Shown here: positions 1-47,926 of the stretch, piece after piece | Layout of the letters: each line of letters opens with the position of its first letter | Position numbering within the stretch: the stretch's first letter is position 1 | Sequence record: PP213477.1 | Source: Escherichia phage vB_Eco_ZCEC08 | DNA length: 47,926 nucleotides | Strand: one strand, 5' to 3' | Program-made: the position numbers and the translations under genes | Notes under the pieces: model-generated | Told to the model about the DNA's origin: nothing | Seen by the model: the letters and a program-made list of their open reading frames with translations, nothing else | The model's database searches: none

Positions 1-1425
1 ATGGCTAGAAAAAGACTCTCAAGTGTGGCAATCGAAAAACTTGAACAGGCGGTTGGAAACTCAACTTCAAAGCCTGAGTCTGCTGTATTTGGCATTGTTA
101 ACAAACTGCTTGCCGATGGTACGCCTAATGTTATAAAGCGCCTAAAAATGACATCAACAGGCGTATCTGAAACAAACGAAGAACCAACAATCCTCATTCC
201 CGAGAGAATGGAATTACTGCTTTATCCTCGCCGTTTCAAAGTGTTCTATGGAGGTAGGGGCAGCGGAAAGACGGCTAACGTTGTTTCTTACCTTATAGAA
301 AAGGCAAGATTTCGCAACAGCCGCGTCGGATGTTTCCGTGAGATACAGAACTCAATCAAAGAATCAAGCTATGCCGAACTGGTTGATGAGATAAACAGGA
401 AAGGACACACTCAGGAATATCGTTGCGTGGATGGTGAAATAACCCACCATTCAACGAGGTCAAAGTTTGTTTTCCGTGGTTTGTGGCGAAATATAACCGC
501 CATTAAGGGTATGGCTGGCCTTACAGATGTATTCTGTGAAGAATCAGAAAATATCAGCCAGGTTTCATGGGATACGCTAATCCCAACAGTCCGCGCCGCT
601 GGCTCTGAAATTATTATTGTTTTTAACCCAAACAAAGAGACGGACCCGACATGGACTAACTTTGTTGCGCCTTATATTGACAAGATGGTTGACGGCATAT
701 ATCAGGATGATGACATCGTTGTTGTTAATGTTAATTACATCCACAACCCGTGGTTCACGGAAGAACTTAAGCAGCACATGAACCAGATGAAAGCTGTGGA
801 TTATGATCGCTACCTTTGGGTGTATGAAGGCTTATTCAACAAGCGGTCTGACGAAGCTGTTCTCGGGGGGAAATGGCAAACACTCGACTTTGAACCATCT
901 CCTGAGTGGGGTGGGCCTTACTACGGCATTGACTTTGGTTTTTCTCAGGATGCAACAGCAGCAACTGAATCATATGTAGAAGATTTGGGTGATGGACGAA
1001 GAAACCTGTATATCTATCGTGACTTTGCAAAGGTTGGCCTTGAGATAACTGACACGCCGGAAGCGATGCGCTCAGCATTCCCAAATTCAGAGAAGTACAG
1101 ATGGTATGGGGATTGCGCAAGACCTGAAACAATAAGCCATATACGACGCTCTGGATTCGATATTCATCCGTGCGCAAAATGGCCGGGGAGCATTGAGGAC
1201 GGTATTACGTGGCTGCGTGGGTGTGACAGGATTTACGTGCACTCAAGATGCAGGCACGTCATTGAAGAGATGACAATGTACAGCTATAAGGTGGACAAAT
1301 TAACAGGTAACATACTCCCTGATATAGTTGATAAATACAATCACGCGATTGATAGTTTACGCTATGGACTTGGAGATCACATCGTTCAACGCGGTAGCGG
1401 GATGCTAATCCGGCGCAGGCGATAA
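1..1425 (+). CDS. terL: terminase large subunit
   Basis: 474 aa; P-loop FYGGRGSGKTA near N-terminus; sits upstream of portal; preceded around the circle by candidate terS and an HNH gene. Confidence 0.85.
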   Translation: MARKRLSSVAIEKLEQAVGNSTSKPESAVFGIVNKLLADGTPNVIKRLKMTSTGVSETNEEPTILIPERMELLLYPRRFKVFYGGRGSGKTANVVSYLIEKARFRNSRVGCFREIQNSIKESSYAELVDEINRKGHTQEYRCVDGEITHHSTRSKFVFRGLWRNITAIKGMAGLTDVFCEESENISQVSWDTLIPTVRAAGSEIIIVFNPNKETDPTWTNFVAPYIDKMVDGIYQDDDIVVVNVNYIHNPWFTEELKQHMNQMKAVDYDRYLWVYEGLFNKRSDEAVLGGKWQTLDFEPSPEWGGPYYGIDFGFSQDATAATESYVEDLGDGRRNLYIYRDFAKVGLEITDTPEAMRSAFPNSEKYRWYGDCARPETISHIRRSGFDIHPCAKWPGSIEDGITWLRGCDRIYVHSRCRHVIEEMTMYSYKVDKLTGNILPDIVDKYNHAIDSLRYGLGDHIVQRGSGMLIRRRR

Positions 1426-1441
1426 ATCCGCATCACCACAC

Positions 1442-1470
1442 TTGACCAATCTACACCGAGCGCATAGTAT
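1442..1470 (+). promoter_or_regulatory. sigma70-like promoter (TTGACC - 17 nt - TAGTAT) followed by ATCTACATCA motif
   Basis: hexamers read directly; lies 30 nt upstream of the ATG at 1502. Confidence 0.4.
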
Positions 1471-1501
1471 AATCTACATCAGGATTATCGGAGATATCAC
1501 T

Positions 1502-1708
1502 ATGCGCAGCTATGCAGGATTTACACAGGAGGAAAAAGAACAGGTTTACTCACTGGCGCGGGCTGGTGTGCCAGATGAGGTGATATGCCGTCGGTATGAT
1601 ATTGACGAGGATTTCCTGCTGCGCGTCATTGATGATGTTTTCGTTAACCTGCAGGAGAAGCGCGGGTACAAGGGTATCTGTTGCAAGAATGATTTTTTGA
1701 GAGGGTGA
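1502..1708 (+). CDS. hypothetical protein (68 aa)
   Basis: internal ATG (residue 21 of ORF 1442..1708) preceded by GGAGA; first gene after terL. Confidence 0.45.
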   Translation: MRSYAGFTQEEKEQVYSLARAGVPDEVICRRYDIDEDFLLRVIDDVFVNLQEKRGYKGICCKNDFLRG

Positions 1709-1709
1709 T

Positions 1710-2117
1710 GTGGTTAATAATAAATTAAAGAAAATAATCCGCGATGCTGCGGATAAGAAATACACCAAAAAGATTGATATATCATTCATTGATGGTGCTG
1801 GCCTGTACAATCACGCCTGTCATCTGAATGCAGTAAACAAGGCTCGCGATGGGAGTTCGTGTGCAGTGGTTGAAGTTGTGGTGATTGATGATAAGTCAGT
1901 GATTGCACATTACATCAATATGCAGTCAGATGGCTCTTATGTTGATTACACGCTTGGCTGGCACTGGTCTGGTGCTGATTACAGGTTTGTTCGGTTCGTC
2001 CCGTTTGCCGAGTGGTCGGATATTACAGGTTCGTTAAGCAGACTAAAGGCTGAGCTGTGCAAACCAGTGGCTAAATGGCAGAAGTTGTTAATGATAACTG
2101 ATGGTGAACTTTGTTGA
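1710..2117 (+). CDS. hypothetical protein (135 aa, GTG start)
   Basis: ORF track; GAGGGTGA ribosome-binding site just upstream; stop/start coupled to neighbours. Confidence 0.5.
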   Translation: MVNNKLKKIIRDAADKKYTKKIDISFIDGAGLYNHACHLNAVNKARDGSSCAVVEVVVIDDKSVIAHYINMQSDGSYVDYTLGWHWSGADYRFVRFVPFAEWSDITGSLSRLKAELCKPVAKWQKLLMITDGELC

Positions 2118-2122
2118 GGTGA

Positions 2123-2314
2123 GTGATGATTATTGATGAAACGAAAAATTGTTATGAACTGCAAGTTAGTCATAGCTTTGGTGATTACCCTATCATGATG
2201 CTTACTTCATTCCGTGAAGGTGATGATGTTAACTCTATCGGTATTGACAAACACCAAGCCATGCAACTAATCGAAGCCATGAAACGCTGGGTTAATGGTG
2301 AGGAGATTGAGTGA
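2123..2314 (+). CDS. hypothetical protein (63 aa)
   Basis: ORF track; junction GAGGTGAGTGATG couples it to the upstream gene. Confidence 0.45.
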   Translation: MMIIDETKNCYELQVSHSFGDYPIMMLTSFREGDDVNSIGIDKHQAMQLIEAMKRWVNGEEIE

Positions 2315-2499
2315 TGAGCGTTTATTTTATTCATGCTGAAGTTATGTGGGGTGGTGATACCATCAAGAAGATTTCATGTATGGCCTCTACAAGTAATGCC
2401 ATTGAGGCGTTTAACTCATTCATGAGTTGTAGTGAGGTTAATGAGTTTAAACTTGGTGGGTATGATGTTGTCATTGATAAACTGGAAAAGGTGGAGTGA
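2311..2499 (+). CDS. hypothetical protein (62 aa)
   Basis: ORF track; start overlaps upstream stop. Confidence 0.45.
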   Translation: MMSVYFIHAEVMWGGDTIKKISCMASTSNAIEAFNSFMSCSEVNEFKLGGYDVVIDKLEKVE

Positions 2500-2660
2500 T
2501 GGCGCTATTCTGGTCGTTCTGGATTCCACTTAATTTTATGTTCTGGTGGTTTATAGCAGCCGGAGTGCAAGAGCCAAGCAAGATACATTTCATGATTAGT
2601 TCATTTTTCGCTGTGATGACTGGTGTTGTGCCATGCTTGTTGTATCAATATTTCAAATAG
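2499..2660 (+). CDS. small hydrophobic protein (53 aa)
   Basis: hand-translated MALFWSFWIPLNFMFWWFIAAG...; ATG overlaps upstream TGA (GTGATGG); below the ORF-track cutoff. Confidence 0.35.
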   Translation: MALFWSFWIPLNFMFWWFIAAGVQEPSKIHFMISSFFAVMTGVVPCLLYQYFK

Positions 2661-2670
2661 AGGTGGAGTG

Positions 2671-2868
2671 ATGCATTTCAAATCACTAAATACCATAAGG
2701 AACGAGATGGTTGGTGGCAAATATAAAAACCACAGAGACGAAGTAGTAACCGTTGTTAATGTTGTTGGCGCTGGCGGTGGTTATCAGGTCCATTTTAATT
2801 ACGGCATGCCATACAATGTGGTTTGCGGACTTGGCAAGTTCAGGCAGCGATACCCGCATAAGGTTTAG
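2671..2868 (+). CDS. hypothetical protein (65 aa)
   Basis: internal ATG (residue 17 of ORF 2623..2868) preceded by AGGTGGAGTG. Confidence 0.45.
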   Translation: MHFKSLNTIRNEMVGGKYKNHRDEVVTVVNVVGAGGGYQVHFNYGMPYNVVCGLGKFRQRYPHKV

Positions 2869-2889
2869 CCATATACCATCCATGCTATA

Positions 2890-2917
2890 ATCCCATCCAA
2901 CGTGATGGGATTTTTTA
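2890..2917 (+). terminator. rho-independent terminator candidate (CCCATC..GATGGG + T-run)
   Basis: hairpin followed by TTTTTTATT between the early small genes and portal. Confidence 0.5.
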
Positions 2918-2927
2918 TTGGTGACAT

Positions 2928-4340
2928 ATGTCAAAAATTGATGCACTAAACGCTTATATACGCGACCGCGTAGCGAACAATAACCGGGCGATCCAGCAGC
3001 AACGGCTTTGCGCTGGCGGGAAGAATCTGGACCAGAAGCGAGAGTTCATGTGGAAGGAACTTGGCTACCCGCAGGAAATCACCGCCGAGATGTTCCGCTA
3101 TGCCTATGAGCGACACCCAGCCGCCGCCGCTGGAATTAACCGCATTATTAATAAATGTTGGCAGAAATACCCTGAAGTTATCGAAGATGGCGAGGATGAC
3201 AAGAACTCAACGACATGGGAGCTGTCCATCAACGACATGATGAAGCGCGCCTACCCGTTCATCAAGGAGGCTGATAAGCGCAACGCCATCAACCGCTATT
3301 CCGCTGTTATCCTGCAAATCCGTGACGGCAAACAGTGGAGTGAGCCTGTAGACATTACAAAAACCCGCCGCATTAAAGATAAATCCATCGCTCGCTTTAT
3401 TCCGGTATGGGAAGAGCAGCTACGCGTTAGCGCATGGAATAACGACGAAACCAGCGAAGACTACGGGATGCCTGAGATGTACGAATATCAGGAAAGCGCC
3501 GTGGAGGACTTCGATAGCGATGGCAAGCCTGAGCGTTCCGTGCAGATTCACCCTGACCGCATCATCATTCTGGCTGAGGGTAGTTTTGACGGCAGTATGT
3601 TCAGTGGCATCCCGATGTTGCGTGCTGGCTACAATAGCCTTATCGACATGGCTAAGGTTTCAGGTAGTTCAGCAGAAGGATTCCTGAAGAATGCCAGCCG
3701 TCAACTGGCTGTTAACTACACGAAGGACAACGTAACGCCAGCAAGCCTTGCGCAGTCTATGGGTGTCGATATTGAAGAACTCACTGACATCATGAATGAG
3801 AACATCGAAGCGCTAAACTCAGGCATCGACGCAGCTATGTTCACAATGGGGGCGGATGCAAAGGTGCTTGCCGTAACGCCAGCCGACCCGAAACCAACAT
3901 GGGAAGTGGCTGCCAACCAGTTCGCTGCATCAATGGCGCTTCCGTTCACCGTCATTTTTGGTCAGCAAACCGGACGCCTTGCGAGTGATGAGGACAAGAT
4001 GCAGGAGGCGATGACAGCCAAGCAGCGCCGCGAAACGTGGGTTGATTATGTCATCTCAATGTTCGTTGAGCGCATGATTCAGTTCGGCATTGTCGATAAA
4101 GCACCGGCAAATGGCTACAAGGTTAAGTGGGATGATCTGCTTGCCCCATCAGAGCTGGATAAAGCTGAATTGCTGTCCAAGCTCGCCACTGCGAACAAGT
4201 CCTTCTTTGATGCTGGTCAATCTGCACTGCTGACCGTCGATGAAGCTCGCGGCATGGTTGGCATGGAGCCGATTGAGCTTGATGAAAGCTACCGCGAAGA
4301 CACACCACCGGAAGACGAAAATGAAGATACTCCGGTTTAA
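2928..4340 (+). CDS. portal protein
   Basis: 470 aa; position directly after terminase region and before head morphogenesis gene; acidic C-terminus. Confidence 0.7.
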
Positions 4341-5271
4341 CGCAAGACTTCCACAGCCGCGCATATCGCAGAGTCTTACCGACCCATTAGGCGCTGCGGC
4401 TCGCCTGCCGAAGATGGACAAGGTGATAACGCGAAAATACAAACAACTCATGGCTCGTGCGCTCGAGTTGTTTCGCACTATTCCGAGCAGTCAGGCTAAC
4501 GCAGAGTCAAGTGGCCTGTATTTCTACGATTTCAGTAGTGCGCGGGCCGCCACTTTTATGGATGAGTTGCAGGCGCTGATTGACGAGATTCTGCTGGAAG
4601 GTGATGATTTCGGTCACGGCAGGATGTGGGCCAATGTGTTCATCGGTGATGCATATCAGGCGGGAACGCAGAAGGCAAACTCAGAGCTATCAAGTCTTTC
4701 TCCGGTTTATGCTGAACAGCGACCGATTGCTGCGATACTCTACAGTGAGCCTTACCTGAACAGGCTGCAACTGGCGTACACATCCGGATATTCAGACTGG
4801 CGCGGACTGAGTGATTACTCCCGTCAGCAACTGGCATCCGTCATCATGGAAGGTATTGCCCGTGGTGCTAATCCTCGCGATGTTGAAGCTGATATTGTTA
4901 AGCGTGTGGATGTGTCTCATAGCTACGCGAAACAGTTGGCGCAGACTGAAATAACCGGAACGCTGCGACAGGCAAACAGGCGGGAGGTCATTGAGGCACG
5001 CGAAGAGCTAGGCATTGAGACGGTGATGCTGTGGCAGTCGGCATTGATGCGCACAACCCGCCAGACGCACGCGGCGAGACACGGCCGGTTTTACACGCCA
5101 GAAGAGATTGACACGTTTTATAGTGAGAATGGCAATAGATATAATTGCCACTGCGCACAGACTCCGGCTTTGTTAATGGGTGGTAAGCCGGTCATTCTTG
5201 AATCGTCGCAGGGAAGGCTTGATAAGCAGCGAGAAGCATGGCAATCAGCCAACAAAAAGCCCTCCAAGTGA
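4321..5271 (+). CDS. head morphogenesis protein (Mu F / SPP1 gp7-like)
   Basis: start moved to ATG overlapping portal stop; [16 protein letters not shown] resembles the F-family motif. Confidence 0.6.
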
Positions 5272-5290
5272 GGGCTTGGTTTTATTTCGA
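5256..5290. terminator. bidirectional rho-independent terminator
   Basis: AGCCCTC-CAAGT-GAGGGCT then TGGTTTTATTT; stop codon of the upstream gene lies in the hairpin; convergent genes on both sides. Confidence 0.55.
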
Positions 5291-5360
5291 TGGCTTATCG
5301 CATTTACTGCACCAACTATTAAGGCACATGCGCCCGCAATGCTTGCATATAGGCCACATA

Positions 5361-6011
5361 TCATTCCTCCAGTTTTACGCCGGGAATCTTGCCTGCCGCG
5401 ATGGCTTCATAAATTAGCTTGGCCTCATCCTCGCGCTTGTAATCTTGAGCTACCATTTCTAACACCGCGCAGATAGACTCAAGTACAGCCTCATGCTTCT
5501 TTTCTGCTTCTGTGCGTAATGGCTTTAGGCTTTCAGGAACGAAGCAGCATGATCGAACAGCACCACCCTCATCCCAGTAGCAAACAGCCACATCGTTTCC
5601 GTCCGTTGTTGTTTTGTGTGCCACAACTTCCATTTCAGTGCCGGCATCAGGAATCCAGGCATTGCGGTATCCTAACTTTGGATTGATGAAGAATTCTACT
5701 TTTGCACCAACTGGAGGTAGGCCTTCGCCGCTCCATGTTGGCTTTTGTGATGCTGCGAGTGCGGATTCGTATTGGCTTCTAGTTACCATTGCCTTCGTAC
5801 TGTCGCATGATAAAACAACATCATTATCAACTCGCCAGTATCCAACTAAACCCTTTCCTGTTCTGTGTCTCCAGCCAAATCCATTGTATCTTGGGTCATC
5901 ATAACGCCAGCAACAGAAATAGCCGTCGGCATCTTGCGTAACCACCACCCAGTTTTCGTTCCACCCACCACGCTTAGGTAATTCTTGAACTAACAGTTCG
6001 ATAAGTTTCAT
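5361..6011 (-). CDS. hypothetical protein (216 aa)
   Basis: ORF track; last gene of a minus-strand cassette. Confidence 0.55.
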   Translation of the reverse strand: MKLIELLVQELPKRGGWNENWVVVTQDADGYFCCWRYDDPRYNGFGWRHRTGKGLVGYWRVDNDVVLSCDSTKAMVTRSQYESALAASQKPTWSGEGLPPVGAKVEFFINPKLGYRNAWIPDAGTEMEVVAHKTTTDGNDVAVCYWDEGGAVRSCCFVPESLKPLRTEAEKKHEAVLESICAVLEMVAQDYKREDEAKLIYEAIAAGKIPGVKLEE

Positions 6012-6012
6012 T

Positions 6013-6264
6013 TCATTCTCCTAGCGCTTTGTTGATTGCACCCTGTGCTGATTTAATCACTTCTGGGTATGCGTCATTCCAGTTTTGCTTATACGCTTTA
6101 CTGAGCATTTTCTGCAAAGCCTCCAGAAGCTCAGGTGCTGCAGCGATGACGTTGGCATCATCCTTATTGGTAACATCGCACACGAATTGGTCGCCATTAC
6201 TATAGACCCCACCAAGTTCATCATCGTAATGCCACGACCCAGGGATTCCTTTAAATTCTTCCAT
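6013..6264 (-). CDS. Ead/Ea22-like family protein
   Basis: motif IAAAPELLEAL...INKALGE shared with ORF 37490..37771; ATG at residue 5 of the track ORF. Confidence 0.5.
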   Translation of the reverse strand: MEEFKGIPGSWHYDDELGGVYSNGDQFVCDVTNKDDANVIAAAPELLEALQKMLSKAYKQNWNDAYPEVIKSAQGAINKALGE

Positions 6265-6272
6265 CACCAACC

Positions 6273-6416
6273 TCACTTAATATATTCAACAATCTCAACT
6301 TCGCGCATCTGCACCAGACTAAATGGCGCAACCACCTTGCCGTACGGACGGATTTTGATTTGCTCAAGGCTGAACATTCTGCGACAACCGCTTTCTTTGA
6401 ATTTGACTATTGCCAT
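6273..6416 (-). CDS. small hypothetical protein (47 aa)
   Basis: hand-translated MAIVKFKESGCRRMFSLEQIK...; not in ORF track; first gene of the minus cassette. Confidence 0.3.
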   Translation of the reverse strand: MAIVKFKESGCRRMFSLEQIKIRPYGKVVAPFSLVQMREVEIVEYIK

Positions 6417-6440
6417 GATTTCTCCCTCACTCATCATTTA

Positions 6441-6477
6441 ATGTAGATACTATGCACCACCACTCAATCTACGTCAA
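6441..6477 (-). promoter_or_regulatory. candidate minus-strand promoter (TTGACG ... TAGTAT) with inverted ATCTAC motifs
   Basis: reverse complement reads TTGACGTAGATTGAGTGGTGGTGCATAGTATCTACAT. Confidence 0.35.
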
Positions 6478-6521
6478 TAGTCATTGTGATAGAATTAATC
6501 ATTATTTGAACTGGAGGCAGA

Positions 6522-6800
6522 ATGAAACTATCGCAACGAGGCGTGGAGACGTTTGGAATTACCGATGCCGTGGATATATCGCCTTACATCACTACCGAGA
6601 CAACGCAGAATCAGTTCGACGCGCTGGCAAGTCTTGCCACCGACATTGGCATTTACGCGTTCCGTAAATCAACGCTTCTGAAGAAGCACAACCTCCGCTG
6701 CTTCTCATGTGCTGTTGCGCATTTCATCGCGTGGGGCGAGAAGACTGGCGACAAAGCAAAACGCAAAGCTGAAAAAGAGGTTTACTGGTATGGCTATTAG
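6522..6800 (+). CDS. hypothetical protein (92 aa) upstream of endolysin
   Basis: ORF track; GGAGG upstream; not hydrophobic enough to call a holin. Confidence 0.45.
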   Translation: MKLSQRGVETFGITDAVDISPYITTETTQNQFDALASLATDIGIYAFRKSTLLKKHNLRCFSCAVAHFIAWGEKTGDKAKRKAEKEVYWYGY

Positions 6801-7254
6801 TAAAAACATGAAGGCGTTTCTGGATATGCTGGCGTACAGCGAGGGCACTGATAACGGGCGGCAGAAAACCAATAATCATGGTTATGATGTGATTGTTGGC
6901 GGCTCACTGTTTACCGACTATTCCGACCACCCGCGCAAGCTGATTAGCCTGCCAAGGCTGGGCATTAAATCCACCGCCGCCGGTCGCTATCAGGTACTGG
7001 CTAAGTTTTATGATGCGTACAAAAAGCAATTGCGTTTACCGGACTTCTCCCCCGCATCGCAGGACGCCATTGCAATGCAGCTAATCCGTGAATGCAAGGC
7101 CACCGCTGATATTGAGGCTGGTCGCATTGCTGATGCCATCCATAAATGCCGCTCCCGCTGGGCCTCATTGCCGGGCGCTGGGTATGGTCAGCATGAGCAG
7201 AAGCTGGATAAGCTGATTCGGGTATACAAAGAGGCTGGCGGAGCTGTGGCATGA
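6790..7254 (+). CDS. R: endolysin, lambda R-like lytic transglycosylase
   Basis: MAISKNMKAFLDMLAYSEGTDNGRQKTNNHGYDVIVGG...WASLPGAGYGQ matches the lambda R sequence as recalled from memory. Confidence 0.85.
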   Translation: MAISKNMKAFLDMLAYSEGTDNGRQKTNNHGYDVIVGGSLFTDYSDHPRKLISLPRLGIKSTAAGRYQVLAKFYDAYKKQLRLPDFSPASQDAIAMQLIRECKATADIEAGRIADAIHKCRSRWASLPGAGYGQHEQKLDKLIRVYKEAGGAVA

Positions 7255-7481
7255 AAAAGCTAAGCAACTGGCTGCTCGCCGCGTGGATTTCATTCTGCTC
7301 GCTGTTACAACTATGGCCTGATGCAATGATGCATGTGTGGGTAATGATGCCGGATGACCTGAAAGCAGCGCTACCGCCAATCGTGGTCAAAGGTGTGAGT
7401 TACTCCATCATGCTTGTCGGCATCCTCGGCAAAATGCACGGCATGAGGAAGGAAAACCGGAGGCTGCGCGATGGTGAGTGA
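7251..7481 (+). CDS. putative holin (two hydrophobic segments)
   Basis: 76 aa; hydrophobic stretches WLLAAWISFCSLLQLW and VSYSIMLVGILG, charged C-terminus; ATGA overlap with endolysin stop. Confidence 0.4.
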   Translation: MKKLSNWLLAAWISFCSLLQLWPDAMMHVWVMMPDDLKAALPPIVVKGVSYSIMLVGILGKMHGMRKENRRLRDGE

Positions 7482-7621
7482 GCAAAGAGATGTATTGGTG
7501 CTGGAATGGGTGCGCATAACCAGCAAGGAAGACAATATTGAGTCGGCGTGGCGCGCACTTAAAAATCGCTCACAATTGGTGCAGTTTGCAACTCGTCGGT
7601 GTTTTATATGGAGGTTGCGCA

Positions 7622-8113
7622 ATGATGTCGATTCTCGCTAAATACTGGCGACTGCTGGCAATTATTATAATTGTTGCTGCCTGCGCGCTATGGATTCGCG
7701 GAGAGGTTATAGACTACGGCGACCAGCGATACGCAGAAGGCAAAGCTCAAGCCATCGCAGACCAGAAGGCTGCAGACAAAAAAGAGGAGCAACGACGCAA
7801 TGCAGAACTGCAAAAGATTCAGTCCGACGCACAGCAAAGGATTGATGCTGCGCGCAATGATGCTGTTAATGCTGCTGCTAAGTCTGGCAGGTTGCAGCAA
7901 CAACTCACCAGTATCCGCAAGCAGCTCGTCGGATATTCCACCGCTGAGTCCATTGGCAACCCAGCCGCAGAAACCGGAGTTTTGCTTGCAGACGTGCTCC
8001 GCAAATCTGTCGAAAGAAATCAACAGCTGGCAGATTACGCTGACAGGGCGAGAGAGGCAGGATTGACGTGTGAGGCACAGTATAATTCTCTGCGTAATAA
8101 AAAAGCCCCGTGA
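7622..8113 (+). CDS. Rz: i-spanin (Rz-like)
   Basis: start at MMSILAKYWRLLAIIIIVAACALW (N-terminal TM segment) after GGAGG; coiled-coil periplasmic part; contains embedded Rz1 frame. Confidence 0.65.
   Translation: MMSILAKYWRLLAIIIIVAACALWIRGEVIDYGDQRYAEGKAQAIADQKAADKKEEQRRNAELQKIQSDAQQRIDAARNDAVNAAAKSGRLQQQLTSIRKQLVGYSTAESIGNPAAETGVLLADVLRKSVERNQQLADYADRAREAGLTCEAQYNSLRNKKAP
7845..8066 (+). CDS. Rz1: o-spanin (Rz1-like lipoprotein) embedded in Rz
   Basis: signal peptide MLRAMMLLMLLLSLAGC with lipobox LAGC; proline-rich mature region; lies wholly inside Rz in another frame. Confidence 0.65.
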   Translation: MLRAMMLLMLLLSLAGCSNNSPVSASSSSDIPPLSPLATQPQKPEFCLQTCSANLSKEINSWQITLTGRERQD

Positions 8114-8128
8114 TGGGGCTTTGTTTTA
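8100..8128. terminator. bidirectional rho-independent terminator
   Basis: AGCCCC-GTGA-TGGGGCT flanked by A-run and T-run; Rz stop codon in the loop. Confidence 0.55.
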
Positions 8129-8147
8129 ACCTTCTCCGTAGCCAATG

Positions 8148-8525
8148 TCACGCATAAAGCGCCTCCATCTTGTACCCAAACATAATTGCATTCTGATGCT
8201 CAGTGCTACCAGAAAACACCAGATAGCGTTTACCTCGATTATCCGTAACGATGTAGGCAGCTGGTGAGTTTTCCTTCCTAAATCTGGCTTCGTCATCACT
8301 CCCTTCATACATCCTCCCACTCGCTGGCAGATACAAATCGAATGTTTGAATTTCCGTTCCGCTGCATTCATTGCTACGTTCATTGAACAGGATAGCCAAT
8401 CTTGGGTTGCCATTGGAATGCTTTGCAGGGAATGCGATTCTCCAGCCATCGTACATATACTGACTTGGGTAGGATAGCCATGACTTACCGCGCCTACCCT
8501 CCGTAAGAATCGGCTTACTCGCCAT
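8148..8525 (-). CDS. hypothetical protein
   Basis: ORF track 8148..8573; start moved to MASKPIL (residue 17) with GGAGG upstream. Confidence 0.5.
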   Translation of the reverse strand: MASKPILTEGRRGKSWLSYPSQYMYDGWRIAFPAKHSNGNPRLAILFNERSNECSGTEIQTFDLYLPASGRMYEGSDDEARFRKENSPAAYIVTDNRGKRYLVFSGSTEHQNAIMFGYKMEALYA

Positions 8526-8790
8526 TATGATCCTCCACAATCCGCACCAGTGAGCACTCAAGATTCGGTGCATTGTAATTACCAGCCAGAAACAGCACGC
8601 TACCAGTGCTAATAAGCACCTGCTTCGCGTTCGCCTGCGACAGATTCTGCACGATGAATTGCGCTGTTTCTGTGCCGATTTTCAGCACTGCGCTGCCGTC
8701 GCTGTTCAGTGATACAAGTTGTGCGGAAGTGTCAGTAATGTTGGTGAAGTTCGCGTTTCGCTGCGCGATTGTGATGTCGCAAAAAGACAT
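8515..8790 (-). CDS. hypothetical protein (91 aa)
   Basis: ORF track. Confidence 0.5.
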   Translation of the reverse strand: MSFCDITIAQRNANFTNITDTSAQLVSLNSDGSAVLKIGTETAQFIVQNLSQANAKQVLISTGSVLFLAGNYNAPNLECSLVRIVEDHNGE

Positions 8791-9092
8791 TATTTAATCT
8801 CTCCGTTCAGTTCATTAACAATTAACGTTGCATAGCCAGCAATATCTTTCCAGCTGTCATCATAAGTCGGGTCGCCATTCAGAATGCGCCCAATCTTGTG
8901 CTGAATCATGTCGAGCGCCTCGCGTTGACTTGGTGTGAGATTGCGCCAGCCATCTACCTCGCGCATCACATCTTTCAACTCCTGCATAATTTCAGCGCCG
9001 TCTTTGAATTTACCGTATCGACTACCGCGTTCGGTGATGAGTCGCTCTGTTGCGTCAGTATGGCGCTTATCGCCCGTGATTTGTGAACTCAT
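8790..9092 (-). CDS. hypothetical protein (100 aa)
   Basis: ORF track. Confidence 0.5.
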   Translation of the reverse strand: MSSQITGDKRHTDATERLITERGSRYGKFKDGAEIMQELKDVMREVDGWRNLTPSQREALDMIQHKIGRILNGDPTYDDSWKDIAGYATLIVNELNGEIK

Positions 9093-9579
9093 TGTGATGC
9101 ATTCTCCTGAATTCTTTTATTTTTGCTTCTGCTTCTCTTATGTCGGAAAAGTAACCAACTGTGAATCTTTTGCCATTTACTCCAACTCTTGCATGCCACT
9201 TGTTGTGCGATGAACTCCAGTTAACCCCCTTGATACCGCTAGTGTTGTTTTTGTTCATTGCTTTGTTGTGGCTATTCTCAAATTTGCTGGCCTCCCTTAA
9301 ATTGCACGCCCTGTTGTCATTGCGAATGCCATTAATGTGGTCAATCATTTCACTTGCTGGCGCGCCATGAATGCATATCCATGCCAATCTGTGAGCAAGA
9401 AAAGCCCTACCGCAAAGAATTATTTGCACATATCCATCTGGCTTTAAGTAGCCAGCCACACTCCCTTTTTCTGCAATCCTATTCCTTGTCTTTAGCCATT
9501 TAAATTCCCCAGTTAGTGGATTGTAGTAAAGGTAACTCAATATAAACTCCCTACTCGGCTCATCTCTCCTATGCCTCAT
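9067..9579 (-). CDS. HNH homing endonuclease (AP2-domain type), paralogue 1
   Basis: HRLAW..., IDHINGIRNDNRACNLREAS, GVNWSSSHNKWHARV; paralogous to 10322..10861 and 47414..47926. Confidence 0.7.
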   Translation of the reverse strand: MRHRRDEPSREFILSYLYYNPLTGEFKWLKTRNRIAEKGSVAGYLKPDGYVQIILCGRAFLAHRLAWICIHGAPASEMIDHINGIRNDNRACNLREASKFENSHNKAMNKNNTSGIKGVNWSSSHNKWHARVGVNGKRFTVGYFSDIREAEAKIKEFRRMHHNEFTNHGR

Positions 9580-9782
9580 TTCTCATCCTCTTTCATTGTC
9601 ACCCTATTATTCTCGTCAACACTGAAGTTGGCCCGAATCAAATCATACATATCTTCCTTAGGCATATCAGCCAGCGCCACATAGCAACGGGCGAAGTAGC
9701 GAACATCACGGAGTGTCAGCGGTTGTCGCTTCTCCACAATGCTGGTGATAATGCCCATCGGCTCGCGTCGTGGTCTTGGCAT
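9576..9782 (-). CDS. hypothetical protein (68 aa)
   Basis: ORF track; first gene of the minus operon. Confidence 0.45.
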   Translation of the reverse strand: MPRPRREPMGIITSIVEKRQPLTLRDVRYFARCYVALADMPKEDMYDLIRANFSVDENNRVTMKEDEK

Positions 9783-9808
9783 ATTTACTACTCCTTCTCG
9801 AAAAACAT

Positions 9809-9853
9809 CTTGACGTTTCTACATCATTTAGTCAATACTTGTTGACGTAGATT
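9809..9853. promoter_or_regulatory. divergent regulatory region with inverted TCTACATCA / TGACGTAGA motifs
   Basis: CTTGACGTTTCTACATCATTTAGTCAATACTTGTTGACGTAGATTG between divergent genes. Confidence 0.3.
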
Positions 9854-9881
9854 GTACCACAACGGAAAAGGTGATGTGGAA

Positions 9882-10079
9882 ATGCGATACAAAGAAATAG
9901 CAGCGAGATACCAGAAGGAAGTTCGCGAGGTTATGGAAATCCTTAACGTTCGCGAGGATACCATTAAGTTTGTGGAAACCGCCATGTGTTCACTGGCGCT
10001 TGAAGCGGAGGTTGCGGGTCGTGAAAAGGCTGACGAACTTATATCTGCGGTGGTTTATAGTTCAACCAGTAACGGTTGA
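9882..10079 (+). CDS. hypothetical protein
   Basis: internal ATG (residue 11 of ORF 9852..10079) after AAAGGTGA. Confidence 0.45.
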   Translation: MRYKEIAARYQKEVREVMEILNVREDTIKFVETAMCSLALEAEVAGREKADELISAVVYSSTSNG

Positions 10080-10139
10080 AGATGAAGGTTATCTGTGCGT
10101 TGAGCACGTTGTTATCAAATTCTACGGGAGAAATTATAA

Positions 10140-10334
10140 ATGGCGCATGACGAACTGTACGAAGAATCGTTAATCCAGAGGTTGAATGAAGTTGAGCGCA
10201 CTCGCGAATGGCTGGAGTGCGAGTTACGAGAAGTGCGCAACCGCCTGCAACGCAAGCGCAGTCAGCAAAGAGATGTCATCGACTGGTCTGGGGGTACACC
10301 TAAATTTAACAATCTGGGAGAATGGTTGAAATGA
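10140..10334 (+). CDS. hypothetical protein (64 aa)
   Basis: ORF track. Confidence 0.4.
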   Translation: MAHDELYEESLIQRLNEVERTREWLECELREVRNRLQRKRSQQRDVIDWSGGTPKFNNLGEWLK

Positions 10335-10861
10335 GCAACATTAGTCAGGAAAGCATTTTAAAGTTCCTCCAGTATGATGAAAATACAGGAAACTTTCTAT
10401 GGATTGATAATTTCTCAAGAAAATCAAAGAAAGGGAAGGTGGCTGGAGGTATTACATCGCATGGGTATTGGAGAATTCAACTCCCCATCGGGAGGTTTTA
10501 CGCACACAGAATGGCGTGGATTGTTTGCAATGGAGATATACCAAACGGATATGAGATTGATCACATAAATGGGAACAAGAAAGATAATCGCATCAGCAAC
10601 CTAAGATTGGTCACAAGAGGTCAAAATGTTATGAATGTAGGCGTGAAAAACAATAATACAAGCGGAGTTAAGGATGTTGTTTGGGACTCTTCGCGAGAAA
10701 GGTGGGGGGTTCAAATTACAGCCAATGGCAAGCATTATTATGGAGGTAGATTCTCGTCAATAACACAAGCAAAAGAGGAGAGGAACAGGCTCATAAAGAT
10801 GGTTCACGGGAAATTTTTGAATACAAAAGGTGAGCAATATGACACTACTAATGAACGATGA
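10322..10861 (+). CDS. HNH homing endonuclease (AP2-domain type), paralogue 2
   Basis: HRMAW..., IDHINGNKKDNRISNLRLVT, GVKDVVWDSSRERWGVQI. Confidence 0.7.
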   Translation: MVEMSNISQESILKFLQYDENTGNFLWIDNFSRKSKKGKVAGGITSHGYWRIQLPIGRFYAHRMAWIVCNGDIPNGYEIDHINGNKKDNRISNLRLVTRGQNVMNVGVKNNNTSGVKDVVWDSSRERWGVQITANGKHYYGGRFSSITQAKEERNRLIKMVHGKFLNTKGEQYDTTNER

Positions 10862-11075
10862 GAAATTACTTGAATGCCCGTTTTGTGGTTGTGATGACGT
10901 AAGTGTTATTGATGACGGCGAATGGTTGCACGTTGAGTGCGGAGATTGTTTTTGCCGCACTGACTCGTATTGCTGCGCATCCACGGCAATGAAGAAATGG
11001 AACACAAGAGGTGGACACCTCTACACTTCCGACGACTTCAATCAGGCAGCAGAGGAGCGCGATTATGGATTATAA
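10830..11075 (+). CDS. Lar-like restriction alleviation protein (zinc ribbon)
   Basis: N-terminal LLECPFCGCDD...C..C pattern typical of the Lar family; exact start uncertain. Confidence 0.45.
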   Translation: MSNMTLLMNDEKLLECPFCGCDDVSVIDDGEWLHVECGDCFCRTDSYCCASTAMKKWNTRGGHLYTSDDFNQAAEERDYGL

Positions 11076-11553
11076 ATCACAAATCATGCGCGTGATTGTC
11101 AATCATCCAGGGGCAACGCGTGCATATATTGAAAAGCATTGCGGAGGTAAGCATTCAAGCACCACAACGCACCGTTTACATGAGATGCTTGCGCTTGGAT
11201 TCATTCGTCGAGAGAAGTCCGTGATTCGTGGTGGTAAGTGGCAGTATAAGTATTTCATCTCTGAGGATGCAGCAGGTATTGATGATGCGATTAAGTGCCA
11301 TTTGCTTGATAACGCTGGCGCAGAGGTGAAAGAAATCAGTGCAGCCACTGACCTTGATTACCGAATTGTAAAAAGCCGCATCCGCATTATGTTTCATAAC
11401 GGTGATGTGACGCGAAGCTATGACCACCACAAGAAGCTGTGGCGTTACTCATGGAAGGAGCAGGAAGTAAATATGAGCAATCTGTTTAATTCACTTCTTC
11501 GCAGCGCAAGAGGTCATTATGGGAAAAGCGAAACGCAAGAAGCAGGAGTATGA
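11065..11553 (+). CDS. hypothetical protein
   Basis: internal ATG (residue 19 of ORF 11011..11553) overlapping upstream stop. Confidence 0.5.
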   Translation: MDYKSQIMRVIVNHPGATRAYIEKHCGGKHSSTTTHRLHEMLALGFIRREKSVIRGGKWQYKYFISEDAAGIDDAIKCHLLDNAGAEVKEISAATDLDYRIVKSRIRIMFHNGDVTRSYDHHKKLWRYSWKEQEVNMSNLFNSLLRSARGHYGKSETQEAGV

Positions 11554-11678
11554 GCAATTACCGCCATGCAAAATGTCAGGAATGCCGCAACAGGAGGATG
11601 TGATTCTCACCGAAGCTGAGTGGCGCAAGGTGGCGAGGGTGCAAATCATGTTCCGCAAACTTGCTGAGGATGTACTAA

Positions 11679-12083
11679 ATGAGATGGGCTATTAAGCATA
11701 AATCTGGCAGAACTCTGTTTGTGACATCAGATGAGTTTATTGCCAATAACCGTAAAGAGATGGGCTGGATAGTGGAGGAAGTGAAGATGACGAGTAGAGA
11801 GCAGTTTGAAAAAGAAATGAGTGACAAGTATGAGTGGTTCAGTGATGCGATCGCTTGTGCTGATTTTTGCGGTGACGATGATGATGGCTACTATGTTGGC
11901 GGTGATTACCTCTATTATGGGAAGTCATGTTCAGAGGCTTTGTTTTGGTTATGGCGAGGATGGCAGGCATCGCGCGCAGCAATTGAGATTCAAGCGTGTC
12001 CATGTCCAAACGATCATGGCCCGAATGTTGATGACCATTATCGCGAGCAAATTAATAACGCAGGCTTAAAGGTGAAAAAATGA
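11679..12083 (+). CDS. hypothetical protein (134 aa)
   Basis: ORF track. Confidence 0.5.
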   Translation: MRWAIKHKSGRTLFVTSDEFIANNRKEMGWIVEEVKMTSREQFEKEMSDKYEWFSDAIACADFCGDDDDGYYVGGDYLYYGKSCSEALFWLWRGWQASRAAIEIQACPCPNDHGPNVDDHYREQINNAGLKVKK

Positions 12084-12406
12084 TTATCCAGTTAAACGAC
12101 ATCATGAAAGCAGATATCATTCAGCTTGAAGATTATGACATGCAACTGGCGTTTGAAATCGAAACTGTCGAGCGTCAACTGCAGTATGCTGATAAGAAGA
12201 ATGATCGCGTCTGGCACGAGAAAGCACTTAAGGCGCGCGACCACATGAAGCGCACGCGAGCACTCATTAAAACTCGTCTTGATAAGCTATATTTTGGCGA
12301 AGAGCGAATGCTGCATGGCGCTATACTGGCGCAAATCCGCAAGGAAATGCCGATTGGTAAGTTTATGACATACGTTCATCGCGCAAAGCAGGAGGCTGGG
12401 TTATGA
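12080..12406 (+). CDS. hypothetical protein (108 aa)
   Basis: ORF track; ATGA overlap with upstream gene. Confidence 0.5.
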   Translation: MIIQLNDIMKADIIQLEDYDMQLAFEIETVERQLQYADKKNDRVWHEKALKARDHMKRTRALIKTRLDKLYFGEERMLHGAILAQIRKEMPIGKFMTYVHRAKQEAGL

Positions 12407-12516
12407 TGGACTTCCTGAACTGGTTCGCTGACCACTGGATTTTAACTTTATTCTCCTGCTATTTATTATTTGCTGGCCTAGAGGAATTGATTAGAGCATG
12501 GAGGGGGAAGCCATGA
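12403..12516 (+). CDS. small hydrophobic peptide (37 aa)
   Basis: hand-translated MMDFLNWFADHWILTLFSCYLLFAGL...; overlaps upstream stop. Confidence 0.3.
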   Translation: MMDFLNWFADHWILTLFSCYLLFAGLEELIRAWRGKP

Positions 12517-12659
12517 TTCCATTACTGTTGATATTATCAGCCTACGCATTCGCGCGGGTATTTGAGGCCGATACTCTGTACCAGATGATTTGTTATGGCG
12601 CGCTGTTCTGCCTATCAGGTGCTGCGCTTGCATTTATGGATGATGTGATTTCAGAATAA
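12513..12659 (+). CDS. small hydrophobic peptide (48 aa)
   Basis: hand-translated MIPLLLILSAYAFARVF...GALFCLSGAALAF; ATGA overlap. Confidence 0.3.
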   Translation: MIPLLLILSAYAFARVFEADTLYQMICYGALFCLSGAALAFMDDVISE

Positions 12660-12714
12660 CTCCGTATATCTTTTGTTCATCATGGGCTGCTATCATTTAA
12701 TCAGGAGGTAGCCC

Positions 12715-12837
12715 ATGAACATAATCCCTATCACTTACTTTCTCACGCTATACGCACTCACCAATTCGCCATTGTTTGCACTGGCTACCGCCTCGTGGTG
12801 CTATATCTCCCTGTGTTATAATTCGACCACAAACTAA
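12715..12837 (+). CDS. small hydrophobic peptide (40 aa)
   Basis: hand-translated MNIIPITYFLTLYALTNSPLFALATASW...; AGGAGG upstream. Confidence 0.3.
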   Translation: MNIIPITYFLTLYALTNSPLFALATASWCYISLCYNSTTN

Positions 12838-12852
12838 CCGTGGAGCTACGCG

Positions 12853-14606
<1,754 letters not shown>

Positions 14607-14608
14607 TA

Positions 14609-15682
14609 ATGGAAAAGATTATTTTTACCAAAGACCTGGTAGCCAACTCCGCAGTGGTGGCTGACCAGTGGAAACATCTCACCATCGACCGCAAGGTGTT
14701 CTGCAACGCAGAAGCTGAGCTGGCGAAAACTTACGGTGTTAACGCCACTGCACTGGTAACGAAAGATTACTGGCGCGACGTGGATAACGTCACCACCCGC
14801 GTTTTCCGTAACGAAGCTGGTCAGGACATGATGGCCGACCTGATGGGCATCGCGGCAAACATCAATATCGGTAAGACTGTAGCAATCAGCCGCATTGCTT
14901 CCGATGCTGGTAAGGTCGTCCGCACCCTGTCTGGTCAGGAGCCGGAAGATTTGGATAAAACTCGCTACGATTACACTGGCGATGTGATTCCAATCTTCAA
15001 GACTGGCTACAGCCGCGAATGGCGTGAACTGCTGGGTATGCAGTCTGAAGGTTTTGACCCACTGCTGGACGATCAGGCTAACGTTACCTTTAACCTGCGT
15101 TCCGACATGGCGCAGTACCTGCTGACTGGCGACCAGACCCTGAACGTGAACGGCGTTTACACTGGTTACGGTATCACCAACCACCCGAACACTATTCAGG
15201 TTAACCTGAATGCTTCCGGCGGCCTGAATATCGACCTGCAAACCGCAACACCAGATGAAATCGTGACCTTCTTCAATCAGGATTTCCAGGCTATTCTTGA
15301 TGCGCAGAACGTATTTGAGCAGGTGACTCTGTGGGTTTCCCCGGCAGTGCGTCGCAGCTTCATGCGTCCGTATTCTGATGCAGCAGGCTTCAAAGGCGGC
15401 ACAGTTGAGCAGTACATCACGCAGTTCGGCAATGGTCGCATCGGCAAGATTGGCACCAACTTCCTGCTGACTGGTAACCATTTCGTTGGCTATGTTCGCA
15501 ACGACATGTACATCCGTCCGCGTGTTGCTCAGCCTGTCTCCACCTATGCGGCGGCACGTGTCAACCCGCACGATAACTTCAACTTCCTCGTGTGGTCAGC
15601 TTTTGGGCTTCAGGTGAGACGCGATTTTGCAGGGAAGTCAAAAGTGTTTAATGGTTACGGGACGCAAACACCATTGGCTTAA
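14609..15682 (+). CDS. major capsid protein
   Basis: 357 aa; position after scaffold/decoration genes; followed by a strong terminator. Confidence 0.7.
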   Translation: MEKIIFTKDLVANSAVVADQWKHLTIDRKVFCNAEAELAKTYGVNATALVTKDYWRDVDNVTTRVFRNEAGQDMMADLMGIAANINIGKTVAISRIASDAGKVVRTLSGQEPEDLDKTRYDYTGDVIPIFKTGYSREWRELLGMQSEGFDPLLDDQANVTFNLRSDMAQYLLTGDQTLNVNGVYTGYGITNHPNTIQVNLNASGGLNIDLQTATPDEIVTFFNQDFQAILDAQNVFEQVTLWVSPAVRRSFMRPYSDAAGFKGGTVEQYITQFGNGRIGKIGTNFLLTGNHFVGYVRNDMYIRPRVAQPVSTYAAARVNPHDNFNFLVWSAFGLQVRRDFAGKSKVFNGYGTQTPLA

Positions 15683-15689
15683 GATGTAA

Positions 15690-15718
15690 TTTAAAGGGGG
15701 CATCAGCCCCCTTCTTTA
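15690..15718. terminator. bidirectional rho-independent terminator
   Basis: GGGGGC-ATCA-GCCCCC then TTCTTTAT; stop of the convergent minus gene lies in the loop. Confidence 0.5.
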
Positions 15719-16518
15719 TACCTGATTTCACCATACACCATGTATTGCAGCATGTAGCAGAATTCCCATTGCGTCATATCCTTGCGCAGCCACTTTCTGT
15801 TTTTCTTCCAGTTGAACTCTGCCGGCTCAGCTTTGAGGTTATGTAGTGAATTCACCAGCTCTGGGTAGACAAGGTTGTTTTTTACAAACCAGTCCACTGG
15901 AAGTATGTGATCTATATGCCAGCAACTACGGTTATCAAAGCTCATCCATGGCTCCATAGTTGACTCTATGTGTTTTATAAAATCACTTTTTGTATAACCA
16001 AGCACATCATCAACGGTTTTATCAATGACAACGTCGGACAACCTCATATCAATTCTTTCAAGCATCTTCCTTAGGAACACGTGGTGGGGGTGTTTCTTTT
16101 GCCATTGCTTGACGTTATCCAGAGCCTTTTTGTTGCCTTTCTCAGAGTAATACCATTTACGGTACGCATCCCTTCTTCTTCTGAGAAATTCCTCCATCTT
16201 TTTTATGTCTGAGCTTAATCTTTTTTTGTATTTCTTGTGAAACTCCCTATCTCTCTCTTTCTTCATTGCCTTGAATTCTGGATTGTTTTTATTTTTTAAC
16301 CACTCTTCTTTGTTTTTCTGCCTCATCTTTTCTTTGTATTCAGTAGTAGACCTTCTTGCTCTTGTTCTTTCGTATACGCAATGCTTGCATCCTCCTGATG
16401 CTGTAAAAAACACAGTTCCACCGCATACAGAGCATGGAACCCATTCGCATACAAATTGCTTCAATCCAGCAACCCTTGCTTCTTGCGCAGCTTCTTTTCT
16501 TGTCTTCATAAAAGTCAC
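15703..16518 (-). CDS. HNH-like nuclease with N-terminal zinc ribbon
   Basis: CxxC...CxxC at N-terminus, lysine-rich middle, C-terminal WHIDHILP...LHNLKA...N motif. Confidence 0.45.
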   Translation of the reverse strand: MTFMKTRKEAAQEARVAGLKQFVCEWVPCSVCGGTVFFTASGGCKHCVYERTRARRSTTEYKEKMRQKNKEEWLKNKNNPEFKAMKKERDREFHKKYKKRLSSDIKKMEEFLRRRRDAYRKWYYSEKGNKKALDNVKQWQKKHPHHVFLRKMLERIDMRLSDVVIDKTVDDVLGYTKSDFIKHIESTMEPWMSFDNRSCWHIDHILPVDWFVKNNLVYPELVNSLHNLKAEPAEFNWKKNRKWLRKDMTQWEFCYMLQYMVYGEIRYKEGG

Positions 16519-16596
16519 TCCTAATTTGGTTTTATATTACTACAGGTGTAATGAGTGTGCTACAATTAATCAGCATTAACTCACGAGGATATTTAA

Positions 16597-16794
16597 ATGG
16601 CTAAATACGAAGTCATCGCACGCGGAATCTTTGTTAAAGAGAAGGGAAAGATTCGTGAATTGCAGCTTGGCGAGGTGATTACCGAACCAGACGAGCATCT
16701 GCTACCAAAACTGCGCATCATGCCAGAGCTGGAAAAGTCTTTCGAAGTCGCAACCCCACAACAAAAGACGACAAAGAAAAAGAAAGCAGAGTAA
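16597..16794 (+). CDS. hypothetical protein (65 aa)
   Basis: ORF track; own terminator downstream. Confidence 0.45.
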   Translation: MAKYEVIARGIFVKEKGKIRELQLGEVITEPDEHLLPKLRIMPELEKSFEVATPQQKTTKKKKAE

Positions 16795-16799
16795 ACTGA

Positions 16800-16826
16800 A
16801 CCCGCATTATGCGGGTTTTTTATTTG
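16800..16826 (+). terminator. rho-independent terminator
   Basis: ACCCGCA-TTAT-GCGGGT followed by TTTTTTATTT. Confidence 0.55.
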
Positions 16827-16949
16827 GATCTTCTATGACTGTAAGATGAGACATAGCTTATTCGCATAACATCACTTGATACTGCGGTGCAGAATATCAA
16901 TGCGTATGTCTCGTGGTTTGAGGATGATACTTATCTTGCGTGATAAAAG

Positions 16950-16976
16950 AAAAGCCCCGTAAAGGGGCTTTTTATT
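16950..16976. terminator. bidirectional rho-independent terminator
   Basis: AAAAGCCCC-GTAA-AGGGGCTTTTT; ends the minus operon 20130->16978. Confidence 0.55.
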
Positions 16977-16977
16977 G

Positions 16978-17514
16978 CTACAGAAGCATAGGCATAACAA
17001 CAATCTTCGCAGTCTCACCAGATGGCGCATTAAGACAGCAAACTGCGGCATTTGTGTTTCCATTCAGTTCAATTTTGACGCCACAGAATTTAGGATTAAA
17101 CAGCTTCGCCACTTTCTCGATATCCACGAGATAACCAGCATTGAAGCCAATTTTCTCTGCTGCTTTCGTTTCCTTTGGTATAACGCGATCAATATCAGGG
17201 AATCGTCCGTCAATCTCTTCGCAGATACCAGCGCCAACAATCACACCAGCTTCATCATAATACGTTGCAATTTTCGACTTTGTATCAATGATGGCGTAGT
17301 CATAGCGTTTTGTTGGTGACTTGCCAATCTTGATAATCACATTTTCTGTCAGCTTATTGTCATGGCTTCCGCCAATGAATGCGCGATGACCGTCAGTTGA
17401 TGCAATGCGACCATCAGGCATAAAGCAGATGCCATTCAGGTAGTAGCGCACATCATTGCGCGCCTGAAATATTAATGCTGACTCAAGTAATAGTTTGCTT
17501 ATTTTTAGTTTCAT
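16978..17514 (-). CDS. DNA polymerase III beta-clamp (DnaN) single-domain homologue
   Basis: motifs TDGHRAF, FPDIDRVIP and C-terminal VVMPMLL resemble the DnaN C-terminal domain (TDGHRLA, FPDY.RV.P, MPMRL); only about 179 aa. Confidence 0.5.
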   Translation of the reverse strand: MKLKISKLLLESALIFQARNDVRYYLNGICFMPDGRIASTDGHRAFIGGSHDNKLTENVIIKIGKSPTKRYDYAIIDTKSKIATYYDEAGVIVGAGICEEIDGRFPDIDRVIPKETKAAEKIGFNAGYLVDIEKVAKLFNPKFCGVKIELNGNTNAAVCCLNAPSGETAKIVVMPMLL

Positions 17515-17687
17515 CACTTCACCTTAATCATATGCTGTTTTGCAACCTTCAGGCACTCTTCGAAAATGCCTCCCTTCTTAGCGCTCTGATTGCGCTTGTA
17601 ATACTGAATCGCCGCATCAATTGCCATCTGGTCAATGTCAGGCAGCTTGTTGCGAAGTTGTTTTTCAATGAATTGTTCTGGTGTCAT
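17514..17687 (-). CDS. small hypothetical protein (57 aa)
   Basis: hand-translated MTPEQFIEKQLRNKLPDIDQMAIDAAIQYYKRNQ...; couples methyltransferase and clamp-like genes. Confidence 0.3.
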   Translation of the reverse strand: MTPEQFIEKQLRNKLPDIDQMAIDAAIQYYKRNQSAKKGGIFEECLKVAKQHMIKVK

Positions 17688-18487
17688 TAAACGGACCTCA
17701 TGAATGCTTTAATGAATTCTGCTGCGACTTGTGGAACTATGGCATTACCATAACCGCGCAATCGTCCCACTCTTGCGGATACCCCATGAGTTGCCTCGCA
17801 AAATCCGCCTGGTATGACTCTAGTTTCCTTATCTGCTCCATGGTTGGGTTTCCATGAATCCCATAAACATGAAGCCACATCTGGCGATAAAGAGTATCGT
17901 TCCTGAATTTCCCGTCCTTTCTGTAAAATGACTTGCTGAGATTCCCGTAATCCTTCCATCCTCGCGCCGTTGGTGTCGCCCATCCTCGCGCCAAAGATGA
18001 TTCTTTTCCTTTCCTGTGGAGAGCCGACGCTGCAAGCTGGCAATACTGACGCCCCGCAGGCGTAGCCTTTGTCTTCCAGGTTAAGGAATACAAAATCGAG
18101 CCAGTGCTTCCCAATTGCTGCTGCAACCTGCTCTCCAAACAGCAATTCAGGCTTGCACTCTCTGATGAGCCTGAGAAATGCTGGGGCAAGGTGTCGATCG
18201 TCGTCAAATCCGAGAGACTTACCGGCAACGCTAAACGGCTGGCAAGGTGGTGATCCTGTCCAGAGTCGAGTGCTTTCTGGTATTCCTGCCAGCTGGAGTG
18301 CAAGGGGCCACCCTCCGATTCCGGCAAAGAAGTGACACTGTGTAAATCCTTCCAGGTCTGAAGGGGTGACTTCGGTGATTGATCGTTCATCGACATATCC
18401 GTAAGGAATTAGTTTATTGTTAATTAATTCACGCAGCCATGCCGCTGCGCCCTTGTCCCACTCATTGTAATAGTGGACCATCATCAC
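17687..18487 (-). CDS. DNA (cytosine-5) methyltransferase
   Basis: motif I FFAGIGG, motif IV PPCQPFSVAGK, GEQV (ENV-like) motif. Confidence 0.8.
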   Translation of the reverse strand: MMMVHYYNEWDKGAAAWLRELINNKLIPYGYVDERSITEVTPSDLEGFTQCHFFAGIGGWPLALQLAGIPESTRLWTGSPPCQPFSVAGKSLGFDDDRHLAPAFLRLIRECKPELLFGEQVAAAIGKHWLDFVFLNLEDKGYACGASVLPACSVGSPQERKRIIFGARMGDTNGARMEGLRESQQVILQKGREIQERYSLSPDVASCLWDSWKPNHGADKETRVIPGGFCEATHGVSARVGRLRGYGNAIVPQVAAEFIKAFMRSV

Positions 18488-19293
18488 ATCTTCTCCAGAA
18501 TTGCCATCACCTCGTGAATATCAGCAACAGGAATCTTGATAAACTCCTCATTCTCTGCCACTACATGACCAGCAAGAAGAATAACGTGGTCAGCTGGCTT
18601 CAGTAACTCAATCAGTCGGTCTACTGGCTTAATCTTTTTCGACTTAAGCACCTTCGCCGTTACCTTATCCTTGCCTTGCGCCTTCGCTTCTTCGACTGCC
18701 TCGTCGATAACTTTAACCGCATCATCGCCATGTTCGCGAGTTACTGCTACGGCATTTGCATAGCTGATTTGCCCTGCACTGATTCGCGCTTTTACTTCGG
18801 CTGGCACATCACCCAGTGACAGGTGCATCTGCACGTCAGAAACTGAGCGCCCTACCTTCTTGGCGATTTCCTCGTTGGTCCAGCCAAAACCCTTCAGTCG
18901 CGTGTAAGCCTTTGCGCGTTCAAACGGGTCAAGCTGCTTACCCTGACTGGACGACACCATGAAGGCGATTTTATCTGCTTCGCCTCCTGTGAAATCCTTG
19001 CACTCAATACGAACAATTGGTGCGCCACGCTCAATGGCACGCAATGCGCCTAGATAGCGATGCTGACCATCAAGAATGCGGATTCCCTTCTCATCAGGAA
19101 TAACTGTTAATGCTGGTAATGGCTGACCTGATTCCCAGCACTGCGCGAAATACTCCACATGCTGCTCGTCTGCTTCGCGGATGTTGTATCCCGGCTCCAG
19201 ATAGATTTGCTCCACTGGCACGAGATAGGTTTTGTTAACAGCGATTCCGTTGCGCGTTTCTTTGTCTGAATAGATTTTGCTAAGTGTTTTCAT
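18484..19293 (-). CDS. ParB-like nuclease domain protein
   Basis: ILDGQHRY (ParB/Srx DGxHR motif) plus helix-turn-helix-like TNEEIAKKVGRSVSDV; start moved to residue 32 (MKTLSK). Confidence 0.65.
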   Translation of the reverse strand: MKTLSKIYSDKETRNGIAVNKTYLVPVEQIYLEPGYNIREADEQHVEYFAQCWESGQPLPALTVIPDEKGIRILDGQHRYLGALRAIERGAPIVRIECKDFTGGEADKIAFMVSSSQGKQLDPFERAKAYTRLKGFGWTNEEIAKKVGRSVSDVQMHLSLGDVPAEVKARISAGQISYANAVAVTREHGDDAVKVIDEAVEEAKAQGKDKVTAKVLKSKKIKPVDRLIELLKPADHVILLAGHVVAENEEFIKIPVADIHEVMAILEKM

Positions 19294-19294
19294 A

Positions 19295-19486
19295 TCATTC
19301 ACCACTTTCTTCCAATAATTGCTCGTAATATGCGACGTACTCATTAGCAAGATGGTACAGGCGCTCAGCAGACTTGCGTTCTGCATTACTTAAGTCACCA
19401 ATAGACTCAATGTTGCCAATTGCATCAACACAATCATTGAAGTCTTGCTCTGTATTACGAAATCGACAGTAGGACATGTTTGCCAT
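19295..19486 (-). CDS. hypothetical protein (63 aa)
   Basis: ORF track. Confidence 0.4.
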   Translation of the reverse strand: MANMSYCRFRNTEQDFNDCVDAIGNIESIGDLSNAERKSAERLYHLANEYVAYYEQLLEESGE

Positions 19487-19488
19487 GA

Positions 19489-20130
19489 TTAATCCTCATC
19501 ACCAGAATTAGCAATATCGTAAAACTGACCGTAGGTTATCTGCTTAAAGTTATCAGGTATCGTTACCTGTCCGTGACCTTCATCTTTTGTATTTGGCACA
19601 GCAAAAATCAAACAATCATCCTTTTTCGGGTGTTTGCCTCCATAAGTAGAAAGCATTGCAAAACCAAATCCGCGACCAGATTTCTCACCAATGCCGGTAC
19701 GTGCGATGCCATAATGGTTAACAATGTAGTCCTTCCATTCTGGCAATAACTTTAATTTCTCGTTTGCCTCGCGCATCACTGCGTCCAGCTTTTTGTTGTA
19801 TTCACGACCATCCTTTGTGTTTCCTTTCCCACGAACAATAACCACGCGCTGACCTTCCCAAAAATCTTCACGTTTTATTGTTACAGGGCATGGAAATTCA
19901 AATTTATTGCTCCACGCAAAACTCTCAAGCAGGCCACCGCCAACAGCGCCCCAACTGCGCGTTGTGGTAAATGCGACAGCTCCAACCTTTTTCATTGCGT
20001 CACCGAGAATTTCATTGCGGCGATTCTTGATGTCATCGTATGCGTCGATTAGTTTCTTAACATCATCACCTTCAACCATGTAATAATCATAATGTTTTGC
20101 GTTACTACTCATCTTCATCACCTCTAACAT
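19489..20130 (-). CDS. hypothetical protein (213 aa); start may be 18 nt downstream
   Basis: ORF track; GAGGTG precedes the third in-frame ATG; no motif recognised. Confidence 0.5.
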   Translation of the reverse strand: MLEVMKMSSNAKHYDYYMVEGDDVKKLIDAYDDIKNRRNEILGDAMKKVGAVAFTTTRSWGAVGGGLLESFAWSNKFEFPCPVTIKREDFWEGQRVVIVRGKGNTKDGREYNKKLDAVMREANEKLKLLPEWKDYIVNHYGIARTGIGEKSGRGFGFAMLSTYGGKHPKKDDCLIFAVPNTKDEGHGQVTIPDNFKQITYGQFYDIANSGDED

Positions 20131-20139
20131 TTATTGTTG

Positions 20140-20200
20140 TTTCTACGTCACTAACTATAAACGCCACATCAATCTACGTCAACAGGAATATGCTAAAATC
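20140..20200. promoter_or_regulatory. divergent promoter region with two direct TCTACGTCA motifs and an extended -10 (TGCTAAAAT)
   Basis: GTTTCTACGTCA and TCAATCTACGTCAA about 32 bp apart; TGnTAAAAT upstream of the plus-strand genes. Confidence 0.35.
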
Positions 20201-20229
20201 ATGCTAATCAAACAACAGGAGATTTAAAC

Positions 20230-20349
20230 ATGGGTTCAACCAACTCACCATCTCGTTCGCGCGCTACTGGCAACACAAAAACTGGCGGCAAAACTGGCGT
20301 GGTGAAGCCAAACGGCTCTACCCGTTCACCATCGCGCGGTAAAAAATAA
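20230..20349 (+). CDS. small basic Ser/Thr/Gly-rich peptide (39 aa)
   Basis: hand-translated MGSTNSPSRSRATGNTKTGGKTGVVKPNGSTRSPSRGKK; RBS-like AACAGGAG upstream. Confidence 0.3.
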   Translation: MGSTNSPSRSRATGNTKTGGKTGVVKPNGSTRSPSRGKK

Positions 20350-20789
20350 TGTTCGGCGCAGATGTTGCCATCATGATCATGTATGTGCTTGGATTTGCCT
20401 GCACGGGCATGGTTGCGTTTCTGGTGTTCATTCCGGCAATGGTGATGTCTGTGTATCTTGGATGGGTGCTTGTTGATTCATTTCCCGCCGAATATCTGTA
20501 TTACCTTGCGCAGTGTATGGTCTGGTTGTTTCCGGCTATTGCGCTGCGTAAAAGTACAAAGATGGCGCTCTGCGTGCTGACGATGAGCCTTTACGAATGG
20601 CTGGTTGCGATAGAGTCATTCGTATGGGAATTTATCACGCCTGTAGAAACGCCGCTTCATGCGCAGTACGCATTTATTATTATCGGCATCCATCTGTTCA
20701 TCCTTTCCATCACTTTTAAATGGGGCGGCGAAATTGGACATTATTCTTGGCGTGGTTGCCATCGTTTTTTCGCTGATTCAAATCTATAA
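20349..20789 (+). CDS. polytopic membrane protein (146 aa)
   Basis: several hydrophobic segments; ATG overlaps upstream stop (TAATG). Confidence 0.5.
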   Translation: MFGADVAIMIMYVLGFACTGMVAFLVFIPAMVMSVYLGWVLVDSFPAEYLYYLAQCMVWLFPAIALRKSTKMALCVLTMSLYEWLVAIESFVWEFITPVETPLHAQYAFIIIGIHLFILSITFKWGGEIGHYSWRGCHRFFADSNL

Positions 20790-20821
20790 GTGCTGGAAAC
20801 ATATTATCAGCGAGACTCGCA

Positions 20822-21106
20822 ATGAACGAAACACTAAGACAGGCCGCAGAGCAAGTTATAAGCGGGACGACGGGGCAGGTGATTGACAAGGCTGGATATG
20901 CCTCCATTGGTACTGGTATTGGACTGAAAGTTGCAGAGCAAACGCCTGTCACGCAGTCTTATTTTGAGGCTATGATTCCACACAGTCTGACAGAGTGGGC
21001 GGCAGTAGCGTCAATCCTCGGCGCCCTGTCTCTGGTAATAAAGAACCTCTTTGAAATGTGGTGGAAGGTACGGGAGTCAAAAAAAAATGGCAGCACCAAC
21101 ACCTGA
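20822..21106 (+). CDS. hypothetical protein with C-terminal hydrophobic segment
   Basis: ORF track; WAAVASILGALSLVIKNLF. Confidence 0.4.
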   Translation: MNETLRQAAEQVISGTTGQVIDKAGYASIGTGIGLKVAEQTPVTQSYFEAMIPHSLTEWAAVASILGALSLVIKNLFEMWWKVRESKKNGSTNT

Positions 21107-21479
21107 AGAATTAGTAAGCCAGATGGCATCCCGTGGGATAACTATCACCACGACGGATGCGTCCGGTATTCTGTGCCTTGTGGCGTCAATCAGTGAATGC
21201 CTTGAGCTGAACTATCCAAACGATGAATGCCGACAAAATGCGATCATGTTGTGGGCTTCCATCCTGATTAGCGCAAATACTGCTGGTCGCTACGTTACCA
21301 GCCAAAGCGCACCATCTGGAGCATCACAATCATTCGCGTATGGCAGTAAGCCGTGGGTGGCGCTGTACAATCAGATGAAACTACTGGATACAGCAGGATG
21401 CACTGGCGATTTAGTGGAAGACCCGGACGGCGGCGGCAAGCCGTGGTTTGCGGTTGTGCGTGGGAGTAAATGCAAATGA
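21087..21479 (+). CDS. putative head-tail connector protein
   Basis: position upstream of head-tail joining and tail genes; start moved to MAAPTPEEL (residue 13). Confidence 0.4.
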   Translation: MAAPTPEELVSQMASRGITITTTDASGILCLVASISECLELNYPNDECRQNAIMLWASILISANTAGRYVTSQSAPSGASQSFAYGSKPWVALYNQMKLLDTAGCTGDLVEDPDGGGKPWFAVVRGSKCK

Positions 21480-21817
21480 CTTCACTGGCTAACTGGAGCT
21501 ACACGCAACCATGCACCATCTGGCACAAAAGAGGCACTGACAAGTACGGCAAGCCAACTTTTGACGCGCCAGTGAGCATCATGTGCGATTATGGCTTTAA
21601 CGATGATGTATCGACCGATGCGAAAGGCAATGAGATTGTGCAGAAAAATACATTCTGGACAGAATACACTGACGCTAATGTTGGTGATTACATCATGATT
21701 GGCACGGTGACAGAAGCTGACCCGCTGGCGGCTGGCGCAAATCAGATTCTGAATGTGATTAACTATGGCTCAACTTTCAACAGGTCAGAGCCACCTGACT
21801 TTGCACTGGTGACATAA
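21470..21817 (+). CDS. putative head-tail joining protein
   Basis: 115 aa; overlapping starts within the head-tail module; call by position. Confidence 0.4.
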   Translation: MQMTSLANWSYTQPCTIWHKRGTDKYGKPTFDAPVSIMCDYGFNDDVSTDAKGNEIVQKNTFWTEYTDANVGDYIMIGTVTEADPLAAGANQILNVINYGSTFNRSEPPDFALVT

Positions 21818-22215
21818 TGCCAGCGAAATTAAGAGGCGTCCGACAGGCCGTAGAGAGAACATCGCAGATTGTGGATGAGATAATCGCCACGAAAGCTGTG
21901 CGTGCAATTAAGTCAGCGACATACATCATCCGCACCGAATCAGCCACGCTAACGCCAATTGATACATCAACGCTAATTAACAGTCAGTTTGATACCGTGG
22001 AAGTTAGCGGAACGCGAATCACTGGCAAGGTTGGCTACTCTGCAAAATATGCACTGTACGTCCACAATGCCAGCGGTAAACTTGCAGGGAAACCGCGCAG
22101 CAACGGCAACGGCACGTATTGGTCGCCGGGTGGTGAACCACAATTCCTGACCAAAGCAGCGCAACGCACAAAAGACCTTGTTGATAGCGTGATTAAGAAG
22201 GAGATGACACTCTAA
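21817..22215 (+). CDS. HK97 gp10-like head-tail joining protein
   Basis: 132 aa; TESATLTPIDTSTLINS resembles the gp10-family PxDTG.LRNS motif. Confidence 0.5.
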   Translation: MPAKLRGVRQAVERTSQIVDEIIATKAVRAIKSATYIIRTESATLTPIDTSTLINSQFDTVEVSGTRITGKVGYSAKYALYVHNASGKLAGKPRSNGNGTYWSPGGEPQFLTKAAQRTKDLVDSVIKKEMTL

Positions 22216-22589
22216 TGAATATGCTTGAACTGGTTGATGCATATCTTCAGGATGCAGGATTGTACGATGGCTGGACTTCGCAGCTGCAGTTCTGGAATGA
22301 CACCGGAGATGGAAGTGAGCAATTTATTGTTCTGCAATCCAACGGTGGCACTCAGGTTATGGATGGCCTCGGCGGTGACTTCTATTTTTCGCTGTATGTT
22401 GTTGGCAAACAAGGCCAATACAATGTTGCTGATGTTGATTCGAAGGCCAATGAGATTATCGAATACATCAAAACACACCCGATTGATTCATGCGTTAACT
22501 ACATCCAGTTGCAAGCGCCACTTGGCAGGGCAATGCTGACGGAAGAAAAAAGACCAGTGCATGAACTGCTATTGCGTGTTGTGAAATAA
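22215..22589 (+). CDS. putative tail terminator protein
   Basis: 124 aa; last gene before the terminator and tail genes; call by position. Confidence 0.4.
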   Translation: MNMLELVDAYLQDAGLYDGWTSQLQFWNDTGDGSEQFIVLQSNGGTQVMDGLGGDFYFSLYVVGKQGQYNVADVDSKANEIIEYIKTHPIDSCVNYIQLQAPLGRAMLTEEKRPVHELLLRVVK

Positions 22590-22590
22590 A

Positions 22591-22616
22591 TAAAGCCGCA
22601 TGAAGCGGCTTTTAAT
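22591..22616. terminator. bidirectional rho-independent terminator
   Basis: AGCCGC-ATGA-AGCGGCT then TTTAATTT; abuts the 3' end of the minus-strand tRNA-like gene. Confidence 0.5.
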
Positions 22617-22617
22617 T

Positions 22618-22694
22618 TGGTGGACACGGACGGATTTGAACCTTCAATCAGCCGATTATTAGTCGGTTGCTTTAACCAATTAAGCTACGCGTCC
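22618..22694 (-). tRNA. tRNA-like gene, isotype undetermined (hand fold gives anticodon AAU)
   Basis: minus strand reads GGACGCG-TA-GCTT-AATTGGTTA-AAGC-A-ACCGA-CTAATAA-TCGGC-TGATT-GAAGG-TTCAAAT-CCGTC-CGTGTCC-ACCA: 7-bp acceptor stem (one G.U), 4-bp D stem, T-loop TTCAAAT, encoded CCA; one mismatch each in anticodon and T stems. Confidence 0.5.
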
Positions 22695-23192
22695 ATAAGT
22701 GCTGGTTTAAGCATTGCCAGCGTGCTTTCTTAACATCCAGCCCCGTAACCCATACATACCCCTACATATGATTGCGATAATGCTGGATATTAAGTGTTGT
22801 GGTGGCCGGTGCTGATCTCCGGCATAAGGCGCTTATTCGGCGGCGTCGAGCTTGCTTATTCGCTTGAGCCATCCTCGTGAGTCAGCCACGTCCCACTGCG
22901 CATCAGCCTGCGCATTCACCACAACGGAAAGAGCACTGATGCGCTCACTTGGGACTCCTTAGCCATAACCCACGGGCTTCTGGTACACCAATGCTCTTAC
23001 CTGTTGTGTTCCCTGACTTATTAATCACACCTCAGGGACGCAGTGCGCCGAATTTGTTTACAAGGAATCGGAAGACCTTGCTGACTTACAGGCTATTACG
23101 CCGCCATCAGAACAACATCATCGTTTGCATTTATCTTTGTGGTCAGTTTCTAAAAAGTCCGCAAAGTCGCTCACGAAAACTATCTGAAATAC

Positions 23193-23236
23193 AATCTACA
23201 CCACAAAATAATCGCTGTCAACACCTGTGATATAAT
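23193..23236. promoter_or_regulatory. back-to-back promoters: minus TTGACA-17-TAGATT and plus extended -10 TGATATAAT
   Basis: hexamers read directly; plus promoter precedes the major tail gene; minus promoter points into the non-coding region and tRNA. Confidence 0.45.
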
Positions 23237-23272
23237 CACCACGTTAGCAGCTAACACAATTCGGAGATCGAA

Positions 23273-23992
23273 ATGGCTATTTGTGCAAATGATAAAGGCG
23301 TTCTGGTCGGTCGCATGACCCGACTGTTCCTTGCTGAAGGGTGCGGCGACGCAGTTCCGGATGCAGGCGACTGGAAGTATTTAGGCTCAACCACCAGTAA
23401 AGGCGTTGACTACTCGCCGCAGACCACTACGTCGGAAGCGGATACCGCTGGCGGCTTTGTTTCTACTCTCGTTACCAGCTCTGATATGACCATCAGTGCA
23501 GAGGTAGAAATCCGCAAGAATGACCCGAGCGATGAGTTTGGCTTCCATCGTCTTGTTGAGATTTACACCACTGAACTGAAGGTTCGCCGCCAGCCTTCCT
23601 TGTGGGTGCGTCAGGTGACTGGTGCAACTATCGTTACCGCGTATTGCAACATCACCAGCATCAGCTACGAAGGTGGCACGAACGATATCGTTACTGGTAG
23701 CCTTGAGTTTAAGGTTTACGATTCTGACAGCGTTACCGTAGAAAGCCTTGAACCTCTGGCATTCACTACCGACCTGCAATCAACTGGCACGGCCGGAAGC
23801 CCGTTAACCGTTGCTGTTGAAGGTGGCGTTACTCCTTACACTTATGTATGGCGCAAAGATGGCGCAGTTGTTGGTGGTGAGTCTGGCGCATCTCTGGCAA
23901 GCCCTACCGCTGGCGTGTATACCGTCACGGTAACTGATTCATCTACCGACCCGGAAATTATCATCAGTACGGCGTGCACGGTATCCTCATAA
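23273..23992 (+). CDS. major tail protein with C-terminal Ig-like domain
   Basis: 239 aa; position before the tail chaperone and tape measure; C-terminal Thr/Val-rich Ig-like repeat. Confidence 0.6.
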   Translation: MAICANDKGVLVGRMTRLFLAEGCGDAVPDAGDWKYLGSTTSKGVDYSPQTTTSEADTAGGFVSTLVTSSDMTISAEVEIRKNDPSDEFGFHRLVEIYTTELKVRRQPSLWVRQVTGATIVTAYCNITSISYEGGTNDIVTGSLEFKVYDSDSVTVESLEPLAFTTDLQSTGTAGSPLTVAVEGGVTPYTYVWRKDGAVVGGESGASLASPTAGVYTVTVTDSSTDPEIIISTACTVSS

Positions 23993-24025
23993 AGAAAAGC
24001 CCCGAAAGGGGCTTTGTTTTATTCT
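23992..24025. terminator. bidirectional rho-independent terminator
   Basis: AAAGCCCC-GAAA-GGGGCTTTGTTTT between convergent genes. Confidence 0.55.
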
Positions 24026-24219
24026 TGTGGTGGTTCTGGCGGATTGGCCCAGTGGGTAGCTGGAATTCCGTGACAGCAGTCCAATTCACTAACAAATATC
24101 TTGCTGCCAATATTATCGACAGCTTTACATACCGCAGTTCTAACAACACCGCGAAATGCTGTAAGAACCATCGTTCCTTCTTCTGGCATTCGCTCACTAC
24201 ACTTAATCCACTGGCTCAT
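24019..24219 (-). CDS. DUF551-like small protein
   Basis: MSQWIKCSERMPEEGTMVL... fits the W-I-x-x-x-E-R-M-P-E-x-G pattern of DUF551 phage proteins. Confidence 0.5.
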   Translation of the reverse strand: MSQWIKCSERMPEEGTMVLTAFRGVVRTAVCKAVDNIGSKIFVSELDCCHGIPATHWANPPEPPQE

Positions 24220-24359
24220 ATCACCTTGTCCTCATCAAAAATCACGCCAATAACGCGAAGTAAGTCTTTCGCCATGCGTTCCGCTTCTTCATAATCGTAA
24301 CCTGCATCAACATACAGTTCAGTGTAGAAAATCAGGTCAGCTTTTGTTTGTTCGTTCAT
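24216..24359 (-). CDS. small hypothetical protein (47 aa)
   Basis: hand-translated MNEQTKADLIFYTELYVDAGYDYEEAERMAKDLL...; ATGA overlaps at both ends. Confidence 0.3.
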   Translation of the reverse strand: MNEQTKADLIFYTELYVDAGYDYEEAERMAKDLLRVIGVIFDEDKVI

Positions 24360-24550
24360 TTCTTGTCGCCACTGTTAACTAATGCCCAAACAAGTGCCGC
24401 AACCCATCCAATGAAGCTCCATCCGACAAGAATATTCAATACACAGATTGCTGTCGTGTTTGTGTGCTTTCTTTGCAATGCCACAAATGACGGGAGAAGA
24501 TAAGCAAATATAACCAATCCAGCAAAAAGCAACAAAATAACAACATCCAT
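24356..24550 (-). CDS. small two-pass membrane protein (64 aa)
   Basis: two hydrophobic segments separated by QRKHTNT; GAGGTG upstream; first gene of the moron operon. Confidence 0.5.
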   Translation of the reverse strand: MDVVILLLFAGLVIFAYLLPSFVALQRKHTNTTAICVLNILVGWSFIGWVAALVWALVNSGDKK

Positions 24551-24585
24551 AACTCACCTCATTCATATCTCGTTTCGATGATTTG

Positions 24586-24633
24586 AATCTACATCACCAC
24601 CCCGCAGGTGTCAACACCACTGAGATGATATAA
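24586..24633. promoter_or_regulatory. back-to-back promoters: minus TTGACA-17-TAGATT and plus extended -10 TGATATAAT
   Basis: same architecture as 23193..23236; drives the minus moron operon and the plus tail chaperone gene. Confidence 0.5.
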
Positions 24634-24654
24634 TCAACATCAGTCAAATTCAGG

Positions 24655-25371
24655 ATGCAAAATATGAGCAATCGCACGCCACTAACAGAAATCGGGGAGA
24701 TGCGCATCTCGCTTTCTGACAGGAGTTTTTTCTTTAAGCCATCATTCCGCGCAATGAATGAAATCGGCACGCCAAAAGAAATCGTCGAGGTATACGCTAA
24801 GCTCAATGGCATTGATTATGTTGCGCCGCTGCAGCACGTCGAATACCTGCCGTTTGGCGCGCAGATGCAGGTTATGAAAACCATCAGCAAGCCAGTGTAT
24901 GGTCGACATGTACTGGGTGCGGCCTATATTGTCATGCAATCATGCTGTGAAGATGATGTTTCCGTGTTGATTGGTGGCTGGAAACCAACTCCACGCGGCG
25001 TGCGATATGTTCCAGGCATCATGCCAGTGAGCGACATTATTATTATTGCGCGCAACCTGATGCAGCACGGCATCATCGGTAAGTCACCACTCAAAGTGCC
25101 TGAGCGCCTGGAGGAGCAAGGCAAGAAAACCACAAACGAGTTTCATGCGTCGCAATACATCATCTCAGCACGCACGCATTTCGACATGACTCGCGATGAG
25201 GCCGAAAACCTGTCCATGACAGAGTTTCAGATGATGATTAAGAATAAATATCCAGAGCCGAAAGGGTTAACTAAAGAAGAACGTGCGGCTGAGTACGATC
25301 AGGCTAAAGCTGACCGCGAGCGCATGAAGGCGCTGGCTGAACGCAAAGCGAAAAAAGCGAGGAATACATAA
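24655..25371 (+). CDS. putative tail assembly chaperone (start may be 24664)
   Basis: 238 aa immediately upstream of tape measure with TAATG overlap; Lys/Glu-rich C-terminus; call by position. Confidence 0.4.
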   Translation: MQNMSNRTPLTEIGEMRISLSDRSFFFKPSFRAMNEIGTPKEIVEVYAKLNGIDYVAPLQHVEYLPFGAQMQVMKTISKPVYGRHVLGAAYIVMQSCCEDDVSVLIGGWKPTPRGVRYVPGIMPVSDIIIIARNLMQHGIIGKSPLKVPERLEEQGKKTTNEFHASQYIISARTHFDMTRDEAENLSMTEFQMMIKNKYPEPKGLTKEERAAEYDQAKADRERMKALAERKAKKARNT

Positions 25372-27739
25372 TGGCTGAAGAAGTCGGCGGAATTGTCTAT
25401 GAAGTCGGGATGGATGTTAAAGGTCTGAAAGCTGGCGCGACAACAGCCAATAAGACTTTAGATGACCTTGAGTCATCACTAAACAAGACTACCGGAGAAC
25501 TCAACAAGCTGGACAAAGGCGCGCGCAATGCTGGCAGCGGAATAAAGAATGCTGGCGGCGCAGCTTCAGGACTCAAGACCAGTATGTCGATGCTAGCTGG
25601 CGCAATATCCGTGTCACTGATTATCGAATGGGGCAAGCGATTCCTTGAGGTTGCCGATAACATGACGCAGCTTCAGGCAAGGATTGCTCGCCTGTCAACT
25701 GATGCGAAAACCGCGAACGAAACATTCAGCGCACTGGCAAATATCGCCTCAACCACTGGCGCAAGCCTCAGCGACACGACGAAACTGTGGGAAACATTGA
25801 CGTCATCACTGAAAGAGGCTGGCGCGACAAATGCGCAGGTTCTTAACCTTACAGATACCCTGCAAAAAATAGGTCGAATCGGCGGGTCATCAACTGAAGA
25901 AATGGCTAACGCCCTGCGTCAGTTCGGTCAGTCAATCGCTTCTGGCACAATCCGTGCAGAAGAATTTAACTCTATCCTTGAGCAGATGCCTGAACTTGCG
26001 CGCCAGATAGCGGCTGGGCTTGGCATTTCAATGGGTGAACTTCGCGCCAGAATGCTCGATGGCAAGCTGACAGCAGAAGATGCACTGAATGCCATTCAGG
26101 ACAGAACAAGCGTCGTCAATGCTGAGTTCGCAAAACTACCGCGCTCTATATCTCAGGCTACTGGAAGTCTTGAAACATCATTTGCAAAAATGATAGCAAG
26201 CATAAACGATGCAACCGGAGCCAGCTCCACTTTTGTTTCTGTTATTGATTCTATCACTTCAGCAATAAACAGACTTACTGGTCAAACTGTAAGTGCAGCA
26301 GAGGTTATTTCTGATTTGACGTCAACAGCCGAAATGTTCAGTCGCAGGGCTAGAACTTGGTCATGGGTTGGCATTGACGGATGGGCGGCACAAAATCAGG
26401 CAATAGCTGCGGTAGCAAATCAGGCTGCAACTTTGGTATCAGATATGGATGCCGTAACTAAGTCAACAGGAGAGGCAGCAAAAGCTCAGGCGCATTTGAC
26501 AGTGCCTAAAGCGGCAGAGAAAGACAAAAAAGGAAAAGGTAAAAGCGCAGAAGAGCGACAAGCTGAGTCAGTAGCTGAAAAGCTGGAGAAATTACGCCAG
26601 CAAACCATGCTCAATGCAGCATCTACCAGCGAACTATCCCGCGAGCAAGCCATCCTCAATGCGCAGCAATCGCTTGGCAAGGCAGCAACTCAGGAGCAGA
26701 TAAAACTGGCGGGGGAGTACGCTGCGAAGATTTGGGACCAGAAAAACGCACTGAAGGAGCAGGCAGAAGCTGAGAAGGAAAAGCAGCGCGTAGAAAAATC
26801 ATATCAAGGGTTGCGCGCCATTGCGTCGCCAACAACTGGCATTGATAGTGAATACCAGCAACGAATGGCTGACCTTGACGCCTACGCCGCAGCGTATCCG
26901 CAGAAAATCACGGAAATTGAACAGACTCGCGCAGCAATTGAAGCGCAATACCGCCAACAGCGAATGGACGCTATGTGGGCTGAATGGCAGCAACAAAGCC
27001 TCGGCGCGCAACTGTTCGGTACCGCTCTTGATTCAGCAATGAGTACGGCATCAAACAGCATCACCGGATTGCTGACAGGAACAATGAGCGTTCAGGATGC
27101 CATGCGCAGTCTCGGCTCTACGGTACTCAACTCTCTGGTAAATAGTTTCGTCGAGATGGGTGTGCGGTGGGTTAAATCTGCTGTTATGGGTCAGACTGCA
27201 CAGGTTGCAGCCACAGCGACAACCACAGCGGCGCAAACGGCAGGACTGGCAACCACAACAGCAGCATCCACTGCGGCGGCAGCAACCACTACGGCAGCAT
27301 GGACTCCTGCAGCAATCGTAGCATCAATCGGCTCATTCGGCGGGGCGGCTGCAATTGGGGTAGGTGCCGTTCTCGGAGCGCTGGCGATGGGCATTGCTGG
27401 CAAGCGTAAAAATGGTGGCCCTGTTAGTGCCGGAAGTATGTACGAAGTGGGCGAAAATGGCTTGCCTGAAATATTCCAGGCGTCCAACGGTCGCCAGTAT
27501 ATGATTCCCGGTAACGACGGCTCAGTTATCAGCAACAAAGACCTGACAGGCGGCAGCAGTGGTGTTGTAGTTTATAATAGCATTATCAATAACAGCTCAG
27601 CGCAGGTTAGCAGTAGCGCCAGAGATAACGGTGACGGCAGCGTGACAATTGAGACGATTGTGAGTGATATTTCGGAAAATGGCCCAATAGGGCAAGCCAT
27701 TTCAAGAAACTACAATACCAACAGGAGAGCAACCGAATA

Positions 27740-27740
<1 letters not shown>
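25371..27740 (+). CDS. tail tape measure protein
   Basis: 789 aa; long predicted helical regions; Ala/Thr-rich hydrophobic segment near C-terminus; position. Confidence 0.8.
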
Positions 27741-31544
<3,804 letters not shown>

Positions 31545-31583
31545 TACAATATACATCAAATTCACAAAGGAGCATTTATTATA

Positions 31584-34163
31584 ATGGCTACCACACCAAC
31601 CAACCTGCCTATACCCAGTGAGTCACCAAGGGATTTGAAATTCAATGCGGGGAAAATAGACGAAGTTGTCAACTCTGACGCGCATTACTACACCGATCGC
31701 TTTGGTGTACGCCGATGGACAATTGCTGGATTTCAGTACACCGCAGAAGAAGCTATACGTAAATATGGCTACATCACTATGGACAGCTTCGAAGATGGTG
31801 CGACACTGACGCTTCCCAATCAGACACTGCGTTATGAAGCAAATGGAGAATATTATCGCTGGGATGGTGAGTTACCCAAAGTAGTGCCAGCTGGTTCAAC
31901 TCCAGACAGCACGGGTGAGGTTAAATTAGGAGCTTGGGTTAGTGTTGGTGATGCGTCATTGCGCGCCGATATTGCAAAACCAACCGGAACAAATTTAATT
32001 GGCGCAAAAAACGGGGAAACACTGTCTACAGTCCTGGGTAGTCGTTGGGCTAATTCGGGCGCAGATAAAAAAGAAATTCGTTTTGACCTGCCATTACTAT
32101 TCCCAGATTACGATGCGATTCTGGCGGCACACCCTGACTGGACGTTTATTTATCCAGGGTCATTCTGTATCGGGGATGATGGCAAAATCTATATTGCATA
32201 CGGCCCAAGTAATAACGCAGCGACGGAACGTTTCGTTGTAGTTTACTCAGGGGAAGGTGAATACTTAGGGTATCTCCAGACTAATAATGGAGGCACCGGG
32301 GTAAATGGTTCTGCGGTATCCGAGGGGATTATCGTAACCAATTACTATGGTTCACTTAAGTTATTCCTGGGATCCTACGATGGTAACTTAGCTGAGTTTG
32401 ATATCTCAGCGGTGACCTACGGCACCACGATTAGCTATACAGCCTTGCATCAGGTAGGTCTGTATAACCAGTTCTCCTTCCACAATGGAATGTGGGCAGT
32501 TGAACAGGCCATCCCAGCGTTGGGCATTAACCGCCAACGTAATGCTATTGCGTACTTCAACTCCGCATTTGCATTAACTGGCTTCACGGAATTTTCTCCG
32601 TATGACGCTGGATACATCACGGAAACTACTACTAATTATGGGTCACTTCAAACTAAGCGACAAGCAATCTGTTTAGCTCCTGGTGTTTTGATTATGGCAT
32701 TCGGTGGTGTGTACATTACAGGAACAACTGTAGAAGCGCCTACTAATTATCAGGGGGTAAAAGCGTTCAGCACCGATGGGCACAAAATGGTAGAGGCAGT
32801 AATTCCTCCTACTGGTTTTATTAGTGTCCTGGATGCTAAAGGCTTAACGACTTCTCGTATAGAGAATGAGGGCATCTGCTATTCAAATGGTGAAGTGTTC
32901 ACCTTATGGATCTATAACGACCGAACCACCTCGAATGCGTATACGCATGGAATCCTAATTACCAAAGAGTATTCCAATTTCCCGGACTTGGATTTTTCTG
33001 CGGTGACAACGGTATCCCCAGGTTACGATACCATTCGGATGGCTTCTGGGGTTTATCCACGAATTCTCGCAGGCGACGTACTCTATAACCCTCTGACCGG
33101 TATTGCCATGACTTCGTTGTCAGCAGTATTGGACTTTATGCGATTGTCCGGGCAGAAGGCAGTTACTATCTATACATCAAGCACCGGTCTTACAGACCTG
33201 GCTGGAGTTGCCTACCCAATCGGGATAGAGCTTCATATTAGCAACCTGAATAACCAGAGCTTCTCTATAGATCAGACCGGGCCAACTACCCGTAAAACTG
33301 TTCGTGTTACTTATGACACCTCCGGTTACACAGTAGTTACTGCGGCTACTGGTTTGGAGACTTACCGTTTAACTTTAAACAATACTGACTCTGGGTCTTC
33401 AACTCAGGGGCGTATCGCTGCCAGAGCTTTCGGTAACACAAATTTAACCGAAGCAGAACAGATTCTTGTCCTCGATCAACAAAGTTCCGCATCTGCACAT
33501 TCTCTTATTTTAGGTGGCGGCTCTTCATTATTTAAGAGTGCTACGACTATTAGTTTTGCTACTAATCCGTCGCCCGCAACCCTAGGTGGCACTATTCGAT
33601 GGCGTTTAGATGATACATCTCTACGTCCATACACAGATAATGCTTACAATTTAGGTAATCCATCATTACGTGTGGCTCAAGTATTCGCGGCAATTGGTAC
33701 TATTAATACGTCTGATTCCCGTGAAAAAACTGATCCTTCTGAAATATCGGATGATATCCTTGATGCCTGGGGCGATGTACAGGTGATCACTTATAAGTGG
33801 TTAGCTTCTATCGCATCTAAAGGGGAGGACTCTGCTCGTTGGCATTTTGGGGTAATTGCCCAACAGGTTCGTGACACGTTCATCAAGCATGGATTGGATG
33901 GTACTGCCTTTGGCCTGCTTTGTTACGACGAGTGGGAAGATGAATATGAACCTGAGTTCGTTGATGAGATTGTTACTGTTAATATTGATGGTGTCGATAC
34001 CGAAGTTACCCGTCAAGTGGAAACCGGTAATACCCTACTTACTAGAGCTGCCGGTAATCGCTGGGGCATTCGTCCCGATCAGTGTTTCTGGTTGGAGGCC
34101 GCTTATCAGCGACGCCGCTGTGATCGTATTGAAGAGCGATTAAAAAAACTGGAGGCTAAGTAA
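31584..34163 (+). CDS. tail fibre with C-terminal intramolecular chaperone (peptidase S74-like) domain
   Basis: 859 aa; C-terminal DSREKTDPSEI...WHFGVIAQQV...RLKKLEAK resembles self-cleaving chaperone domains of tail fibres and endosialidases. Confidence 0.65.
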   Translation: MATTPTNLPIPSESPRDLKFNAGKIDEVVNSDAHYYTDRFGVRRWTIAGFQYTAEEAIRKYGYITMDSFEDGATLTLPNQTLRYEANGEYYRWDGELPKVVPAGSTPDSTGEVKLGAWVSVGDASLRADIAKPTGTNLIGAKNGETLSTVLGSRWANSGADKKEIRFDLPLLFPDYDAILAAHPDWTFIYPGSFCIGDDGKIYIAYGPSNNAATERFVVVYSGEGEYLGYLQTNNGGTGVNGSAVSEGIIVTNYYGSLKLFLGSYDGNLAEFDISAVTYGTTISYTALHQVGLYNQFSFHNGMWAVEQAIPALGINRQRNAIAYFNSAFALTGFTEFSPYDAGYITETTTNYGSLQTKRQAICLAPGVLIMAFGGVYITGTTVEAPTNYQGVKAFSTDGHKMVEAVIPPTGFISVLDAKGLTTSRIENEGICYSNGEVFTLWIYNDRTTSNAYTHGILITKEYSNFPDLDFSAVTTVSPGYDTIRMASGVYPRILAGDVLYNPLTGIAMTSLSAVLDFMRLSGQKAVTIYTSSTGLTDLAGVAYPIGIELHISNLNNQSFSIDQTGPTTRKTVRVTYDTSGYTVVTAATGLETYRLTLNNTDSGSSTQGRIAARAFGNTNLTEAEQILVLDQQSSASAHSLILGGGSSLFKSATTISFATNPSPATLGGTIRWRLDDTSLRPYTDNAYNLGNPSLRVAQVFAAIGTINTSDSREKTDPSEISDDILDAWGDVQVITYKWLASIASKGEDSARWHFGVIAQQVRDTFIKHGLDGTAFGLLCYDEWEDEYEPEFVDEIVTVNIDGVDTEVTRQVETGNTLLTRAAGNRWGIRPDQCFWLEAAYQRRRCDRIEERLKKLEAK

Positions 34164-34389
34164 TGCATGATTTTCCCCATTATTACATGCGGGGGCCGCT
34201 GTCATTATCCAAAGCGGAATTGGCATTGTGTTAGGTATGTGGGGTGCAGGAGGCGCGCCAATATACCTTGGTGGGGTGGATTCGACTGGCGAGCATGGGA
34301 CTTACCTAGTCTATTGGATTAGTTAGTACCAGTGTTAGCATATACTGTAGTTTGGGTTATTACGGCTTATATTTCCTAACAATAATCAC

Positions 34390-34412
34390 TAAACCCCGCT
34401 TCGGCGGGGTTA
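34390..34412. terminator. bidirectional terminator candidate
   Basis: CCCCGC-TTCG-GCGGGG then TTAGTTTTATC, between convergent tail fibre and SSB genes. Confidence 0.5.
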
Positions 34413-34421
34413 GTTTTATCA

Positions 34422-34910
34422 TCAGAACGGAATGTCGTCGTCGAAGTCCATCGGAGGCTCGTTGCCTCCTTGTGGGCTTTGTTGTTTTGGTGGCTGCTGT
34501 TGCTGTCGTTGCGGTTGCTGCCCTGATTGCTGGCGTGGTTGCTGACCAGAATCGTCACGTTTACCACCAAGCATCTGCATGACGCCGCCAATCTGCGGAA
34601 TGACAATCTCAGTGGTGTATTTGTCCACACCGTTGCTGTCAGTCCACTTACGAGTGCGCAGTTGGCCTTCGATATAAACCTGCGAGCCTTTGCGAAGGTA
34701 TTCTCCTGCAACTTCCGCAAGTTTTCCAAAGATGACCACGCGATGCCATTCAGTCTGTTCTTTCTTTTCTCCTGTCTGCTTATCTTTCCATTGCTCAGAT
34801 GTTGCAACAGAAAGGTTGGCAATTGAAGAGCCTGATGCTGAATATTTAACTTCAGGGTCGTTACCAACTCGACCAAGGATTATGCACTTATTAATACCAA
34901 TCGAAGACAT
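34422..34910 (-). CDS. ssb: single-stranded DNA-binding protein
   Basis: OB-fold N-terminus, Gln/Pro-rich linker and acidic tail ending DDDIPF. Confidence 0.9.
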
Positions 34911-35428
34911 TACTTGAATCTCCCGTTTTTATCTCTTAATCTGCCATTATGATTCTCTGTGGCGTGTAATGATGCGTGCTCTGACTTCGTCATAAGCATT
35001 AGGTTACTTGGATGGTTGTTTGTTTTATCATGGTCTATATGATGAACGCATTCATTGTGAAACAACCTCCTCCCAATAATGCCTTCCATAACTACGACAT
35101 GCTCTCCTCTTCCTTTGTTTTCACCCATAGTTATCTCGACATAACCATTCGGTTTTACAGAGCGACCCTTGCCAACTCCTTTCTTTGATTTTGATATATT
35201 TTGCTTCCATTCTTCAGTAAACTTTCGTTTTTTACCCCTAAGTCCTGAACCAAGTCTTCCCTCTGCGGCAGCAATTCTTATTGCATCTCCTCTGCTTCTC
35301 AATATTCCGGCTTTCTTAAATCTAAACCTCAATGTTGACATGGCTATTCCTGTTTCATTGGAGATTTGAGGGATGCTCATGCCAGACAAATACATATCAA
35401 ACTCATTCATATGCACCTCCTTGTGCAA
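34910..35428 (-). CDS. HNH homing endonuclease
   Basis: C-terminal [23 protein letters not shown]; N-terminal helix-turn-helix-like region. Confidence 0.7.
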
Positions 35429-35490
35429 TATAGTAATTTACAACCATTAAGTCAACTTTTAATTACTTTATTTACGCCGCGTGCCATTTA

Positions 35491-36540
35491 TCAAAATCCT
35501 TCAATTGGAGTTGGTTTATGTTCGGTTTTGGTTTCTTCCTGTGGCTCTGGCGGTTGTGGTTGTGGTTTAGCCAGTTTTGCAGGGTTGAAATTATCCTGCG
35601 GAGTGATTACCACAGGAGATAATTGCTCATCATTGATGAAAGACTCAATGCGATCGTATTCTGCGGCTGAAGCAGCGAGAGACGGCCATATTGCGCGAAT
35701 CTTATCTTTCAGGTTATCAGGTATTGATTTTGCTTCTTCCTTCAAGCCTTCCATGCCTTTTGCTGCTGAAAGCTGAAGTCGTGAACGCCATGACTCAAAT
35801 TCTTCGTCAACTTTAACGCCAGAGTCAACCCATTTGATGAGTCCGCGACCGTGAGCCTCGCCAATATATCCATGACGAACACTTTCACGACCAGACTCAA
35901 AGAAGATGGGGCGTAGTTCTTCTGGTAATTTGGTGAACTCCTGAATTTTCCCTCCATCGTGCATCATCATGCTCACGGTCATCTCGAACATAAAATCTTT
36001 CTCGCACACTGGCTGTAACCCAAGCGATACAGGCTCCTTCGGATTTGCGAAGTCAGTTTTCTGGCGAGCACGAAGACATACAATGATATGCATATTGCTT
36101 TGCAGCATGGCGTTCATGAACTTCTTGTGTTCAGCTTTTGCACGCTTCCAGTCAGCCATCTTTTTGCCGTTAAGAAGCGGCTTTTCAGCAATCTCTGTGC
36201 AGCTTCCTTCCCCTTCCCATTCGTGCGAACCTGAATCAATAACAAGAACCTTAACGCCGGCAGCCTGAAACTCTTCAATGGCCTGACGGTAGCGAGCGGG
36301 GCTGAATGGTGCATACATATCAGCGTGCAGAAATTTGCCATCAAGGATGTTTGAGTACAAGCGACCACGACCATTTTCAGTGTCAAGGAATCCGATTTCT
36401 TCTGGTGAGTCAACCATGCCTCTCGCCAGCTTAAGTGCGCTATATGTTTTTCCGCTACCAGACTGACCTGAAATACCTATTACCACGCGAGAACCTGAAC
36501 GCTCTGCTGGTTTAATATTGAGAATACCCATTTGCATCAC
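35491..36540 (-). CDS. RecA-like / Sak4-like ATPase (recombination module)
   Basis: Walker A GISGQSGSGKT; located between exonuclease and SSB. Confidence 0.5.
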   Translation of the reverse strand: MMQMGILNIKPAERSGSRVVIGISGQSGSGKTYSALKLARGMVDSPEEIGFLDTENGRGRLYSNILDGKFLHADMYAPFSPARYRQAIEEFQAAGVKVLVIDSGSHEWEGEGSCTEIAEKPLLNGKKMADWKRAKAEHKKFMNAMLQSNMHIIVCLRARQKTDFANPKEPVSLGLQPVCEKDFMFEMTVSMMMHDGGKIQEFTKLPEELRPIFFESGRESVRHGYIGEAHGRGLIKWVDSGVKVDEEFESWRSRLQLSAAKGMEGLKEEAKSIPDNLKDKIRAIWPSLAASAAEYDRIESFINDEQLSPVVITPQDNFNPAKLAKPQPQPPEPQEETKTEHKPTPIEGF

Positions 36541-36548
36541 CTCACTAA

Positions 36549-37487
36549 TTATAAATTAAATTGCTTCTTGAACCATTCAGGCGTTTCCATTTCGATAACA
36601 GGATTACCCATTGAATAACCCGGCCACGAATTGGCTTTTTTGCACGCCTTGTAAATTTCCATTGCACCATTCAACTGAATGCGACCGATTCGTAATTGCT
36701 CTTCAGTCAAACGAATCAAAGCAGGAATAAATGGAGCTTTCTTTTCCTGCACGAGAAGATTCACAGAGCGTGGCGCATAACCGTATGCAGCAACAAACAT
36801 ATCGTGTTGCATAGCCATTTTCATAAAGTAGCCAAGTCGCGCAGCATGACGGAAAAACTCTTCAGGCTTGGCGCTCACTGCCGTTTTGTAGTCAATAATG
36901 TCACCACCTTTTGTCAGGCAGTCAAAACGAACTTTTGCTTTTTCTCCGTTAAGTTCACCGAGAATTGACACTTCAGCATAAGCGCCAGCAAGAAGGCTGC
37001 TGTAGTAGCTGTTTGCGTGTATTACAGCACGCATTTGCTGAATTGCGTCATAATCACTACCTTCCAGCATCTGCTTTCCTGCAGCAGCTTTTTCAGCATC
37101 TTCACGGATGACATCGTAAATTTTCACTGGTTCGCCAGTCGCCTGAATAATTTTGATTACCTCAGCTTTCGACTTCCCTGATAGTCCTTTAATGCCACGC
37201 TCTTTCGCCCATGAGTTCATGTCACTAACTGTAACAAGCAGGTCATCACCAAAATCTTCTTTTGTTGGCATTCGCGCATATTCTGCATCGAAACGCTCAG
37301 GTTCAAGTAGTGCAGTATGGCTTCCAGTTCCGAAGATAAGAGCTTTTGATTGCTCATCTTCTTCGTCTTTGTAGCGCCATGCTGCTGGGCATCTGTCAAG
37401 TATATTCCATAATCCAGAACCATTAATGTGCTCTGTGTCGGCATGGTACTGTTCGTTTGTGAGTTCATTGTTGAAGTAGACTTTCAT
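36549..37487 (-). CDS. PD-(D/E)XK family exonuclease
   Basis: 312 aa; IIDYKT motif consistent with PD-(D/E)XK nuclease; adjacent to ATPase and SSB. Confidence 0.5.
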   Translation of the reverse strand: MKVYFNNELTNEQYHADTEHINGSGLWNILDRCPAAWRYKDEEDEQSKALIFGTGSHTALLEPERFDAEYARMPTKEDFGDDLLVTVSDMNSWAKERGIKGLSGKSKAEVIKIIQATGEPVKIYDVIREDAEKAAAGKQMLEGSDYDAIQQMRAVIHANSYYSSLLAGAYAEVSILGELNGEKAKVRFDCLTKGGDIIDYKTAVSAKPEEFFRHAARLGYFMKMAMQHDMFVAAYGYAPRSVNLLVQEKKAPFIPALIRLTEEQLRIGRIQLNGAMEIYKACKKANSWPGYSMGNPVIEMETPEWFKKQFNL

Positions 37488-37489
37488 AG

Positions 37490-37771
37490 TTATTTGCCTA
37501 ACGCTTTGTTGATTGCTGTAATCGCTTGATTATGTGCGTCACGAGAAATACCATTATTTACCCATCCTAGACATGCTTGCAAAGCACTCAAGAGTTCTGG
37601 GGCGGCGGCTATGAGGTATGCATTGTGCCACTGCTCATCTTTATCCCCGTTATATGTTGGCGTGCTGGCAATATCAACTCCACCATCAGCTACAATATCA
37701 GGCGAATTGTCATCACCAACCACTACTCTCCACGCACCTTTAGTACCTTTGAATTCGTTACTCATCTTCAT
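37490..37771 (-). CDS. Ead/Ea22-like family protein
   Basis: IAAAPELLSALQ...INKALGK shared with 6013..6264. Confidence 0.5.
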   Translation of the reverse strand: MKMSNEFKGTKGAWRVVVGDDNSPDIVADGGVDIASTPTYNGDKDEQWHNAYLIAAAPELLSALQACLGWVNNGISRDAHNQAITAINKALGK

Positions 37772-37803
37772 TACCTCACTTGTTATTGTCAGTTGAATCT
37801 ACA

Positions 37804-38229
37804 TCAATCTACATCGAAAGGCAAGCCAAAATAGAAAAGCGTGGCTTTTTTTAGTTCATCAAGACCATAAGCGATGGCAGCATAATGACCAAGCCTGCAC
37901 ATCTCTGTTAGCACTGCTGATTGATCCTTGCTCACCCTGCTTTTGCTTTTATCGCGGCGCTTTGCTTCAATCATCCCACAACTGTGATTTACCCCCGGAG
38001 TCATTATCACATTGTCGCCTATACCAGCCTTAACCCCCATCTTCTGGCGCTTCAATACAAACTGGACGCGGCTGGATGTTCCTGTTTCATTCGGGACGTG
38101 AAACCAGAGCACATCAGGGAAACGGTGTTGCATCCATGTTCCATAACCCATCTGGTCAGTCTCCTCTTTTGGGCATTCTCCTCGATAACCGCTATCAAAT
38201 ACCCATATACCGCTATCAAGCTGCTTCAC
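37804..38229 (-). CDS. VRR-NUC domain nuclease
   Basis: FHVPNETG...MGVKAGIGDNVIM...IEAKRRD...SKDQ pattern. Confidence 0.6.
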   Translation of the reverse strand: MKQLDSGIWVFDSGYRGECPKEETDQMGYGTWMQHRFPDVLWFHVPNETGTSSRVQFVLKRQKMGVKAGIGDNVIMTPGVNHSCGMIEAKRRDKSKSRVSKDQSAVLTEMCRLGHYAAIAYGLDELKKATLFYFGLPFDVD

Positions 38230-38239
38230 TTTGTTATCC

Positions 38240-40144
38240 TTAAAATTCTTTTCGGTGGATTATGTCGCGACCTTTATCATTAATGCGATGCGTGATGCGT
38301 TTTGGCGCTTTAATCAACCCCGCATACATCATGAACTGCTTGGCGTTCTGGCATTTCAATATTTTCCCAGCCATTGACTTATCATCAAGGTGTGGGAATA
38401 CAGCCTTTGCCTTGAACATGTTTTTCATGTGAGTTGCGCCGCCATAAGGGTAGAAAACTTCATTAGCCCAGCCTTCTTTGCCATCACAACGGTTAATCCA
38501 GTAGCGATATAAAATCCCCTCTCCGTCCTTCGTTAGTTGAACCTTGAAATCCATAACATCAGCCCACTCGTTATCTGTATAAGCACGCTCATTCAGTGCC
38601 GAATTAGGGTCGCGCAACACGTGATCGCAATGTCTGCAATAGCGCGCAGTGGGGTCGTTTTTAGTGCCGCAACCATCATCAAAAATCCGGATTCCGTGCT
38701 TATCAAAACCGCAACGGATGTAACTGAAAAATTCTTCGCAGCGACCATCTGGAGATAGCGGGTCTTTCCCTATGCATCGACGCGCATATGGGCTGTTCAT
38801 TGTTCCACATGTATGACACGGAACTTGTTCGCCACTGCGTTTTGAACGTTGCGCTTCAGCCTCTTCCAGAATCGGGTCTTCATACAGCTGACCAAGCTCA
38901 AACATCGTGCCAGAGAAATCAAGAACCAGATGGTCTTCTTTATGATACCCGGCATCAATTTGCTCTTTCTTCAGTAGGCGCATTCCGCGACCAAGAAGCT
39001 GGACAAGGAGAGTTAGCGACATTATTTTTCGCAATATGCAGCTCGTATCCCATAACGGTATATTTACGCCAGTGGTAAGGGCGGCTATCTGGAATGTGAA
39101 TTTTTTACGCCCGGTGTATGCATCTTTTAGAGCCTTCCTTCTGGCTTTTGACCCCATATCTTCTGTAACTATTGAATAACTTCCTTCGGGTAGGTATTTT
39201 GCCGCCTCCTGACAATGTTTTTTACCAGCACATGTAATCAGTACGCCGTTTCTGTTTTTAGTCAACTCCATAACCTTGAGCATGATTTTCTGCGTCAACG
39301 TACCTTGCTCAAGAATTTCTTTCTGCATCTGCTTGAGCTGCTCGGCGGTAAAGTCCTGAGTACCATCAACATCTGAACCATGAAAATCCGAAAGGTCATA
39401 ATGCAGACTATCAACATCATGAAGACCAAAAATTGTTGGAACAAGAAAACCGTTTTCAACCATGTACTTGGTGTCTATGTTGATAATCTCTTTCTTCCAG
39501 AAAGCGCCTTTTATTGATGTAGTTCCGCGAAACGGTGAGCCTGTATAACCTATTATTCTCAACTCATGGCCATGCTTATCTTTACACCTTTTCATTAGCT
39601 CATTAATTATCACTGCATACTGCGTATCACCATTATTAACAACATCAATGTCATTAACCATATGATTTTCATCGATCAGCAGGAATCTTGGGCAAAAGTC
39701 AGAGAGCGCACCTTTTGCAATAACATTCCCATGCTCATCTTTTTTATCAAACAAAGCATTTACAACAGTACCCTCAGAACCACAGATTATTGGGTACGTA
39801 GAACTTTTCCTACCCAACGAAGCACTGAATAGCGAGTTTCTAACACCAAGCAACCATAGCTCTTCCGCATCTTGCTCCACTATTTCGCCCTGTCTTGATA
39901 AAATCATCCCTGAATAGCCCATCTCCTGAAAACGCTTTGCTATCATGGCAATCATCAGTGACTTTCCGCTACCGACACTTGCTGTTACATAGCTTGGGCC
40001 AACATAATGACGAATCACATCGCCAGTTAACTTATATATCAACCACTGATAGGGTCTTGGCTCGATATCACCAGTATCCAGATAAGATTTCAGCAGATTA
40101 ATATCAATCTCTGAAATCATTTTGTCGATTTTATGCATTACCAA
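38240..40144 (-). CDS. superfamily 2 DNA helicase with C-terminal zinc-ribbon region
   Basis: Walker A SVGSGKS, motif II LIDENH, TGSPFRG; Cys-rich C-terminal part. Confidence 0.7.
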   Translation of the reverse strand: MVMHKIDKMISEIDINLLKSYLDTGDIEPRPYQWLIYKLTGDVIRHYVGPSYVTASVGSGKSLMIAMIAKRFQEMGYSGMILSRQGEIVEQDAEELWLLGVRNSLFSASLGRKSSTYPIICGSEGTVVNALFDKKDEHGNVIAKGALSDFCPRFLLIDENHMVNDIDVVNNGDTQYAVIINELMKRCKDKHGHELRIIGYTGSPFRGTTSIKGAFWKKEIINIDTKYMVENGFLVPTIFGLHDVDSLHYDLSDFHGSDVDGTQDFTAEQLKQMQKEILEQGTLTQKIMLKVMELTKNRNGVLITCAGKKHCQEAAKYLPEGSYSIVTEDMGSKARRKALKDAYTGRKKFTFQIAALTTGVNIPLWDTSCILRKIMSLTLLVQLLGRGMRLLKKEQIDAGYHKEDHLVLDFSGTMFELGQLYEDPILEEAEAQRSKRSGEQVPCHTCGTMNSPYARRCIGKDPLSPDGRCEEFFSYIRCGFDKHGIRIFDDGCGTKNDPTARYCRHCDHVLRDPNSALNERAYTDNEWADVMDFKVQLTKDGEGILYRYWINRCDGKEGWANEVFYPYGGATHMKNMFKAKAVFPHLDDKSMAGKILKCQNAKQFMMYAGLIKAPKRITHRINDKGRDIIHRKEF

Positions 40145-40401
40145 ATCCTCGCACCAAGACGTTCAATTGTTTGTTTCTTTGTTTCATCATCTATTCCGCT
40201 ATAAAAATACATATAACTAAGATTCCATAGATAATCTTCTGGTCGCTCATCGGCAAACAAATCATCCCACTCAAAAATCCATTCTCCAGTTCTCTGTCTT
40301 CTGTATATGGTTAGCCATGTATTGCTTCGTGGCGGGTATCCGAAGGCAACAGGGATTGGCTTGCCATGAAAAATCCTCTTAAAAATGCTATCAAGGAACA
40401 C
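40138..40401 (-). CDS. hypothetical protein (87 aa)
   Basis: ORF track; start overlaps helicase start region. Confidence 0.45.
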   Translation of the reverse strand: MFLDSIFKRIFHGKPIPVAFGYPPRSNTWLTIYRRQRTGEWIFEWDDLFADERPEDYLWNLSYMYFYSGIDDETKKQTIERLGARIW

Positions 40402-40416
40402 TGCTATATCCTTTTA

Positions 40417-40446
40417 TTGATGTTTCTACGTCAGTTAGCTTATACT
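40417..40446 (+). promoter_or_regulatory. sigma70-like promoter (TTGATG - 18 nt - TATACT) with TCTAC motifs
   Basis: hexamers read directly; about 30 nt upstream of primase ATG. Confidence 0.4.
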
Positions 40447-40476
40447 CAATCTACACCAACAATCAAGGGTCAATTT

Positions 40477-41430
40477 ATGAGATACGACTGGAAAGACATT
40501 GAGCCAAAAATGCTCGGCAACTGGCAGGCTGCCATCATGTCTATCGTCAATGTGGATAGCAGAGTTTTCAATGGCAAGCACCAGCCTTGCCCTTCATGCT
40601 CCGGCAAAGACAGGTATCGCTTTGATGATAGCTTCGAAACAAAGGGCGATGGCGGCGCAATATGCAATCAGTGCGGGTCCGGCAGCGGCATGAACTGGCT
40701 GATGAAACTCTCCGGAATGAGCTTTCCTGAAGCGCTGGAGGCACTTGGTGGATTCCTGAATATGCACCCGCGTGAAAAGCTGGAGGCAATCAGGAAAGAG
40801 CTACCGAAGATAAATCACAGCGATGACTTCATCACCGAGCAGGAAGTCGCAGCAATCATGGCTAAAACGACTCGTGTCGCGATGAATGAGTGGACTTTGA
40901 TAAATGGTATTGGTTGCGACGTTAACGTCACCAGAGGCAAATCTGGAGAACTTATTGCGGTTGAGATGATGCGAGCTGACACAATGAAACTGTGCAACGT
41001 GGCATTCATTGGCATGGATGGTGATTCAATCAGAACGTTTTTCCGCGCAGGATACAACAAGGACTCAGCCATCAACGGCAAACTCACGCGCGGCGCGATA
41101 AGCCCAATCGGAGAAGACAACGGGAAGTTCATTTACCTGGTATCTGATTATGCCGATGCGTGGAAATGCCACTACTTCACTGGCGCTCATGCCTGGTGCT
41201 GCTGGTCGCCGGAAAACATGTGGGAGGTTGTGCGCTCGGTTAGCGATGAAACGAAGGCGAGATTGCGCTGCATAGTTAATTATAAATTTGACGAGCTTTG
41301 CGCTGCGGGAAATGCAGGACTTCCGGTGATGCTACCTGATGATGCTGACACAATCAGGATGGCGAAGCGAATCAGAAGAAAGATTTATGACGCTGGCGAG
41401 TTGATAGAGAAAATGTCAGTCATCAGATAA
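40477..41430 (+). CDS. DNA primase (zinc-ribbon type)
   Basis: start moved to MRYDWKD (residue 38); CPSCSGKDRYRFDD...CNQCGSG zinc-ribbon motif typical of phage primases. Confidence 0.6.
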   Translation: MRYDWKDIEPKMLGNWQAAIMSIVNVDSRVFNGKHQPCPSCSGKDRYRFDDSFETKGDGGAICNQCGSGSGMNWLMKLSGMSFPEALEALGGFLNMHPREKLEAIRKELPKINHSDDFITEQEVAAIMAKTTRVAMNEWTLINGIGCDVNVTRGKSGELIAVEMMRADTMKLCNVAFIGMDGDSIRTFFRAGYNKDSAINGKLTRGAISPIGEDNGKFIYLVSDYADAWKCHYFTGAHAWCCWSPENMWEVVRSVSDETKARLRCIVNYKFDELCAAGNAGLPVMLPDDADTIRMAKRIRRKIYDAGELIEKMSVIR

Positions 41431-41432
41431 AA

Positions 41433-41458
41433 TAAACCCTCCATCTGGAGGGTTTTTG
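41433..41458. terminator. bidirectional rho-independent terminator
   Basis: ACCCTCCA-TCTG-GAGGGT then TTTTGTT. Confidence 0.55.
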
Positions 41459-41875
41459 TTATTCTTTGAACTCTGGCGCTTCAGTCCAGAAAGCTACATT
41501 TCGCAGCGACTTACCAGTGTGATTGCACCAGTATATTCCTGAGTCGTCATACCTGGCAGTAACCTTGACGCGATCAGCATCAATAATAACAACCTCCTGT
41601 CCATCTTTAGGGTCGAAAAGACGCGCATCTTTCCAGTTGGCAATCTCATTAAAGGAAAGAAGAATATAGCCGGGAAGATAATCTCCGACATCATCGATGT
41701 GATCTATGGCTCTCTCCGTTCTCTCTCCTGTGTAGCCTCCATTCCACTCATAAAGAATGATAGTGTCTCCAACCTTAAAATCACGGCCCTTCTTTATTAT
41801 TTCAGCTTTCTTGTGCCCGGTAACTACAGGCCAGAAGTGCTCAGGTAAAATTTTAAGTTCGTGTGTTTTGCTCAT
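41459..41875 (-). CDS. ASCH-like / DUF3850-like protein
   Basis: THELKILPEHFWPVVTGHKKAEIIKKGRDFKVGDTIILYEW pattern. Confidence 0.45.
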   Translation of the reverse strand: MSKTHELKILPEHFWPVVTGHKKAEIIKKGRDFKVGDTIILYEWNGGYTGERTERAIDHIDDVGDYLPGYILLSFNEIANWKDARLFDPKDGQEVVIIDADRVKVTARYDDSGIYWCNHTGKSLRNVAFWTEAPEFKE

Positions 41876-43467
41876 TTCAAACCCCTCATAAATCTCATGC
41901 GCTTAACAGCAGCAGAAAGATAATTTCTAACCGTTGAGTTCATTCGCAGACCATCCCATGAGCCATCACCGCACATCTTTATAGCTCTTGGGTTATCCCT
42001 GTCCAGCATTAGTGGTGAATGCTTATTTTCCTCAATAGCAAGAAGAACCTCATAAACAAACTTATCAGGTGTTAGTGTGATGTTATTAGAGTCAGCAGAA
42101 TTGATTATCTTTTTAATTCTATCACGACACAGCTTGTTCTTTATAACAGACAAGTAAGGCGTTTTAATGAATGCCTGTGATTCACAAATTCGCTTAATTT
42201 TTTCTACAATGTTCTCCCATTCAGTATTTTCAAGTCCATCAAACTCCTGTTCGCCCTCAAGGAATCTTTGCAGACCAGCGAGATGCTCAAGAACTACGAT
42301 ATATCCCCATTCGACATGCTCCATCGTAACTGCTGGCGTCATTCCACGGCGACTTGACAGATCTGCGTAAGCCGCAAGCGTTGCAAGGTCTACAATCATT
42401 AGCCCCATGCGCGGGATAACGTCACCAACAACACCATCGCGATCACCAAGCTCACTTTCCAGTTTCATAGACAGAGATCTGTGCAGTTTTTTCACATCAT
42501 CATCAGCCCATACAGCGTTAGTTTTCGCGGTAAGAATCCTACCCTTCCACTCATTGATTATTTTTCTTGAAAGTGTGCCGCTAGCTTCCACATCCTTCAT
42601 CGCTGGCATTTCCTCACCAGCAAGATGTCCAAGCTGAAACAGCACTCGCCCCATGCCGCCATCTTTCTGCCATGAACGCGCAGCATCTATTCCCTGCTCT
42701 GGAGTGACAGTAATCAGCGGAACAAATTTTGCGTTTTCAATTCCACCGTCTTTTGTTGCAAGTTCGTACTCATTCATTGCCGACTTGAGCGCGCGCCCAA
42801 CGCTGTGGTCCATCATCGCAAGGCGCTTATAATCTATGACGCCTTTCCCATCATCACCACCAGTAAGTGGCACTATCCATCCCTCAGCACTTGCTGCCGC
42901 CATGATGCGTTTTGGGTTTTGTTCCCAAGTAAGGTTTTCAAGCAGCTCCTTGATTATTGGTCTGTTAGGCACCCACACGCCGCCATCAGTGAGGCCTCTA
43001 TACCACGCCATAGTACCGCCAAGATATGCATTGCGCGGGTTGTTCCAGTCTTCAAGATGTTGTTTGTCATCGTTCACAACGTAGAGCAAAGAACCACCTC
43101 CAGCAATCAGGTCTAACTGCATCTGTTTCGTCGAGGTTGATTTAGATGCGCAAACTCTGGAGCCAATTCCCAGTGCATTGGAATATGCCCTAACGAAACT
43201 CACAGGGGCACCCTTACCTGCACCAGAGCGAGCCACCAGAAATATACCAGTATTGCAGATACTACCTGTTGGACCAATCAAATATCGTCCAGCCATCGCC
43301 TGAGTAAGACCCAAGGCACCAGTTAAGCGATATCTCTCCCCATCATTACGGCGCTCAAAGTTTTTCGCAATCTCATCCATAAACTCACCAAGTGCACCAG
43401 GAGCCTTCCTGTTTATACCCATAGCCATAGAATCAAAATCAATAGCGCCCATCAATATACTCTCCAT
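41872..43467 (-). CDS. hypothetical replication-module protein (531 aa)
   Basis: ORF track; degenerate P-loop-like LVARSGAGKGA; function not recognised. Confidence 0.5.
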   Translation of the reverse strand: MESILMGAIDFDSMAMGINRKAPGALGEFMDEIAKNFERRNDGERYRLTGALGLTQAMAGRYLIGPTGSICNTGIFLVARSGAGKGAPVSFVRAYSNALGIGSRVCASKSTSTKQMQLDLIAGGGSLLYVVNDDKQHLEDWNNPRNAYLGGTMAWYRGLTDGGVWVPNRPIIKELLENLTWEQNPKRIMAAASAEGWIVPLTGGDDGKGVIDYKRLAMMDHSVGRALKSAMNEYELATKDGGIENAKFVPLITVTPEQGIDAARSWQKDGGMGRVLFQLGHLAGEEMPAMKDVEASGTLSRKIINEWKGRILTAKTNAVWADDDVKKLHRSLSMKLESELGDRDGVVGDVIPRMGLMIVDLATLAAYADLSSRRGMTPAVTMEHVEWGYIVVLEHLAGLQRFLEGEQEFDGLENTEWENIVEKIKRICESQAFIKTPYLSVIKNKLCRDRIKKIINSADSNNITLTPDKFVYEVLLAIEENKHSPLMLDRDNPRAIKMCGDGSWDGLRMNSTVRNYLSAAVKRMRFMRGLK

Positions 43468-43781
43468 ACTCGCAAGAATTTGCCAGGGATAATACCTTGT
43501 TTCACCGTTAACACAGCGCCAACCCTGTCCGCCTCAATTTTTAGCGCCTTCTGAAGTGACGTCATTGTCATCTGAAAACCTCGCTCTATATCGTATGCGT
43601 AGCACCCATCTCTTCTACCAATCAAAATTGAAGTTGAATACCCGTTCTCAAAGTAAAACTGACACCCATCAGGAGCGGTAAGATTATTTATCACGTCGTG
43701 AGCAAGCGATGTCGTTACAGGGAATATAGGCGCGCAACTCATACCTACCTCACTCAACTCGCTTAATGTGCAAAACTTCAT
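43452..43781 (-). CDS. hypothetical protein
   Basis: ORF track. Confidence 0.4.
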   Translation of the reverse strand: MKFCTLSELSEVGMSCAPIFPVTTSLAHDVINNLTAPDGCQFYFENGYSTSILIGRRDGCYAYDIERGFQMTMTSLQKALKIEADRVGAVLTVKQGIIPGKFLRVWRVY

Positions 43782-43980
43782 CGAAATATGAGCACGTTCT
43801 GAATTTCATCCCAAAATCCTCACCAACCCTTCCGAGACACGCGCGAAATCTTTCAACAGACAGACCTTTATATGCAATGTCCTCATAAGCAATCGAATTA
43901 ACCTGACCAACATCCATATGTTTTGCAACGCGATACACAAACTCCATCTTTGAACCATCACGATACATTTTGTTTCTCAT
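43750..43980 (-). CDS. hypothetical protein (first gene of the replication operon)
   Basis: ORF track 43750..44013; start moved to the ATG that follows GGAGGT. Confidence 0.4.
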   Translation of the reverse strand: MRNKMYRDGSKMEFVYRVAKHMDVGQVNSIAYEDIAYKGLSVERFRACLGRVGEDFGMKFRTCSYFDEVLHIKRVE

Positions 43981-44013
43981 AGTAACCTCCATCTGAATTC
44001 CAGCAGTAACCAT

Positions 44014-44635
44014 AGATAAAAAATAAAATTAACGCAACACAAAACAGGTCTAACCAGCAACAATAGCTACCACACTTAATAACTGGTCAGACCACCATCC
44101 CGTATCTGATATATGTGGATGGCGCCTGTCGTTCAATTTGAACTCGATTTTTACCTAATTTACCGTATATTTATCGGTCGGTTTTTTGCATAAATAATTG
44201 ATTTATAGTATTTTACCTGTTTTACCGTAACTCTAAGGAGTATTTTCATCATTAAGAGTGGTAGTATATTAATTGGTCTAATTTTAAAGAAATCTAATAA
44301 AATCAATATATTAATATAAAAGAATAGCTTACTTACTTCTATAGTATTTACCTGGTAAAACCGGTAACTCCTCCGAAGGCCGCGTCATTACTGGATTCAT
44401 TTTTACCGCCTGTAGGTAAATACAGTAGTTTTCAATCCGTTATTGCTCTTCTAAGCTGTTGATTACCGGTACTTTATTTGGGAAACCGGCATTTACCGGT
44501 TTTTGTGGTGTGATTAATAATCGAGCAACTGGTCCTGTTTCACCAGAACCAACTAATGCGACGCCTGAAAATCATGTTGACGTAGAATCATCATTGATGT
44601 AGATTGAACTAATCGAAACAAACGAGGGTGAAGAG
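44014..44635. repeat. AT-rich non-coding region with iteron-like TTTACC(G) repeats and ACCGGT palindromes; candidate origin
   Basis: direct TTTACC copies near 44148, 44159, 44211, 44221, 44347, 44401; inverted copy near 44415; ACCGGT near 44360, 44465, 44495; no ORF of 60 aa or more. Confidence 0.35.
44577..44605 (+). promoter_or_regulatory. sigma70-like promoter TTGACG-17-TAGATT
   Basis: hexamers read directly; about 30 nt upstream of the ATG at 44636. Confidence 0.45.
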
Positions 44636-44782
44636 ATGAAAATCAAAGACCGAGAAGAATTTGAAGATGCTCAGGCTATGGCGCGCATTGCAGTTGAGCG
44701 CACAAATAACAGTATACCTGCCGACGCATTCTGGAACGCAGCAATGCAGGCGTTAATCTCAGCATATGGCTTAAGCAAATGA
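44636..44782 (+). CDS. small hypothetical protein (48 aa)
   Basis: hand-translated MKIKDREEFEDAQAMARIAVERTNNSIPADAFW...; GAGGGTGAAGAG upstream. Confidence 0.4.
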   Translation: MKIKDREEFEDAQAMARIAVERTNNSIPADAFWNAAMQALISAYGLSK

Positions 44783-44874
44783 CAGGCGCATCATTCGAAC
44801 TTATCGCCAGTCTGGTTATCGTGGCATTCGTCATTATCGCAGTGGCAGTTTCAAAATCAGGGTATAAGGAGTAG
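44779..44874 (+). CDS. small hydrophobic peptide (31 aa)
   Basis: hand-translated MTGASFELIASLVIVAFVIIAVAVSKSGYKE; ATGA overlap. Confidence 0.3.
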   Translation: MTGASFELIASLVIVAFVIIAVAVSKSGYKE

Positions 44875-44962
44875 AAAAATGAGCAACTGGCATAACGAAC
44901 ACATCATGCAGTGGTTTCGCCGTCGCATTAAGTCAATTACTAACTCTTATGAGGTTTAACAA

Positions 44963-45145
44963 ATGGCAAAGACTATATATCGTCGCGAGAAGCTGGAACC
45001 TGAACTCGGTCACGTTGGCGCGCAGAACTTTATGAGCAAGCAGGCACGCAATGCAATGGAATCTATCCGAGTGAATCGCGTTGTGCGCGTGTTTAATGGT
45101 GAAGGCAAGCGAAGAGTAATGGATGAGCTGATTATCGTGTTCTGA
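44963..45145 (+). CDS. hypothetical protein (60 aa)
   Basis: ORF track. Confidence 0.4.
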   Translation: MAKTIYRREKLEPELGHVGAQNFMSKQARNAMESIRVNRVVRVFNGEGKRRVMDELIIVF

Positions 45146-45181
45146 CCTCGATTCAGGTGACTTATTTTTAATGGTGATGAT

Positions 45182-45409
45182 ATGGCAAAAGTGAAAACAT
45201 ACGAGTTCTGGCTTGCACAGAACAAAATGTATGCAAGCAAGGAAATCAAGAGAGCACGCTGGTGGAATAAATTGTTAATCCTGTCCGGCTGCATAGTGCT
45301 GGCAAAGTGCAAATTCAAAGCGATTGACATCACCGATGAGGATGCGCTCACAATCGCAAAGATTGAGTTTGAAGAAGATGGATATCACGAAGAAATTATT
45401 GGGGGTTAG
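45182..45409 (+). CDS. hypothetical protein (75 aa)
   Basis: ORF track. Confidence 0.45.
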   Translation: MAKVKTYEFWLAQNKMYASKEIKRARWWNKLLILSGCIVLAKCKFKAIDITDEDALTIAKIEFEEDGYHEEIIGG

Positions 45410-45412
45410 GGT

Positions 45413-45766
45413 ATGAGTGAAGTTAATTACCAGGCACTGCGTGGGATAGCAAAACAAGCAACACAAGGCGAATGGGTCGCATTTATTTCGCAGGGTACTG
45501 GTACGTATGCGGTGCATACGCCAGGTGATAAACGATGTGAAGACATTATCAAATGGACCGGCTTTGATGGACAGAAAAACGCAAAGAACAACGCTCGTTA
45601 TATCGCAGCTTTAAACCCAGCAGTGGTTCAGGCACTACTGGATGAACTGGAAGCTCAAAGTAAACGCATTGCAGAACTGGAGTCTGCATTAAATCGCCAT
45701 TATGAGATCCCTGACGTTTATGATATGGCGATAAAGCAATTCGAAAGCCTGGCTAAAAGTGAATAG
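45413..45766 (+). CDS. Ead/Ea22-like family protein (third paralogue)
   Basis: ARYIAALNPAVVQALLDELEAQSKRIAELE matches the Ea22-type IAA..P..V.ALLD.LEA motif. Confidence 0.5.
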   Translation: MSEVNYQALRGIAKQATQGEWVAFISQGTGTYAVHTPGDKRCEDIIKWTGFDGQKNAKNNARYIAALNPAVVQALLDELEAQSKRIAELESALNRHYEIPDVYDMAIKQFESLAKSE

Positions 45767-45829
45767 CTACCCGTTCATATTAATTATCAGTGCGCTCTAT
45801 GTGGCGCACGCTTTAGTGGAGGCATACTC

Positions 45830-45937
45830 ATGAACAACCACAAACGACGCCGATACACCACTGGCGCTAAAATCTTCCTTGCTGTTTATGTGCTGGCCCT
45901 GGTGGCAGCCATTGCAGGAGTTGTGCATTATGTTTAA
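45830..45937 (+). CDS. small hydrophobic peptide (35 aa)
   Basis: hand-translated MNNHKRRRYTTGAKIFLAVYVLALVAAIAGVVHYV; GGAGG upstream. Confidence 0.3.
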   Translation: MNNHKRRRYTTGAKIFLAVYVLALVAAIAGVVHYV

Positions 45938-46109
45938 CGATATCAGCGACGCAATGCAGAACATGTGGGAACGCTACTGGAACAGCATGAAGACATGTCA
46001 CTACATGATGGTACAGATAGGTAGTTACATTGAGGTTGTTCCTGACAATGGTGTGCACGACATTAAGTACATGTGCTCAACGAGGGATTATGCTAATGCA
46101 AACCACTAA
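45930..46109 (+). CDS. hypothetical protein
   Basis: internal ATG (residue 18 of ORF 45879..46109) overlapping upstream stop. Confidence 0.35.
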   Translation: MFNDISDAMQNMWERYWNSMKTCHYMMVQIGSYIEVVPDNGVHDIKYMCSTRDYANANH

Positions 46110-46263
46110 ACAGAAAGTCTGGCAACTCGCAAAGCAGCACGAATTAGACGATTTCATCGAGAAGGTTGCAAAGACATTCCCTGACGCGCTTGAAGTCGTT
46201 CATGTGCAGACGCGAAATGAAAATGCATGGTGCTACACAAAAAATCATACAAATGGTAGATGA
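46096..46263 (+). CDS. hypothetical protein
   Basis: internal ATG (residue 23 of ORF 46030..46263). Confidence 0.35.
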   Translation: MQTTKQKVWQLAKQHELDDFIEKVAKTFPDALEVVHVQTRNENAWCYTKNHTNGR

Positions 46264-46264
46264 A

Positions 46265-46690
46265 ATGAAGCTAACAAAAAAACAACGCGAAGAGCTACGC
46301 ATGAAGTTCGGTGGTCGCTGTGCTTATTGTGGGTGTGAGCTACCCGAGAAAGGTTGGCATGCAGACCATGTTGAACCAGTGCTACGTAAATCTGAGCAGT
46401 GCATGAAGGCAGCGGCGAAAGGGATTTTCAAGCTGAAGGCAACCGGTGAGCTATATCGACCAGAAGCCGAGCGACTGGAAAACCTTTACCCTGCGTGCGC
46501 CCCCTGCAATCTGATGAAAACTTCCTATTCCCTGGAAATGTTCAGGAAGCAGGTATCTCTTCAGGTTGCTCGTGGGCGCAAAAGCAGCATGAATTTCCGC
46601 ACTGCAGAGCGTTTCGGTCTTATCGCCGTGGTGGAGAGACCAGTTGTTTTCTGGTTTGAGAAATACCAGGAAGAGAACGAAAAAAAATAA
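46265..46690 (+). CDS. HNH endonuclease (start uncertain, ORF track 46166..46690)
   Basis: CAYCGCEL...WHADHVEPV...NLYPACAPCNLMK. Confidence 0.6.
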   Translation: MKLTKKQREELRMKFGGRCAYCGCELPEKGWHADHVEPVLRKSEQCMKAAAKGIFKLKATGELYRPEAERLENLYPACAPCNLMKTSYSLEMFRKQVSLQVARGRKSSMNFRTAERFGLIAVVERPVVFWFEKYQEENEKK

Positions 46691-46777
46691 ATGTGTTTAT
46701 GATGCTCTGTTGGCAAGCGCGATAATGATGGTGTACAATAAACGCATAACCACCATTGCTTTCACTTATATCATCAC

Positions 46778-46810
46778 CCAACCTTTAACCCGCCTTGTGC
46801 GGGTTCTTTT
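46778..46810 (+). terminator. rho-independent terminator
   Basis: CCCGC-CTTGT-GCGGG followed by TTCTTTTTT. Confidence 0.5.
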
Positions 46811-46870
46811 TTATCTACGTCTATGTGTTAAAATTAGCGTATGTGAGTTACTTAAAGAACACAAAAAGAC

Positions 46871-47311
46871 ATGGCGAATCCAAATCCAAAACACAAGTTT
46901 TCCTCTACAAATCAACCGCCTCCGCGCGGTAAGAGTTATCGCACAGTGCTGCTTGAGGCGCTTCGTGCTGCAAATACACCGATGAATGAGATTGAATTCG
47001 TCACGTATTACATCAATAGGGCCATGACATGCGAAGACGCTCAGGCAACTGGTATGCTTCGAGAGATATTCCTGCGGCTCAACCCAATTCCTAAGCCTGT
47101 AGCTCCTCCTGTGGAGTTTGACTTCCCTGCTGACGGAACTCCGGTTCAGAAAATGGATGCAATCATCAAGGGTGTCTCCACTGGCGTCGTGCCTGCTGAC
47201 ATCGGCAAGATGATGGCTGACATTATCAAGTCTGGCCTTGATATTCAGGAAACCACCGAACTCGCAGCGCGACTTGAGCGACTGGAGAAATTGCTGGAAC
47301 AGCAACAGTAA
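46871..47311 (+). CDS. putative terminase small subunit
   Basis: 146 aa upstream of terL around the circle, separated only by an HNH gene; assignment by position and size only. Confidence 0.35.
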   Translation: MANPNPKHKFSSTNQPPPRGKSYRTVLLEALRAANTPMNEIEFVTYYINRAMTCEDAQATGMLREIFLRLNPIPKPVAPPVEFDFPADGTPVQKMDAIIKGVSTGVVPADIGKMMADIIKSGLDIQETTELAARLERLEKLLEQQQ

Positions 47312-47413
47312 CTGATTTATAATAATTAATGCGGCAAAGGGTAGCTCCCTGCCCGGATTGGTCTCCGGGCTGCCGCATCCATCCAGTGACCGCCTTTAAC
47401 CGAGGATTCAATA

Positions 47414-47926
47414 ATGCGACCCTTAAAAGAAGAAAAACTCACGCAAGACAGGCTAAAAGAGTTGCTGCATTATAACCATGATACTGGTATTTTCACATGG
47501 GTTCAGCGCGCCTCAAAAAGCGTAAGAGTTGGTAATTCAGCTGGCAGTAAGAATAAGTCAGGCTATATAGATATACGCATCGATAAGTCTTTACACAAAG
47601 CTCATCGGCTTGCGTGGCTTTACATTTATGGTGTGTGGCCCAATGGGAAAATAGATCACATCAATAACGTGAAGACAGATAACAGAATCTGCAACCTGAG
47701 AGAAGCAAGCAATAATGAAAACGGATGGAATGCTGGTAAACCATCGACAAATACGTCAGGAGTAAAAGGTGTGAGTTGGGATGCAGAGAAAAATAAATGG
47801 AAGGCGCATTGCAGGGTTTTTGGGAAAAAATATACAGTAGGTAGGTTTTCATCAAAAGAATATGCTGAGAGAGCCGTGGCGGAGTTCAGAGAGAAACATC
47901 ACGGGGAGTTTTTTAATCATGGCTAG
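47414..47926 (+). CDS. HNH homing endonuclease (AP2-domain type), paralogue 3
   Basis: HRLAW..., IDHINNVKTDNRICNLREAS, GVSWDAEKNKWKAHCRV; stop lies inside the repeated ATGGCTAG that also starts terL. Confidence 0.7.
   Translation: MRPLKEEKLTQDRLKELLHYNHDTGIFTWVQRASKSVRVGNSAGSKNKSGYIDIRIDKSLHKAHRLAWLYIYGVWPNGKIDHINNVKTDNRICNLREASNNENGWNAGKPSTNTSGVKGVSWDAEKNKWKAHCRVFGKKYTVGRFSSKEYAERAVAEFREKHHGEFFNHG

Follow-up and report, generated by a model that had tools for sequence, protein, structure and literature searches.

A Lar-family gene with conserved ends and a variable core in a Skatevirus-like siphophage of Escherichia

Background

Two small proteins frame what has been described for Lar-like genes, namely Lar (RalR) of the Rac prophage of E. 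coli K-12 (b1348, 64 aa) and Ral of phage lambda, the latter being, to our knowledge, a functional analogue of Lar only, with no known homology to it. Thousands of phage genes are labelled as Lar-like restriction alleviation genes, and this label rests on one prophage genetic study from 1995; the prophage gene behind the name has since been described as a toxin with DNase activity. According to papers that cite the original study (King & Murray 1995; cited in PMC4041452 and PMC6158711), Rac Lar relieves restriction by EcoKI and increases modification. For the same family founder, under the name RalR, non-specific endodeoxyribonuclease activity and an sRNA antitoxin have been reported (PMC4041452). 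[quoted passage not shown] Ocr and ArdA, which are small and strongly acidic phage and plasmid proteins directed against type I enzymes (PMC6158711), offer a further comparison. For Lar-like proteins of lytic phages, the literature searched gave annotation-level mentions only, plus one hint from a knockout screen of phage Bas63. As far as our searches show, neither the lar allele diversity nor the nested homing endonucleases have an earlier description.

The DNA analysed here (the window) is the whole 47,926-nucleotide stretch of Escherichia phage vB_Eco_ZCEC08 (PP213477.1), a complete Skatevirus-like siphophage genome of ~47.9 kb. The 4-kb region around its lar gene matches 157 phage records at 80-99% identity, including those of the BASEL phages Bas77-81, with Salmonella phage vB_SenS_ST1UNAM (ST1UNAM) as the best match, and a Lar-like annotation at this gene position is already public for many relatives.

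Results and discussion

Identification of the lar gene

The lar gene lies on the plus strand in a rightward cluster of small genes, arranged as follows.

9810..9839, plus strand: promoter-like site heading the rightward small-gene cluster that includes lar (a match to the consensus only, hence a weak candidate)
10140..10334, plus strand: upstream gene of 64 aa (PHROG 15697), abutting lar where the HNH insertion is absent; at least 85% identical in amino acid sequence at 28 of 61 loci
10322..10861, plus strand: HNH_3 homing endonuclease gene inserted directly upstream of lar (PF13392, 71.8 bits)
10839..11075, plus strand: lar-like coding sequence, 78 aa (PF14354, PHROG 599, all nine invariant residues)
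11065..11553, plus strand: MarR-like winged-helix gene (PHROG 1687, E 2.8e-57), its start overlapping the lar stop

A preliminary description of this DNA had reported a Lar-family gene at 10830..11075 with a CPFCG N-terminus, and our analysis bears this out. The open reading frame 10830..11075 exists on the plus strand, CPFCG occupies residues 13-17 of the 78-aa protein, and the profile searches were positive at levels far beyond chance. Pfam PF14354 (Lar_restr_allev) was matched with 39.7 bits, its gathering score being 28.6 (E 6e-10, profile positions 1-57 of 58), PHROG 599 ('Lar-like restriction alleviation protein') with an E value of 1.6e-15, and Rac RalR by BLASTP with 32% identity over 53 aa (E 1e-10). 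The start is the one detail that we would move. The previously listed GTG at 10830 is without a ribosome-binding site, the ATG at 10839 is placed 4-5 nt past AAGGTGAG, and the closest homologues start at the position equivalent to this ATG (P0001 and P0004, MAL/MTLLMNDEK); the coding sequence is therefore most likely 10839..11075.

An alignment of the window Lar with RalR and 24 diverse family representatives (26 members) defined nine invariant columns, and all nine residues (C13, P14, F15, C16, C34, C37, W54, N55 and R57) are present in the window protein. Outside these scaffold residues the family is extremely diverse in the same alignment. Judged at the sequence level, membership of the Lar family is solid, and the narrower NCBIfam models gave lower scores: TIGR03655 (anti_R_Lar) reached 34.2 bits, below its curated cut-off of 39.6, and the RalR equivalog NF007260 reached 27.5 bits, far below its cut-off of 113. 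Homologues were found in 217 phage records, the nearest being Escherichia phage C1 at 88% with none reaching 90%, and the best metagenomic protein is 92% identical. A phmmer search of 1.84 billion representatives returned 267 relatives at E <= 1e-3, nearly all of which span residues 5-60 only.

Anatomy and charge of the Lar protein

The protein may be divided into the following segments, given in genome coordinates.

10875..10886, plus strand: first zinc knuckle, C13-P14-F15-C16, invariant in the 26 diverse members and in all but a few Skatevirus-like alleles
10887..10997, plus strand: variable core, residues 17-53, with the beta-hairpin, the second knuckle and the following loop; 20 types among 62 loci
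10938..10949, plus strand: second knuckle, CxxC at residues 34-37 (C34 and C37), inside the variable core
10998..11009, plus strand: W54-N55-T56-R57 motif at the end of the predicted helix 47-53; W, N and R are family-invariant
11010..11075, plus strand: clade-specific acidic C-terminal tail GGHLYTSDDFNQAAEERDYGL and stop codon, kept in Skatevirus-like loci

An AF2 model built with 26 homologues, of moderate confidence (pLDDT 68), predicts a zinc-ribbon hairpin with strands 21-25 and 30-34, a helix 47-53 that ends at WNTR (54-57), a low-confidence linker and a C-terminal helix 64-75. Sequence searches detected no solved structure of any Lar-family member, and Foldseek against the PDB gave nothing significant, the best matches being generic zinc ribbons of the Elf1/ELOF1 and TFIIB types. 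Because the best of these reaches only E 0.07, no mechanistic inference is drawn from structure.

Rac Lar/RalR and the window protein belong to one Pfam family, are both of single-domain size, and have in common the knuckle CPFCGC, a second CxxC and the A…WNxR helix. Unlike RalR, the window Lar has an additional acidic tail of 21 aa, carries a net charge of -10 (pI 4.2) as opposed to +5 (pI 9.1), and is encoded beside a MarR-like gene in a lytic siphophage rather than beside recET in a prophage; no RalA-type antitoxin is evident at the window lar. The tail is missing from RalR and from nearly all of the 267 family representatives, and because almost all of these relatives span residues 5-60 only, it is taken as specific to this phage group. 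Acidity extends to all Skatevirus-like Lar alleles (mean net charge -6.8), and such strong acidity argues for protein binding over DNA binding. Small size and acidity are also properties of Ocr and ArdA; these are, however, elongated DNA mimics without zinc, unlike a 78-aa zinc ribbon, and Foldseek found no fold similarity to them.

The charge bears directly on the idea that the window Lar is a RalR-like non-specific DNase toxin acting on host DNA, or one part of a type I toxin-antitoxin pair. This idea draws on the reported activity of RalR and its sRNA antitoxin (PMC4041452) and on the presence of the RalR equivalog among the weak NCBIfam matches, yet that match falls far short of the NF007260 cut-off, a net charge of -10 where RalR has +5 is unfavourable for DNA binding, and a lytic phage has no need for an addiction module. 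An Rfam scan of the window gave one tRNA and no antitoxin-like or other RNA family, RalA possibly lying outside the Rfam models. We regard a toxin function as highly improbable.

Allele diversity of lar

For comparison, 62 syntenic loci were collected from IMG/VR, each of which encodes a Lar orthologue. Across these loci the N-terminus is near-constant (MMNDEGLLECPFCG), with few alleles deviating in the first knuckle, and the C-terminus reads WNTRnGHLYTADDFNQAAEERDYGL or the variant …YKQDAMERANGL. The core of ~35 residues (hairpin, second knuckle and loop) falls into 20 types at 70% amino acid identity. From one related phage to another, lar varies far more than either of its neighbours: at 85% amino acid identity or more to the window, lar is matched at 1 of 61 loci and the two flanking genes at 28-29 of 61. 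At the DNA level the lar core could be aligned at only 9 of 63 loci, and the core allele of the window is rare.

Lar alleles have been replaced in otherwise near-identical genomes. Window and ST1UNAM are 100% identical in nucleotide sequence over the 300 nt upstream of lar, 44-72% identical across lar, and 87-97% identical again from ~11030; both ST1UNAM and phage 6947, which are close relatives, carry other core types. Four core types were each found with both tail variants, which indicates recombination at lar. Between types, dN (Nei-Gojobori) is 0.17 in the N-terminal end, 0.84 in the core and 0.18 in the C-terminal end, and dS by the same method is saturated in the N-terminal and core segments and high in the tail (~0.9). 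Because synonymous sites are saturated between types, the conserved ends of lar reflect purifying selection and not recent homogenisation. Within types the core dN/dS is 0.20, indicating purifying selection, and ongoing positive selection inside core types, considered as a source of the diversity, is ruled out by this value. The picture is one of old, individually constrained lar alleles that are swapped among phage backbones, and not of ongoing point-mutational diversification.

The Lar-like PHROG 599 proteins of Bas77-81, ST1UNAM, C1, Sf11, Vi II-E1 and of Klebsiella and Aeromonas relatives are positional orthologues of the window lar, with the order of upstream 64-aa gene, lar and MarR-like gene, the N-terminal MMNDEGLLECPFCG and the WNTRnGHLYTADD… tail in common. 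The window Lar differs from the Skatevirus-like orthologues in its rare core and in the changes that the HNH insertion has made to its N-terminus.

An invariant scaffold, a hypervariable surface, acidity and frequent allele replacement fit a protein-binding host-interference factor. Our preferred reading, which is tentative and which we hold at somewhat short of an even chance, is that Lar would be a small counter-defence protein that binds a host protein and not DNA, with the type I restriction-modification (R-M) complex as its most likely target. As modelled, it would consist of a single four-cysteine zinc ribbon (CPFC…CxxC), a short helix cap with WNxR and then the clade-specific acidic helical tail. 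By analogy with Rac Lar, the only member of the family to have been characterised, it may push the type I complex towards methylating, and away from cutting, unmodified phage DNA; lambda Ral is proposed as the functional analogue, its own action being confined to type IA enzymes, and the same activity for the window Lar is a proposal by analogy. The invariant knuckle and WNxR part could serve as a scaffold or effector surface, and the hypervariable hairpin and second-knuckle surface could decide which host variant is recognised. Weighing against this reading are the type I restriction still suffered by the Lar-bearing phages Bas77-81, the missed cut-offs of TIGR03655 and NF007260, a charge opposite to that of the characterised member RalR, and the want of a significant fold match at moderate model confidence.

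Homing endonucleases at both ends of lar

The HNH gene at 10322..10861 overlaps the lar start by 23 nt at its 3' end and supplies both the lar ribosome-binding site and the altered Lar N-terminus. It is missing from all 63 of 63 related loci, and two metagenomic contigs carry it in the same arrangement as the window. When contig L080 is compared with the window, the HNH gene is 99.6% identical in nucleotide sequence, the upstream gene 86.7%, and lar 77.3% with a different core type. Identity above that of the flanks is the signature of a recently mobile element and, together with the HNH_3 domain and the presence/absence polymorphism, characterises the gene as a homing endonuclease gene.

A different HNH gene lies within lar in Bas78 and Klebsiella phage KpnS_VR6602, right after WNTRGG. 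Lar of these two phages ends in the surrogate tail GFVYSNADYEDINNEVRS, and the native tail, now displaced, forms the in-frame end of the HNH reading frame (…GHLYTAEDFNQAAEERDL or …GHLYTADDYKQDAMERANGL). From the HNH insertions at both ends, the conserved ends of lar thus appear to be homing sites. The elements resemble free-standing homing endonuclease genes of phages in sitting at conserved ends and restoring the interrupted coding end, and also in the near-identity of the window HNH gene where its flanks are only 77-87% identical. Free-standing phage homing endonucleases co-convert flanking markers; for lar we infer the link to allele shuffling, and co-conversion during homing is a plausible route of allele exchange.

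These features allow a further proposal, according to which lar would be a polymorphic specificity module with a constant zinc-knuckle/WNxR scaffold and at least 20 interchangeable cores, each tuned to a different host-defence variant (for example type I R-M families or hsd alleles) and shuffled by recombination that the homing endonucleases at both lar ends promote. In this complete form we consider the proposal unlikely.

Coupling of lar to a MarR-like gene

At the other end of lar, its last codons overlap the ribosome-binding site (GAGGAG) and the ATG (11065) of the MarR-like gene, and the two genes are probably translationally coupled. The pair is annotated side by side in phages of Escherichia, Salmonella, Klebsiella and Aeromonas. 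A scan for promoters and terminators gave site counts that were not above the shuffled expectation.

Such an arrangement might be taken to mean that Lar is a non-defence zinc-ribbon cofactor, of the coupled MarR-like protein or of the host RNA polymerase, which acts in phage gene regulation. The overlap of stop and start and the retention of the pair across these hosts agree with it, as do the two lar tail variants that track two allele groups of the downstream gene and the weak fold matches to transcription-factor zinc ribbons (Elf1/ELOF1 and TFIIB-like). The association of tails with downstream alleles may, however, be mere clade linkage, and the fold matches are not significant. Twenty lar core types as against about two for the partner would be unexpected of a housekeeping regulatory partner, and the lar tail is displaced, with a surrogate in place, in Bas78 and KpnS_VR6602. 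A regulatory role for Lar is in our judgement improbable.

Methyltransferase, ParB-like gene and restriction sites

The preliminary description had joined lar to a Dcm-type methyltransferase and a ParB-like nuclease as layered protection against host R-M systems. The two further genes are as follows.

17687..18484 most likely (reading frame to 18487), minus strand: compact orphan C5 cytosine DNA methyltransferase, 265 aa (PF00145)
18484..19386, true start probably M32 at 19293, minus strand: ParB/Spo0J-like gene (HTH_ParB, KorB, PHROG 1033)

The methyltransferase is real as a C5 enzyme. PF00145 was matched with 78.2 bits against a cut-off of 22 and PHROG 363 with E 3e-75, and the translation shows the full set of catalytic motifs (I, IV, VI, VIII and X), read as FAGIGG, PPCQ, GEQV, QERKR and GNAIV. 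Dcm specificity is not supported: TIGR00675 gave 64.1 bits where the cut-off is 100.65, among solved structures the closest relative is M.HhaI, with similarity limited to the catalytic core, and CCWGG is strongly underrepresented (35 sites in the genome compared with ~96 expected), which would be unexpected if the phage itself protected CCWGG. The term Dcm-type appears apt only in a generic sense.

'ParB-like nuclease' is a legacy domain name. The ParB-like gene is likewise real, with HTH_ParB at 43.9 bits against 22.6, KorB at 27 against 22.3, a DGQHR motif, PHROG 1033 ('ParB-like partition protein') at E 1.8e-90 and Spo0J (1vz0) at E 6.5e-13 over residues 71-233, both the ParB HTH and an N-terminal ParB/Srx-type domain being present. 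A nuclease function is unsupported: no nuclease family is among its profile matches, and its nearest solved homologues (Spo0J/ParB, Noc and KorB) are DNA-binding proteins; from its profile matches it looks like a DNA-binding protein of the ParB/Spo0J type. Methyltransferase and ParB-like genes lie 7 kb from lar on the opposite strand, and they form an unlinked module that is not demonstrably in a common anti-restriction system with lar.

The genome makes heavy use of site avoidance, with GATC, CCWGG, GGCC and GGNCC depleted 2-5 fold. Type I sites were also examined for avoidance as a sign of pressure, and this was rejected: the window has 4 EcoKI sites where 6.7 are expected, which is not significant, and other type I motifs are within ~2 sd.

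Restriction phenotypes of related phages

The Lar-like gene and the other two genes can be set against published plating data for relatives. Bas77-81 carry annotated Lar-like genes, and in Bas77-80 the methylase/ParB block is 98.3-98.7% identical to that of the window. The efficiencies of plating (EOP) below come from published phenotyping of these relatives, and comparisons between them are not isogenic.

EcoRI, EcoRV, EcoCFT_II and EcoP1 (types II and III): EOP ~1e-5 to 1e-7 for Bas77-80
EcoCFT_I (type I): EOP 1e-4 to 1e-3 for Bas77-80
EcoCFT_I (type I): EOP 0.4-1.5e-2 for Bas81
EcoKI, one site per genome: EOP 0.02-0.2 for Bas77-80
EcoKI, two sites per genome: EOP 0.6-1.8e-3 for Bas81
EcoKI, two sites, without a Lar-like open reading frame: EOP 2-6e-4 for Bas73 (Kagunavirus)

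The authors of the BASEL collection describe these Skatevirus phages as 'markedly sensitive to RM systems'. Local HMMs found no Lar-like open reading frame in Bas73, and its EcoKI EOP is only ~3-fold below that of Bas81 at an equal number of sites, a difference that is suggestive only, the comparison being across genera. Taken together, the Bas77-81 and Bas73 values indicate that the strength of EcoKI restriction follows the number of sites, much as it does in a phage that lacks Lar. Broad or strong restriction protection by these genes is excluded; a weak, Ral-like effect of Lar may still exist, because lambda Ral itself gives modest relief only (PMC12707154) and the plating comparisons are not isogenic.

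Layered protection of the kind first suggested, in which Lar, the C5 methyltransferase and a ParB-like nuclease would act as one broad anti-restriction toolkit, fares poorly against these data. All three genes exist. What also speaks for the suggestion is that orphan methyltransferases of phages are able to shield their own target sites from the cognate type II enzymes. The genes are, however, unlinked and on opposite strands, the nuclease activity is unsupported, and the genome leans on site avoidance instead. Relatives that have Lar-like genes and share the methylase/ParB block at 98% identity are restricted to 1e-5 to 1e-7 by the four systems of types II and III, and the two type I systems restrict them as well. 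For the six systems tested in relatives the suggestion is largely contradicted, and as a general account we give it little credence.

The same plating data raise the question of whether the target of Lar lies elsewhere. Lar could be a counter-defence or host-takeover protein aimed beyond type I R-M, at another immunity system or a host factor, or its diversity could be an escape from a host sensor, 'restriction alleviation' then being an inherited name only. A hypervariable core with allele swapping fits any arms race, the family is extremely diverse beyond its nine scaffold residues, and Lar-bearing relatives have no obvious relief from type I restriction. In a genome-wide knockout screen of Bas63, the Lar homologue proved less essential in DH10B than in three further hosts; two of these three lack an intact type I R-M system, and the authors point to type IV systems instead (PMC11482910). 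Against this, the sole biochemical or genetic precedent in the Lar family is type IA alleviation, and neither sequence nor context indicates an alternative target. A target beyond type I R-M is thus possible, if on balance somewhat unlikely.

Whichever target applies, whether the type I complex that we tentatively prefer or another, the lar locus is a natural experiment, in which one genus presents the same scaffold ends, at least 20 cores and R-M plating data for several carriers. Its alleles make the function of the family experimentally tractable, both for the meaning of the family name in lytic phages and for the core as a specificity determinant. For the choice of therapeutic or biocontrol phages, it is relevant that phages of this kind gain no robustness against restriction from their Lar-like genes. 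As to copy number, a motif scan and two local HMMs applied to all six-frame open reading frames of the window gave no second Lar-like gene; the record of Skatevirus KFSST1 annotates a second one.

Variation and mobile elements at the lar locus

Comparison of the Lar-family (PF14354) zinc-ribbon gene, lar, across 62 syntenic loci from IMG/VR (L003-L064) identified at least 20 sequence types of the protein core (window 10887..10997). Both ends of Lar and the genes on either side are conserved across these same loci. The close relatives Salmonella phage vB_SenS_ST1UNAM (ST1UNAM) and phage 6947 carry other Lar core types within near-identical flanks.

An HNH_3 homing endonuclease gene lies beside lar in the window, and the same element was detected in two metagenomic contigs, L080 and L081.

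10322..10861, + strand: HNH_3 homing endonuclease, immediately 5' of lar and overlapping its start
L080 1993..2523: same HNH_3 element
L081 176..706: same HNH_3 element

This upstream gene is missing at all 63 of the related loci. In one of the two contigs it maintains 99.6% nucleotide identity although the flanking sequence there reaches just 77-87%, a comparison that indicates recent mobility of the element next to lar.

HNH genes distinct from the one 5' of lar in the window reside within lar itself in two relatives.

L078 1480..2221: lar region with the HNH insertion, BASEL phage Bas78
L079 1501..2236: lar region with the HNH insertion, Klebsiella phage KpnS_VR6602

In both phages the insertion point follows WNTRGG, Lar has gained a surrogate tail, and the HNH ORF is, at its end, in the same frame as the native Lar tail that has been displaced.

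One further HNH gene and one candidate were located in the window.

9067..9579, - strand: another endonuclease gene of the HNH_3 (+AP2-like) type, within the cluster of small leftward genes
46166..46690, + strand: candidate HNH ORF, a short distance upstream of the terminase region and the end of the genome

The former is present in only 2/63 related loci. Reading the latter by eye from the ORF list revealed CxxC…HxxH…CxxC-type HNH motifs (…CAYCGCEL…HADHVEP…CAPCNLMK).

The lar/MarR-like junction

The start of the MarR-like gene overlaps the lar stop (window 11062..11075, ATGGATTATAA), and GAGGAG within the lar tail serves as its ribosome-binding site. The gene pair is kept in phages of Escherichia, Salmonella, Klebsiella and Aeromonas.

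Genome-wide features

The methylase/ParB block (17687..19386) displays 98.3-98.7% identity to E. coli phages HC6, 6947 and Bas77-80 and 93.6% to ST1UNAM, whereas the closest relative of the lar neighbourhood (9000..13000) is ST1UNAM, at 95%. Comparison of these two regions suggests that the window is of mosaic ancestry.

Short palindromes are strongly avoided across the whole window, as observed against expected counts illustrate for GATC (45 vs 211, z -11), CCWGG (35 vs 96), GGCC (68 vs 137), GGNCC (35 vs 92) and CTAG (16 vs 51); whole-window counts of GCGC, CCGG and GCNGC demonstrate no depletion.

A single tRNA gene was detected by ARAGORN and Rfam.

22618..22694, - strand: tRNA gene

It scores 62 bits as a tRNA in Rfam, and ARAGORN assigns it as tRNA-Ile with the unusual anticodon AAT.

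Follow-up and report, generated by a model that had tools for sequence, protein, structure and literature searches.

Small membrane proteins of bacteria and phages

Bacteria encode small inner-membrane regulators such as AcrZ, MgrB, KdpF and CydX, which are 30-50 residues long, have one or two transmembrane (TM) helices, bind larger membrane proteins and come from short ORFs often missed by annotation. T4 Imm and HK97 gp15 are small, early, non-essential inner-membrane proteins for superinfection exclusion or immunity, encoded by lytic or temperate phages. The type I toxins Hok, TisB and Ldr are small hydrophobic peptides in which sequestration of the ribosome-binding site (RBS) in mRNA structure holds translation low. 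Direct homologues of four of the genes described below, equal in length and in genomic position, are annotated in the curated record of phage Skate: gp35 (ORF2), gp36 (ORF3), gp60 (p31) and gp56 (p35).

The window analyzed here is the whole 47,926-nucleotide genome (PP213477.1) of Escherichia phage vB_Eco_ZCEC08, a Skatevirus-like siphovirus. ZCEC08 is a virulent phage. Six short ORFs had been claimed in an earlier note on this DNA, and each was found where it had been placed: ORF1, ORF2 and ORF3 upstream of a head gene, and p53, p31 and p35 at three other loci. The description of these ORFs as unannotated holds for ORF3 and p35, both absent from the source record, and fails for ORF1, ORF2, p53 and p31, which are listed there as hypothetical (ZCEC08.30, ZCEC08.31, ZCEC08.6 and ZCEC08.76, respectively).

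Family searches gave little functional information. No functional family scored above threshold for any of the six peptides in Pfam, NCBIfam and PADLOC scans, and their PHROG matches were to families of unknown function only. Three of the peptides are members of existing PHROG families: ORF2 (phrog_18423, E = 1.9e-34, positions 1-48 of 48), p31 (phrog_35977, E = 1.7e-22, positions 1-31 of 31) and p35 (phrog_9340, E = 5.3e-20, positions 7-41 of 43). Neither these families nor the Skate homologues have a known function; in Skate the p31 and p35 homologues carry the label "membrane protein". ORF1, ORF3 and p53 had no match in PHROG, Pfam, NCBIfam or PADLOC, or sub-threshold noise only (e.g., AmiS_UreI, which scored 15 bits where 25 were required). 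Searched against protein databases, ORF2, ORF3 and p53 retrieved only close relatives in the same phage group, with uninformative names.

Coding signature of the six ORFs

Conservation of the reading frames in related phages had been proposed beforehand as a check, and the relatives bear it out: all six ORFs evolve as coding sequence, with stops in the other frames. In-frame pN/pS is 0.09 for ORF1 (7 unique alleles; variable sites 4/2/13 by codon position), 0.117 for ORF2 (34 alleles; 21/11/41), 0.119 for ORF3 (32 alleles; 7/7/20, p = 0.002), 0.28 for p53 (11 alleles), 0.24 for p31 (31 alleles) and 0.37 for p35 (27 alleles). The neighbouring bona fide genes have values of 0.07-0.11, and the two alternative frames of each ORF give at least 0.9 and contain stops. 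Codon position 3 is enriched in variable sites in all six (binomial p 5e-5 to 0.05). Constraint is weaker in p31 and p35 (pN/pS 0.24-0.37, codon-position p ~0.04-0.05), and within p35 the ratio falls to 0.20 over the TM segment and reaches 0.81 in the N-terminal portion. The relatives for ORF1 were gathered record by record; the 117-aa neighbour of p35 was too variable for gathering relatives, and the 48-aa gene upstream of p31 took its place. Lengths and start contexts are conserved among the relatives, and the RBSs or stop/start overlaps claimed for these ORFs are present at all six starts, as a Shine-Dalgarno (SD) site or an ATGA/TGATG overlap.

The six peptides have GRAVY values of 0.46-1.36, compared with a mean of 0.08 (sd 0.62) for the 190 ATG-initiated ORFs of 30-60 aa in six frames of the ZCEC08 genome. 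The best 19-residue Kyte-Doolittle windows are 2.9 (p31), 2.5 (p35), 1.9 (p53), 1.65 (ORF2), 1.6 (ORF1) and 1.3 (ORF3). The hydrophobicity reported earlier is real in all six and uneven: a bilayer-spanning helix is clear for p31, p35, p53 and ORF2 by this measure, and borderline for ORF1 and ORF3. The peptides at the three other loci had also been called similar to those of ORF1-3. They share composition with them, yet an all-against-all BLASTP comparison gave no meaningful similarity, and paralogy among the six was rejected.

ORFs this short often arise by chance. Several of the 190 just mentioned are hydrophobic, and p31 is disrupted in 3 of 34 relatives, as might be expected if some or all of the six were chance open frames or gene-caller artefacts. 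Such an origin is scarcely credible, given frame-specific purifying selection and periodicity in all six, conserved lengths and start contexts, membership of three in PHROG families, and the 16-22 database clusters found for ORF2 and p53. The substitution patterns indicate purifying selection on the native frame of every ORF, which stays open among the relatives. Each is tied to its operon through an SD site or a stop-start overlap, and each encodes one or two predicted hydrophobic helices. On this sequence evidence the six ORFs are genuine, conserved, translationally coupled and mutually unrelated small genes.

ORF1 and ORF2

ORF1 (12403..12516, + strand) encodes 37 aa, or 36 aa from the annotated second ATG at 12406. 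At the junction with the preceding 108-aa gene, the start codon and the TGA stop are fused as ATGA, and AGGAGG lies 7 nt before the start. The peptide has one predicted TM helix at about residues 12-26 and ends in a charged C-terminus. The gene is an optional cassette: of 37 related sequences only 5 have it, and it represents one of six alternative states of the site.

ORF2 (12513..12659, + strand) begins with an ATGA overlap with the ORF1 stop and has GGAGG upstream. A mechanical ORF list starts it at an earlier ATG, giving 53 aa; the relatives favour the 48-aa start. The peptide is a predicted helical hairpin with an acidic C-terminus (DDVISE), modelled by AlphaFold2 as helices 2-18 and 22-47 with a mean pLDDT of 87.6. 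Direct inspection of deposited mutant genomes showed that the ORF2 homologue of the related phage seszw, seszw_11, carries a 45-bp (15-codon) deletion in a viable engineered mutant (PMC9825161); the deletion is in frame, so that viability of a null allele is not proven. The rest of the region is retained in all ~70 seszw genomes. In phage SB28, ORF2 is frameshifted. A Lar-like gene lies upstream of ORF1-3 in the same + strand run.

p53, p31 and p35

The p53 gene (2499..2660, + strand; annotated ZCEC08.6) encodes 53 aa with two hydrophobic segments and starts at a TGATG overlap with a GGTGGAG site. An exact 13-nt direct repeat, AGGTGGAGTGATG, flanks the gene at 2489-2501 and 2661-2673, and its neighbours are variable on either side. 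Its 22 database clusters are all about 53 aa long.

The p31 gene (44779..44874, + strand; annotated ZCEC08.76) encodes 31 aa forming one strongly hydrophobic helix. It is the second gene of an operon leaving an AT-rich control region and starts at an ATGA overlap without a clear SD. A gene for an Stp-like peptide (Pfam PF08133) begins 5 nt after it. The disruptions in 3 of 34 relatives are in-frame stops.

The p35 gene (45830..45937, + strand) encodes 35 aa, in which one predicted TM helix comes after a basic N-terminus (KRRR), and starts after a GTGGAGG site. No gene is annotated in ZCEC08 between 45766 and 45930.

Peptides of this kind could be lysis-timing factors, i.e., holins, antiholins, pinholin-like proteins or inhibitors of cell-wall synthesis like those of single-gene lysis. 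All six are small and hydrophobic with one or two predicted TM helices, p35 has the basic N-terminus before its helix, and a "holin" label occurs near the p35 homologue in the record of one relative, STGO-35-1. The gene so labelled is the next one downstream, however, a homologue of 45930-46109 in the window, and its product is not hydrophobic. ZCEC08 has a complete lysis cassette elsewhere, consisting of two endolysin-type genes, a 76-aa two-TM holin and spanins (PMC12001532). None of the six ORFs adjoins this cassette, which lies at about 6.1-8.1 kb, and none matches a holin family in Pfam or PHROGs. Their location and the absent family match led us to reject a holin or lysis role, and we consider a lysis-timing function in general quite improbable.

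ORF3 and the control region upstream of the head genes

ORF3 (12715..12837, + strand) encodes a 40-aa peptide that lacks charged residues altogether. AlphaFold2 predicts a helical hairpin for it, with helices at 4-16 and 19-39 and a pLDDT of 70. AGGAGG lies 9 nt upstream of its ATG. About 15 nt beyond its end is the gene at 12853..14139 (+ strand), called the scaffold gene in the earlier note, which encodes a DUF2213-like prohead protease/scaffold-type protein: it matches phrog_760, has weak matches to head maturation protease families and scores 20.5 bits for DUF2213, just under the cut-off of 22. In relatives it is named prohead core protein protease or coat protein.

ORF3 has only 2 clusters in a database of 5.8 billion proteins. 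By tblastn it is present in 205 phage records, each time just upstream of the protease/scaffold gene and mostly without an annotated feature. Its conservation extends through the Skatevirus-Roufvirus-like clade. In each of three diverged lineages the frame has exactly 40 codons and an uncharged, hydrophobic composition, with identities of 0.60-0.72, 0.65-0.70 and 0.40-0.42 at codon positions 1, 2 and 3. In-frame stops are absent in 45 of 46 ORF3 sequences, including that of phage Akira, in which an insertion replaces the last residues and a 1.4-kb reverse-strand gene lies between ORF3 and the head gene. The remaining sequence is a nonsense allele, W28stop (TGG to TGA), in phage NX263, a change that leaves the hairpin and the -10 box described below intact. 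Synonymous diversity is 2-3 times lower in ORF3 (0.15-0.19) than in its neighbours (0.35-0.51).

A conserved RNA hairpin (12680..12718, + strand) with a 12-bp main stem and 2 inner pairs covers the start of ORF3; its 3' arm holds the AUG and part of the SD. It folds at -20.5 kcal/mol (z = -3.3), a value equalled by none of 200 shuffles. Three diverged lineages fold an equivalent stem that differs in sequence and length (z = -3.0 to -4.7), e.g., in Citrobacter phage K1M (-21.1, z = -4.7) and Klebsiella phage F14 (-25.4, z = -4.7). Across 15 sequences the variation, at 9 pairs, is all pair-preserving (GC/GU/AU) and one-sided, with no double compensatory change. We rejected a larger conserved RNA fold spanning 12660-12870, since the hairpin alone is stable (whole segment z = -1.1), and the only match in an Rfam search was a tRNA.

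WebGeSTer called the corresponding hairpin a terminator in phage ASO78B. In ZCEC08 we rejected the idea of an intrinsic terminator: after the stem comes ACATAATCCC, which has no T-run, and a scan of 11500-13500 found no terminator-like site on the + strand. Since the RBS and AUG lie within the conserved hairpin, translation of ORF3 may be kept low or switched. The arrangement resembles the coat-protein-bound MS2 replicase operator, in which a start codon is likewise enclosed in a stem-loop of ~12-15 bp. The ORF3 hairpin also takes in part of the SD, its conservation being of pair-preserving changes; unlike the operator it has no known binding protein, and it may act alone or as a transcript-end or processing signal. 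It is also like Hok, TisB and Ldr, in which a small hydrophobic peptide is encoded behind a sequestered RBS, though no antisense RNA was identified at ORF3 and no family match was found.

Within the last codons of ORF3 is an extended -10 promoter-like box, TGTTATAAT (12814..12822, + strand), which forms codons 34-36 (C-Y-N) and is separated by 30 nt from the protease/scaffold start codon downstream. The motif TGNTATAAT has 4 matches in the genome, all on the + strand, against 1.56 expected. These four boxes lie 20-36 nt upstream of structural-gene starts (portal, protease/scaffold, major tail and tail chaperone-like), and the same four are conserved in Skate; the three outside ORF3 are at 2883, 23228 and 24626. 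At ORF3, TGnTATAAT is kept in all 46 relatives, Klebsiella and Citrobacter phages included. A sigma-70 -35/-10 scan called no canonical promoter at ORF3 because the site has no -35 match. All four sites share the perfect motif of extended -10 sigma-70 promoters and have no good -35 element; the putative promoter at 12814 is embedded in coding sequence. The box TGTTATAAT is probably the head-operon promoter, from which transcription would start near 12829. With the box in its last codons, part of the conservation of ORF3 would come from dual use of the DNA. Both the hairpin over the ORF3 start and the box inside its coding sequence had been overlooked in the earlier note.

ORF3 might not be a gene at all, and 12660-12852 a purely regulatory spacer, composed of a terminator-like or processing hairpin that closes off the upstream transcript and the head-operon promoter, with an incidental frame. 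The invariant TGnTATAAT and the low synonymous diversity, which implies nucleotide-level constraint, fit such a spacer, as does annotation: ORF3 is uncalled in the source record, in the majority of the 205 records with the sequence, and in ASO78B, where the hairpin is annotated as a rho-independent terminator. Its SD and AUG are sequestered, and with a start in a -20 kcal/mol hairpin and a nonsense codon in one relative, ORF3 could be poorly expressed or not expressed. Against an incidental frame, however, are the three-base periodicity (7/7/20) with pN/pS of 0.12, the three lineages with 40 codons and an uncharged, hydrophobic composition, more identical at codon positions 1-2 than at 3, the 45 of 46 sequences without an in-frame stop, and the consensus AGGAGG at the right spacing; the stem has no T-run and the terminator scan is empty there. 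Coding and regulatory roles are moreover compatible with each other. We consider a pure spacer unlikely and prefer to read ORF3 as a gene whose DNA also carries control elements.

The product of ORF3, possibly with that of ORF2, could also take part in head assembly, e.g., as a membrane-associated initiator or chaperone for the downstream protease/scaffold protein. ORF3 is strictly syntenic with the protease/scaffold gene in the 205 records and the three lineages, while ORF1 and ORF2 come and go. The synteny is explained equally well if ORF3 carries the head promoter, and the box within it would place ORF3 and the head genes on different transcripts. ORF3 is truncated in NX263, and in Akira the reverse-strand gene parts it from the head gene. 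Neither a structural nor a proteomic link was found. A part in head assembly is very improbable.

Proposed role and mechanism

The reading that best explains the observations as a whole, and one we consider likely, is that the six are genuine, unrelated small genes for accessory membrane peptides, with ORF3 as a special control case. The peptides would insert into the host inner membrane and act as accessory factors, dispensable for plaque formation, that bind larger membrane proteins in the manner of bacterial small membrane regulators and phage immunity proteins. Points for their accessory nature are the swaps at the ORF1 site, the p53 repeats, the ORF2 deletion in seszw, and the disrupted alleles of ORF3 in NX263, of ORF2 in SB28 and of p31. 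ORF1 and p53 may be swap-in cassettes exchanged at gene-boundary junctions. ORF3 is the last gene of the upstream operon, its hairpin probably holding translation low or switchable and the extended -10 box in its last codons probably starting the head-gene transcript.

The earlier suggestion that such peptides act on the host envelope or division is at most a plausible generality. The most likely job, since their operons are shared with anti-restriction genes (Lar-like upstream of ORF1-3, Stp-like beside p31) and not with lysis or virion modules, is protecting or conditioning the infected cell. This might be by superinfection exclusion or by countering membrane-associated host defences, an assignment by analogy that we make tentatively; with no functional family match, it draws only on genomic neighbourhood and analogy. 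AcrZ, MgrB, KdpF and CydX serve as the working model for size and binding mode, but Pfam and NCBIfam scans gave no sequence relationship to them and the phage peptides have no known partner. T4 Imm and HK97 gp15 offer a likeness as small inner-membrane proteins of phages. A family profile scan found no match of the six peptides to T4 Imm-type or other superinfection-exclusion families, however, and Skate annotates a separate Imm-like gene elsewhere in its genome.

It is conceivable, if doubtful, that ORF3 is a clade-wide uncharged microprotein gene gated by its hairpin, and that hairpin, ORF3 and promoter work as a single regulatory device through which the early-to-late switch, or else the assembly of proheads at the membrane, is coupled to production of the peptide.

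Significance

Phage accessory regions are rich in small hydrophobic hypothetical proteins. The six are real accessory genes for predicted small membrane proteins, an ordinary kind of phage gene, and nothing points to a new mechanism. The exception is the widely overlooked 40-residue ORF3, which lies in a conserved control region before the head genes and is a clear case of a conserved microprotein gene skipped by standard gene callers. The four extended -10 boxes mark putative structural-gene promoters that can be tested directly, in a phage group with a so far undescribed transcription programme. Because vB_Eco_ZCEC08 is under development as a therapeutic phage (PMC12001532), a complete gene list matters, small membrane peptides included; such peptides could alter host physiology or exclude other phages.

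Six small coding sequences

Six short open reading frames (ORFs) with hydrophobic cores, pointed out in the earlier note, were all confirmed at their coordinates in the ZCEC08 genome. ORF1 (12403-12516, 37 aa), ORF2 (12513-12659, 48 aa) and ORF3 (12715-12837, 40 aa) precede the protease/scaffold gene of the head (12853..14139), while p53 (2499-2660), p31 (44779-44874) and p35 (45830-45937), named for their lengths in amino acids, lie elsewhere; all are on the plus strand. ORF1-3 do start with ribosome-binding sites or stop/start overlaps, as claimed: ORF1 has an ATGA overlap with an upstream 108-aa gene, ORF2 has the same overlap with ORF1, and ORF3 is preceded by AGGAGG. The p53 start combines a TGATG overlap with a GGTGGAG site, p31 has an ATGA overlap, and p35 a GTGGAGG site. 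All six exceed the hydrophobicity of the genome's short-ORF background, ORF1 and ORF3 being borderline in a 19-residue window. The ORF3 peptide has zero charged residues. No paralogy was found when the six peptides were compared with one another.

Coding was assessed on homologous segments taken from IMG/VR contigs and from phages in GenBank, using Nei-Gojobori pN/pS and the number of variable sites at codon positions 1/2/3. The in-frame pN/pS was 0.09 for ORF1 (7 unique alleles; variable sites 4/2/13), 0.117 for ORF2 (34 alleles; 21/11/41), 0.119 for ORF3 (32 alleles; 7/7/20), 0.28 for p53 (11 alleles; 18/11/29), 0.24 for p31 (31 alleles; 17/9/22) and 0.37 for p35 (27 alleles; 17/14/26), or 0.20 for the TM part of p35 alone. 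The same script gave 0.07 for the flanking 108-aa gene and 0.11 for the protease/scaffold gene. The remaining two frames of all six ORFs gave ratios ≥0.9 and contained stops, and the third-position excess had binomial p values of 5e-5 to 0.05. On this evidence, the six ORFs are real coding sequences. The frames are conserved in relatives, a check proposed at the outset, with frame-specific constraint on all six that is weakest in p31 and p35.

Phage group and annotation

A 4-kb query around the ORF1-3 cluster matched 214 phage records, with a top identity of 91-93%. The matched phages are siphoviruses that infect Salmonella, Escherichia and Shigella and belong to the genera Skatevirus, Shuimuvirus and Caminolopintovirus. 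In the curated Skate record, the terminase, portal and head-morphogenesis genes come first. A stretch of ~7.5 kb then holds small accessory genes together with the lysis cassette, and after it lie the genes for the DUF2213-type protease/scaffold, the decoration protein and the major capsid protein. Tail genes come next, then replication genes on the opposite strand, and finally an AT-rich divergent control region and a further run of small genes.

The published ZCEC08 annotation table (PMC12001532), which has the same coordinates, lists p53 as ZCEC08.6, ORF1 from its second ATG (12406-12516) as ZCEC08.30, ORF2 (12513-12659) as ZCEC08.31 and p31 (44779-44874) as ZCEC08.76. The description of the peptides as unannotated is therefore right in the source record for ORF3 and p35 only: the table jumps from ZCEC08.31 directly to the gene at 12853, and from gene 45413-45766 to gene 45930-46109 with none between. 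Across the phage group it is true of none of the six. Homologues of ORF2, ORF3, p31 and p35 are present in the Skate annotation, where those of p31 and p35 are called "membrane protein", and ORF2, p31 and p35 belong to PHROG families of unknown function (phrog_18423, phrog_35977 and phrog_9340).

Putative cassette sites and ORF2

Six alternative arrangements separate the 108-aa gene from ORF2 in a set of 37 sequences: empty with a direct ATGA overlap (14), a 62-aa gene (10), the 37-aa ORF1 (5), a 61-aa CxxC protein (4), an 83-aa gene (3) or a 168-aa HNH endonuclease (1). All the inserts share one ATGA junction with ORF2. In agreement with this picture, the ORF1 part is covered by just 17 of the 152 records having the region. 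An exact 13-nt repeat, AGGTGGAGTGATG, forming an SD-stop-start junction, lies on both sides of p53, and the neighbours of p53 vary among relatives. ORF1 and p53 appear to be cassettes. An ORF at 2671-2868 (+), MHFKSLNTIRNE..., starts directly past the conserved AGGTGGAGTGATG junction at 2661-2673, and its start sequence recurs 3' of p53 in several relatives. The source table puts ZCEC08.7 on the minus strand here (2883..2686), overlapping this ORF; the strand given for that gene may be wrong.

Conservation of ORF2 covers the Skatevirus-like group and, at greater distance, Citrobacter phage K1M; the Klebsiella relatives lack it. The AlphaFold2 model from 14 homologues is a helical hairpin (helices 2-18 and 22-47, mean pLDDT 87.6). 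Experimental evidence comes from a single source, a study of genome reduction in Skatevirus seszw (PMC9825161), for which dozens of genomes of viable mutants are deposited. In one of these, seszw_200L, the ORF2 homologue seszw_11 has lost 15 codons through an in-frame deletion of 45 bp, and phage SB28 has a natural frameshift in ORF2; ORF2 is thus probably dispensable for plaque formation. None of the sequenced seszw mutants has lost the whole gene, and the seszw_200L deletion keeps the frame.

ORF3, its hairpin and an embedded promoter-like box

A tblastn search located ORF3 in 205 phage records; in 149 of them identity is ≥90%, and in the other 56, which include 46 Klebsiella phages, it is <60%. 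The ORF3 position bears no annotated feature in most of the records, and a 5.8-billion-protein collection holds just two ORF3 clusters. AlphaFold2 predicts two helices with modest confidence (pLDDT 70). In K1M and the Klebsiella phages ORF3 again has exactly 40 codons and occupies the same site, ~15 nt 5' of the protease/scaffold gene. At codon positions 1, 2 and 3, identity is 0.60-0.72, 0.65-0.70 and 0.40-0.42. This pattern is a signature of coding, retained even where third positions have diverged most.

Part of the ORF3 SD and its AUG lie within a hairpin at 12680-12718 (-20.5 kcal/mol, z = -3.3; equalled by 0 of 200 shuffles). K1M and the Klebsiella phages fold equivalent stems that differ in sequence and length (z = -4.7 each). 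Among 15 sequences the pairing is always kept, the changes being one-sided only (GC/GU/AU). In phage ASO78B the hairpin is labelled a terminator; a canonical terminator was rejected because no T-run follows the stem. A 9-codon mini-ORF (MGCYHLIRR, 12682-12711, +) starts at an ATG in the 5' arm, with no SD before it, and runs in frame with ORF3 to a TAG at 12709-12711. Several relatives have TGG or CGG there, so that the frame continues into ORF3; the K1M record annotates this 51-aa long form.

Codons 34-36 of ORF3 (TGT TAT AAT) are a perfect extended -10 box, and TGnTATAAT is kept there in 46 of 46 relatives. Only four TGNTATAAT sites occur genome-wide, all on the plus strand (2883-2891, 12814-12822, 23228-23236 and 24626-24634), each 20-36 nt before the start of a major structural gene, namely those for the portal, the protease/scaffold and the major tail protein and the one that precedes the tape measure. 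Skate keeps the same four, which are candidate late promoters. TGTCAACAC lies upstream of both tail-gene boxes. Synonymous diversity is 0.15-0.19 in ORF3 vs 0.35-0.51 in neighbouring genes, as expected if the DNA carries regulatory information too. In phage NX263, a W28stop in ORF3 leaves the hairpin and -10 box unaffected. The main rival reading, that ORF3 is merely a regulatory spacer, is improbable, since its variation shows three-base periodicity and its length is conserved. As a gene, ORF3 would be the last of the upstream operon; the hairpin would hold down or gate its translation, and the head transcript would begin inside it, near 12829.

In Salmonella phage Akira a 465-aa homing-endonuclease-like gene with repeated Cys/His motifs (L010 2851-4248, -) sits exactly between ORF3 and the head gene and alters the last residues of ORF3. 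On one side of this insert is a terminator-like hairpin that would act bidirectionally; on the other, beside the head gene, is a second TGATATAAT. The protease/scaffold gene itself (12853; loci L002-L034) has two N-terminal forms among relatives, one of 428 aa, as in ZCEC08, and one of 470 aa with a 42-residue extension, MIVKIGDKWVVKSKDGSHQFGEYDTEEAAKKRLAEVEAFKH..., beginning 16 nt past the ORF3 stop.

Other small ORFs and the control region

A 26-aa ORF at 44879-44959 (+; MSNWHNEHIMQWFRRRIKSITNSYEV) begins 5 nt past p31 with a strong AAGGAG site. It scores 32.2 bits (cut-off 25; E = 1e-7) against Pfam PF08133, the family of T4 Stp-type activators of anticodon nuclease. The ZCEC08 table, which shows no gene between 44874 and 44963, omits it; some relatives annotate it. 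A seventh hydrophobic small ORF (5245-5364, -; 39 aa, MICGLYASIAGACALIVGAV...) has a start that overlaps the last 4 nt of the reverse-strand gene 5361-6011. It is not listed in the table and has tblastn matches in ~10 related phage records, several with an annotated hypothetical protein. The genome's most hydrophobic short ORF (28737-28865, +; 42 aa, GRAVY 1.93) overlaps ORFs 28213-28683 and 28559-29125 of the tail-gene region in a different frame; it has no family match and could be open merely by chance.

Motifs of the TTTACC(G/T) type recur in either orientation within the AT-rich divergent intergenic region at 44100-44530, such as TTTTACCTAATTTACCGTA and TTTTACCTGTTTTACCGTA with a spacing of 62 nt, and AAAACCGGTAA paired with TTACCGGTTTT. 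These are candidate operator or iteron sites. Beside them is a promoter-like site, TTGACG-17-TAGATT (44577-44605).

Possible roles

Each of the six ORFs is a conserved coding sequence whose product is a short, hydrophobic, helical peptide, and each is tied to its operon by an SD site or an overlap; several are optional or tolerant of disruption. The peptides matched no functionally defined family in PHROGs, Pfam, NCBIfam or PADLOC, and none of the ORFs is part of the lysis cassette. Their closest known counterparts are the unnamed Skate homologues gp35, gp36, gp56 and gp60 and the three PHROG families. By analogy alone, they can also be likened to small membrane regulators of bacteria, to immunity or exclusion proteins of phages, and to type I toxins with ribosome-binding sites buried in RNA structure. 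The six are presumably inner-membrane accessory proteins. A role in protecting the infected cell or in host takeover, rather than in lysis or assembly, is a tentative and rather doubtful proposal, suggested through guilt by association by a Lar-like restriction-alleviation gene upstream of ORF1-3 and the Stp-like gene near p31. Small hydrophobic genes such as these six are an ordinary kind of finding; the sole part that a specialist might want to pursue is the node at ORF3, where hairpin, microprotein and putative promoter coincide.

Follow-up and report, generated by a model that had tools for sequence, protein, structure and literature searches.

A shortened beta-clamp relative in an accessory operon of a Skatevirus-like phage: a possible decoy or adaptor for clamp-binding proteins

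Introduction

In bacteria, replication and repair share a central docking hub, the beta clamp, which is also an antibiotic target. Its partners dock through clamp-binding motifs, QLxLF-type peptides found in the alpha, epsilon and delta subunits of Pol III, Hda, Pol II, IV and V, MutS and MutL, and others. A minus-strand operon of Escherichia phage vB_Eco_ZCEC08 carries a gene for a 179-aa protein that resembles this clamp at half its length, together with genes for a methyltransferase, a ParB-like protein and three further proteins. What could so short a clamp do, and do the six genes form one functional unit? We addressed these questions in the whole stretch of 47,926 nucleotides (record PP213477.1), here called the window.

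Results

Gene content and transcription of the operon

The region is 96.6% identical to phage HC6, and the window is the genome of a Skatevirus-like siphophage. The operon and its surroundings contain the following features.

14609-15682, upstream of the cassette: capsid gene (DUF6260, 2.8e-113)
15703-16518, between the capsid gene and the cassette: endonuclease VII/HNH-like gene
Between the capsid gene and the cassette: 65-aa ORF
16950..16972, minus strand: intrinsic terminator AAAAGCCCC-TTTAC-GGGGCTTTT, then a T-rich tail (hairpin and T-run)
16978..17517, minus strand: mini beta-clamp, 178-179 aa (DnaN-related; phrog_3007, 3.8e-61)
17514..17687, minus strand: 57-aa basic protein, pI 9.4 (phrog_4439, 8e-23)
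17687..18487, minus strand: orphan C5-cytosine DNA methyltransferase, 266 aa (PF00145; phrog_363, 3e-75)
18484..19293 (ORF to 19386), minus strand: ParB/Spo0J-like DNA-binding protein, 269 aa (phrog_1033, 1.8e-90)
19295..19486, minus strand: 63-aa acidic protein, pI 4.4 (phrog_8760 match, 2.9e-25)
19489..20130, minus strand: putative EaC/DUF5420-family ORF, 213 aa (ORF list and phrog_2260 match, 2e-58)
20154..20182, minus strand: sigma-70-type promoter TTGACG-17 nt-TATAGT (10 of 12 consensus positions matched)
20349-21106, between the cassette and the head-tail genes: membrane-protein genes

A preliminary description of this DNA had proposed an operon with a Dcm-type methyltransferase, a ParB-type protein and a DnaN relative, and the analysis supported all of these. 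The six minus-strand ORFs lie where it had placed them and carry the motifs it had named: ILDGQHRY in the ParB protein, FFAGIGG and PPCQPFSVAGK in the methyltransferase, and TDGHRAF, FPDIDRVIP and the VVMPMLL end in the 179-aa protein. The promoter expected at about 20140..20200 was found at 20182-20154 on the minus strand, and a hairpin with a T-run was found at 16972-16950, where a terminator had been expected at about 16950; from its A-run and T-run flanks this terminator is plausibly bidirectional. The cassette had also been placed between the capsid and head-tail joining genes; these flanks are correct, the capsid gene being upstream and the head-tail genes downstream, with further genes intervening on both sides. 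A search of 15600-20500 against Rfam gave no match at E<=0.1, and the methyltransferase was the sole PADLOC match.

The -35 element of the promoter sits within a recurrent motif of the phage, TTGAYGTAGAWT, which was found 13 times (1.0 expected by chance). Its copies are mostly intergenic and stand ahead of other operons, including in the region of the replication genes. The operon would be transcribed by host RNA polymerase and is probably early.

The operon is a mosaic

The idea of the six genes as a fixed functional unit did not hold, since at least 80% of the cassette is present in just 5 of 224 matching phage records. The conserved core consists of the ParB gene, the 57-aa gene and the clamp-like gene, and the cassette is a mosaic. 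It would be an accessory operon of a virulent Skatevirus-like siphophage, put together from exchangeable modules. The 57-aa gene lies beside the mini-clamp gene, its stop overlapping the mini-clamp start, and this arrangement is kept in Skatevirus phages. The 63-aa protein was found in HC6 and Bas77, with no match in Bas79, ST1UNAM or seszw.

The first gene, whose homologous start at 20112 gives 207 aa rather than 213, had been counted among two unknown proteins. A direct Pfam comparison with PF17457 (EaC/DUF5420) scored 15.2 bits and so did not reach the cut-off of 26; homologues with 50-90% identity bear Eac/DUF5420 names, given by NCBI at 50-72% identity, and P0384 has PF17457. We tentatively assign it by homology to this named family. 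The gene slot it occupies is variable, holding an "anti-restriction protein" in Bas77 and an acidic 92-aa protein in seszw, and the EaC/DUF5420 protein would thus fill a variable leader slot.

The ParB-like protein and the C5 methyltransferase

The ParB protein is annotated in relatives with 269 aa and a start at 19293; its apparent overlap with the 63-aa ORF arises because the longest ORF was taken. It combines an N-terminal ParB-like fold bearing a DGQHRY motif with a ParB HTH domain (PF17762, 2.9e-11; KorB, 4.4e-6; Spo0J 1vz0, 5.8e-13), and the earlier label of nuclease found no support. The CTP-binding motifs GERRxRA and ENLQR are absent in the alignment to Spo0J, where GERR is degenerate to GQHR and ENLQR to SSSQGK. 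A weak resemblance to the DGQHR/DndB type was also seen. The dN/dS of the gene is 0.01-0.03. No ParA partner is annotated in HC6 or Bas79, and no recurring palindrome of at least 12 bp, as expected of parS-like sites, occurs within the window.

The methyltransferase matches PF00145 with 78.2 bits (cut-off 22), and its best solved match is M.HhaI (4.6e-12). Catalytic motifs I, IV, VI, VIII and X are readable as FFAGIGG, PPCQPFS, FGEQV, QERKR and GNAIVP. Their order appears unusual, II-III-I-IV instead of the canonical I-II-III-IV, with a motif II-like YYNEWDK at residues 6-12 and motif I at 52-58; motifs I and IV are just ~22 residues apart, and the target-recognition region is short. A 219-aa ORF overlapping the gene in another frame is less conserved (95.0% vs 98.1% in ST1UNAM) and is probably non-coding.

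The dS of the methyltransferase gene is 0-0.07, whereas that of the flanking genes is 0.1-0.58. The gene is missing in seszw, and for Akira, KFS-SE2 and STGO-35-1 the annotated features that the match covers include no methyltransferase. It is a mobile gene of recent insertion, with the ParB gene on one side and the 57-aa gene on the other. No restriction endonuclease gene adjoining it is annotated in relatives. In the BASEL collection, Skatevirus isolates reportedly show marked sensitivity to the restriction-modification systems they were tested against (PMC11990801), and therefore a role of the methyltransferase as a general anti-restriction shield is contradicted.

Phages and prophages are known to carry ParB-plus-DNA-methyltransferase modules and orphan Dcm-type methylases (M.HhaI-like), which likewise place a ParB-like gene beside a C5 methyltransferase with its catalytic motifs. 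Here, in contrast, the two are separate genes in facultative pairing, and the ParB protein combines an HTH with CTP-binding motifs that are degenerate. The operon itself is ordinary, and the ParB-like protein, the orphan C5 methylase and EaC are ordinary phage accessory cargo.

The 179-aa protein is a beta clamp without its ring-closing parts

The relationship to DnaN was supported by both profile and predicted structure. The 179-aa protein matched E. coli beta in phmmer (4e-11), and its family profile matched E. coli DnaN with a probability of 99.5% (E 8e-23). In the profile alignment, residues 8-121 correspond to DnaN 136-256 and residues 122-179 to DnaN 316-366, with 257-315 deleted. The protein had been likened to only the C-terminal domain; it comprises domain II and the C-terminal half of domain III. 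An AF2 model built from a 104-sequence alignment was confident and compact, replacing an earlier one of pLDDT 60 from a shallow alignment (30 sequences, >=70% identity). The predicted structure has the DNA-clamp fold, with a secondary structure of one domain minus a helix plus one beta-alpha-beta-beta-beta unit. In domain II, a Gly/Pro-containing loop replaces the second helix (alpha2), so that one of the three expected channel-lining helices is lost. The mini-clamp descends from the bacterial beta sliding clamp.

Compared with DnaN (E. coli 2POL/1MMI), which has three domains and 366 residues, the mini-clamp lacks domain I, the first half of domain III (257-315) and helix alpha2 of domain II. 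PF00712 (DnaN domain I) gave no match in the 179-aa protein, and the scores for TIGR00663 (33.5 bits, cut-off 137.65), PF02767 (15.8) and PF02768 (14.5; cut-off 27 for both) were far below the curated thresholds. Both carriers of the head-to-tail dimer interface, domain I and DnaN 257-315, are missing, and both sides of the ring-closing interface are therefore gone; the interface residues I78, F106, R103, I272, L273, E298 and E304 all fall within the deleted parts. These losses, together with the low scores, indicate that the mini-clamp cannot form the canonical head-to-tail ring.

The motif-binding pocket is retained

A review lists 18 residues of beta that form the pocket for clamp-binding motifs (PMC11139829). 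Each of the 18 falls in a part of DnaN that the mini-clamp keeps, and at 15 of them it has the E. coli residue; subsites I and II are thus present by residue, and peptide binding is predicted. Among 133 members of a family gathered by profile similarity, a procedure biased towards sequences with these pocket motifs, mean entropy was 1.29 bits in the pocket and 2.72 bits in the rest (Mann-Whitney p 1.8e-6). Pocket residues make up 10 of the 25 most conserved positions (hypergeometric p 1e-5), a conservation that could be partly structural, as the junction of domains II and III is packed by some of the pocket residues as well. The equivalents of R152, G174, P242 and M362 are 97-99% conserved across the family, while mean column identity in the related 104-sequence alignment is 23%. 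Two residues of this phage argue against a pocket function, an L where the R365 equivalent holds in 83% of the family and an A where beta has L177.

A six-frame scan for the motifs that bind the clamp (Q[LIVMAF]x[LM][FLI] and a hexamer form) yielded 16 matches, four of them in real genes. They included QMHLSL within the ParB HTH and QLDLI in a 531-aa ATPase (41872-43467), between its Walker-A-like SGAGKG and LLYVVNDD. Both are probably in structured regions and due to chance. That the scan of the phage proteome matched structured regions only also counts against a decoy or adaptor.

A stand-alone clamp fragment had been thought unusual, but it is not rare: the family comprises 530 clusters (50% identity) at E<=1e-10, nearly all of 170-210 aa, and 298 phage records. 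The genes of distant members lie in operons for replication, recombination or DNA modification: they stand between cII and O/P-like genes, after lambda-P or after RecT/YqaJ, and beside Dam, C5 or MT-A70 methylases and SSB. Across 11 distant phage and prophage contexts the neighbourhoods vary with no constant partner gene, and what recurs is the presence of replication, recombination or methylase genes. A dN/dS of 0.08-0.15 shows purifying selection on the mini-clamp gene. The viable large-plaque mutant seszw_250L has lost both this gene and that of the 57-aa protein (PMC9825161); the mini-clamp is thus accessory, dispensable in phage seszw and not essential. The annotations of HC6 and Bas79, which are near-identical phages, list neither a DNA polymerase gene nor one for a clamp loader.

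Discussion

The proposal of a clamp mimic or replication modulator survives in a more specific form, with the pocket kept and the ring-closing parts lost. This combination makes it more likely that the protein captures clamp-binding host proteins than that it clamps DNA. Domain II and the second half of domain III are the parts of beta that make up the hydrophobic pocket for clamp-binding motifs, and the mini-clamp would be soluble, binding these motifs through the conserved pocket and not encircling DNA. As a decoy it could compete with the host clamp for clamp-binding proteins; as an adaptor it could hold such a protein at phage replication or recombination intermediates. We lean somewhat towards this reading, an operon of exchangeable modules in which the mini-clamp is a soluble pocket decoy or adaptor. 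Against it, a decoy that took up Pol III subunits would be harmful to the phage as well, which relies on host Pol III, and the varying gene neighbourhoods with no constant partner also count against it.

There are precedents for clamp derivatives in which the pocket persists although the normal dimer does not form. Beta*, a UV-induced product of an internal dnaN start, contains roughly domains II and III and is reportedly a trimer. Monomeric beta I272A/L273A binds delta ~50-fold more tightly than the dimer (KD ~7.5 nM) and does not support processive synthesis, and is therefore a precedent for a pocket-only binder (PMC11139829). These proteins are laboratory-made or host-encoded and have complete domains, whereas the mini-clamp represents a natural, phage-encoded family of 1.5 domains. 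Phages also manipulate the clamp interaction hub through Mu MuC, T4 gp33/gp55 with gp45, and Twort Gp168, the last of which blocks the clamp; MuC in excess titrates the pocket, upsetting the control that Hda exerts over initiation (PMC12867686). These proteins, however, either bear a clamp-binding motif or obstruct the DNA channel, while here the phage encodes the pocket.

An unlikely alternative is that the mini-clamp is a true processivity factor, a novel oligomer that encircles or grips phage DNA and tethers host Pol III through the pocket without the host clamp. If two C-terminal half-domains paired as a pseudo-domain, four copies, each with 1.5 domains, would supply the six domains of a ring; alternatively, a C-shaped dimer could form as in herpesvirus UL44. 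The predicted clamp fold with an intact polymerase-binding pocket is compatible with this model, as are the mildly basic character of the family (median pI 8.25 vs 5.25 for DnaN), the several members directly adjoining replication genes and the need of the phage to use host Pol III. Yet both canonical ring-closure surfaces are deleted, a third of the channel-lining helices has become a loop, and the annotations of HC6 and Bas79 contain no clamp loader. The gene is moreover dispensable in seszw, with a large-plaque phenotype, and is often a lone antisense gene within structural modules. UL42 and UL44 differ in having two full domains, a basic face that binds DNA and their own viral polymerase, which this phage lacks.

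It is less probable again that the mini-clamp acts on the host clamp, poisoning or remodelling it. Its exposed edge strands would pair with a host beta monomer where domain I, or the half of domain III that the mini-clamp lacks, would otherwise sit, so that ring closure is prevented or hybrid clamps form. Clamp domains do share one fold and are joined by edge-strand pairing (PMC11139829), and phages are known to target beta, for example with Twort Gp168 (PDB 7evp). The pocket, however, is the most conserved feature and is not needed by this model, while the residues of the natural interface are absent. The beta dimer is also very stable, with a picomolar KD (PMC11139829), and blocked host clamps would block phage replication as well.

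A decaying gene fragment without a function of its own would fit a truncated copy of a cellular gene that is dispensable in the laboratory, but it is very improbable in view of the low dN/dS, the confident and compact fold prediction and the recurrence of the 170-210-aa architecture across many phage lineages, in clusters (50% identity) that number in the hundreds. The RusA-like Holliday junction resolvase named by PHROG 3007 and many RefSeq phage records can be dismissed: the family label (phrog_3007, 3.8e-61) speaks for it alone, no RusA family is among the Pfam or NCBIfam matches of the 179-aa protein, and sequence, profile and fold are all those of a beta clamp.

The mini-clamp family is an uncharacterised variant of the beta clamp and the most interesting part of the cassette; in the literature on truncated or phage-encoded clamps we found no paper describing it. 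Its recognition would correct a widespread mis-annotation as "RusA-like Holliday junction resolvase" in PHROG 3007, with "DNA polymerase III beta subunit" in some records. We tentatively extend the decoy or adaptor reading to a new class of host-takeover or anti-repair factors, in which many phage lineages may encode a ring-incompetent copy of the pocket as a sponge or adaptor for host proteins with clamp-binding motifs. Its targets would be, for example, MutL/MutS, Hda, translesion polymerases or the delta wrench, and the class would imitate the hub and not its ligands and travel with phage recombination, replication and DNA-methylation genes. If true, a pocket-only mini-clamp would offer a compact monomeric tool to titrate clamp-binding proteins in vivo or to screen pocket ligands, and this natural 19-kDa protein would show that phages can rewire host replication, mismatch repair or translesion synthesis by a route not described before.

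Organization of the minus-strand cassette

A minus-strand operon at 16978-20130, with a promoter ahead of it and a terminator behind it, had been proposed from sequence inspection. We found all six ORFs with the quoted motifs, and the same genes are annotated in relatives. A sigma-70-type promoter (TTGACG-17-TATAGT, 20182-20154) lies 5' of the six ORFs, with a GC-rich hairpin and its T-run (16972-16950) on their 3' side. The ParB ORF is present, but its annotation in relatives begins at 19293 and gives 269 aa; likewise, the 213-aa ORF exists, but the start used by its EaC homologues is 20112, giving 207 aa. The cassette does lie between the capsid and head-tail genes, although an endonuclease VII/HNH-like gene, a 65-aa ORF and two membrane-protein genes also intervene. 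Over 16900-20250, identity to Escherichia phage HC6 is 96.6%, and about 220 other Skatevirus-cluster siphophages of Salmonella, Escherichia and Klebsiella match at 80-97%; phages Bas77-80 of the BASEL collection belong to the same cluster.

The following gene is located just past the cassette terminator:

15703-16518, minus strand: endonuclease VII/HNH-like gene, 271 aa (phrog_1035, 5.4e-25)

Phage ST1UNAM has it too (77% identity), and the annotated features beneath the match in the Klebsiella relatives include endonuclease VII genes, while HC6 and the Bas phages carry different genes at this position. The gene looks like a mobile insertion of the homing-endonuclease type. Within 16798-16950, a plus-strand terminator (16798-16818) closes the 65-aa ORF, and about 130 bp between it and the cassette terminator are apparently non-coding; an Rfam search of this gap returned no match.

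The 179-aa protein is a shortened relative of the sliding clamp

We compared the 179-aa protein (mini-clamp; 16978-17517, minus strand) with E. coli DnaN, the beta sliding clamp. By phmmer, residues 8-171 matched DnaN 136-303 (E 4e-11), with a second, weak stretch at residues 122-178 (DnaN 316-365). The protein belongs to a large family: when 1.84 billion representative proteins were searched with a profile, 4380 matched at E<=1e-3, of which 530 reached E<=1e-10. The best matches were nearly all 170-210 aa long, and full-length DnaN first appeared near 1e-16. When a 133-member family profile was compared with E. coli DnaN (probability 99.5%, E 8e-23), residues 8-121 corresponded to DnaN 136-256 and residues 122-179 to DnaN 316-366, with DnaN 257-315 deleted. 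The AF2 model (104-sequence alignment; pLDDT 96.4, pTM 0.90) consists of a domain-II-like unit in which a short loop takes the place of the second helix, then the interdomain linker and a single beta-alpha-beta-beta-beta unit. Both profile comparison and structure prediction, which had been named as checks, thus uphold the relationship to DnaN. The alignment and the model also demonstrate that the protein comprises domain II and the C-terminal half of domain III, and not only the C-terminal domain as first described.

The family is systematically labelled "RusA-like Holliday junction resolvase" in PHROG 3007 and in RefSeq, for example NC_054639 (phage Skate) and NC_054647 (phage Akira). This label is wrong, since sequence, profile and fold are those of a clamp, and the error has propagated through many phage genomes. 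GenBank records already name the gene "DNA polymerase III beta subunit"; full-text literature searches found no description of the family.

The mini-clamp retains the binding pocket and lacks the ring interfaces

The pocket that receives clamp-binding motifs is formed by R152, L155, T172, G174, H175, R176, L177, P242, R246, V247, V360 and M362 (subsite I) and by H175, N320, Y323, V344, M362, P363, M364 and R365 (subsite II) (2024 review, PMC11139829). All 18 pocket residues fall in segments that the mini-clamp retains, and 15 are identical to E. coli, compared with an overall identity of 35%. Mean entropy across the family was 1.29 bits at the pocket versus 2.72 at other positions (p 1.8e-6), among the 25 best-conserved positions 10 belonged to the pocket (p 1e-5), and the equivalents of R152, G174, P242 and M362 were 97-99% conserved. 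The mini-clamp of this phage ends in VVMPMLL (last codons 16978-16983); at its penultimate position (DnaN R365, subsite II), every close relative and 83% of family members have arginine. The residues that hold the ring together, I78, F106 and R103 in domain I and I272, L273, E298 and E304 in domain III, all map to deleted parts. Purifying selection acts on the gene (dN/dS 0.08-0.15). It is nevertheless dispensable in phage seszw: the genome-reduced, large-plaque mutant seszw_250L lacks both it and the 57-aa gene and is viable (PMC9825161).

We infer that the mini-clamp probably binds clamp-binding motifs without encircling DNA. It could act as a decoy that competes with the host clamp for clamp-binding proteins, or alternatively as an adaptor. 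Either role is plausible because of two precedents: a monomeric beta variant retains delta binding, about 50-fold tighter than that of the dimer, but cannot support processive synthesis (PMC11139829), and MuC of phage Mu, by titrating the clamp pocket, perturbs Hda-dependent control of initiation (PMC12867686). That the protein is a novel oligomeric clamp is unlikely, as the ring interfaces are deleted and the gene is dispensable. Conservation centred on the pocket makes it unlikely, too, that the protein poisons host beta.

We also considered a clamp-binding motif candidate, QMQLDLI, in a 531-aa ATPase of the replication region (41872-43467, minus strand). It is close to the optimal QLDLF, but its location between the Walker-A-like SGAGKG and LLYVVNDD makes a buried, fortuitous match probable.

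Genomic neighbourhoods of the mini-clamp

Family members are present in 298 phage records, which span many hosts, and also in prophages. The mini-clamp lies between cII and O/P-like replication genes in a lambdoid Hafnia phage, directly 3' of lambda-P in a metagenomic lambdoid contig, 3' of a family-A DNA polymerase in an Edwardsiella phage, and elsewhere 3' of RecT/YqaJ with ParB_N and Mom downstream. It precedes Dam and SSB in a Vibrio phage, and an MT-A70/C5 methylase fusion and SSB in an Aeromonas prophage; in Dhillonvirus and Gorganvirus it is a lone antisense gene within structural modules. No constant partner gene was seen among the contexts inspected, and replication, recombination and DNA modification form the recurrent neighbourhood. 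Neither a DNA polymerase nor a clamp loader is annotated in the near-identical HC6 and Bas79. As a speculation, proximity to recombinase, SSB and methylase genes would agree with a protein that interferes with mismatch repair or with other processing of phage DNA that depends on the clamp.

The ParB protein and the C5 methyltransferase

Besides carrying a ParB HTH domain, the ParB protein shows similarity to Spo0J, Noc and KorB, with altered CTP-binding motifs (GERR to GQHR, ENLQR to SSSQGK). ParA is not annotated in HC6 or Bas79, and a search for parS-like repeats found none. The protein is best described as a putative ParB-fold DNA-binding protein; the initial designation as a nuclease found no support.

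The methyltransferase (17687-18487, minus strand) matched PF00145 with 78 bits, in agreement with its first assignment, and its best solved match was M.HhaI (4.6e-12). With FxGxG, PCQ, QxRxR and GNAxxP motifs, it is predicted to be a bona fide C5 enzyme. A motif II-like YYNEWDK (residues 6-12) and a motif III-like DERSITEV stand N-terminal to motif I, FFAGIGGWPLALQLAG (residues 52-67), and motif I is only about 22 residues from PCQ, compared with 57 in M.HhaI. The motif order therefore appears permuted; the entire phrog_363 family aligns along the full length. A 219-aa ATG-initiated ORF in another frame (17737-18396, minus strand) is probably not coding, with 95.0% identity in ST1UNAM versus 98.1% for the methyltransferase frame. 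The annotation of relatives shows no cognate endonuclease adjoining the gene. BASEL Skatevirus isolates are reported to be markedly sensitive to the restriction-modification systems tested (PMC11990801), and therefore any protection must be site-specific.

Between the window and ST1UNAM, dS was 0.07 for the methyltransferase, 0.58 for ParB and 0.55 for the 57-aa gene; against HC6, Bas77 and Bas79, methyltransferase dS was about 0-0.005. Across the four loci of relatives compared (L001-L004), the gene is near-identical (dS 0-0.07) where its ParB and 57-aa neighbours have dS of 0.1-0.58. This low dS relative to its neighbours marks the methyltransferase as a recent mobile insertion and, together with the gene's absence from phage seszw, indicates a recent horizontal sweep into one constant position flanked by ParB and the 57-aa gene.

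Mosaic composition of the cassette

At least 80% of the cassette was covered in only 5 of 224 matching phage records. In seszw, which lacks the methyltransferase, an acidic 92-aa protein is followed by ParB, the 57-aa gene and the clamp-like gene; in Akira, KFS-SE2 and STGO-35-1, no methyltransferase is among the features annotated under the match. The slot of the 213-aa gene, whose product is a probable member of the EaC/DUF5420 family found in enterobacterial prophages (50-90% identity to homologues), is occupied in Bas77 by an "anti-restriction protein". Across EaC, the 63-aa gene, ParB and the methyltransferase, HC6 matches the window at 99.5-100% identity, but in the mini-clamp identity is only 85.5%; HC6 also has an additional 58-aa gene that separates the mini-clamp from the 57-aa gene (HC6 16788-17500 against window 16978-17687). 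This suggests a mosaic breakpoint or allele exchange at the clamp gene. The cassette is a mosaic and no fixed unit, and ParB, the 57-aa gene and the clamp-like gene are the conserved core in this phage group.

A repeated element in the cassette promoter

The cassette promoter contains TTGAYGTAGAWT, which there includes the -35 hexamer. The genome holds 13 copies versus 1.0 expected, a count reached in 0 of 100 shuffles. Copies are mostly intergenic, ahead of operons on both strands, and some precede operons in the helicase, primase, SSB and recombinase gene region.

Part of the 13 copies of TTGAYGTAGAWT
6466-6477, minus strand: one copy
9842-9853, plus strand: one copy
20171-20182, minus strand: one copy, cassette promoter
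24586-24597, minus strand: one copy
37796-37817, minus strand: two copies
40448-40459, minus strand: one copy
44577-44605, plus strand: two copies

A related element, GACGTAGAAAC, lies downstream of TTGAYGTAGAWT at two sites, and in the cassette promoter it is just beyond the -10 hexamer. TTGAYGTAGAWT looks like a phage-specific promoter/operator family, and the ParB-HTH protein is one candidate binding factor. Because the element is common to the cassette promoter and the DNA-metabolism operon regions, we infer that the cassette is co-regulated with early DNA-metabolism genes. Overall, the operon is ordinary mosaic phage cargo, and the mini-clamp is widespread and directly testable.

Follow-up and report, generated by a model that had tools for sequence, protein, structure and literature searches.

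The analysed stretch of DNA (hereafter the window) comprises 47,926 nucleotides of Escherichia phage vB_Eco_ZCEC08 (PP213477.1), a Skatevirus-type siphophage with 99% identity to Escherichia phage HC6. At the head of its head-tail connector operon lie four tightly overlapping genes on the plus strand, in the order p39, p146, sTM and p94. All four are protein-coding and conserved across relatives. When pN/pS of the annotated frame was compared with that of the other two frames in ~30 distinct relatives, the four ORFs showed values of 0.04-0.18 in their own frames versus ~1 or more elsewhere (~1-7 in the other two frames of p39, p146 and p94), and they were intact in all natural loci. Three of these ORFs had been proposed in the original prediction, and purifying selection on their own frames (pN/pS 0.04-0.16), together with frame conservation among related phages, bears them out at the coordinates given below. 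The fourth gene, sTM, was absent from that account.

The first gene, p39 (20230..20349; PHROG 34767), encodes a 39-aa basic peptide rich in Ser, Thr and Gly, just as had been described, with a net charge of +9 and no acidic residue. An AGGAG Shine-Dalgarno sequence (20217-20221) is located 8 nt upstream, and the stop codon overlaps the start of p146 (TAATG), which suggests coupled translation. The pN/pS of p39 was 0.12 in its own frame vs 2.8-3.4 in the other frames. Among relatives its indels are exclusively in-frame (variants of 31-44 aa), the C-terminal motif VKPNGSxRSPSRGKK is kept in the homologues, and p39 always co-occurs with p146.

The second gene, p146 (20349..20789; PHROG 14688), encodes a 146-aa protein that is predicted to be a polytopic inner-membrane protein. 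Its previously noticed hydrophobic segments resolve into 4-5 membrane helices according to both hydropathy and an AlphaFold2 model (pLDDT 76, pTM 0.69; residues 130-146 disordered). Two motifs, YEWLVAxESFxWQFITPVETPLH and KWGGEIG, are conserved. The core of the protein had a pN/pS of 0.16, compared with 1.34 for codons 129-146, and the last 16 residues are unconstrained. A fold search with this model found nothing in PDB (best E 0.58) and only uncharacterised phage membrane proteins in BFVD. The "lipoprotein" label carried by p146 is an annotation artefact, which we traced to a PROSITE PS00013 pattern match in the Vi II-E1 record. We rejected the lipoprotein reading for lack of Cys conservation, as homologues have F, L, V, I or T in place of Cys18. 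In addition, no basic residues precede Cys18 and the protein is polytopic, so that p146 does not show the signal peptide and lipobox with an invariant Cys at +1 that define a lipoprotein.

The third gene, sTM (TTG 20734..20886), is read in another frame, overprinting the 3' end of p146 as well as the 5' end of p94, and was unannotated in the records examined. It encodes a 50-aa peptide, (M)DIILGVVAIVFSLIQIYKCWKHIISETRNERN..., with one predicted membrane helix. Every natural locus that we examined keeps the TTG start, which precedes the ATG of p94 by 88 nt, and the sTM-frame pN/pS was 0.13-0.18 across the overlap with p146. sTM is also found in Klebsiella phages that lack p146, and in this clade alone pN/pS is uninformative because the divergence is too low (pS 0.03). 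Remote relatives carry analogous ORFs, started by ATG. No sTM family is present in PHROGs, and sTM was called as a gene in just 1 of 5.8 billion protein clusters.

The last gene, p94 (20822..21106; PHROG 13738), encodes a conserved core protein of 94 aa with a pN/pS of 0.08/0.04 in its own frame. The protein consists of an N-terminal Gly-rich part with the motif GQxIDKAGYxSIGTGxG, a single predicted membrane helix at ~55-79 (hydrophobic peak 55-77), in line with the one hydrophobic segment originally ascribed to it, and a basic C-terminal tail, KVRESKKNGSTNT. The helical part (about 57-79) carries the motif TEWAAxxSIxGAxSLxxKN and was predicted as a confident helix at 55-89; the overall model (pLDDT 64) was too poor for a fold search. 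Thus, p94 has the build of a class II holin, that is, about 60-120 aa, one or more membrane helices, and a basic, highly charged C-terminal tail.

Several profile comparisons point weakly but repeatedly in the same direction. p94 matched Pfam Phage_holin_2_1 with an E of 0.074 and 13.5 bits, below the cut-off of 26. The same family was matched by 6/22 p94 family members (best E 1e-3), while others matched Phage_holin_2_3 and 2_2. PHROG 20, annotated as 'holin', was matched by 4/22 members, and three further holin PHROGs were matched as well. The p94 relative P0126 matched PHROG 20 at 1.4e-6 across most of its length. In hhalign, the p94 family profile aligned with the T7 holin gp17.5 in a stretch covering motif, helix and basic tail (E 3.9e-4, probability 35%). 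It should be noted that every match of the p94 family to holin families is below curated thresholds and that membrane helices yield compositionally biased matches. p94 may be a divergent class II holin-type protein. Scans of the four proteins against Pfam, NCBIfam and PADLOC returned only a sub-threshold P21-holin match of p94, and PHROGs gave family numbers without functions. The PHROG category of p94 is 'moron, auxiliary metabolic gene and host takeover'.

Upstream of p39 is a divergent intergenic region with two copies of TCTACGTCA (20142-20150 and 20173-20181; feature 20142..20181, plus strand). Exact copies of this motif occur six times in the window vs 0.2 expected, and, from the gene map as we read it, each of the six is found either between gene blocks of divergent orientation or where such a block begins. 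The second copy includes the -35 hexamer of a putative leftward sigma-70-type promoter, TTGACG-17-TATAGT (minus strand, 20182..20154, 10/12 matches in a consensus scan), which, judging from the consensus match only, would serve the EaC/ParB/methylase/RusA gene block. In the rightward direction, a candidate extended -10 element, TGcTAAAAT (20191..20199), lies ~30 nt upstream of the p39 start. The intergenic region with TCTACGTCA is conserved in Klebsiella phage VLCpiS13b, in which TGnTAAAAT occupies the same position, and the lysis cassette of the window is preceded at 6468 by a matching geometry (the motif, 12-13 nt and TGaTAGAAT). The element at 20191..20199 may act as a promoter, and the divergent promoter proposed for this region is plausible in both directions. 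Terminator-like matches within p146 (20659 and 20748) were set aside, as their frequency was no higher than in shuffled sequences.

Immediately downstream, a DUF7370 protein gene (21087..21479, plus strand; Pfam DUF7370, 4.5e-36) begins within p94, its ATG lying 20 nt ahead of the p94 end, and is followed by genes for head-tail and tail-completion proteins. The protein is annotated as 'head to tail adaptor' in record OQ469755. The window also contains a complete canonical lysis cassette (6522..8113, plus strand), which is separate from the genes described here. It comprises a lysozyme remnant (6522-6800), an endolysin (6790-7254), a class II holin candidate of the DUF7940 family (7251-7481), which has two membrane helices and ends in a charged tail, and an i-spanin (about 7598-8113) within which an o-spanin is embedded (7800-8066). 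The Skate GenBank record labels the 76-aa DUF7940 protein 'class II holin', while DUF7940 itself is a family of unknown function. The p94 profile had no similarity to this protein. Endolysin and spanins (6.8-8.1 kb) are located 13 kb from p94, which therefore lacks the lysis-gene neighbours of a typical holin in this genome.

The distribution of the four genes divides them into two parts. sTM and p94 are an ancient conserved core: both are present in every natural relative with a readable region, and p94 is full length in 201/204 related phage records. p39 and p146 are an accessory pair that is gained or lost jointly and is dispensable for plaque formation. p146 occurs in 102 phage records vs 204 for p94; 40 Klebsiella/Aeromonas-type (Roufvirus-type) loci retain sTM and p94 only, with p39 and p146 missing together, and both genes are deleted in ~52 viable seszw mutants. 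The idea of an accessory insertion thus suits p39 and p146, which are missing from the Klebsiella/Aeromonas clade and deleted in viable mutants, but not p94, which is found in 201/204 records and recognizable down to 23% identity. All of the ~70 deposited genome-reduced seszw mutants keep p94, once solely as an in-frame C-terminal fusion. Two of them, seszw_80S and seszw_180S, are viable without p146 and sTM (PMC9825161), and seszw_180S does without the first 29 residues of p94 while retaining the C-terminal 65 residues in frame. The main text of the genome-reduction paper (PMC9825161) does not mention the cassette genes, and our literature search found neither virion proteomics nor functional work for these genes or this phage group. 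Record PHA46_2, in which the adaptor gene and the greater part of p94 seem to be missing, was considered too unreliable to serve as evidence.

Distant relatives of p94, with 23-45% identity, match class II holin families weakly and below threshold, and their genes are found either ahead of the DUF7370 adaptor or right behind endolysin and holin genes. In the four relatives nearest this lineage (L092, L093, L098 and L108), the p94-like gene adjoins or overlaps the start of the DUF7370 gene, with relatives down to 26-37% identity, and is never located by lysis genes. In L096, L100 and L107 it lies directly behind endolysin and holin genes, and in L103 within 3 kb of them; overall, adjacency to endolysin or spanin genes was seen in 3-4/12 remote relatives whose context was read. 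Remote p94 relatives also occur next to loci in which a different holin candidate, GTA_holin_3TM, is already present. The succession of a basic peptide, a polytopic protein, an overprinted one-helix peptide and a p94-like protein recurs in L108, L103 and L100; it is looser in L096 and L107, and L106 has the last three parts only. The polytopic protein of L108 is a true p146 homologue (99% probability). No homology was detected between the p146 family and the polytopic proteins of L096, L100, L103 and L106, which are positional analogues only.

Based on these sequence features, the four genes appear to form an inner-membrane cassette around the holin-like p94. We tentatively propose that it is an auxiliary holin/antiholin-type module for lysis timing, a putative role to which we would give a probability of about 0.4. 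According to this proposal, p94 would accumulate in the inner membrane through a weakly hydrophobic Gly-rich first segment, a strong helix and a basic cytoplasmic tail. sTM, whose very short N-terminus is predicted to be periplasmic and whose basic tail is predicted to be cytoplasmic, would bind p94 within the membrane together with p146, and the two would set the timing, or the occurrence, of p94 oligomerisation, with p39 as a basic cytoplasmic cofactor. The cassette would then tune membrane permeabilisation and lysis timing beside the canonical holin-endolysin-spanin cassette at 6.5-8.1 kb and would be no part of the virion.

Known lysis systems offer several parallels. Like the class II holins T7 gp17.5 and phage 21 S (Phage_holin_2_1/2_2/2_3; PHROG 20), p94 is small and has a weakly hydrophobic first segment rich in Gly, Ala, Ser and Thr, then a '[ST]x[DE]W' motif just ahead of a single strong helix and, behind it, a basic tail in the cytoplasm. 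TMD1 of the phage 21 pinholin is dispensable, in parallel to the N-terminal 29 residues of p94. Unlike these holins, p94 has a longer N-terminal region with an invariant motif of its own, lies 13 kb from the endolysin and comes with an overprinted single-pass peptide in every case; to our knowledge, no such partner has been reported for the T7 or phage 21 holins. The original prediction regarded membrane proteins as unexpected among assembly genes. This view does not hold, since both T7 and P2 place lysis genes among virion genes: in T7 the holin gene has virion and packaging genes as neighbours, with the tail fibre on one side and terminase on the other, and in P2 the Y holin, the K endolysin and lysA/B/C are flanked by the adaptor gene L on one side and by R and S, which serve tail completion, on the other.

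P2 offers a further likeness in that its ~93-aa holin and ~141-aa polytopic LysA parallel p94 and p146 in size, membrane character and dispensability. The P2 record notes lysA as 'nonessential; affects timing of lysis', and p146, too, is polytopic, has about 140 aa and is not required for plaque formation, a LysA-type trait that is shared by analogy only. Homology was not supported by hhalign (4% probability for the p94 profile vs Y, 0.2% for the p146 profile vs LysA and 0.3% for a second polytopic family vs LysA). The cassette also differs from P2 in having no endolysin or spanin, in its reversed order with the polytopic protein first, and in its overprinted and basic leader peptides, both of which P2 lacks. 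In T4 lysis inhibition, the holin T is controlled by the antiholin RI, which acts via its periplasmic domain, and by the cytoplasmic cofactor RIII, and the genes are scattered. The proposed module resembles this system in having several holin controllers, both small cytoplasmic and membrane proteins, that are dispensable in the laboratory yet conserved. On the other hand, there is no sequence relationship, the cassette genes overlap, and their proteins have no RI-type periplasmic domain.

Besides the sub-threshold family matches, the p146 fold without a characterised counterpart, and the position of the p94-like gene at the adaptor rather than at lysis genes in the four nearest relatives, two further observations fit the proposed timing module less well. 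The window already has a full lysis cassette with a class II holin candidate, and a holin role for p94 is therefore not needed. Moreover, the loss of p94 in none of the ~70 reduced genomes is unexpected of a mere timing regulator. Whatever its exact role, p39, p146 and p94 are labelled "lipoprotein", "membrane protein" or "hypothetical" in ~200 phage genomes, including several phage-therapy candidates. Viewing them as one cassette corrects the propagated mis-annotation of p146, adds a hidden overprinted gene under clear selection, and provides a candidate for accessory control of lysis timing in virulent siphophages whose lysis remains unstudied. If the cassette works with the canonical holin, it would represent a new architecture for the control of holins; with any other activity, it would stand as a membrane system that is widespread among phages and has no known function. 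As viable mutants without parts of the cassette have already been described (the seszw series, PMC9825161), its function is directly testable.

It is also conceivable, although we consider it rather unlikely, that the four-part layout represents a widespread, previously unrecognised and self-contained phage membrane device rather than classical holin/antiholin control, perhaps a gated channel or sensor that couples virion completion or the energy state of the cell to the lysis decision. Such a device would use polytopic partners of no fewer than two, and perhaps three, unrelated kinds, and it would explain a location at either the head of the connector operon or the tail of a lysis cassette.

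Doubtful, too, is a role in superinfection exclusion or another form of host-membrane takeover, by which the cassette would block DNA entry of later phages or alter membrane potential or transport. HK97 gp15 and T4 Imm and Sp are small inner-membrane proteins for superinfection exclusion whose genes lie inside or next to structural genes and are not needed for growth. Small inner-membrane proteins inside a structural operon, in part dispensable in the laboratory, would agree with such a role, as would the PHROG category of p94 and the moron-like position of P0136, a p94 relative in L102 that is a lone gene between early-gene blocks. However, none of the four proteins had a PADLOC match (E <= 0.1) or matched a named exclusion family in Pfam, PHROGs or NCBIfam, and relatives already have, close to their tail genes, another gene that is annotated as superinfection immunity. 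Exclusion morons are usually patchy, whereas the sTM-p94 core is ancient, universal in the lineage and never fully lost in the reduced mutants. Exclusion would also leave the holin-family signal and the endolysin adjacency in other phages unexplained. The injection or exclusion function suggested originally thus found no specific support, the sole family-level signal being that of holins.

Less probable still is a role in assembly, in which p94, perhaps with sTM, would work alongside the DUF7370 adaptor to complete heads or join them to tails, either as a membrane-anchored factor or as a minor virion component with its helix possibly buried in an oligomer. The overlap of the p94-like and DUF7370 genes persists in the four nearest relatives, but other relatives have no DUF7370 neighbour and carry the gene beside lysis or terminase genes, and the adjacency among DUF6260-capsid phages may be merely inherited gene order. 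p94 is kept in every deposited reduced genome, and one natural-looking deletion, seszw_180S, preserved its C-terminal 65 residues in frame; such an in-frame junction would arise by chance one time in three. A hydrophobic helix, a basic tail and membrane-protein partners suit a membrane location instead.

Finally, it is least probable that p94 is itself the principal holin, or a co-essential one in a two-component system with the DUF7940 protein as partner or antiholin: remote p94 relatives lie beside loci with a GTA_holin_3TM candidate already, and the DUF7940 gene occupies the classical endolysin-spanin interval, its product having two helices, a charged tail and the Skate 'class II holin' label, although p94 is more similar, still weakly, to characterised holin families than the DUF7940 protein is, and both are kept in all listed reduced seszw genomes.

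The three open reading frames (ORFs) that the original prediction had placed at the head of the head-tail joining operon were recovered on the plus strand with exactly the same coordinates: p39 (20230-20349), p146 (20349-20789) and p94 (20822-21106), named for the lengths of their products in amino acids. The p39 peptide has 9 basic and no acidic residues and an AGGAG Shine-Dalgarno sequence 8 nt upstream, and the p39 stop overlaps the p146 start by one base (TAATG). Membrane location of the cassette proteins is predicted: p146 shows strong hydrophobic peaks and five helices in an AlphaFold2 model (pLDDT 76, pTM 0.69), and p94 has one strong hydrophobic segment, with residues 55-89 modeled as a confident helix. 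A DUF7370 adaptor-like gene (21087-21479, plus strand) starts 20 nt inside p94. The 'lipoprotein' label of p146, which originated from a PROSITE lipobox pattern match in the Vi II-E1 record, is wrong, as p146 is polytopic and its cysteine is not kept in homologues.

Selection was tested on about 30 distinct sequences, taken from 80 IMG/VR loci and GenBank relatives, and purifying selection was found in all three proposed frames. The pN/pS value was 0.12 for p39, 0.16 for the p146 core, and 0.08 (Skate clade) or 0.04 (Klebsiella clade) for p94, versus about 1 to 7 in the two alternative frames. Length variants of p39 (31, 32, 35, 39 and 44 aa) differed by in-frame indels only and kept the C-terminal VKPNGSxRSPSRGKK and a strong Shine-Dalgarno sequence. 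Judged from the frame-specific pN/pS and the exclusively in-frame indels of p39, the flagged ORFs are real genes.

The original list of three genes had overlooked a fourth one. In Klebsiella phage VLCpiS13b, which is without p39 and p146, we noticed an unannotated 42-aa ORF immediately 5' of, and overlapping, the p94 homologue. Its counterpart here, designated sTM, extends on the plus strand from a TTG at 20734 to 20886, in a frame different from those of p146 and p94, and encodes 50 aa beginning (M)DIILGVVAIVFSLIQIYKCWKHIISETRNERN. Each start is nested in the preceding gene: sTM starts inside p146, p94 inside sTM, and the adaptor gene inside p94. At all natural loci examined, the distance from the TTG to the p94 ATG downstream is 88 nt, and GGCGGCGAAATTGGA is kept across clades. 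In the overlap with p146 (p146 codons 129-146), pN/pS was 0.18 in the sTM frame versus 1.34 in the p146 frame, which agrees with the disordered and variable tail of p146; in the overlap with p94, selection acts on the p94 frame (pN/pS 0.17), leaving the tail of sTM unconstrained. The codons for the invariant KWGGEIG of p146 probably double as ribosome-binding site and start of sTM. PHROGs contains no family for sTM, which was predicted as a gene in only 1 of 5.8 billion protein clusters. The observation of membrane protein genes at this position was confirmed and extended, and its interpretation as an accessory insertion or an injection or exclusion function was partly right; new here are the overprinted gene sTM and a previously undescribed conserved layout.

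The region is 99% identical to that of Escherichia phage HC6 and 87-97% identical to those of many Salmonella, Escherichia and Shigella siphophages of the Skatevirus group; Klebsiella and Aeromonas (Roufvirus) phages are more distant relatives. In annotated relatives, capsid genes are followed by a leftward block (RusA, methylase, ParB, EaC), the rightward cassette genes, and then adaptor-like, HK97 gp10-like and tail terminator genes and the major tail protein. Between the last two, ARAGORN predicts a tRNA with anticodon AAT (Ile) at 22618-22694 on the minus strand; insertions at this site are variable, as relatives have either one or two tRNA genes (Arg, Met or Ser) or an HNH endonuclease there. 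A p146 protein with 99.3% identity was also found in the 45.7-kb genome of Acinetobacter phage vB_AbaM_AB4P2 (OR544125.1), named as an Acinetobacter myovirus, which suggests that the genome is of Skatevirus type and that its host or morphotype was mislabelled.

Among the collected loci, 46 had the full set of four together with the adaptor gene, and in the 40 of the Klebsiella/Aeromonas-type clade this set was reduced to sTM and p94, again followed by the adaptor gene; p39 and p146 were either jointly present or jointly absent. Because a distant metagenomic clade has all four genes (p94 65% and p146 47-50% identical), loss of p39 and p146 in the Klebsiella clade appears more likely than gain elsewhere. 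Further evidence came from the CRISPR-based genome reduction of Skatevirus seszw, for which about 70 mutant genomes were deposited (PMC9825161). Of the phage records, 204 contained p94 (201 of them at full length) and only 102 contained p146, and the 52-record Salmonella shortfall of p146 relative to p94 corresponded to records without a stated host, namely the seszw series. The designed deletion in seszw_80S took out p146 along with the sTM start and membrane helix. In seszw_180S, p39 codon 28 is fused in frame to p94 codon 30, with loss of p146, of sTM and of that N-terminal motif of p94 which is most conserved, and with retention of the p94 membrane helix and tail. Plaque formation on the laboratory host therefore does not require the C-terminal part of p39, p146, sTM or residues 1-29 of p94; three of the four parts are dispensable.

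Two irregular genomes also touch the adaptor gene, whose product is supposedly essential. In the viable, 37.9-kb seszw_180S, positions 1528-1957 of the collected locus (corresponding to about 21087-21479 here) contain a 2-bp deletion early in the gene, and the annotated product is the C-terminal part only (237 nt), with a GTG-started 100-aa ORF possible; the N-terminal ~30 residues may therefore be dispensable, or translation may restart. In Salmonella phage PHA46_2 (PP216514.2, 'complete genome'; locus positions 1157-1771), p146 has a 43-aa internal deletion, p94 is cut off after residue 25, from where it continues out of frame into adaptor-gene remains, and most of the adaptor is missing. 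Either the assembly is defective or mixed, or PHA46_2 is a natural phage without p94 and adaptor genes.

Close relatives of p94 make up a narrow family, none below 63% identity and all from phage contigs of ~46-49 kb. Searching 1.8 billion representative proteins with a profile yielded 26 proteins, including relatives at 23-45% identity, which share an N-terminal xIDKxGxxSIGxGxG, a linker, [ST]x[DE]WAAxxSIxG...KN in the membrane helix and a basic tail. We read 12 genomic contexts of the distant relatives. In four (L092, L093, L098/L099 and L108), the p94-like gene overlaps the DUF7370 start in a capsid-to-tail module; in three (L096, L100/L101 and L107), it lies immediately 3' of an endolysin and a holin candidate. 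It is also located 3 kb past a lysozyme and a 3TM holin (L103), just 5' of terminase genes (L094), in another type of structural module (L106) and alone between early-gene blocks (L102); L097 gave no information on its setting. These settings bear on two possible rival explanations: an exclusion or takeover role, which the lone gene among early-gene blocks favours and the endolysin neighbourhoods do not explain, and a part in assembly or the virion linked to DUF7370, which adjoins the p94-like gene in four contexts and is lacking beside other relatives.

A single-helix, sTM-like ORF overlaps the p94-like start in 10 of 11 contexts (L097 left out; L102 weaker). At six loci (L096, L100, L103, L106, L107 and L108), it is overprinted on the 3' end of a polytopic membrane protein of 122-165 aa as called, the 122-aa gene of L107 probably starting further upstream. 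At L103, L100 and L108, a small peptide ORF lies ahead of the polytopic gene and abuts or overlaps its start; the peptide is strongly basic, Arg/Gly-rich, and mildly acidic overall with a p39-like end (...STGSPGRG), respectively. The polytopic protein of L108 is truly homologous to p146 (99% probability, 33% identity). A second family, without detectable similarity to p146, is made up of the polytopic proteins of L096, L100 and L103, and that of L106 may represent a third. The second family occupies the p146 position in distant phages (L096 2398-2880, L100 1545-2042, L103 5552-5998, L107 3623-4222); its members have ~150-165 aa and the motifs xWSNxAMxGLxDxxFLWxIS and PKGLLNGIN, and match no PHROG or Pfam family. 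Because it recurs with p94 in distant phages, the four-part layout is either ancient or has been reassembled repeatedly, and it behaves as a unit.

When 22 p94 family members were searched singly, weak matches to Pfam Phage_holin_2_1 (phage 21 S) were obtained for six (best E 1e-3), and to Phage_holin_2_3 (HP1) and Phage_holin_2_2 (T7) for two each. PHROG 20 'holin' was matched by four, and three more holin PHROGs by one each; the match of relative P0126 to PHROG 20 extends over most of its length (1.4e-6). By hhalign, the family profile aligned its SLxEW motif, helix and tail with T7 gp17.5 (E 3.9e-4, 35% probability) and reached only 4% with P2 Y; no similarity was found to the class II holin candidate of this phage, used as a control. 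These matches are suggestive, not proof, of remote kinship with class II holins.

It appears that these genes form a holin-like membrane cassette, a function predicted from sequence. In our model, p94 would be a class II holin-type protein that oligomerises in the inner membrane, sTM and p146 would control its oligomerisation, p39 would act as a cytoplasmic cofactor, and the cassette would serve as an auxiliary lysis-timing device, partner of the canonical holin. The closest organisational precedent is P2, whose holin, endolysin and non-essential, timing-affecting lysA lie between adaptor gene L and tail-completion genes R and S; homology of the cassette proteins to P2 Y or LysA was not found. 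A further rival is that p94 is the real or a co-essential holin: p94 and the DUF7940 holin candidate are both retained among the reduced seszw genomes listed. A role as the main lysis cassette was set aside, as a complete one lies at 6.5-8.1 kb.

Upstream of p39, the promoter scan predicted a leftward consensus match (TTGACG-17-TATAGT, minus strand), and a rightward extended -10 (TGcTAAAAT, 20191-20199) is kept in the Klebsiella relative. The nonamer TCTACGTCA, whose reverse complement provides the TTGACG -35 hexamer, has two copies in this region (20142-20150 and 20173-20181) and six in the window versus 0.2 expected, the others being at 6468-6476, 9843-9851 (minus), 40425-40433 and 44578-44586 (minus). 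As we read the gene map, every copy either separates divergently oriented gene blocks or stands where such a block begins. The copies at 6468 and 20173 have, 12-13 nt further on, an extended -10 of opposite orientation (TGnTAnAAT), an arrangement that resembles a phage-specific promoter or operator built back to back. The copy at 6468 is just 5' of the lysis cassette, with TGaTAGAAT beyond it at the same spacing, which hints at a promoter type common to both cassettes. The motif also occurs 5' of replication genes and therefore does not prove lysis-specific co-regulation.

The canonical lysis cassette contains an endolysin (6790-7254) that appears lambda-R-like from its sequence, without an N-terminal membrane anchor or a Pfam match; a 76-aa, two-helix DUF7940 holin candidate, called 'class II holin' in the Skate GenBank record; and, as its last part, an i-spanin (DUF2514) with an embedded lipoprotein o-spanin. 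At its head, a 92-aa ORF (6522-6800) overlaps the endolysin start and aligns with Pfam Phage_lysozyme over the C-terminal half alone (positions 55-114 of 125, E 1.9e-10). It looks like the remnant of a displaced T4-type lysozyme gene; in the Bas79 annotation, this ORF is named 'endolysin'.

Follow-up and report, generated by a model that had tools for sequence, protein, structure and literature searches.

Trans-translation is the main bacterial ribosome-rescue and protein-quality pathway, and it influences the growth of several phages, for example lambda-immP22 hybrids and Mu. We know of no report of a phage factor directed at tmRNA itself. tmRNA genes are carried by phages of the mycobacteriophage Bxz1 group and by Bacillus phage G, and a fragment comprising only the tRNA-like domain is found in DS6A, a phage that keeps half a tmRNA and is thought in this way to interfere with host trans-translation (PMC4131195). 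An exhaustive survey found no such genes in enterobacterial phages (PMC4131195). The Bxz1 group and phage G thus encode complete tmRNAs and DS6A the tRNA-like domain alone, whereas the element described here, which lies in a stretch of 47,926 nucleotides of Escherichia phage vB_Eco_ZCEC08 (PP213477.1; the whole stretch is called the window below), appears to be the complementary half, namely the template only. This element may be a phage factor of the kind that acts on tmRNA. The best explanation overall, to which we assign a probability of about 0.35, is that a tmRNA-derived RNA acts on host trans-translation by a template swap.

The locus is a single minus-strand transcription unit composed of a promoter, a long non-coding leader, a tRNA and a terminator, and it is inserted in reverse orientation between two tail genes, those of the tail terminator and the major tail. 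The original prediction had claimed a minus-strand TTGACA-17-TAGATT promoter leading through a non-coding leader into a tRNA-like gene, and this arrangement is present together with a terminator. The features are as follows.

23193..23221, minus strand: sigma-70-type promoter TTGACA-17-TAGATT (consensus scan 10/12).
23151..23182, minus strand: 5' arm UAGUUUUCGUGAGCGACUUUGCGGACUUUUUA, antisense to E. coli tmRNA nt 68-107 in collinear complementary blocks.
23129..23150, minus strand: linker and resume-codon context GAAACUGACCACAAAGAUAAAU, near-invariant in alignment A1.
23093..23128, minus strand: tag template GCA AAC GAU GAU GUU GUU CUG AUG GCG GCG UAA UAG, found with Rfam tmRNA models.
23081..23110, minus strand: helix-5-like hairpin with outer stem CUGA/UCAG and the stop codons in its loop, identified by covariation.
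23048..23080, minus strand: pseudoknot A, S1 CAAGG/CCUUG and S2 CCGA/UCGG, with 8 of 9 pairs changed on both sides.
23010..23047, minus strand: pseudoknot B, S1 CGCAC/GUGUG and S2 UCCCUGA/UCAGGGA, identified by covariation.
22926..23008, minus strand: 'frame' hairpin CACAAC-AGGU-AAGAGCA-(variable insert)-UGCUCUU-UCC (inverted repeat I3).
22796..22925, minus strand: second structured module with closing helix GUUGUGGUG/CACCACAAC, two hairpins and variable cargo (inverted repeat I6).
22702..22795, minus strand: third module with a 13-bp helix and a possible H-type pseudoknot (inverted repeat I4).
22618..22694, minus strand: tRNA with anticodon AAU, an isoleucine-type body and encoded CCA (ARAGORN tRNA-Ile(AAT)).
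22592..22612, minus strand: intrinsic terminator with an 8-bp stem and a T-run on both strands (inverted repeat I8).

Both promoter hexamers are kept in all 20 aligned relatives, and transcription is predicted to start near 23185 on the minus strand. The leader between the promoter and the tRNA measures about 490-496 nt and has no conserved ORF. The hexamers TTGACA and TAGATT are found again at 24614..24586. Independent promoters also abut the start of the module in Felix O1-like phages (TTGACA-17-TAAGAT) and in loci L048 and L067. Because promoters in three contexts place it there, the arm would be the 5' end of the RNA. The product of the unit as a whole is best, if still tentatively, explained as a processed non-coding RNA array plus a tRNA.

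The earlier view that the leader holds no credible ORF is largely right. A plus-strand ORF at 22949..23230 (93 aa) exists, it gives a weak match to phrog_26260 (E = 1e-6), and a 'hypothetical protein' is annotated beneath the matching region in some records, as would be the case if the locus encoded a small plus-strand protein. However, this ORF starts with TTG, is interrupted in 26 of the 54 family members and has no Pfam match; most records annotate nothing over it, and substitutions at the locus follow base-pair compensation on the minus strand. A protein product is accordingly very improbable, and we take the PHROG match (46 aa, function unassigned) to reflect ORF calls made over the RNA.

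The element is unannotated and widespread in unrelated enterobacterial phages. Phage records with the module number 625 and cover P1, HK620, Felix O1-like phages, Ackermannviridae and Klebsiella phages, among others; of 5426 E. coli genomes, 656 contain it (12% of complete genomes). None of the carrier records annotates it as RNA, and most annotate nothing there; no description of the element was found in Rfam or in the searchable literature. It occurs downstream of P1 Pban, in the pR'-tR' leader of HK620 and in the tRNA arrays of Felix-like phages. A loose pattern search of genome contigs gave 40 matches, five of which are confirmed as module-bearing Enterobacterales prophages (two in Rosenbergiella and one each in Pseudocitrobacter, Erwinia and Pantoea); for a Klebsiella match from the same search, the module was not confirmed.

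The first ~205 nt of the leader (23182..22979, minus strand) is, as judged from its sequence, a tmRNA-derived module. In it, a resume context (AUAAAU followed by GCA) leads into a tag of 10 codons that lacks a start codon and ends in two stop codons; a hairpin that holds the stop codon and two pseudoknots complete the module, and the predicted RNA runs from 5' GAUAGUUUUCG... near 23185 to ...CACAACAGGU at its 3' end. The resume context GAAACUGACCACAAAGAUAAAU resembles the host sequence AGCCGCAAAAAAUAGUC, and U and A are kept at positions -5 and -4. The template encodes ANDDVVLMAA followed by the tandem stops UAA UAG, and a direct reading of the sequence reveals no upstream in-frame AUG, GUG or UUG. 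The Rfam models tmRNA_permuted and beta_tmRNA match the template with E = 1e-3 but fall short of the gathering score: RF04321 gives 27 bits where 47 are required, and RF01850 gives 18 bits where 84 are required. The tmRNA models align on AUAAAU followed by GCAAACGAU...UAA and are the only Rfam matches within the leader; at the gathering threshold, Rfam finds the tRNA alone.

Across the family, the tags comprise more than 20 different 10-aa peptides that follow the pattern AN[DE]xxx[LM]x[AV]A, such as ANDDLMMVAA, ANEEMYLAVA, ANDNTFLAVA, ANDEQFLAVA, ANDSEVLMAA and ANDDYKLAAA. Third-position synonymous changes (GCA/GCU, AAC/AAU, GAU/GAC) occur within them, and the tag length is constant at 10 codons followed by stop codons. 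A mini-ORF in the +1 frame, MQTMMLF, was rejected because it is not conserved, its AUG being absent from Cba120.

The structure of the 3' part of the module is supported by extensive covariation. The stop-codon hairpin is found in all 54 representatives, with 98.6% of cells paired and the covariants CUGAU/GUCAG, CUGG/CCAG, UGGUA/UGCCA and CGAGU/GCUCG. Covariants of pseudoknot A include UGAGG/CCUCA, ACGGGG/CCCCGU, CCAG/CUGG, CCAA/UUGG and GUCG/CGAC. S1 of pseudoknot B varies among CGCAC/GUGUG, CGCAG/CUGUG, CGCAU/AUGUG and CGUAC/GUAUG, and its S2 is formed by at least 8 different complementary stems. Over the hairpin and both pseudoknots, 97.5% of cells are paired and 13 of 18 pairs have two-sided changes; none of 500 shuffles reaches these values, and slid controls pair 30-44%. 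A structured non-coding RNA, which was one of the options in the original prediction, is the correct one for the leader; that reading was right about a non-coding, structured leader and missed the tmRNA-like tag template and the antisense arm.

The 5' region of the module is conserved in sequence without covariation, as expected from pairing to an invariant external partner. A PK1-like H-type fold in cis can be drawn for this region, with one pair changed on both sides, the same number as in shuffles. The arm is partly complementary to the upstream region of the module itself (CUUUG:CAAAG and GG:CC), and hence such a cis fold is possible and would also put a pseudoknot before the resume codon.

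This cis fold would serve as a PK1 analogue if the module were the coding piece of a two-piece tmRNA, in which it would pair with a separate acceptor piece (the UCCA 'frame', a phage tRNA or a processed host RNA) to give an independent phage tmRNA. Permuted tmRNAs naturally have separate pieces, the best Rfam match is a permuted model, about half of the modules lie beside co-oriented tRNAs, and several prophages carry a tRNA-like element with a T-arm and UCCA directly upstream of the module. However, the promoter of the window abuts the module, a T-arm scan of the whole window finds no tRNA-like domain besides the tRNA gene, and the HK620 region is without any tRNA. None of the tRNA-like frames has G3:U70, the element upstream of the module in prophages has both acceptor strands of its own, and the cis fold lacks support from covariation. 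ARAGORN finds no tmRNA in the window, P1, HK620, Cba120 and 60 further loci, and over ~100 loci its tmRNA calls are absent bar a dubious one in L031. That call was rejected, as it borrows the T-arm and the 3' strand of a tRNA and has an atypical tag, AKAVRLRKCSFRCGECAG. A self-sufficient two-piece tmRNA is thus unlikely.

An external partner for the arm is suggested by its complementarity to host tmRNA. The span of nt 68-107 comprises the 3' half of PK1, the resume codon and tag codons 1-6, and the arm faces it with a 10-mer against nt 97-106, GCGAC against nt 87-91 and 7-mers against nt 75-81 and nt 68-74. Across this stretch, tmRNA is, as far as is known, essentially identical among Enterobacterales, and all hosts of the module belong to the Enterobacterales. 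An alignment of the arm with reverse-complemented tmRNA scores 33, and none of 2000 shuffles scores as high, whereas the sense part of the module is no closer to tmRNA than shuffles are. The arm matches the host better than the template of its own module in 54 of 54 family members, although these members share descent and counts among them are therefore not independent. The complementarity of block 1 extends over 8-10 nt with the host and over at most 6 nt with the tag region of its own module.

In local cofolds, the median ddG is -16.9 kcal/mol (null -6.5 +/- 2.7), and the value is -12 kcal/mol or lower in 53 of 54 members compared with 3.5% of random phage segments. When the whole module and the whole tmRNA are cofolded unconstrained, the same arm duplex is chosen for the window. 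By whole-molecule cofold ddG, only the window and Cba120 stand out; the modules of P1, HK620, Felix-like phages, SE131 and VLCpiP4b have values between -3 and -9 kcal/mol, which is unremarkable given a null of -5.4 +/- 3.7. With a genome-wide null, a 45-nt duplex-energy test does not discriminate (p ~0.08), nor is the 10-mer alone significant across the 496-nt leader (34 of 300 shuffles). Under permissive gapped alignment or k-mer chaining, other windows score similarly; permissive alignments were replaced by stricter alignment with shuffles, the local cofold ddG and the comparison of host with own template. RNAduplex with full-length RNAs is uninformative. Different lineages keep different antisense parts, GCGUCUAUUUU in Felix-like phages, GCGAUUGUUUUU in Rosenbergiella and GUCACGUUAGCGAC in L047.

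The complementarity of the arm and its statistics would also suit an RNA that acts on tmRNA solely as an antisense inhibitor or sponge and so blocks the tagging and degradation of phage proteins. The tag-like segment would then not be decoded, and would be a structural element or a decoy for factors that bind the template region (S1, the SmpB tail). Phage anti-sRNAs with 5' seeds exist (AgvB and AsxR; PMC4104026). Because tag codons 7-10 overlap the stop-codon hairpin, part of the 'coding' conservation could be structural. However, codons 1-6 lie outside the hairpin, change synonymously or conservatively and keep AN[DE]; the tag always has 10 codons and stops, and UA is kept at -5/-4. A pure antisense RNA would need neither these tag features nor two pseudoknots, which makes an inhibitor without a decoded template improbable.

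In the template-swap model, the module would be a mobile 'tag-swap' RNA of enterobacterial phages and prophages, many siphoviruses among them, in which the 5' arm hybridises with host tmRNA and the phage template replaces the host tag; in this specific form the proposal is only a tentative one. The arm would anneal to host tmRNA and mask the host resume codon, and the phage strand would exit the duplex at its PK1-proximal end, exactly where the host template normally begins. With the exit at this position, the tRNA-like domain of the host RNA and SmpB would deliver the phage template to stalled ribosomes. The ribosomes would be released, and (A)ANDDVVLMAA would take the place of (A)ANDENYALAA at the C-terminus of their products. 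Release of the module would rely on RNase P and 3' trimming at sites provided by the downstream tRNA-like 'frames' and by the tRNA. Two points count against this model or lie outside it: pairing with the host requires the opening of stem 2 of host PK1, and the conservation of the 22-nt linker is unexplained by a template swap. We know of no precedent for a tag template that is supplied in trans through base pairing.

The tRNA at the end of the unit is genuine. The 77-nt gene, originally described as tRNA-like, scores 62.1 bits against a gathering score of 29 with Rfam RF00005, and it is also recognised by ARAGORN, which agrees on the anticodon AAU claimed for it; the CCA is encoded. The sole difference from the Bas80 tRNA(CAU) is at position 34 (C34 to A), and the body is ~80% identical to the Pakpunavirus tRNA-Ile(GAU). 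The CAU form in sister phages is probably lysidine-modified and reads AUA, which accounts for 18.5% of the Ile codons of this phage. By Watson-Crick pairing, an AAU anticodon reads AUU only. The original prediction had also considered a remnant of a tRNA-derived attachment site, and phages often integrate into tRNA or tmRNA genes. However, the cloverleaf is complete, the body is akin to phage tRNA-Ile, a blastn search of 5426 E. coli genomes gives no match to the tRNA, and in sister phages this locus is occupied by Ser/Arg or Met/Arg tRNAs. The idea of a remnant is therefore hardly credible.

Between the module and the tRNA, the leader consists of further structured elements. The counterpart of the 'frame' hairpin in other phages is a tRNA-like element ending in UCCA. 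Its helix covaries (AAGGGCG/CGUCCUU in P1 and AAUAGUA/UACUAUU in L022), and the inserts of L064, L093 and L155 contain a T-arm. In the second module, the hairpin loops are complementary to each other (GCUGA/UCAGC), and its frame occurs with other cargo in HK620 and other loci, with a compensatory GCGUA/UACGU in L046. The third module is confined to this phage group (139 phage records, mostly at least 95% identical). No variable insert is antisense to host genes; the conserved frame alone gives matches, and these lie only in prophages and P1-like plasmids. Two repeats noticed earlier in this region exist and carry little weight. The long inverted repeat, with the core GCGCATCAG/CTGATGCGC at 22898-22906 and 22936-22944 (I7), is minor, and it is not conserved in relatives because one of its arms sits in a variable insert. 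The direct copies of CTTATTCG, seen as the repeat GCTTATTCG at 22831 and 22854 (D3), are incidental, since by a rough estimate made with no tool an 8-9-mer repeated once in 500 nt is about the chance expectation.

This array of modular 'frames' with exchangeable cargo raises the question of whether the RNA is related to trans-translation at all. It could be a scaffold for the processing or stability of the tRNA operon, a sponge that takes up other host RNAs or a protein-binding RNA, and it would then resemble tmRNA because it descends from an ssrA fragment that was captured and duplicated in inverted orientation. The frequent association with tRNAs, the recurrence of CACAACA, a GcvB target motif, and the mixed whole-molecule thermodynamics are consistent with such a function. 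However, neutral decay should erode both arms equally, and yet the sense part has diverged and the antisense arm has remained close to host tmRNA. Moreover, very distant phages share the tag pattern and the reading frame. A function unrelated to trans-translation is thus doubtful, and the template swap is preferred.

If the template swap is true, it would be the first trans-acting re-programming of trans-translation and the first natural case in which host and virus RNAs together make up a tmRNA. Ribosome rescue and proteolytic tagging would then be manipulated by the model phages P1 and HK620 and by therapeutic candidates such as Felix O1-like phages and Ackermannviridae, and lysogens of phages that carry the module in the pR' leader might constantly tag proteins differently. 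Even with another mechanism, the module gives Rfam and phage annotation a new RNA family that is easy to test; it accounts for many 'empty' gaps near phage tRNA genes and flags spurious families of small ORFs called over it.

Several described RNAs resemble the element in part. GOLLD and ROOL are likewise long, structured phage RNAs, modular, with variable inserts, and often near or among tRNAs. However, they differ from it in size, sequence and hosts, neither has a tag template, and their family models give no match to the leader even at E <= 10. AgvB and AsxR (PMC4104026) are phage RNAs with a 5' end complementary to a conserved host regulatory RNA, and their genes follow pR' in lambdoid prophages, a position that the module shares in HK620. 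In contrast to these Hfq-bound RNAs of 51-60 nt, which have their own terminator and no template function, the module is ~200 nt long and highly structured, has no terminator of its own, lies within a longer transcript and is predicted to target tmRNA. The two-piece permuted tmRNAs of alpha- and beta-proteobacteria and cyanobacteria (RF04321, RF01850) share with it a tag template that is apart from the acceptor/CCA end and has to be joined to that end by base pairing. One precursor yields both of their pieces, which are held together by P2-type helices, whereas the module has no cognate acceptor piece in the window, and the sole complementarity detected is to the tag-template region of the host. 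The closest likeness is to tmRNA itself (SsrA, RF00023), in the resume context, the start-less short tag AN[DE]...[AV]A, the tandem stops, the stop-codon hairpin and the H-type pseudoknots that follow. The module differs from tmRNA in that it has no acceptor stem with G3:U70, no T-arm and no CCA of its own, in that it has two small pseudoknots instead of three, and in that it is encoded by a phage and carries an arm antisense to host tmRNA.

The siphophage genome (~47.7 kb) carries a minus-strand locus flanked by two plus-strand structural genes. Escherichia phages HC6, 6947 and HC8A are 99.9% identical to the window across the locus region, and it is related to Bas77-81, swi2, Akira, Sf11, STGO-35-1 and IME207. 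The features are as follows.

23273..23992, plus strand: major tail gene
23221..23193, minus strand: promoter TTGACA-17-TAGATT, kept in 20/20 aligned relatives
23182..22979, minus strand: tag module, with its 5' arm at 23151..23182 and tag template at 23093..23128
22926-23008, minus strand: frame hairpin CACAAC-AGGU-AAGAGCA-[insert]-UGCUCUU-UCC, after pseudoknot B; its helix covaries
22796-22925, minus strand: second module, with a 9-bp closing helix GUUGUGGUG/CACCACAAC
22702-22795, minus strand: third module, directly upstream of the tRNA; this phage group only, 139 records
22618..22694, minus strand: tRNA-Ile(AAT)
22612..22592, minus strand: terminator after the tRNA
ends at 22589, plus strand: tail-terminator gene (PF23842, E = 2e-40)

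The promoter that the original prediction placed upstream of a non-coding stretch was recovered by a promoter scan. The leader is indeed without a credible ORF: the sole sizeable one (22949..23230, plus strand, 93 aa) is broken in 26 of the 54 family members, has no Pfam match and was rejected as a gene. It lies over the tag module and weakly matches phrog_26260 (46 aa, unknown function); the ORFs in that family are probably spurious, called on top of tag-module RNA in many phage genomes. The predicted inverted repeat and the duplicated GCTTATTCG are both present, but neither is a conserved feature. A second promoter, identical in hexamers and spacing, lies at 24586-24614 (minus strand) and precedes three small minus-strand ORFs, forming another backward-facing unit within the plus-strand tail gene block.

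When the Rfam search of the leader was repeated with relaxed thresholds, tmRNA models were the sole matches (E = 1e-3), aligned over AUAAAU GCA AAC GAU GAU GUU GUU CUG AUG GCG GCG UAA UAG, which encodes the tag ANDDVVLMAA followed by two stop codons. No in-frame start codon (AUG, GUG, UUG) is present between the upstream UAG and GCA. By blastn, the ~200-nt tag-module segment matches 625 phage records of very diverse kinds and 656 of 5426 E. coli genomes, where the sites number 554 on plasmids, many P1-like in size, and 150 on chromosomes. Annotation at these matches is mostly absent and never as RNA. Representative modules are found in the following settings.

P1: ~370 nt before tRNA-Asn/Thr, beyond Pban and the 'dicF-like region'; tag ANDDLMMVAA
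HK620: downstream of pR'/qut, ahead of the late terminator; tag ANEEMYLAVA
Cba120: gene-free 2.1-kb gap, codons GCU AAU; tag ANDNTFLAVA
Felix O1-like (Sf13, ekra): within a tRNA array, ending 3 nt before tRNA-Arg, with its own promoter TTGACA-17-TAAGAT; tag ANDNVFLAVA

Tags in relatives include ANDDVVLIAA, ANDDVILMAA and ANEEMYLAVA. More than 20 different tags occur among ~140 copies, all 10 residues long without exception and following the pattern AN[DE]xxx[LM]x[AV]A, and the templates show synonymous changes at third codon positions. In P1 (1393-1578 of the compared locus), the annotated 'dicF-like region' has a terminator-like end, and the module begins directly behind it. The C1-controlled Pban promoters lie upstream and tRNA-Asn and tRNA-Thr follow, so the ban leader carries two host-RNA-related elements in tandem.

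The structure 3' of the template is conserved. In an alignment of 54 representative modules, pairs were counted in pseudoknot A (both stems), in stem 1 of pseudoknot B and in the hairpin that holds the stop codon: 97.5% of cells are paired, and 13 of 18 pairs show both-sided changes (122 cells). None of 500 shuffles matched these values, and slid controls gave just 30-44% pairing. Stem 2 of pseudoknot B is formed by at least 8 distinct complementary helices across the family. In SE131, a Leu to Arg (CGA) change in the tag is paired with a compensatory change in the 3' strand of the stop-codon hairpin. With resume context, template, helix 5 and pseudoknots in order, the module is therefore laid out like the mRNA-like half of a tmRNA. 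A rival view is that the module has an unrelated structural role and is tmRNA by ancestry only.

Neither the window nor P1, HK620, Cba120 or 60 other loci gave a tmRNA call with ARAGORN. Its lone 'tmRNA', at another compared locus (L031), uses the 3' half of a tRNA, has an implausible predicted tag and was rejected. Another alternative is that the module belongs to a two-piece tmRNA, as its coding piece, and the acceptor piece is separate. About half of the copies adjoin co-oriented tRNA genes; a T-arm scan of the window found none besides the tRNA's own, and there is no tRNA at all near the HK620 module. Such neighbors hint that the module is expressed and processed together with tRNAs, not that it has one fixed partner.

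The first 32 nt of the module, UAGUUUUCGUGAGCGACUUUGCGGACUUUUUA, align with the reverse complement of nt 68-107 of E. coli K-12 tmRNA in four blocks.

UAGUUUUCGU: tmRNA nt 97-106, ACGAAAACUA, tag codons 3-6
GCGAC: tmRNA nt 87-91, GUC|GC, across the resume codon
UUUGCGG: tmRNA nt 75-81, 3' strand of PK1, the pseudoknot before the resume codon
CUUUUUA: tmRNA nt 68-74, 3' half of PK1

Under strict scoring this antisense match reaches 33, a score attained by 0/2000 shuffles; the sense part of the module is no more similar to tmRNA than shuffles are. In 54/54 representatives the arm scores higher against the host than against the corresponding stretch of the module itself (medians 35 vs 14), and block 1 pairs over 8-10 nt with the host vs at most 6 nt with the tag region of its own module. 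When arm and linker are cofolded locally with tmRNA nt 61-125, the median ddG is -16.9 kcal/mol, vs -6.5 +/- 2.7 for random phage segments, of which 0/600 reach -17.3. Unconstrained cofolding of the whole module with whole tmRNA chooses the arm duplex for the window; whole-molecule ddG is unremarkable in several family members, and cruder tests of the complementarity were not significant. The retained antisense portion differs from lineage to lineage: Felix-like modules keep GCGUCUAUUUU, a further locus (L047) keeps GUUUUCGUCACGUUAGCGAC, and a Rosenbergiella prophage arm keeps GCGAUUGUUUUU, with 12 contiguous pairs to host AAAAAAUAGUCGC. Sequence is conserved in the 5' region without internal covariation, in contrast to the freely covarying downstream helices. 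Because the arm also has partial complementarity to sequence upstream in its own module, a PK1-like fold in cis is possible.

These comparisons show the tag module to be a phage RNA, conserved, mobile and structured, that stems from the template region of tmRNA, has no tRNA-like domain and bears an arm antisense to host tmRNA at its 5' end. We put the probability that it is a functional RNA at about 0.95, and it is likely to act on trans-translation in some manner. The arm would anneal to host tmRNA, and the phage strand would leave the duplex at the PK1-proximal end, the usual start of the host template; delivery of the phage template could then fall to the tRNA-like domain of the host RNA together with SmpB. 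This full template-swap model is tentative and somewhat less likely than not; if true, the mechanism would be categorically new. An antisense-only inhibitor is a competing explanation that draws on the same complementarity, to be weighed against the constant 10-residue tag.

The rest of the leader is modular. Frame hairpins in other phages (noted at loci L064, L093, L155 and L047) carry an insert with a T-arm and UCCA after the 3' strand, directly before the next module, and look like tRNA-like punctuation marks at which RNase P and 3' processing would act. The gene-free 2.1-kb region of Cba120 (Ackermannviridae; 840-2400) combines the tag module with several T-arm-bearing tRNA-like elements ending in UCCA or CCCA, one with G3.A70, none called by ARAGORN. 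In the second module, the loops of two hairpins complement each other (GCUGA and UCAGC), and between the hairpins is an exchangeable cargo that varies by phage; the module also occurs in HK620 (~1750-1870), and its frame alone is present in 1359/5426 E. coli genomes. Klebsiella phage VLCpiP4b has at 271-360 a tRNA-like gene that is not annotated; its acceptor, D and T arms are normal, it ends in ACCA, and AGGAGAGCUUCGAAAGAACAAGGUGCCU, the second-module cargo of HK620, takes the place of the anticodon arm. The third module comprises a 13-bp helix and may also form an H-type pseudoknot (AAGCA..GCUGG..UGCUU..CCAGC). CACAACA occurs at conserved module ends (23002-23008 and 22795-22801, minus strand), close to GU-rich partners (GUUGUGGUG); for AgvB, a phage anti-sRNA, this heptamer is quoted as the consensus that the GcvB R1 seed targets.

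The suspected tRNA-like gene with an AAU anticodon was called tRNA-Ile(AAT) by ARAGORN and scores 62 bits with the Rfam tRNA model. Blastn of 5426 E. coli genomes gave no host match. Sister phages carry at this position the same gene with a CAT anticodon, or other tRNAs (Ser-GCT, Arg-TCT). Because the only difference from the Bas80 tRNA is C34 to A and the body is ~80% identical to Pakpunavirus tRNA-Ile(GAT), this is an isoleucine-type tRNA, and phages differ at its position 34. With 76 records at >=99% identity, the AAT form is no sequencing error. ATA makes up 18.5% of the phage's isoleucine codons (AGA is also frequent), which fits AUA reading by the lysidine-bearing CAU form, judging from established tRNA-Ile2 biology. 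The AAU form cannot carry lysidine and should read AUU; the change may be neutral, adaptive (e.g. anticodon nuclease escape; cf. PMC10264068) or a loss of function. In 'Salmonella phage seszw' records (MZ3752xx / OL9647xx), genomes shrink stepwise from 45.9 to 36.5 kb with the third module in all and the AAT tRNA in many, and the locus seems to outlast genome reduction.

Rfam 15 has no family for the tag module, and full-text literature searches found no description of it. An exhaustive tmRNA survey detected viral ssrA only in mycobacteriophages and Bacillus phage G, with phage DS6A carrying a TLD-only fragment (PMC4131195). The tag module differs from tmRNA in the defining tRNA-like domain, and because this is absent, it is classed as related to tmRNA but outside tmRNA proper. 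Nearest in concept are the two-piece tmRNAs and the prophage anti-sRNAs (PMC4104026).

Follow-up and report, generated by a model that had tools for sequence, protein, structure and literature searches.

The window, that is the whole stretch of 47,926 nucleotides of DNA that was analysed, stems from Escherichia phage vB_Eco_ZCEC08 (PP213477.1). The genome is ~96% identical to Escherichia phage HC6, and the relatives include Sf11 (genus Cedarrivervirus). The genome appears to be that of a virulent siphophage with a rightward tail-gene operon, which seems to be interrupted by two islands, termed A and B. In the following, A(-) and B(-) denote the leftward and A(+) and B(+) the rightward predicted promoters of the two modules, A and B, at the islands. 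The genes and terminators of the locus are:

22215-22589, plus strand: tail terminator gene, left neighbour of island A
22592..22612, minus strand: terminator that closes island A on the left; less strong on the plus strand and conserved behind every island type
22618..22694, minus strand: tRNA-Ile gene, anticodon AAT (ARAGORN; Rfam tRNA, 62 bits), part 2 of the island A cargo
22695..23185, minus strand: structured non-coding RNA, part 1 of the island A cargo
23273..23992, plus strand: major tail protein gene (PHROG 853, E = 1.3e-85)
23996..24015, both strands: two-way intrinsic terminator (8-bp stem, 5 GC pairs, flagged on both strands)
24219-24019, minus strand: DUF551 protein gene (Pfam PF04448, E = 4e-11), island B cargo
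24359-24216, minus strand: gene for a 47-aa protein, island B cargo
24550-24356, minus strand: Imm-type superinfection immunity gene (Pfam PF14373, E = 2.8e-18), in island B (24019..24550)
24655..25371, plus strand: DUF6246 protein gene (Pfam PF19759, E = 8e-73) in the position of a tail-assembly gene, first gene behind B(+)
25371-27740, plus strand: tape measure gene, next after the DUF6246 gene

Each island is bracketed by a predicted promoter and a terminator of its own, A(-) and 22612-22592 in the case of island A and B(-) and 24015-23996 in the case of island B. The terminator at 23996..24015 is predicted to end the transcript of the major tail protein gene on the plus strand and that of island B on the minus strand. 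The GC content of island B is 42.5% compared to 49-52% in the flanking tail genes (major tail protein gene 52.4%); island A, with 48.4%, is near the genome mean of 46.5%. Imm-type immunity genes are classed as moron/host-takeover genes in PHROGs. A first-pass annotation of the locus had proposed a tRNA transcript which opposes the tail genes; the tRNA gene is indeed present, but the transcript would consist mostly of the structured RNA of ~490 nt. An open reading frame on the plus strand (22949-23230) has counterparts in phage Bas80 that carry the annotation of hypothetical proteins. It is most likely spurious, since it lies over the structured RNA, and the lineage differences in the RNA under it include insertions and deletions.

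The locus was compared with that of 34 relatives of the phage. Module A is intact in 32 of them, and so is module B in 32/34. The cargo, by contrast, is exchanged: to the left of AATCTA, island A contains at least four unrelated cargo types with a length of 371-849 nt and with tRNA genes for Ile, Met, Arg and Met, Arg and Ser or none at all, and the length of island B ranges from 437 to 1370 nt. The leftward homology of module A ends at 23193, exactly at the edge of the -10 element. The promoter does not travel with the cargo, since it stays in place when the cargo is swapped and is absent from the RNA loci of IME11, P1, T765 and an O26 prophage; the same RNA cargo is found in N4-like phages, phage P1, Ackermannviridae and a lambdoid prophage, in each case without the A(-) promoter. 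That two slots of variable cargo have modules A and B as their fixed edges goes beyond the points made in the first-pass annotation.

The two look-alike stretches which had been reported to start at 23193 and 24586 were found again with the same coordinates and sequences. Modules A (23193-23241) and B (24586-24639) have three blocks in common, in which 34/36 positions are identical:

Block 1: AATCTACACCAC at 23193-23204 (A) and AATCTACATCAC at 24586-24597 (B), 11/12 identical
Block 2: TGTCAACACC at 23216-23225 (A) and 24609-24618 (B), 10/10 identical
Block 3: TGATATAATCA(C/A)CA at 23228-23241 (A) and 24626-24639 (B), 13/14 identical

The 11-nt spacers between blocks 1 and 2 are dissimilar in A and B, and blocks 2 and 3 are separated by 2 nt in A compared to 7 nt in B. 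A search with the gapped pattern of blocks 1 and 2 (up to 3 mismatches) matched only A and B, with 0 matches expected from 100 shuffles, and exact matches to TGATATAATCA were confined to the same two sites. A local alignment of the two intergenic regions that contain A and B gave a score of 20.5, the fourth highest among 406 intergenic pairs (median 9.5). One might argue that two short, AT-rich intergenic segments resemble each other by chance, the more so as promoter-like hexamers are common (15 expected per 12 kb), but this is refuted by the result of the shuffles, by the rank of the pair and by the conservation of the blocks across the relatives. Two of the pairs with a higher score, 20113-20229/40402-40476 and 6421-6523/20113-20229, are other promoter regions which have a common 13-mer, described below, and the third pair has a terminator hairpin and a degenerate copy of the 13-mer in common. 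Since three intergenic pairs outscore A and B, their resemblance is a family trait and not unique to the pair. Every common block is a promoter element or a portion of the genome-wide motif; A and B are members of two promoter families and no special pair. The sequence GGTGTCAACACC in module B was considered as a palindromic operator and rejected, because the symmetry is broken in A and in many relatives.

Both modules read as divergent promoter pairs, as had been claimed, and both are conserved as such in the relatives. The leftward elements are:

23198-23193, minus strand: A(-) -10 element TAGATT, last six bases of the 13-mer copy TGTGGTGTAGATT (23193..23205)
23216..23221, minus strand: A(-) -35 element TTGACA, 17-bp spacer, predicted +1 at ~A23185, 10/12 consensus matches
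24591-24586, minus strand: B(-) -10 element TAGATT, within the 13-mer copy GGTGATGTAGATT (24586..24598), predicted +1 at ~A24579
24609..24614, minus strand: B(-) -35 element TTGACA, 17-bp spacer

TTGACA at 23221-23216 and 24614-24609 matches the -35 consensus in 6/6 positions; TAGATT matches the -10 consensus in only 4/6 positions, with T-12, A-11 and T-7 retained. A promoter scan from 18 to 30 kb yielded 21 promoter-like matches overall, which is no clear enrichment over the 15.4 +/- 4.6 expected, and the two minus-strand TTGACA-17-TAGATT sites were the top two matches. The -10 element of B(-) ends 35 nt ahead of the start codon of the Imm gene (24550), which has the ribosome-binding site GAGGTGA, and the predicted +1 of A(-) (23185) precedes the start of the cross-phage homology of the cargo RNA (23183) by 2-3 nt. 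B(-) has the -10 element and the initial transcribed sequence in common with the promoter of a rightward small-gene region at 44576-44605. Judged from their sequence, A(-) and B(-) are probably sigma-70-type promoters and would be expected to fire.

The rightward elements of the two modules are:

23228..23236, plus strand: A(+) extended -10 element TGATATAAT, no usable -35, predicted +1 at ~G23243, 30 nt before the start codon at 23273
23243..23255, plus strand: hairpin GTTAGCAGCTAAC, with which the mRNA of the major tail protein is predicted to begin, invariant in 33 relatives
24626-24634, plus strand: B(+) extended -10 element TGATATAAT, predicted +1 at ~24641-24642
24632-24644, plus strand: forward variant of the 13-mer, AATCAACATCAGT, fused to the B(+) extended -10 element (24626..24644), 12.8 bits

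The distance from the extended -10 element to the start codon of the tail gene is 36 nt in A and 20-29 nt in B. A -35 element is missing in A, and B has only GTGTCA, a 4/6 match. Extended -10 (TGnTATAAT) sigma-70 promoters such as galP1 do not need a functional -35. At both A and B, TGATATAAT is like these promoters in 9/9 positions of the extended -10 consensus; what differs is that one phage employs the type systematically for its structural and lysis operons. TGnTAnAAT without a -35 is found at the head of at least nine rightward operons, 20-45 nt ahead of the first gene. This systematic use hints at class-specific control. A(+) and B(+) were not listed by the promoter scan because the scan requires a -35. 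The hairpin GTTAGCAGCTAAC is likely an mRNA stabiliser.

Could TGATATAAT instead be an AT-rich, UP-like enhancer of the leftward promoter, with the tail genes being transcribed by read-through from an upstream late promoter? The missing -35 in A and the 4/6 match in B, the absence of both sites from the list of the -35-requiring scan and the distance of ~45-55 nt by which the element precedes the leftward start site, a location expected of UP elements, would agree with such a role. Nevertheless, we regard it as quite improbable. The full 9/9 extended -10 element is invariant among the relatives together with the downstream leader, and TGATATAAT is kept in two relatives (L041 and L042) which have the rightward half of module A and lack its leftward TTGACA-17-TAGATT. 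Furthermore, 6, 11 or 0 bp separate the leftward -35 from the rightward extended -10, depending on the version, unlike what is expected of an UP element, the analogous TGnTAnAAT sites stand ahead of other rightward operons, and terminators are located upstream of both TGATATAAT sites. The variable gap and the occurrence of the rightward half alone indicate that the two halves are independent of each other. The leftward TTGACA-17-TAGATT sites of the first-pass annotation were confirmed, but the overlap with the rightward extended -10 elements that it had described was not, as the elements lie side by side, with 6 bp between them in A and 11 bp in B. The predicted start sites face outward and are 58-63 bp apart, so that the footprints of the polymerases should overlap; overlap at A and B is expected to be confined to these footprints and not to involve the promoter elements.

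The AATCTAC block of A and B is a copy of a 13-mer, nTTGAYGTAGATT, of which ~16 strong copies were found in 10 intergenic junctions of the genome; its consensus had 10 matches compared to 1.1 expected, and an enrichment calculated with a position weight matrix is circular since the matrix was seeded from the same sites. The copies are mostly located ahead of replication and accessory genes, and ~10 strong copies end 21-49 nt ahead of a start codon with a ribosome-binding site. The 13-mer is also present at the corresponding junctions in phages Bas80 and HC6. The genes behind 13-mer promoters (replication, host-takeover and accessory genes) would constitute an early class. At 44576-44605, two copies 17 nt apart make up a textbook TTGACG-17-TAGATT promoter. 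Other copies are placed over the -35 element (20183 and 6478), over the +1 (20152 and 40435) or, in forward orientation, across the -10/+1 of rightward promoters (1466, 9856 and 24632), and the copies at 1448-1483 are antisense to the terminase gene. Such placements, in which the 13-mer cannot be a -10 element, suit an operator at least as well as a pure promoter element.

It is possible, if doubtful, that the 13-mer is mainly an operator for a phage or host DNA-binding regulator that switches many promoters and that the use of TAGATT as -10 element is secondary or incidental, a reading which is compatible with divergent promoters at A and B. It would account for a 13-mer that coincides, in either orientation, with the -35, the -10 or the +1, depending on the predicted promoter, for pairs spaced 10, 17, 23, 25 and 31 bp, convergent and divergent arrangements among them, and for the two copies in module B, one over the -10 of each promoter. 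The copies in the terminase gene, which have no leftward gene to serve, and the conservation at the same junctions in Bas80 and HC6 point in the same direction. Yet the 13-mer is non-palindromic, no candidate regulator was found and no transcription factor is contained in the annotations of HC6 and Bas80. Moreover, the TAGATT end lies at the promoter-like distance from a correctly oriented start codon at the ~10 strong copies mentioned above, and the pair at 44576-44605 has exactly the spacing of a promoter. Sites for IHF, CRP, LexA and alternative sigma factors were rejected as an identity of the 13-mer, because their consensus sequences do not fit. A text search of the literature for the 13-mer retrieved only unrelated primer sequences, and papers on phages swi2 and Sf11 contained nothing on promoters.

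The first-pass annotation had further taken the modules for near-identical duplicates. This did not hold, as the sequences of the spacers are unrelated, the leftward and rightward halves are shifted by 5 bp between A and B and relatives have a version with a gap of 0 bp. In module B, the columns that vary among the relatives cluster in the spacer between -10 and -35, AATCTACA, GGTGTCAACA and TGATATAATCAACATCAGT are unvarying, and the B(+) region 24626..24644 comprises 19 consecutive invariant positions; around A, the relatives are at least 90% identical and, therefore, conservation of the spacer of A is of little informative value. The last bases of block 2 (TGTCAACACC) in B vary among the relatives (ACATC, ACACT), which makes part of the 10/10 identity specific to this genome. 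A and B could still be diverged paralogous copies of one ancestral regulatory cassette, perhaps duplicated with the insertion of an island, and their likeness would then be due to descent. In favour of this, the GGTGTTGACA-type -35 context and TGATATAATCAMCA are confined to A and B in this genome, and B(+) resembles the promoter region 1426-1501 over ~55 nt, suggesting that promoter cassettes get copied. Common descent is unlikely in the light of the unrelated 11-nt spacers and the offset of the halves, of the genome-specific part of the identity in block 2 and of the fact that the remaining likeness corresponds exactly to the functional elements. In each of the 34 relatives, the two modules already exist as separate, fixed entities, hence any duplication must be old; A and B are not a recent duplication.

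We consider it likely that A and B are compact two-way promoter regions at the right edges of leftward accessory islands within the rightward tail operon. The elements, their spacing and conservation, the promoter families, the swapping of the cargo and the gene identities are observed, and we infer that these promoters fire, when they do so and that their footprints exclude each other. The leftward TTGACA-17-TAGATT promoters, with the 13-mer as -10 region, would transcribe the accessory cargo early: A(-) the tag-bearing structured RNA and the tRNA, B(-) the Imm-type superinfection immunity gene and the two small genes. These transcripts would stop at the hairpin terminators at the left edges of the islands. 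Since the terminators also face rightward transcription, each island has a predicted rightward extended -10 promoter on its far side; through A(+), transcription of the major tail protein gene would start anew, and through B(+) that of the assembly and tape measure genes. With such a restart, the major tail protein gene becomes a promoter-to-terminator unit of its own, from A(+) to 23996-24015. The polymerase footprints of the opposed promoters, with start sites ~58 bp (A) and ~63 bp (B) apart, would exclude each other, and the two directions may in this way be co-regulated or compete, with early transcription to the left and late transcription to the right.

Several known systems are related to this arrangement. 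Morons, reportedly described in 2000 by Juhala and co-workers (Hendrix) for lambdoid and other tailed phages, are similar in that cargo lies between conserved tail genes and is bounded by its own promoter on one side and by a hairpin terminator on the opposite side, that it is present, absent or different among close relatives and that, as in island B, its GC content is below that of its neighbours. Unlike morons, the islands run against the late operon, each is accompanied by a promoter that would restart the tail genes downstream, the island promoter is part of the backbone and not of the cargo, and one island has RNA genes only. Back-to-back divergent promoters such as lambda PR/PRM and tetA/tetR, which were reportedly reviewed by Beck and Warren in 1988, also face outward with footprints that are expected to overlap; at A and B, however, no operator or regulator is known, the promoters are of two classes (-35/-10 and extended -10) and the spacing is variable. 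In the promoter-early stem-loop (PeSL) cassettes of T4-type phages, said to have been described by Arbiol and colleagues in 2010, a conserved early-type promoter and a stem-loop likewise bracket hypervariable cargo and could provide short homologies for module swapping. Here, in contrast, the common sequence is ~13-36 nt with no long repeated unit, the flanking tail genes are conserved enough for exchange and no circular or mobile intermediate is implied. Two-way promoters at accessory islands are ordinary phage design and not conceptually new. They would provide a readable transcription map of this phage group with two promoter classes, 13-mer-marked -35/-10 promoters for accessory and replication genes and extended -10 promoters for structural and lysis genes, and make A and B fixed docking edges for swappable cargo within the tail operon. 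This is of use for annotation, for phage engineering (safe insertion slots with a ready promoter and terminator) and for the choice of sites for transcript mapping.

The structured RNA behind A(-) contains a tag frame at 23128-23096 (minus strand), GCA AAC GAT GAT GTT GTT CTG ATG GCG GCG TAA, which reads ANDDVVLMAA*. The stop codon of this frame is part of a hairpin, and the RNA further comprises another hairpin, a pseudoknot at ~23047-23011, a module with a long stem (23008-22917) and additional hairpins. The RNA is like tmRNA (SsrA; RF00023, RF04321) in that the ten-codon tag starts with GCA AAC GAT after AUAAAU and ends with Ala-stop (ANDDVVLMAA compared to ANDENYALAA in E. coli), that the stop codon is located in a hairpin loop, as in helix 5, and that an H-type pseudoknot follows downstream. 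Unlike in tmRNA, no tRNA-like domain was found, neither an acceptor stem with G3:U70 nor a T-arm followed by CCA; moreover, the RNA is phage-encoded beside tRNA genes and has other structured modules behind. Six tag variants were found, each of 10 codons (ANDDVVLMAA, ANDNTFLAVA, ANDDLMMVAA, ANDNVFLAVA, ANDDLMLMAA and ANDEQFLAVA); the last Ala codon is GCG, GCU or GCC, and the alternative frame is variable in length. The hairpin of the stop codon and the second hairpin are backed by compensatory changes, and the stems of the pseudoknot co-vary between lineages, as read from an alignment (A2) that is locally out of register and carries no formal score. Minimum-free-energy folding of the first 187 nt was no better than that of shuffled sequences (z = -0.21), so the support for the structure comes solely from the compensatory changes.

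With ARAGORN, neither the window nor 5 other loci nor 29 islands yielded a tmRNA, and inspection by eye revealed no T-loop or acceptor pairing of a tRNA-like domain. At the curated thresholds of Rfam, the tRNA was the only match in the whole window, and the cargo RNA is absent from Rfam. In permissive mode, the RNA matched RF04321 with 26-33 bits (threshold 47), RF00023 with 16 (47), alpha_tmRNA with 20-21 bits (threshold 50) and beta_tmRNA with 13-17 (threshold 84), and such weak matches to tmRNA models recurred in every lineage examined. The RNA, for which there are 643 phage hits, is present in at least six unrelated groups of enterobacterial phages and prophages, namely this siphophage group, N4-like phages, Ackermannviridae, Mooglevirus, P1 and lambdoid prophages. 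An exact 14-mer scan of IMG/VR for the start of the tag gave mostly chance matches, only 8 of the 120 combining the tag with the right context. An attachment-site remnant of ssrA was considered and rejected, because the similarity is to the middle of tmRNA and not to its 3' end and because strictly virulent phages are among the carriers. Of bacteriophage tmRNA sequences, the tmRNA database paper reports 79 unique ones, along with a form in phage DS6A that has no tag; it describes no form without a tRNA-like domain, and the supplementary lists consulted name no enterobacterial phage. A literature search on tmRNA-like RNA in phages retrieved nothing relevant.

The tag-bearing RNA that A(-) would drive is previously undescribed. 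We tentatively suggest that A(-) expresses, from the onset of infection, a tmRNA-like RNA with tag and pseudoknot and without the tRNA-like part, which has spread horizontally with tRNA genes and acts on the ribosome rescue of the host. It might act as a decoy to which tmRNA-binding factors are drawn, or serve as a template through which tagging is switched to a degradation tag chosen by the phage. If it does act on trans-translation, this would be a new type of phage interference with ribosome rescue and protein degradation; phage P1 and members of the BASEL collection lend themselves to a direct test. The predicted 5' start sequence of the cargo RNA is GAUAGUUUUCG.

The genome is that of a virulent siphophage with ~ 96% identity to Escherichia phage HC6 in the 2.4-kb region around modules A and B; close relatives include phages Bas80, swi2, Akira, KFS-SE2, IME207 and Sf11 (genus Cedarrivervirus).

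Genes and elements around modules A and B
22215-22589, plus strand, tail terminator gene
22592-22612, minus strand, hairpin terminator, weaker on the plus strand
22618-22694, minus strand, tRNA-Ile, anticodon AAT
22695-23185, minus strand, ~ 490 nt without credible open reading frame
23193-23241, both strands, module A
23273-23992, plus strand, major tail protein gene
23996-24015, both strands, two-way terminator (flagged on both strands)
24019-24550, minus strand, three small genes (Imm-type superinfection immunity, 47-aa protein, DUF551 protein)
24586-24644, both strands, module B
24655-25371, plus strand, DUF6246 gene
25371-27740, plus strand, tape measure gene

The first-pass annotation had described A and B as near-identical, duplicated divergent promoters. 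The likeness was borne out by pairwise alignment: block 1, AATCTACA(C/T)CAC (11/12 identical), block 2, TGTCAACACC (10/10), and block 3, TGATATAATCA(C/A)CA (13/14), are common to both, with an 11-nt spacer between blocks 1 and 2 that is unrelated in A and B, and 2 nt in A versus 7 nt in B between blocks 2 and 3. The gapped block pattern gave two matches where none was expected, and the local alignment score of A and B was the fourth among 406 intergenic pairs, above most of them. By sequence, both also read as divergent promoter pairs: the minus strands carry TTGACA-17-TAGATT (predicted promoters A(-) and B(-)), which are the two best promoter-scan matches in 12 kb, and the plus strands carry a full extended -10, TGATATAAT; a rightward -35 is absent from A and matches at 4/6 positions in B.

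A and B are not a duplicated pair. Some other intergenic pairs are more alike than A and B; B(-) and the promoter at 44576-44605 have the same -10 and first transcribed bases, and region 1426-1501 is similar to the rightward promoter B(+). In a whole-window scan, block 1 proved to be one instance of a 13-mer that recurs, nTTGAYGTAGATT on the strand ending in TAGATT and AATCTACRTCAAn on the opposite strand. With up to two mismatches, its consensus occurs 10 times in the whole window versus 1.1 expected; strong copies number ~ 16 in 10 intergenic junctions. In ~ 10 strong copies the TAGATT end lies, correctly oriented, 21–49 nt upstream of a start codon with a ribosome-binding site, and a pair of copies separated by 17 nt at 44576-44605 creates TTGACG-17-TAGATT. 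Bas80, with 19 sites, and HC6, with 18, have the 13-mer at the same junctions. The genes downstream of it serve replication and recombination, or are the small genes in the 44.6-kb region, those of a Lar-like cluster, Imm or RNA genes; we infer that the 13-mer-headed genes form an early class. The second family, TGnTAnAAT without a -35, sits 20–45 nt ahead of at least nine rightward structural and lysis operons.

Sites of the two promoter families
13-mer junctions: 1448-1483, 6466-6478, 9816-9853, 20140-20183, A, B, 37796-37818, 40423-40460, 44576-44605, 46812-46824
TGnTAnAAT, plus strand: 2883, 6487, 12814, 16558, 20191, 23228, 24626, 31542, 46826

The similarity of A and B is confirmed, and the first-pass interpretation is right in part: the reading as divergent promoter pairs holds, but A and B are neither duplicated nor a special pair; they are two members of two promoter families, and co-regulation is a possibility. 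As a class, such phage architecture is known: accessory islands that have a promoter and terminator of their own, promoters placed back to back, and promoters of the extended -10 type. Worth follow-up are the genome-wide 13-mer and, above all, a tmRNA-like cargo RNA.

The 13-mer may also be an operator, which is compatible with the promoter reading: copies also lie over -35 and +1 positions, forward-orientation copies cover the rightward -10 elements at 1466, 9856 and 24632, and the copies at 1448-1483 are antisense to the terminase gene, pointing into its 3' end. The 13-mer may act in promoters, as an operator, or in both roles. The 13-mers are often paired, 10–31 bp apart and in varying orientation.

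Conservation was analysed in 34 relatives from IMG/VR. Module A is intact in 32 of them; from AATCTA rightwards to the start codon of the major tail protein the sequence is near-invariant, and directly left of AATCTA at least four unrelated cargo types are found. The length of island A, the leftward cargo next to module A, is 371–849 nt, and its tRNA content differs between relatives (tRNA-Ile, tRNA-Met, Arg + Met, Arg + Ser or none). Two relatives (L041 and L042) are without the leftward half of A but retain TGTGATATAATCA; upstream of their major tail protein gene lie ~ 1.0–1.5 kb of protein genes, behind a differently placed 13-mer copy (GTAGATA-type) and not behind a TTGACA-17-TAGATT promoter. 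Module B is likewise intact in 32/34, next to an island B of 437–1370 nt. Its variable columns are concentrated within the -10/-35 spacer, as would be expected if it were a promoter. In two relatives a variant B has TGTCAA directly abutting TGATATAAT. Since the gap between leftward and rightward halves varies (0, 6 or 11 bp), the halves are independent units.

In the most probable model, each island would be a leftward unit that starts at a backbone promoter and stops at a hairpin terminator. The terminators also face the rightward tail operon and, therefore, a promoter that points rightwards from each island's far edge would restart tail transcription, thus making the major tail protein gene a self-contained unit with its own promoter and terminator. 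The predicted start sites of opposite directions are separated by ~ 58 bp in module A and by 63 bp in module B, and polymerase footprints are therefore expected to overlap; mutual exclusion of the opposed promoters and an early-to-late hand-over are plausible. The major tail protein mRNA is predicted to open with a perfect hairpin, GTTAGCAGCTAAC (23243-23255, plus strand), which does not vary in 33 relatives and would suit the tail protein of greatest abundance; it could be a 5' stabiliser of this transcript.

The 490-nt cargo of A(-) is not junk. Of 5426 complete E. coli genomes, 1326 matched all or part of it, as did 643 phage records, the matching DNA being almost always unannotated and adjoining tRNA genes. 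At least six phage or prophage lineages, unrelated to one another, carry this RNA, here called tag RNA, beside tRNA genes.

Carriers of the tag RNA include
N4-like phages, e.g. IME11 (L006)
Ackermannviridae T765 (L007) and SenALZ1 (L008)
Mooglevirus Sf15 (L046)
Phage P1 (L045), between dmt and the tRNA-Asn and tRNA-Thr genes
Lambdoid prophage of E. coli O26 (L010), between the Q antiterminator and holin genes

Homology across lineages begins at GATAGTTTTCG (23183), 2–3 nt past the predicted +1 of A(-), and the A(-) sequence was absent from all other carriers examined. AUAAAU is followed by GCA AAC GAU GAU GUU GUU CUG AUG GCG GCG UAA, encoding ANDDVVLMAA; the tag of E. coli tmRNA is ANDENYALAA. 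Six variants occur across lineages (ANDDVVLMAA, ANDNTFLAVA, ANDDLMMVAA, ANDNVFLAVA, ANDDLMLMAA and ANDEQFLAVA), each exactly 10 codons long, with three different codons for the last Ala. In the consensus fold the stop codon lies in a hairpin loop with compensatory changes, resembling helix 5 of tmRNA; a second hairpin also co-varies, as do, judged by eye, both stems of a downstream H-type pseudoknot. Folding energy alone was unremarkable. Every lineage gave weak matches to tmRNA models, but against each of the Rfam tmRNA models the score was under threshold. Unlike in tmRNA, a tRNA-like domain was not detectable (ARAGORN; window, other loci and islands of relatives). No description of the tag RNA was found in the searchable literature.

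Open reading frames on the plus strand of the RNA island (window 22949-23230; 1715-1816 and 1853-2218 of the Bas80 locus L002, hypothetical proteins there) lie over the structured RNA as well as promoter A, and are unlikely to be genes.

The anticodon AAT of the adjoining tRNA-Ile (22618-22694, minus strand) is unusual; relatives have tRNA-Met(CAT) at this position. Because the same tRNA-Ile(AAT) adjoins the tag RNA in IME11 (L006 83-158), RNA and tRNA are suggested to travel together. In T765 and SenALZ1, a tRNA-like element with acceptor stem and T-arm, without anticodon arm (e.g. GGCGAAG...GGTTCGATTCC...CTTCGCCA), precedes the tag by ~ 170–260 nt on the RNA strand; ARAGORN gave no call for it, and at position 3:70 it has C:G or U:U rather than G:U.

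Further modules, including a long co-varying stem, follow downstream of the tag part. A repeated module (window 23008-22917, minus strand; P1 locus L045, ~ 1660-2900; locus L021) has a variable 40–60-nt insert enclosed by a long stem, ACAACAGGUAAGAGCA / UGCUCUUUCCGUUGUG, and is followed by a AAUGCGCAGGCUGAUGCGC hairpin and a GCCGGAGAUCAGCACCGG hairpin; 'CACAAC' seems to mark the module limits. P1 has ~ 5 tandem copies with many compensatory variants in the stem; one of these copies gave a weak match to STnc100, a small RNA of prophages (33.9 bits, threshold 47).
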